DNA of 13,707 bases from Nanopusillaceae archaeon (GCA_038735675.1 JAVYNJ010000016.1:1-13707); one strand, 5' to 3'. Numbered from the stretch's first letter, positions 1 through 13,707 are shown. Notes: generated from the sequence alone by a model not told the origin. Translations and numbers: made by a program.

Positions 1-133
1 CTTGATCTGCAACAGCTGCCGCCTTAGATTGTGTAGCTACAGTGGTTTGTGTTATTAAGAAAGCTGCTATTGCTGCTGTTAAAACTAAAGCTATAAATAC
101 TATCAAGGTTCCAATACCTGTTTGTCCTTTCAT
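1..133 (-). CDS. arlB: Archaellin (archaeal flagellin, FlaB/ArlB family), first 44 codons only; the gene continues past the left window edge
   Basis: Not in the supplied ORF track because it is truncated. Hand translation of the reverse complement from ATG at 133-131 gives MKGQTGIGTLIVFIALVLTAAIAAFLITQTTVATQSKAAAVADQ. A short basic leader ending in Gly, followed by GIGTLIVFIA and a long hydrophobic helix, is the class III (type IV pilin-like) signal and N-terminal hallmark of archaellins. Confidence 0.8.
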   Translation of the reverse strand, partial: MKGQTGIGTLIVFIALVLTAAIAAFLITQTTVATQSKAAAVADQ

Positions 134-191
134 AAAATACAATTCCATCTTTTCTTAAATTTAAATATATGTTAATCAAAATGGTTAATCA

Positions 192-266
192 TGCCCCCGC
201 CGGGATTTGAACCCGGGTCTCGGGGACGAAAACCCCGTATCCTAGACCTGACTAGACGACGGGGGC
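192..266 (-). tRNA. tRNA-Glu (anticodon UUC), contiguous, no intron, CCA not encoded
   Basis: The reverse complement reads GCCCCCGTCGTCTAGTCAGGTCTAGGATACGGGGTTTTCGTCCCCGAGACCCGGGTTCAAATCCCGGCGGGGGCA. Hand-folded cloverleaf: acceptor GCCCCCG/CGGGGGC, D stem GUCU/GGAU, anticodon stem CGGGG/CCCCG with loop UU-UUC-GU, 4-nt variable region, T stem CCGGG/CCCGG with loop TTCAAAT, discriminator A. It is a sharp GC island in AT-rich DNA. Confidence 0.93.
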
Positions 267-296
267 TATAGAATATTTAAATTATGAAAACTTATT

Positions 297-539
297 TTAA
301 ATTTTTTCTATCTCATCGCATATTCTTTGAACTTCCTCAATGTAAAAATTAATAAAAATAATTTCTCCATAACTATATATTAAAACTTTTTTGTCATTAT
401 TGTACAATCTAACCAATTCATGATCTTTTTCCAAGATTTTATAATCTTTAAAAATAGATAAAACCCTATCAATCTCTATTTTTTTATCAAAAACAACAGA
501 ATAATCATTTATACCACATAATTTATTTATTTTATACAT
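297..539 (-). CDS. Hypothetical 80-aa protein (family not recognised; weak resemblance to a single TBP-like repeat)
   Basis: The ORF fills the gap between the tRNA and the divergent sufS, with a 34-nt spacer to sufS. It has no TM segment or signal peptide and a single Cys at residue 8. The C-terminal stretch ELVRLYNNDKKVLIYSYGEIIFINFYIEEVQRICDEIEKI loosely parallels the [32 protein letters not shown]..AVEKI segment of archaeal TBP repeats. This is an eye alignment only. Confidence 0.6.
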   Translation of the reverse strand: MYKINKLCGINDYSVVFDKKIEIDRVLSIFKDYKILEKDHELVRLYNNDKKVLIYSYGEIIFINFYIEEVQRICDEIEKI

Positions 540-573
540 TAAGTCAAATAAACTTTAAATTCTTATAATCCTT

Positions 574-1797
574 ATGCTAAATGTAGAAAAAATTAGAGAA
601 GATTTTCCGATACTTAACAGAGAAATAAATGGAAAAAGATTAATATATTTTGATAATGCTGCATCTTCTCAAAAACCAATACAAGTAATAAATAAAATAA
701 AGGAAGTTTATGAAAATTTTTATGCAAATATCCATAGAGGAATTCACACTTTATCGCAAGAGGCTTCAGAAATGTATGAAAATTCTCATAGAGATGTTGC
801 AAGATTTATAAAAGCTAAAGATTGGAGAGAAATAATATTTACAAGAAATGCTACAGAATCTATAAATTTAATTGCTTATTCTTATGGATTAAATAATCTA
901 AAAAAAGAAGAAAAAATTGTTTTGACAATTATGGAACATCATTCAAATATTGTACCGTGGCAATTTCTTTCAAAAAAAACCGGTGCAAAAATGGAGTATA
1001 TTTACATAAATAAAGATTATGAACTTACCTTAGAAGATTTAGATAAAAAAATAGATAATAAAACAAAAATTGTTGCAATTACACAGATGTCAAATGTCTT
1101 AGGAACTATAAATCCCATAAAGGAAATAATAAATCTTGCTCACGAGAAAGGAGCAATCGTTTTAGTTGATGGTGCTCAAAGTGTACCACATATGGAAATA
1201 GATGTTAAAAAATATGATATAGATTTTTTAGTTTTTAGCTCACACAAAATGCTGGGTCCATCTGGAATAGGAATATTATATGGAAAATACGAAATATTAG
1301 AAAGTATGGAACCTTTTTTATTTGGTGGAGATATGATTAAAGATGTTGATTTATATGATTCTTCATGGAATGAGATACCATGGAAATTTGAAGCTGGAAC
1401 TCCAAATATTGTTGATGGTATTGCTTTTTCAGAGGCTATAAAATATTTAGAGAAGATTGGCATAAAAAATATAGAAAATTACGAAAAAAAATTAATAAAA
1501 TATTTTTTAGATAGATTAAATGAAATAGAAAAAGCAAAATTAATTGGTCCCGAAAAAGATAAAAATAGAGGAGCTGTTTTTTCTCTAATATTTGAAAAAT
1601 ACAATCCTCATGAAATTGCAAAAATATTAGATAAAAATGGAATAGCCGTTAGATCTGGATATCATTGCGCACATCCGCTTATGAAATATTTAAAACTATT
1701 TGAAAAAGGTGGAACGGTAAGAGCAAGTCTATATTTATATAATACCATCGAAGAAATTGATAGATTCTTTGAAATTCTAAAAAAATTAATCAAATAA
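574..1797 (+). CDS. sufS: Cysteine desulfurase, SufS/CsdA-type (class V PLP aminotransferase fold)
   Basis: 407 aa. The N-terminal KIREDFPILNREINGKRLIYFDNAASSQKP matches the SufS N-terminus pattern. Other motifs present: HHSNIVPW, the PLP-lysine motif FSSHKMLGPSGIG, and the catalytic cysteine loop RSGYHCAHPL. Confidence 0.92.
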   Translation: MLNVEKIREDFPILNREINGKRLIYFDNAASSQKPIQVINKIKEVYENFYANIHRGIHTLSQEASEMYENSHRDVARFIKAKDWREIIFTRNATESINLIAYSYGLNNLKKEEKIVLTIMEHHSNIVPWQFLSKKTGAKMEYIYINKDYELTLEDLDKKIDNKTKIVAITQMSNVLGTINPIKEIINLAHEKGAIVLVDGAQSVPHMEIDVKKYDIDFLVFSSHKMLGPSGIGILYGKYEILESMEPFLFGGDMIKDVDLYDSSWNEIPWKFEAGTPNIVDGIAFSEAIKYLEKIGIKNIENYEKKLIKYFLDRLNEIEKAKLIGPEKDKNRGAVFSLIFEKYNPHEIAKILDKNGIAVRSGYHCAHPLMKYLKLFEKGGTVRASLYLYNTIEEIDRFFEILKKLIK

Positions 1798-4116
1798 CCA
1801 TGAATATATTTTTTTAGAATTTCTTTTTATAATTTTTCTTATACTACCACCATTTATATTGAAATAATCTGAAATTTTTCTAAAACTCCAAGCTAATAAG
1901 ATTTTAGATATCAAAATTTCTAGATCTAAATCTTCTAATTTAGGTTTTTCTTTATCTCCAGACATCAAATAATATAAAAATAATAATCTAATTAGATCTG
2001 CCGCGGCTTCATATGTCATCGGACCCTTAAAATATGCTCTGGCTTTTTCTTTTTGAACTTCTGTTAAAAGAATATCAAAATGCGGCCTAATATTAAATGG
2101 GGTTTCTAATAATTTTCTAATTATCTTTGGCTCTAAATCAAAATAAACATCGGTTATTTGATTTATTAATCTCCATCTAAATTCATAGTTTAGTTTTTTT
2201 ACAATTTCTTCAGTTTTTCTATTTAAAGGCTTAACTACTATAGCAGAATATTCTCCAGATGCTTTATTTTTTTCTGGAGATAGATGAATAACTATAAAAC
2301 CGTTTTTTAACCAGAAATTAAGTAAATCATAAGTCACTCCGAAACTTGTTCCTATCCAATCGTAATTTTTTTCTTTAGCCCAATTTGTAAGTTTTTCTAA
2401 AGCAATAGAACCAAGACCCTTACCTTGAAGAGAAGGATGCGTAGCAATTCTAACGATTCTTATTCCTTTTAATTTTGGAAATTCTTTTTCTCTAAAATGT
2501 TTCGCTATAACGTCAGGAATTATATTTCCTTTTGGTTTATAATCTTTTAACATTCTTTCAATAGTATCTTCACTTAACTGTCCTTCATAAGCAACCTGTA
2601 TTGCATTTACTATTTTCTCATTTTCTAATTCTAAAACAAAACCATCATGATGTGGGGCATCGGCAATCATAGCTAGATCGTTCGGTCTATTTTGATAATG
2701 TGCTAAAACATAAATTCCAACAAAAGATCTTAATTTTTTCTCTTCTTTTTCAAACCAATCTTTTAGGGGAATTTTATAAAACTTTAACCTTTTCTCTTCT
2801 ATTAATTTTAAATCGTTTAATTCTACATCTTCGGGTTCTGCATCTAATAATAAAGTATCAAAAAGCCATTTTTCAATTGGATCATCTTCCCCATATCGTA
2901 TTGGTTCCTTCATTTTATATTCAAAAACCTCAAAGTCTTTTCTTTCTTTTATATATTTCATAAATCTAACTGAGAAAGATCTACCGGCTCCTTCATATCC
3001 GTGTATAGTAGAAGAAAAAACTAACTTCCTATTTTTATTTAAATACTCATAAAGAAGATTTACTCCAATTCCTGCAGCTTCATCTACAAATAAAAAATCA
3101 TATTTTTTTGATAATACATTCAAAGGATCTCTGTATTCGATATATATTTTATTTTTTATTTTTATTTTTTTTCCATGTTCATCAAATTTAATATTATTTT
3201 TCTCCAAACCCAATTTCAAAAACTCAAAAAGAGTTTTCACATTTTCAATTGAAGGAGAAGTTATACCTATATCTATAGTTTGATCTTTATCTAGAAAATA
3301 TTCTACTAATGCTGAAACACAAAGACCTAAAACTGCACTTTTACCTCTACCCCTATCAGCAATTATTAAAAAAGCTTTTTTTCCAGATTCTAATAAATTT
3401 TCCAGTAATTTTAATACATTTACTTGATCATCAGTTATACATAGTCTATATATTCTTTCTGAAAATTTCTTATTTTCAGGCAATTTAGTTACTTTTTTAA
3501 CTTTGGGTATTATTTTTGATATATCACAATCGTAGCTTAAATTCTTCAAAATAATATCCCTTTCGGTATCAATTATTAATATATTTTCGTGTTCAATGAG
3601 CTTTCTCTTAAATCTTATTTCAAATAGATTTCTTACATCATCTATTTTATATGGAGGGGTCAACAAGTGTTGATGAAATATAGTTCTTATATTTTCAAAA
3701 TTACCAAAATCTTCTATTAAAAAAATTATTAATCCTTTTCCAGAAACCGTTCCTATTAATCTACCAATATAGTCTGGAGTTAAAGATTTATACATATCCA
3801 GAATCAAAATTTCGTAAGTCTTTCCCATGTATTTTTCGGATTCTGAATATTTTCCTTTTTCTAAATTAAAATTATATTTCTTAAAAATTTCATTAATTTC
3901 TTCATACCTTTTAGAAAAGTCTCCATAAAAATCCTCAGTTACAAATAATATTTTTAGATCTACATATTGTTCTTTTAAAAAATTCTTATATTCTTCTATA
4001 ATTTTATCAATGTATTTTTTGTATTTTTTACCAGATAGGACAATTATACCTCTATGGTTTCTTAAAAAATTATTACAAAACATTTTTCTCAATTCATTTA
4101 ATATTTCAGTCTCCAT
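1786..4116 (-). CDS. tmcA: tRNA(Met) cytidine acetyltransferase TmcA (Kre33/NAT10 family RNA ac4C acetyltransferase)
   Basis: 776 aa. It has a central helicase-like P-loop (ADRGRGKSAVLG) and Walker B (LFVDEAAGI), followed by a GNAT acetyl-CoA site (RIATHPSLQGKGLGSIALEKL) and a C-terminal RNA-binding tail. This is the domain order of TmcA/NAT10. The 3' end overlaps the sufS 3' end by 12 nt (convergent). Confidence 0.9.
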   Translation of the reverse strand: METEILNELRKMFCNNFLRNHRGIIVLSGKKYKKYIDKIIEEYKNFLKEQYVDLKILFVTEDFYGDFSKRYEEINEIFKKYNFNLEKGKYSESEKYMGKTYEILILDMYKSLTPDYIGRLIGTVSGKGLIIFLIEDFGNFENIRTIFHQHLLTPPYKIDDVRNLFEIRFKRKLIEHENILIIDTERDIILKNLSYDCDISKIIPKVKKVTKLPENKKFSERIYRLCITDDQVNVLKLLENLLESGKKAFLIIADRGRGKSAVLGLCVSALVEYFLDKDQTIDIGITSPSIENVKTLFEFLKLGLEKNNIKFDEHGKKIKIKNKIYIEYRDPLNVLSKKYDFLFVDEAAGIGVNLLYEYLNKNRKLVFSSTIHGYEGAGRSFSVRFMKYIKERKDFEVFEYKMKEPIRYGEDDPIEKWLFDTLLLDAEPEDVELNDLKLIEEKRLKFYKIPLKDWFEKEEKKLRSFVGIYVLAHYQNRPNDLAMIADAPHHDGFVLELENEKIVNAIQVAYEGQLSEDTIERMLKDYKPKGNIIPDVIAKHFREKEFPKLKGIRIVRIATHPSLQGKGLGSIALEKLTNWAKEKNYDWIGTSFGVTYDLLNFWLKNGFIVIHLSPEKNKASGEYSAIVVKPLNRKTEEIVKKLNYEFRWRLINQITDVYFDLEPKIIRKLLETPFNIRPHFDILLTEVQKEKARAYFKGPMTYEAAADLIRLLFLYYLMSGDKEKPKLEDLDLEILISKILLAWSFRKISDYFNINGGSIRKIIKRNSKKIYSWLFD

Positions 4117-4315
4117 TTAACAAATTTTTAACAAATGTTTAATAAACTTTAAATTTATCAAGAAAAATTATTTAACATCATGTTAATTATATTTAAGCTA
4201 CTTTAACGTAATAACAAATAACTTTAATGTGGTAGCAAAAAAAGAAGTTAAAATAATATTAAAGAAAGATTAAATTTACGTTAAATGTTTCTTAAAATAA
4301 TGTTAATTAAATATT

Positions 4316-4322
4316 AAAAAAA
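4316..4322 (-). terminator. Oligo-T tract (T7 on the minus strand) immediately 3' of the rgy-helicase stop codon
   Basis: The plus strand has AAAAAAA at 4316-4322, 3-9 nt after the stop (4325-4327). Archaeal RNA polymerase terminates at oligo-T runs. Such runs are common in this AT-rich DNA, so support is weak. Confidence 0.25.
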
Positions 4323-4324
4323 GA

Positions 4325-6073
4325 TTAAGAATAAAAATATATTTTTAATTTTCTATCAAGAGCCTTTAATAACTTATCGTCATCCGATAAGATTACAGAC
4401 AGCCCTTTTGTTAATCCTCCAGTATATAATCTTGAAGTTCTTCCAGAAGCCTGTATATAAGTTTTTATATCCAGTATATTAAGATATATATCACCTTCTA
4501 GTATTTTAAGACTCAGATCTGGATGCTCCTTTAATTTATTTAGAAAATCTTTATTACTTATATATCTAACGACAATTTCTTCTATTTCTCTAATCATATT
4601 TGAATAGGATAACATCCATTTTTCACTCCACGTATTTTCAGAATAAGCTTTAGATAAAGAAATTAAAGCATCAGAAGAAAGTCTCTTTAATTTTTTATTC
4701 AAATTTCTTAACAATTTCTCAATTTTTTTATTTTCTTTTATCAAAGGCTTAATTACTTCTGCCAATATTAAGAGATTTTTTAGATTTTTTTCAAATTTTG
4801 TAATATTTATAGATATTTTAGGAATCCCAACGAATATAGCATATTTTACTCTGGTAGGTAGATCCAGACCCCTCACTAATAATCCTTGATGATGAGCAAT
4901 TCCAATTAAAATATTTATTTCCCCATTTGCAAATTTTTTTATATTTTTTAAAGATTCTTTTTCTTTAGATATTACTAAACCAACCTTAAATCCATTTTCT
5001 GACAAAAATTTAAACAATTCTTCGGCATAATTACTTCCCAAATCTTTACAAACAAATATTAAAATTCCATCTTCCATCTTTTTAACTAAATCTAAAACTA
5101 CTGGTTTAAAATCTTCAAATCCACTAATATAGCAATCTACAATATTTCTCAGTTTACTTGAAGTAGAACCAACAGAAAAATCTAGTAATTCCTTATATAA
5201 TTTAACTCTTTTACCCCTAATTGATCCTGTAGCTGATGATAAAACCAATATGCCATGTTCTTTATTTTTAATTTGAGCTAATTTTTCTTTTAATTCCTTA
5301 TCTAATTCTAAATTTCCCTTTATTTTTTTATCTATTATCTGATTTGAAAATTTTATATCATCTTCACTAAATCCTAAAAGTCTTATTATTCTTTCGATAT
5401 TTTTCGATCCTTTAAAAAAGGCATCAACGTCGTCAACAAATATGATATCAAACTTCTTATCTGATAATATTTCAAAATTTTTAGATATAAATTGATTAGA
5501 AACAATCAATATATCAAATTTTCCATTTTTTATATTTTCTTTTTCCTCCTTGTTTCCGCTATATGCAATAATATTTAGTTTATATCCTGATTTTTCTAAA
5601 AGCTTATTTAATTTTTCAAACATTTGAATTACTAAAACTCTTGTAGGAAGAACAATTAATATTTTGTATCCTTTATTGGCAAAATATAACGAAGATACTA
5701 AAATAAAAGTAGATTTTCCCGTTCCTGTTGGAGCTATCATAGAAAAACTTCTTTTGTTATATAATCTTTTAAACCATGAAATTTGAATAGACCAAGGATC
5801 TGAATTGATCATATTTTTAAAGAAGTTATAAAATTGTTTACTTTCCTCTTTTAAACTATATATTTCTTTGAAATAAAATAATCTATTTTTTTCTAATAAT
5901 ATTTTATAAATATCAAAATCTGATTTTATTAACTCTAATTCCTCTTCTTTAATATCTTTTTCACAAGGTAAAACATTTTCTAATCTTTCAGAAGATATTG
6001 CTTCGTTACAATTAAAACATGACTTTTTTATTATTAAGTTAATGTTCATAACTTTATTAAAACGTTGTACCAT
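4325..6073 (-). CDS. rgy: Reverse gyrase, helicase-like N-terminal half encoded as a separate gene (topoisomerase IA half not present here); the true start is probably the ATG at 6049 (Met9)
   Basis: Motifs appear in reverse-gyrase order: N-terminal Cys cluster SCFNC..LPCEKD, DPWSIQISWFKRL, motif I APTGTGKST, motif II FVDDVDAF, SAT (LSSATGS), motif VI YIQASGRTSRLYTGGLTKGLSV. The ORF ends about 30 residues after motif VI, where the linker to the Toprim domain normally starts. The next gene downstream is tmcA, not a topoisomerase. Confidence 0.88.
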   Translation of the reverse strand: MVQRFNKVMNINLIIKKSCFNCNEAISSERLENVLPCEKDIKEEELELIKSDFDIYKILLEKNRLFYFKEIYSLKEESKQFYNFFKNMINSDPWSIQISWFKRLYNKRSFSMIAPTGTGKSTFILVSSLYFANKGYKILIVLPTRVLVIQMFEKLNKLLEKSGYKLNIIAYSGNKEEKENIKNGKFDILIVSNQFISKNFEILSDKKFDIIFVDDVDAFFKGSKNIERIIRLLGFSEDDIKFSNQIIDKKIKGNLELDKELKEKLAQIKNKEHGILVLSSATGSIRGKRVKLYKELLDFSVGSTSSKLRNIVDCYISGFEDFKPVVLDLVKKMEDGILIFVCKDLGSNYAEELFKFLSENGFKVGLVISKEKESLKNIKKFANGEINILIGIAHHQGLLVRGLDLPTRVKYAIFVGIPKISINITKFEKNLKNLLILAEVIKPLIKENKKIEKLLRNLNKKLKRLSSDALISLSKAYSENTWSEKWMLSYSNMIREIEEIVVRYISNKDFLNKLKEHPDLSLKILEGDIYLNILDIKTYIQASGRTSRLYTGGLTKGLSVILSDDDKLLKALDRKLKIYFYS

Positions 6074-6080
6074 ATAAATT
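6072..6080. promoter_or_regulatory. Candidate shared TATA element (ATATAAATT / AATTTATAT) for the divergent rgy-helicase and GINS genes
   Basis: On the plus strand it lies about 20-28 nt upstream of the GINS ATG (6100). On the minus strand ATTTATAT spans -30 to -23 relative to the Met9 ATG of rgy (6049). This is the standard archaeal TATA-to-TSS distance for leaderless mRNAs. The background is AT-rich, so specificity is low. Confidence 0.3.
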
Positions 6081-6099
6081 TTTTTTAGTATATATAAGT

Positions 6100-6729
6100 A
6101 TGGAAACTAATATAATAGAAGAACTTTTTTCTTTACAAAAAATAGAAAAAAAGCAAGGAAATCTAAAACCAGAAAAAATTTCTCCAAACTTCTTCAAAAA
6201 AATATCTGAAGAAATAAAAAAAATAAAAAAACAAATAGAAAAATCAGACCCAAGTTCTGAAGAAACAAAAAATTTACAAGAAAATTTAAATAATATAAAA
6301 AATCTCCTCAGAGATATTATGATTATTAGAATTACAAAAATATTAAACTGTCTGGTTTTGCAATCAAAAGAAGGATTAAATATAATAAATGAAAAGGAAT
6401 TACAGGAAGAAGAAAAAGTATTCTACAAAATAGCAAATAAAGTAATATCTACATACATAAATGAAGTTGTTAAAAAAATGATAAATGGAGAAACTCCAAA
6501 TGAAGAAGCTTTAATATCAATATTCGAAAATGACGATATTAAAAGTAAATCTAAAGACAAAACAATAATAACAATTAAACAAGATTTTGTTCCAAAGGTC
6601 TTAGCATCTGGAAATAAAACATATGGTCCTATGTTTTATGGCGATATATTAATAATTTCGAAGACAATTGCCGAAAGATTATTAAATACTAAACAAAAAA
6701 TAGCAGAAGAGATTATAAAAAATCAATAA
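6100..6729 (+). CDS. GINS complex subunit, Gins51 (Gins15/Sld5-Psf1-like) replication factor
   Basis: 209 aa. The N-terminal helical A-domain pattern is present: IIEELFSLQ..E....L..ISPNFFKKISEEIKKIKKQI, then NIKNLLRDIMIIRITKIL, then EEEKVFYKIANKVISTYINEV. A short C-terminal B-domain carries KTYGPMFYGDILIISKTIAERLL, comparable to archaeal Gins51 YGPF..GD...LP...A..L. The call rests on pattern matching only. Confidence 0.65.
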   Translation: METNIIEELFSLQKIEKKQGNLKPEKISPNFFKKISEEIKKIKKQIEKSDPSSEETKNLQENLNNIKNLLRDIMIIRITKILNCLVLQSKEGLNIINEKELQEEEKVFYKIANKVISTYINEVVKKMINGETPNEEALISIFENDDIKSKSKDKTIITIKQDFVPKVLASGNKTYGPMFYGDILIISKTIAERLLNTKQKIAEEIIKNQ

Positions 6730-6760
6730 ATTTAAAAAATATTTTAATAGAATTATTTTT

Positions 6761-7075
6761 ATGAAATTACCAAAAACTGTTAGAAAATATTGTCCACACT
6801 GTAATACGATTACAGAACATAAAGTAATTATAGTTAAAGCTATAAAAGCTAGAGGTGGATTGTCCTTTGGAGCTAGAAGAAGTAGAGAAGGTAAAAAAGG
6901 AATGGGAAACAAAGGAAAATTTAGTAAGAGACCAATTTCCCAAAGAAAACGAGGATTATTTAAAGTATCTAAAGGAATAGATATAAGACTTGAATGTTCT
7001 AAATGTAAGAAAAAACATGTATGGAATATAAAAGGAAGATACAAAAAAGTTGAAATTTCCACTTTTTCTAAATAA
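6761..7075 (+). CDS. rpl44e: 50S ribosomal protein L44e (eL42)
   Basis: 104 aa. It shows KYCPHCNTITEHKV ... GNKGKFSKRP ... LECSKCKKKH, which is the CxxC...CxxC zinc ribbon and GxxGKFSK core characteristic of L44e. Confidence 0.93.
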   Translation: MKLPKTVRKYCPHCNTITEHKVIIVKAIKARGGLSFGARRSREGKKGMGNKGKFSKRPISQRKRGLFKVSKGIDIRLECSKCKKKHVWNIKGRYKKVEISTFSK

Positions 7076-7557
7076 TGGATTTTAAAGCCTATATTGAAGC
7101 TTTAGGAAATGATAAAGATACTTTAAAGAAATTTTTGGAAGAGATTAGTAAAAAAATTAAAGAATTTAAAAGCATAAACATAAAAAATATAAAAATAGAA
7201 GAACCTATAGAAAGAGAAATAGAAGAAAGTGGGAAAAAAATGAAACTATGGTCTTCTTATATAGAAATTTTAGCTAGTATAGAAAAATTTGAAGATTTAA
7301 TAGATTTTGTACTTTGGTACTCCCCATCGAAAATTGAAGTATTAGATCTAAAAGAAATTAAGATATTAACCTCTGAGAAAGAGATAAGATTAGGTAAGGA
7401 AAATTTAAATATCCTTTTAAATCAGATATCTTCTAGAATAATTGAAATGACTAGGTTAGTTAATATTTTAATGACTACAAATTCCATATTATACAAAACT
7501 TTAGAAAAATATGCTCCAGGAGAAATTAAAAAATTACAAGATAATCAGCCAAAATAA
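7075..7557 (+). CDS. Hypothetical 160-aa acidic/helical protein, start-stop coupled to rpl44e
   Basis: Its ATG shares the final A of the rpl44e TAA (TAATG at 7073-7077). It has no Cys, TM segment or signal peptide, and I recognise no motif. It occupies the slot normally held by S27e downstream of L44e, but it is not S27e because it lacks a zinc ribbon and is three times longer. Its 3' end overlaps the convergent PAC2 gene by 13 nt. Confidence 0.7.
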   Translation: MDFKAYIEALGNDKDTLKKFLEEISKKIKEFKSINIKNIKIEEPIEREIEESGKKMKLWSSYIEILASIEKFEDLIDFVLWYSPSKIEVLDLKEIKILTSEKEIRLGKENLNILLNQISSRIIEMTRLVNILMTTNSILYKTLEKYAPGEIKKLQDNQPK

Positions 7558-8348
7558 TAAGGCATTTTTTTATCTTTCAGATTTTCTAAATTTACTTTTC
7601 TTTCTGAAATCATTTTTTGAATTTCCAATCTAATTTTTCTTCCTTTTTCTATTAAACTATCTAAATTAACTTCAAAATTATATATTTTAGAAAGCAAATC
7701 CAATATTTTTGCTGCACCCAAATAACCATAAATTTGATTTGAATAATAAGTCTCAACCAATAATATATATGCGGGGATTTTATAGTAATTAGATAAACTA
7801 ACAAAAAGACCAGACATTCCAACAACATTATTTTTTACAAAATTTTCAATTTTTTCCTTTATCTTTTTTGTTATCTTATTTTTATCAAAATATAAATTAC
7901 TAGCTATGAAAACTTTCGGATTTTCTGGTTCAATTTCTAGGCCTAAACCTCCAATAGAGACTATATGATCTGCCTTCAGCTTTTTAATCATTCTAAGTAT
8001 TGAAAAAGTTAAATTGTATCTATCTTCTAATGATATACCTACATCTTCTAAAATTCCCGGTTGCAAATCTCCATACAATACTAAAAAGTTTTTATTCTTA
8101 TTTTTAAAATAATAAAGATTTATAAGATACTGCTTAAAAACTATTCCTTCTTTATTAGAGAAAGAAACATCAGGAAAAGCTTTAGATACTATTACTGCTA
8201 TTTTTTTCGCTTTATATCTTTTTATTATTGTTTTACCAACTATTTTTGCTACATTTCCCATACCACCTCCCAAAGAATATATTAAAATTGGTTTTTTTAT
8301 CTTTTTTAGTATTTTATTATTTACAAAAATTCTTACCATTTTTATCAT
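7545..8348 (-). CDS. PAC2-family protein (archaeal proteasome-assembly-chaperone-like, COG1938 type)
   Basis: 267 aa. The pattern KKPILIYSLGGGMGNVAKIVGKTII ... FLVLYGDLQP ... ADHIVSIGGLG fits the PAC2 fold signature (G-x-G-x-vG near the N-terminus, then gd-qP, then lgG). Its position directly downstream of aIF2alpha-Nop10, with an ATGA overlap onto nop10, matches the conserved archaeal neighbourhood. Confidence 0.7.
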   Translation of the reverse strand: MIKMVRIFVNNKILKKIKKPILIYSLGGGMGNVAKIVGKTIIKRYKAKKIAVIVSKAFPDVSFSNKEGIVFKQYLINLYYFKNKNKNFLVLYGDLQPGILEDVGISLEDRYNLTFSILRMIKKLKADHIVSIGGLGLEIEPENPKVFIASNLYFDKNKITKKIKEKIENFVKNNVVGMSGLFVSLSNYYKIPAYILLVETYYSNQIYGYLGAAKILDLLSKIYNFEVNLDSLIEKGRKIRLEIQKMISERKVNLENLKDKKMPYYFG

Positions 8349-8527
8349 AAATAACCAAGTTTATATAAATATTCTCTTTTGTTTTTTCTTCTATAATCTC
8401 CCCATTTATCCTCTGGAGAAAATTTTGGCGGTATAGCTCTATAGGTTTTATTACCACAATTAGAGCATATTTCTCTAAAAGTATATGTTTTACAATATAT
8501 ACATTTTCTTAATTCTTTATTCTTCAT
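8345..8527 (-). CDS. nop10: H/ACA ribonucleoprotein complex subunit Nop10
   Basis: 60 aa. The zinc ribbon CIYCKTYTF..ICSNCG is followed by IPPKFSPEDKWGDYRRKNKRE, the canonical archaeal Nop10 sequence pattern. Confidence 0.92.
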   Translation of the reverse strand: MKNKELRKCIYCKTYTFREICSNCGNKTYRAIPPKFSPEDKWGDYRRKNKREYLYKLGYL

Positions 8528-9275
8528 TTATTTGATAGATTAAATTCAATTTTTTAGCATTGTTTTCAATATAATCTATCAAAATTCTTCTTTTTTCGTT
8601 TATTTCTCTAGGATTATAAGAATTATATTGAATTGCATATGTAGGAGCTCCCAAATATTTTATACTAAATCCTAAATTCTCTAAACCTTCTAAAAATTTT
8701 TTTAAAGATATAATTCCATCTCCTTGCATAGAATATATATCCAATATTATTCTTAATCTGTACATAGGAACACTATAATTTTCTTTAAGATAATCATAAA
8801 GTTTCTTAGCAATTTTTTTGTCTATCTCGTAATTTTCGAGAATTTTATATCCATTTATATACACTTCATTAAATATTTCAAATAATTTTTTTCCTTTGTA
8901 TATTATTTTGTCCAATAATTTATTTATATCTAATTTATTTTTTTCACAAAAAGATTTTAATAAAAAATAAGCTTGTCTTTCTTTCTTATATTCCGAAATT
9001 TTGGCCTTTCTTCGATTTTCATCAACCCTCTTTAAGGATAATGTTGCAATTCTGGCTTTTTCATCTACATCTAAAACATAGCAAACAACAACTTTGTCTT
9101 CGTAAGCCACTTCTCTAATATTAGTAATTCTTTTTGAAGATAATTCATCTATTGGAATAAAACCAATAAAATTTTCATATTCATTTAGTATTGTTTTTAT
9201 TGATATGTCACTAATTTCTTTTATAGTTGCAATTACAAAATCTCCCTTTTTAGGAGAATCTTTTTTAAGATACAT
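8517..9275 (-). CDS. eif2a: Translation initiation factor aIF2 alpha subunit
   Basis: 252 aa. The N-terminal S1/OB domain (PKKGDFVIATIKEI..GFIPIDELSSKRITNIREV..VVCYVLDVDEKARIATLSLKRV) is followed by helical and alpha-beta C-terminal domains of the expected length. It overlaps the nop10 start by 11 nt. Confidence 0.9.
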   Translation of the reverse strand: MYLKKDSPKKGDFVIATIKEISDISIKTILNEYENFIGFIPIDELSSKRITNIREVAYEDKVVVCYVLDVDEKARIATLSLKRVDENRRKAKISEYKKERQAYFLLKSFCEKNKLDINKLLDKIIYKGKKLFEIFNEVYINGYKILENYEIDKKIAKKLYDYLKENYSVPMYRLRIILDIYSMQGDGIISLKKFLEGLENLGFSIKYLGAPTYAIQYNSYNPREINEKRRILIDYIENNAKKLNLIYQINEE

Positions 9276-9286
9276 ATAATTTTTTG

Positions 9287-9305
9287 AAAAAAAATAATTA
9301 AAAAA
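9287..9305 (-). terminator. Oligo-T tracts (T5 then T8 on the minus strand) after the last envelope-operon gene
   Basis: Downstream of the stop at 9308-9310 the minus strand reads TAA-AG-TTTTT-TAATTA-TTTTTTTT-C. This lies in the 32-nt spacer before the aIF2alpha ATG (9275). It may separate the envelope operon from the aIF2alpha-nop10-PAC2 transcript. Specificity is weak in AT-rich DNA. Confidence 0.25.
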
Positions 9306-9307
9306 CT

Positions 9308-10147
9308 TTACTTCTCTATTCTTACTTGGCCTAAAAATACTCTTCTTACAATATTATAATTAAATTTAATTTCCACATAAAGATTTGGAGTTTCAACTAC
9401 ACCATCGAGAGGAATATTTATTTGATTTAAAGAATTTATTCTTAAGTCTGTTTCATTTCTAAGAATTTTTCCTATATATTTGATTTCATATAAACTTTTA
9501 AATTTATCTATATTCTCTCTAATAAAGCAGTCTTTCTCAACTTTTTGATAAGTTAAAACATACTTATCTCCTTCAGATTCTATTATTAAATATATTCTTA
9601 AATAAAATTTTTTGTCTATTTCATTATAATAAGATTCCGCTCTTTCAATTCTTATTATTCCATCAACGGGATATATATTACTAACTTTTAATTCGCATAT
9701 TCTGTCTTTATAAAAACATCCTTCTAATCCTATTATGGAATAGTAATTATAACAAAAGTTTACAATAACATTTTCATAGTCTGAAATAAAATATTCTGGA
9801 TTTTTGAAATAAATAAATCCTTCCTTAGGTAATTCTATCTCGTAAATCGTATAAATTCCTTCTTCTATTTTATTAGTACATCTACTTCCCGTAAGATTAA
9901 AAGCTAAAGATCTAAAAGAAGCTAAACAAAGACTCCAATTTAAATTTTGATCAAACAAAAATATTTTTACACCAACTCTATAGGGAAAATCTCTTTTTAT
10001 TGAGGGCGGAATGTTTGTTGGTGTTATATATAAACTATATTCTTTTTGTAATTTTTCATATTCTGAAGTTCCCGAAAAACAACTAAAAAATAAAAAATTA
10101 AACAATATAATAGAAAAGACATAAAAAAACAAAATTATACTTCTCAT
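9308..10147 (-). CDS. Uncharacterised secreted or membrane-anchored Cys-containing protein (279 aa), last gene of the envelope operon
   Basis: The N-terminus MRSIILFFYVFSIILFNFLFFSC-FSG has a charged n-region and a long hydrophobic h-region ending in S-C. The mature part is beta-rich and Tyr/Asn/Ile-rich, with six further Cys and N-x-S/T sequons (NWS, NLT, NET). Its ATG overlaps the upstream gene's stop (TAATG at 10145-10149). I recognise no family. Confidence 0.75.
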   Translation of the reverse strand: MRSIILFFYVFSIILFNFLFFSCFSGTSEYEKLQKEYSLYITPTNIPPSIKRDFPYRVGVKIFLFDQNLNWSLCLASFRSLAFNLTGSRCTNKIEEGIYTIYEIELPKEGFIYFKNPEYFISDYENVIVNFCYNYYSIIGLEGCFYKDRICELKVSNIYPVDGIIRIERAESYYNEIDKKFYLRIYLIIESEGDKYVLTYQKVEKDCFIRENIDKFKSLYEIKYIGKILRNETDLRINSLNQINIPLDGVVETPNLYVEIKFNYNIVRRVFLGQVRIEK

Positions 10148-11076
10148 TACACTTGTCTAACTATTTGTATATTATACATATTTCTCATTGAACACGTATA
10201 TTTTAAAACTAAGTCAACTTCCATATATACTCCGGTTTCTGATGCAAATAGTTGATAAATTTCGTTATTTTTTGTTAAATCTATAGAACATCTTAATGTT
10301 GCTGGCAAAGTATTTATGGTTGTAGGTGTACAAGATATTCCATCTATTTTCTTTCCTGCAATAACAGCATTAACTATAATTTCATTTCCAATTCTAAGTG
10401 GTGGTTGTCTTCTATATCCTTCAAAACATTTTTCAGCATCAATTATATCTAAATAAAATATAGCACTTTTTGATGTTATATCTATTTTTATTTTATCAGA
10501 TTTAGGTACAATTGGAGAAGATGTATAAGATATTAAAGTTTCTAATGATGATGTAGATCCTGTTGGAGGTTTTCTTAAAGTTGCGGGTATTTTTATTTTT
10601 GTAAATAATTCGGAAATATTATATTCTATTACTATATTTACATTGTTAATAGCCTCTAATCCAGCCGGAATTTTAAGTTCATATTTTATAGATTCTTTCT
10701 CCATTGGAAATACATTTTTCTTTATTGAATCGTATTCTGCCTCTTCTAATTCACATGATCCTAAAACTTCTCCAGGCATTACAGAAGATAAAATTCTATA
10801 GTTTATAGTATATGTTTTACCTTCTCCAGTATATATATATGACTTACAAATAACAGGATATGTATTGTTAAAACCTTCAACTGTGTTATATTCTATAAAA
10901 GTGTCTAAATCTGATAGCTCTACCGAAATTTTTCCTGGTTTGTTTACAGCCCATTCTGCTTTTAATAATTTTTCTTCTCTTTTTGCTTCAGAAGTTATTG
11001 GACAACTTTGAAATAATATTGTAGGTAATGCTAAAAGAAATGCTAATATTAAACTAAATACTGTCCTCTTCATCAT
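10147..11076 (-). CDS. Uncharacterised secreted or membrane-anchored Cys-containing protein (309 aa)
   Basis: The N-terminus MMKRTVFSLILAFLLALPTILFQSC-PIT is a Sec-type signal (KR, hydrophobic core) ending in S-C. The mature part has six further Cys, a PPTGSTSS linker-like stretch and N-x-S/T sequons (NNT, NIS). I recognise no family. Confidence 0.75.
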   Translation of the reverse strand: MMKRTVFSLILAFLLALPTILFQSCPITSEAKREEKLLKAEWAVNKPGKISVELSDLDTFIEYNTVEGFNNTYPVICKSYIYTGEGKTYTINYRILSSVMPGEVLGSCELEEAEYDSIKKNVFPMEKESIKYELKIPAGLEAINNVNIVIEYNISELFTKIKIPATLRKPPTGSTSSLETLISYTSSPIVPKSDKIKIDITSKSAIFYLDIIDAEKCFEGYRRQPPLRIGNEIIVNAVIAGKKIDGISCTPTTINTLPATLRCSIDLTKNNEIYQLFASETGVYMEVDLVLKYTCSMRNMYNIQIVRQV

Positions 11077-11116
11077 ACTTTTTTTATGTTTTTAAAAATT
11101 TTTAAATAAATAAACT

Positions 11117-13594
11117 TTATATATTATTCACTTTCATAACAATATATTCTAGATCTGTAACAACATTTTTTTCTATTCCATAAGTTGCTTTAGCAGTTAT
11201 TATAACCTCTGAATATTCCACAAATTCTACAAATGAAATTACTATTGGTATAAAAAAGAAAAACTTATCAAAATTTTCATTTTTGTAAAGTATTATATAT
11301 TTGTTTCTATCAAAATCGTCAGGTATTTTTTTAAAATTAACTTTACAATTTATTTTTTCTATATATTCTTTACAAGTAAGATCGTAAATTGCGGTTTGTA
11401 TTCCTTTAAATTGTGGATCTAACGAAATTTTTATATGATTTGGATTATATTTTATTTCGATTTCAAAATCTGAAATATCATATAGTTCATTTATATTTTT
11501 AAGAGATATATAAATAGTATCACTAACCTCATTAAGATTTCTAAATCTTATCACTGGATATTCTGAAAGAACACCAAGTCTAAGAATATTTATTTTTGGA
11601 AAATCTAAAAATCCATCAAAATATCCTAAATCATATTCTCTCTTATCTAATTTTAAATATGCATATATATCTTTGTTTTCATAAAAAGAATTTATTAGAA
11701 CGCTTTCGTCAACAACCAAAAATTTATATATGGTTCTCGTCGTTATATTAGAAATTAAAACTAAAAAATTGTTCTGAAAATAAAGCTTTTTATATAAGAT
11801 TTCTTCACAATTTGAAATATTTATATAAATCGTTGGAACAGTACATCTTATATTTTGAATACCATATTCAGGCACTTGATTATTCCTATAAAAATTATTT
11901 TTTTCATCAAAAAAGAATTCTGTATTATCATATATTACTTTTCTTCCAAGCTCTAATAAAGAATTTGAAGTTAAACAATCTAATTTAAATATTGGTCTTG
12001 TTAAACAATAAGCATTAAAATACATTTTAATATTACTGTTTATAGGAAGAGAAGATTTTATAGCATAATATAAATATTTCGTAGATAACTTTATTGTCGA
12101 ATCGGAATCTGAATAAAATGTATAATCTATTGGAAGTTTATTGATATCCTCTATTTCAAACATATATCTATATGAATCTCTAGCAGCTACAGATTCTGCT
12201 CTACTTTCTATATATGCAAGTTCTGGATTCTCTATGATAAACTTAATTCTATTTATCGTTTCTTCTATTGTTTTTCTTATTCCTGAGATTTGTTCTTCTG
12301 CAGACAAAGAAATTTTTTGTGGACAAAAAGAAGGCATAAAAATACAAATAGAATAAGAAAAAGTTGTATAAAACAGGATATAAATTACTATCATGATAAT
12401 ACTACCTAGAATTGCTCCTTGAACAATCCAAGATAGGGTTCTTTTGCTAACTAAACCAATAATAATTACTAAAATTACAAAGATTGTTAAAACTGTTAAA
12501 ATATTCCCAGAAACAAACAGTAAATATAATAAAATAATGTAAGATACAAAAGTTATTATAGAAACAATCGGTAGTTTTTCTCCTTTCTTTTTTATCTCTT
12601 TAAATTTTTCTTTAAATTTTACTCTCCCTTTTATTTTTTTAGATAACTGTGTTGGTTGTTTAGGGGGTTGAGATGGTGGAGTAGGTTGTTTTGGGGGTTG
12701 AGATATTTTTCTTTGCTGTTGTTGAGATAACTGTGTGGGTTTTTCGGGAGTTTGAGACGGTGGAGCGGGTTGTTTTGGGGGTTGAGATATTTTTCTTTGC
12801 TGTTGTTGATTTAACGTTTTTTCTTGTGGTTGTAGACCTTCTAGTGAGAAAAAAAAATCTAAATTAACACTTTCTTCTTTTTCCAATTTTTTTTCTTCTA
12901 TAAATCCATGCGAAATTAAAAATTCTATTCTACTAAGTGCTGCCTCGCACCTTTGATATTCATTTTCTTTATCTTTTAGCAAAGGCGCCAAAAAGCCATT
13001 ATATACTCTCGAATCTAATATATAAAGTAAAGTCTTTAAAAGATTTGCTAGTTCTGAATTTATTATAAAAAGTTTATCAAATACATTTTTTACGTAATTC
13101 TCTCCTAGATTTTTTAACTTCATTGCTCTTATAAAATCGTTATAAGCTTCTCCTATTACATTGTATAGTTCTTTAAACTTCTTTTTAATTTCCTCCAATT
13201 CCTTTTCTAATTTTATATAATCAAATCTATATTTTTTCAAATCTTTTTTTATATAATCGTTGTTTTTTATGTACTCTATTAAATATTCTTTGATATGATA
13301 TTTAATAAGAGAAGATTCGCAATTTCTTATAAGAGCAGCAAAATATTCTAGATTATATAAGATCTTATCATAATATTGTAGATTTTCTTTATTTTGCTTT
13401 AATTGTTTTAAATAATTTAAAATTTCTTCTCTTACAATATTATACCTTTTTATAGCTTCATTAAGCGCTTTTCCATACTCCACTAAATACTCAATTCGCT
13501 TTTCTAATTTTTCTTTCCTTCTTAAAAGTTCTTCAGGGGATTCTTCTTTTTTCGATTGATCTTCTAATTTATTTGGTAAGTCCATTTCATTCAT
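11117..13594 (-). CDS. Uncharacterised 825-aa multidomain membrane protein: N-terminal coiled-coil region, P/Q-rich tandem repeat, three TM helices, C-terminal Cys-paired ectodomain
   Basis: Residues 1-250 are Lys/Glu/Leu-rich heptad-like sequence with no signal peptide. Residues 263-318 are two 28-aa P/Q repeats. A basic cluster KKIKGRVKFKEKFKEIKKKGEK precedes the hydrophobic block at residues 341-420 (about three TM helices, DNA 12335-12574), so positive-inside logic gives N-in, C-out. Residues 421-825 are beta-rich with Cys pairs CLTRPIFKLDC, CTVPTIYINISNC and CKEYIEKINC, plus the sequons NIS and NIT. Its ATG overlaps the stop of an upstream partial ORF (ATGA). Confidence 0.8.
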   Translation of the reverse strand: MNEMDLPNKLEDQSKKEESPEELLRRKEKLEKRIEYLVEYGKALNEAIKRYNIVREEILNYLKQLKQNKENLQYYDKILYNLEYFAALIRNCESSLIKYHIKEYLIEYIKNNDYIKKDLKKYRFDYIKLEKELEEIKKKFKELYNVIGEAYNDFIRAMKLKNLGENYVKNVFDKLFIINSELANLLKTLLYILDSRVYNGFLAPLLKDKENEYQRCEAALSRIEFLISHGFIEEKKLEKEESVNLDFFFSLEGLQPQEKTLNQQQQRKISQPPKQPAPPSQTPEKPTQLSQQQQRKISQPPKQPTPPSQPPKQPTQLSKKIKGRVKFKEKFKEIKKKGEKLPIVSIITFVSYIILLYLLFVSGNILTVLTIFVILVIIIGLVSKRTLSWIVQGAILGSIIMIVIYILFYTTFSYSICIFMPSFCPQKISLSAEEQISGIRKTIEETINRIKFIIENPELAYIESRAESVAARDSYRYMFEIEDINKLPIDYTFYSDSDSTIKLSTKYLYYAIKSSLPINSNIKMYFNAYCLTRPIFKLDCLTSNSLLELGRKVIYDNTEFFFDEKNNFYRNNQVPEYGIQNIRCTVPTIYINISNCEEILYKKLYFQNNFLVLISNITTRTIYKFLVVDESVLINSFYENKDIYAYLKLDKREYDLGYFDGFLDFPKINILRLGVLSEYPVIRFRNLNEVSDTIYISLKNINELYDISDFEIEIKYNPNHIKISLDPQFKGIQTAIYDLTCKEYIEKINCKVNFKKIPDDFDRNKYIILYKNENFDKFFFFIPIVISFVEFVEYSEVIITAKATYGIEKNVVTDLEYIVMKVNNI
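12641..12808 (-). repeat. In-frame tandem duplication, 2 x 84 nt (2 x 28 aa, QQQQRKISQPPKQP[A/T]PPSQ[T/P]P[E/K][K/Q]PTQLS) inside the 825-aa gene
   Basis: The units are 12641-12724 and 12725-12808. Hand alignment gives 9 mismatches in 84 nt, and the last 39 nt of each plus-strand unit are identical. Mismatches cluster in the other half and change 4 codons. This is the only conspicuously G+C-enriched stretch besides the tRNA. Confidence 0.9.

Positions 13595-13707: not shown

Follow-up and report, generated by a model that had tools for sequence, protein, structure and literature searches.

The window, which is the whole stretch of 13,707 nucleotides that was analysed, comes from a member of the Nanopusillaceae (Nanoarchaeota, DPANN), a tiny symbiotic archaeon. 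Its minus strand carries genes for four envelope proteins, named here p350, p825, p309 and p279:

13591-13707, minus strand: 3' end of p350, the upstream gene, which leaves the window (last 38 codons and stop, from translation)
11117-13594, minus strand: p825 ORF, a polytopic membrane protein
10147-11076, minus strand: p309 ORF
9308-10147, minus strand: p279 ORF

The TGA stop of p350 is overlapped by the ATG of p825 (ATGA, 13591-13594), and the stop of p309 and the start ATG of p279 overlap in the same manner (TAATG). The gene order Pelota, p350, p825 homologue, lipoprotein genes and eIF2-alpha is found wherever the contig is long enough, in full in Nanoclepta, L002, L006, L012 and L014 and as partial clusters in L005, L008 and L013. 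The complete p350 gene (L002:6472-7524) encodes an N-terminally anchored protein, in which six Cys of the ectodomain are conserved and a juxtamembrane Cys is absent; its orthologues are found in six lineages and all six have 6 Cys. The four genes are a conserved, Nanoarchaeota-specific operon of cell-envelope proteins, p350 being the fourth member. p279, p309 and p825 are not homologous to one another.

An earlier sequence-only reading had described one membrane-proximal Cys motif common to p279, p309 and p825, followed by six further Cys in each. Cys23 of p279, Cys25 of p309 and Cys424 of p825 are indeed encoded at 10079-10081, 11002-11004 and 12323-12325, with TGT codons in all three, and the six further Cys of p279 and of p309 were counted exactly. 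The features of these two proteins are the following:

11005-11076, minus strand: p309 signal peptide, residues 1-24, MMKRTVFSLILAFLLALPTILFQS (from sequence and family alignment)
11002-11004, minus strand: p309 lipobox Cys25 (TGT), the predicted site of lipid modification and predicted +1 of the mature protein, invariant in 11 family members
10150-11001, minus strand: p309 mature domain, with six Cys
10082-10147, minus strand: p279 signal peptide, residues 1-22, MRSIILFFYVFSIILFNFLFFS (from sequence and family alignment)
10079-10081, minus strand: p279 lipobox Cys23 (TGT), the predicted site of lipid modification and predicted +1 of the mature protein, invariant in 12 family members
9311-10078, minus strand: p279 mature domain, with six Cys

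In both proteins a K/R n-region at the start leads into a hydrophobic core, which is followed by [L/F]-x-S-Cys; the signal peptides are of the Sec type and lack a twin-arginine motif. The lipobox Cys is unchanged in the 11 p309-family and 12 p279-family members, with identity down to about 20%, and lies in all of them between residues 18 and 25. Every member has K or R inside the first 7 residues, and the residue at -1 is S, A or G throughout the p309 family and S or G throughout the p279 family. The likeness between p309 and p279 is confined to the signal peptide and the Cys; in L012 the DNA that encodes one signal peptide is near-identical to that of the other up to the Cys codon, and the mature parts are unrelated.

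The boxes of the window are F-Q-S-C (p309) and F-F-S-C (p279), with F at -3 and Q or F at -2, and both deviate at these two positions from the strict archaeal consensus [LVI]-[ASTVI]-[GAS]-C, which has [L/V/I] at -3 and [A/S/T/V/I] at -2 (PMC12462473). The strict consensus is matched by the p279-family member of L013 (FLSGC) and by non-homologous proteins of the same gene slot (LLSGC in L013, two LAGC in L014). Other lineages have canonical boxes in this slot: LLGC and FLGC in L006, AAGC twice in L008, LSGC twice in L013, and FAGC, LAGC and LAGC in L014, where the slot holds three lipobox proteins. Proteins of deeper lineages bear canonical L-S-G-C, L-A-G-C or A-A-G-C boxes. Both window boxes comply with the loose lipobox rule PROSITE PS51257, which asks for K/R in the first 7 residues, Cys at residues 15-35, [AGS] at -1 and six uncharged positions before the box. 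Tested against 113 ORFs, taken in six frames from some 97 kb of Nanoarchaeota DNA, this rule matched 9 of them, all genes of this slot, and none of the remaining 104. The boxes are not very non-canonical, unlike what had been described. Nor are lipoproteins unusual for archaea of this type, since SignalP-predicted lipoproteins are prevalent in DPANN and Euryarchaeota (PMC12462473), and p279 and p309 are predicted members of this class already reported as common in DPANN.

The SPII-type signal, the invariant Cys, the G/A/S at -1 and the canonical boxes of deeper lineages make it well supported that p309 and p279 are predicted Sec lipoproteins with SPII-type signal peptides. They would be exported by Sec with a hydrophobic core of about 17-20 residues, which ends in [L/F]-[F/Q/L]-S-Cys. 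The Cys thiol would receive a thioether-linked membrane lipid and the signal peptide would then be cut directly before the lipidated Cys, by analogy with the Sec/Tat lipobox proteins of Haloferax volcanii, to which AliA/AliB add thioether-linked archaeol (Hong et al., Nat Commun 2025, PMC12462473). Homologues of Lgt and Lsp are absent from archaea (PMC12462473). From the lipidated N-terminal Cys, the disulfide-stabilised domain would hang off the outer face of the membrane. Cultivated Nanoarchaeota (e.g. Nanopusillus/Acidilobus) are not known to synthesise lipids themselves, so p309 and p279 would have to receive theirs from a host-derived donor.

Both proteins might instead stay unlipidated, as uncleaved signal anchors or substrates of SPase I, their Cys serving another role, e.g. 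a p279-p309 heterodimer disulfide or metal binding. This is unlikely: the conservation pattern of the lipobox speaks against it, as does a lipobox rule that matched these genes alone among the 113 ORFs; a site with F at -3 and S at -1 would suit SPase I poorly, and the spacing from the Cys to the h-region is fixed while the remaining signal peptide drifts. In its favour are the off-consensus residues at -3 and -2 of the window boxes and the distribution of AliA (arCOG02177), which occurs in DPANN "with some gaps" (PMC12462473). Genomes exist that have predicted lipoproteins and neither AliA nor AliB (PMC12462473).

The third protein, p825, begins with a coiled-coil N-domain in the cytoplasm, continues through a PQ-rich linker into three TM helices and ends in a conserved ectodomain that is beta-rich. 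It has no sequence match in Pfam, NCBIfam or PDB. Its features are the following:

12776-13539, minus strand: strain-variable cytoplasmic N-domain, residues ~19-273 (blastn and protein alignments)
12641-12809, minus strand: 84-bp tandem repeat, 2 copies (Tandem Repeats Finder)
12368-12574, minus strand: TM1-TM3, residues ~341-409 (hydropathy scan)
12323-12346, minus strand: C417-x6-C424, a juxtamembrane Cys pair (codons 12344-12346 and 12323-12325), not a lipobox
11120-12322, minus strand: ectodomain, residues 425-825, with three short-range Cys pairs

When the window is compared by blastn with L002 and L004, strains that are otherwise 99.4% identical, the DNA of the N-domain has no similarity. 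The variable cassette is bordered by the 84-bp repeat, which encodes the PQ-rich linker QQQQRKISQPPKQPxPPSQxPxxPTQLS. The lysine-rich flank and the SKRTLS loop are cytoplasmic, which places the C-terminal domain outside. The AF2 model (pLDDT 84.5, pTM 0.77) is beta-rich and has a long helix that spans TM3, and a Foldseek search with the ectodomain gave no convincing fold match: TM-scores did not reach 0.2, and the top matches had 0.07-0.17 with identity below 11%. In twelve shorter homologues this ectodomain is carried by one N-terminal anchor helix without Cys, with which TM3 of p825 aligns; p825 would be N-in and C-out, its ectodomain held by TM3 as the counterpart of that anchor helix. The ectodomain pairs that had been described are found at C530/C540 (C-x9-C), C584/C596 (C-x11-C) and C741/C750 (C-x8-C), and their Cys are invariant or nearly so over 17 sequences.

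Cys424 does not lie exactly where the chain leaves the membrane, as had been proposed, but about 15 residues past the point where the 21-residue TM3 core ends. Seven residues earlier, in the same hydrophobic stretch, there is a second Cys, C417. The two always occur together (C-x5-6-C) in the long-form clade, formed by the window, 3 database proteins and Nanoclepta, and both are absent from all 12 short-form homologues; long forms have this pair in place of a "GEC...IPxC" pair. As C417 is conserved alongside C424, the Cys count of p825 is not "1+6" but "2+6", plus two cytoplasmic Cys. Eight Cys are present in 14 of 16 other members of the p825 family, and one member, P0029, has an odd count of 13. 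The box around Cys424 is S-F-C in the window and, in orthologues, Y-L-C, A-L-C or G-Y-C (the last in Nanoclepta and P0018), so that -1 is F, L or Y in this protein, against the small Ser of p279 and p309. The alignment of orthologues, which had been proposed as a check, bears out the Cys position in p279 and p309 and contradicts it across the p825 family.

The number of Cys that follow the box is even in all complete p309- and p279-family sequences, but the count of six is not conserved: p309 homologues have 4 or 6 and p279 homologues 4, 6 or 8. In the p309 family C77/C108 are clade-specific and are absent together in 5 lineages; in the p279 family C144/C151 (C-x6-C) are clade-specific and are absent together in 2 lineages, L006 and L008. 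This pairwise gain and loss of Cys supports disulfides in the ectodomains, and gives the proposed three disulfides per ectodomain indirect support. Cys are also denser in the ectodomains (1.9%) than in the cytoplasmic proteins of the window (0.77%; Fisher p = 0.005). The remaining, even-numbered Cys of all four proteins would form intradomain disulfides, whose pairings we infer from covariation and spacing, and C417/C424 of p825 are most likely a fourth short-range disulfide.

The parity of the Cys also bears on the proposal that the membrane-proximal Cys of the three proteins join in intermolecular disulfides, which would tie the proteins together covalently where they meet the membrane surface. 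The Cys total of each lipoprotein is odd, which leaves one Cys without an intramolecular partner, and the genes are co-transcribed and syntenic in many lineages. Such bridging is nonetheless disfavoured and very improbable. The two juxtamembrane Cys of p825 can pair with each other and the p825-family total stays at 8 in nearly all members; the G/A/S at -1 and the canonical LAGC/LSGC boxes signify lipidation, and the thioether would use up the lipoprotein Cys. This Cys persists, moreover, though the p825 homologue of most lineages and all p350 proteins are without a juxtamembrane Cys, and the lipobox proteins of L014 are odd in number.

Less credible still is one non-canonical lipobox-like step in all three proteins, by which the p825 ectodomain would be cut at Cys424 and re-anchored by a lipid. 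Cys424 follows a hydrophobic helix and precedes Pro, like the C-P of p309, and is conserved in the five long-form sequences. Its -1 residue, on the other hand, is never small, and it is not at residues ~15-35 but behind a 337-residue cytoplasmic domain and three TM helices, with the second conserved Cys 5-6 residues upstream; in the 12 short homologues the same ectodomain sits on the Cys-free N-terminal helix. Moreover, we know of no case of internal lipobox cleavage. p825 was rejected as a lipobox lipoprotein because -1 is not small and the Cys is internal, paired and absent from short homologues. The lipidation and cleavage that had been proposed are retained, as predictions, for p279 and p309 and dropped for p825, which is expected not to be cleaved at Cys424; the proteolytic release of its ectodomain falls on the same evidence. 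Mere coincidence, in which Cys-rich secreted proteins of a thermophile have chance Cys near a helix end with no common meaning, would suit the mutual non-homology of the three proteins, the truly superficial resemblance of p825 and a "1+6" not kept beyond the closest relatives, but is just as hard to credit, given a lipobox Cys invariant in all p279 and p309 homologues and a rule that made no false match in any of the other 104 ORFs.

The likely arrangement is that of two lipid-anchored lipoproteins, p309 and p279, and a helix-anchored p825, in an operon with p350 and with intradomain disulfides. Only in part, then, does the proposed common cysteine motif exist. The coinciding "1+6" counts would stand for one lipobox Cys and three disulfides in two of the proteins, and p825 would have four disulfides.

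A wider interpretation, which we regard as doubtful, makes p350, p825, p309 and p279 a Nanoarchaeota-restricted trans-envelope module of four beta-rich, disulfide-stapled proteins, two anchored by helices and two by lipid, the lipoproteins being held by a host-derived ether lipid. The cytoplasmic coiled-coil cassette, which p825 has gained in one clade and which is swapped between otherwise 99.4%-identical strains, would couple the surface complex to a variable partner inside the cell; the complex may serve, for example, in host contact or in anchoring the S-layer. In a variant of this trans-envelope module, C417/C424 might be a redox or lipid-modification site and not a structural disulfide.

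p279 and p309 are two concrete, conserved lipoprotein candidates in Nanoarchaeota. As cultivated Nanoarchaeota are not known to make lipids of their own, the two proteins offer a clean test case of whether archaeal lipoprotein lipidation, AliA-type or other, can work with host-derived lipids, and with F at -3 they also bear on the tolerance of the archaeal lipobox. The results define a phylum-restricted four-gene envelope operon. No fold relative of its largest ectodomain is recognisable, which makes the operon a candidate for the cell surface of nanoarchaea, of which little is understood. No new processing mechanism is revealed here, and neither a single shared Cys motif nor the release of the p825 ectodomain holds.

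Among known systems, p279 and p309 resemble archaeal lipobox lipoproteins in having a Sec-type signal peptide and, at its end, a lipobox whose +1 Cys is invariant and whose -1 residue is small, but differ in F at -3, in F or Q at -2 and in an organism that probably depends on host lipids; p825 is outside this class. They share with bacterial lipoproteins of the Lgt/Lsp pathway the PS51257 rule, although their anchor would be an ether lipid. p825 is closer to archaeal surface proteins with an N-in/C-out signal anchor, since its ectodomain is held by a TM helix and its 12 short homologues and p350 have the same layout; the long-form clade differs from them by two more TM helices, a variable cytoplasmic coiled-coil domain and the juxtamembrane C-x5-6-C. 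The top Foldseek matches, MSCRAMMs of the ClfB/SdrD type and integrin alpha legs, are like p825 beta-rich, multi-domain and extracellular, but TM-scores and identity this low give no evidence of homology or of adhesin function.

The window (G+C about 24%) carries the archaeal housekeeping genes TmcA, GINS, ribosomal protein L44e, PAC2, Nop10 and eIF2-alpha, and proteins identical or near-identical to its own are annotated from Nanopusillaceae and Nanoarchaeales MAGs. Three envelope proteins of 279, 309 and 825 residues (p279, p309 and p825) are encoded on the minus strand, and the end of a fourth gene, p350, lies upstream of p825:

9308-10147, minus strand: p279
10147-11076, minus strand: p309
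11117-13594, minus strand: p825
13591-13707 (the last 117 bases of the window): p350, C-terminus only; the full gene is found in another strain at L002:6472-7524

The p350 C-terminus at the window end, the overlap of the p350 stop with the p825 start (ATGA) and that of the p309 stop with the p279 start (TAATG) therefore indicate a four-gene operon. Pelota and eIF2-alpha flank this cluster wherever the contig reaches far enough. The operon cluster appears to be restricted to Nanoarchaeota, and it is not described in the Nanobdella cell-surface preprint or in the Nanoarchaeota single-cell paper. Pfam and NCBIfam scans of p279, p309 and p825 return no family, and none of the three family profiles matches a PDB sequence at E <= 1.

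Judged from their N-terminal sequences, p279 and p309 are predicted lipobox lipoproteins, an archaeal class already known. Cys23 of p279 (codon 10079-10081), Cys25 of p309 (11002-11004) and Cys424 of p825 (12323-12325) are each encoded by TGT at the positions assigned by the sequence-only reading, which had also rightly counted six further cysteines in both p279 and p309. All seven are retained in close homologues of these two proteins (58-83% identity). Deeper relatives were reached by a genome scan, whose only match among genome contigs is Ca. Nanoclepta minutus with its syntenic cluster (L001), and by the genomic contexts of distant p825 homologues, leading to clusters L005, L006, L008, L012, L013 and L014; metagenome contig scans with profiles of p309 and p279 yielded none. 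Across the 11 p309-family and 12 p279-family members, family sizes that HMM searches confirm, the N-terminal Cys is invariant. It lies at residues 18-25, preceded by a K/R n-region and then a hydrophobic core, and the -1 residue is always S, A or G. The boxes are LLGC or FLGC in L006 and AAGC in both proteins of L008, and the p279-family member of L013 has a fully canonical FLSGC. Those of the window satisfy the PROSITE lipoprotein rule; measured against the strict [LVI]-[ASTVI]-[GAS]-C consensus they are off at -3 and -2. A test of the PROSITE rule on about 97 kb of Nanoarchaeota DNA (113 six-frame ORFs) gives nine matches, all in the gene position between the p825 homologue and eIF2-alpha (the slot), and none among the 104 other ORFs.

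Inheritance of the motif by p279, p309 and p825 as paralogues is rejected, since hhalign shows no homology among them outside the p279 and p309 signal peptides, and signal peptide plus Cys is the sole similarity of these two. A class III (pilin-like) signal at their N-termini is rejected because no [KR]-[GA] cleavage motif stands ahead of the hydrophobic stretch. In L012, the signal-peptide DNA of the adjacent lipoprotein genes (L012:6263-6337 and L012:7236-7307) is nearly identical over about 50 nt, as far as the lipobox Cys codon, with LPIFLLGTTLFYFSSC in both, and the mature parts are unrelated; this suggests that the signal peptide has undergone gene conversion or duplication. The L014 slot (L014:6337-9408) encodes three lipobox proteins, and the L013 slot (L013:1502-3421) one, L013_345, beside a true p279 homologue; these have no detectable homology to p309 or p279 and are counted only as lipobox proteins of the same slot. 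Their boxes are LLSGC, FAGC and, twice, LAGC. The predicted lipoprotein position is kept even where the protein family changes.

The juxtamembrane cysteines of p825 are a separate, clade-specific pair. The count of one plus six cysteines claimed for this protein is in fact two plus six, because the overlooked C417 precedes C424 by seven residues in the same hydrophobic stretch. The sequence-only reading holds in part, both as an observation and as an interpretation. Its phrase 'aromatic/S-Cys' masks a difference at -1, where p279 and p309 have a small Ser and p825 has Phe. Among 1.84 billion representative proteins, the p825 profile finds only 18 relatives, 12 of which are short forms of 408-456 residues, in which a single N-terminal anchor helix precedes the same ectodomain. 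The six ectodomain cysteines are invariant or nearly so in the family, and 14 of 16 other members have exactly eight cysteines. The juxtamembrane Cys is limited to the clade of long forms, which have TM1-TM3 (the window, P0015, P0016, P0018 and Nanoclepta), and there it is always paired (C-x5-6-C), with F, L or Y at -1. In the long forms this juxtamembrane pair takes the place of a 'GEC...IPxC' pair that the short forms have and the long forms do not. TM3 of p825 aligns to the short-form anchor helix, and hydropathy and the positive-inside distribution give an N-in, C-out topology. The suggested cleavage at C424 is unsupported, given the -1 residues, the long-form pairing and the correspondence of TM3 to an anchor helix. 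In the simplest reading, the p825 ectodomain would be anchored by a helix and would have a fourth disulfide close to the membrane.

The ectodomain pairs of p825 are C-x9-C, C-x11-C and C-x8-C, as first described. The disulfide partners predicted are C530-C540, C584-C596, C741-C750 and the juxtamembrane C417-C424 for p825, C77-C108 for p309 and C144-C151 for p279. Cys density is 2.5x higher in the ectodomains than in the cytoplasmic proteins of the window (p = 0.005), no complete sequence has an odd number of cysteines after the lipobox Cys (the counts are 4, 6 or 8), and C77/C108 of p309 are kept or lost together, as are C144/C151 of p279. Three disulfides per ectodomain are therefore plausible for this lineage, although a number of exactly six is not conserved, and the equal Cys numbers of the three proteins carry no functional meaning. 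The AF2 model of the p825 ectodomain reaches a pLDDT of 38.8 with a shallow alignment (A4) and of 84.5 with a deeper one (A6), the latter being confident and beta-rich. Foldseek searches of this model against PDB and BFVD give generic beta-sandwich matches only, with TM-scores < 0.2 and no real structural match, and on these grounds an 'adhesin' or 'viral' assignment is rejected.

In each of six lineages the p350 protein has six cysteines, none of them juxtamembrane. Directly ahead of its hydrophobic helix, a [K/R]-x-Q is conserved in five of the six lineages (MKNQLMVVG, MRGQTMVVG, MKSQSTLVG, RYQTMAVG, ARNQTIIA), and the L008 protein begins MVGIFF. This motif is reminiscent of the Q(+1) of class III signal peptides, with a -1 residue that is not consistently small. 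Further upstream, two genes away from the operon, lies the gene for a conserved multi-TM protein (about 328 aa; L002:4448-5434; orthologues at L001:4877-5857, L006:2919-3920 and L012:1937-2917). The protein has sub-threshold matches to Peptidase_A24 and Arc_PepC and the motifs D-x-x-K-K-x-V-S-D and A-I-G-D-L, and probably represents a divergent signal peptidase of class III (prepilin).

The cytoplasmic part of p825 includes the following features:

12776-13539: coiled-coil N-domain (p825 residues about 19-273)
12641-12809: 84-bp tandem repeat, 2 copies, 90% match, encoding the PQ-rich linker QQQQRKISQPPKQPxPPSQxPxxPTQLS

Compared with strains L002 (L002:7576-8297) and L004, the flanking 4.5-6.4 kb are 99.4-99.5% identical in DNA, there is no DNA similarity within the N-domain, and similarity returns (89%) at the first ~18 codons of p825. 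By this comparison the N-domain is an allelic cassette, with P0017 as a third allele. The 84-bp repeat borders this variable cassette on its inner side and could serve as a site of recombination. Many MAG contigs end at the p825 gene. P0015 (537 aa, from a Nanopusillaceae MAG) is a complete p825 orthologue that starts only ~45 residues ahead of TM1 and is without the long cytoplasmic domain, so some close relatives either can do without the N-domain or encode it separately. This strain-variable cassette and the phylum-specific envelope operon are at least equal in interest to the Cys motif.

Two other genes of the window differ between strains in the way they are called:

4325-6073, minus strand: stand-alone reverse-gyrase helicase half, 582 aa, with zf_Rg, DEAD and Helicase_C and no topoisomerase domain
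7545-8348, minus strand: intact PAC2-family gene, 267 aa

The split reverse gyrase is the arrangement known from Nanoarchaeum equitans. The corresponding helicase gene of strain L003 (L003:5055-6779) is called as two pieces (162 and 394 aa), suggestive of a frameshift or of an error in assembly. In L004, a strain 99.5% identical to the window, the PAC2-family gene is called as two ORFs of 133 and 129 aa (L004:4836-5629), indicative of a frameshift or of a sequencing error.

Archaeal lipobox proteins carry a thioether-linked archaeol, attached by AliA/AliB (Hong et al., Nat Commun 2025, PMC12462473). AliA is distributed over DPANN with gaps, lipoproteins occur in some genomes that have neither AliA nor AliB, and the archaeal lipoprotein signal peptidase is unknown (Hong et al., PMC12462473). 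SignalP-predicted lipoproteins are prevalent in Euryarchaeota and DPANN (Hong et al., PMC12462473); predicted lipoproteins are therefore to be expected in a DPANN archaeon, where the sequence-only reading had called a lipobox-like step unusual for archaea of this type.
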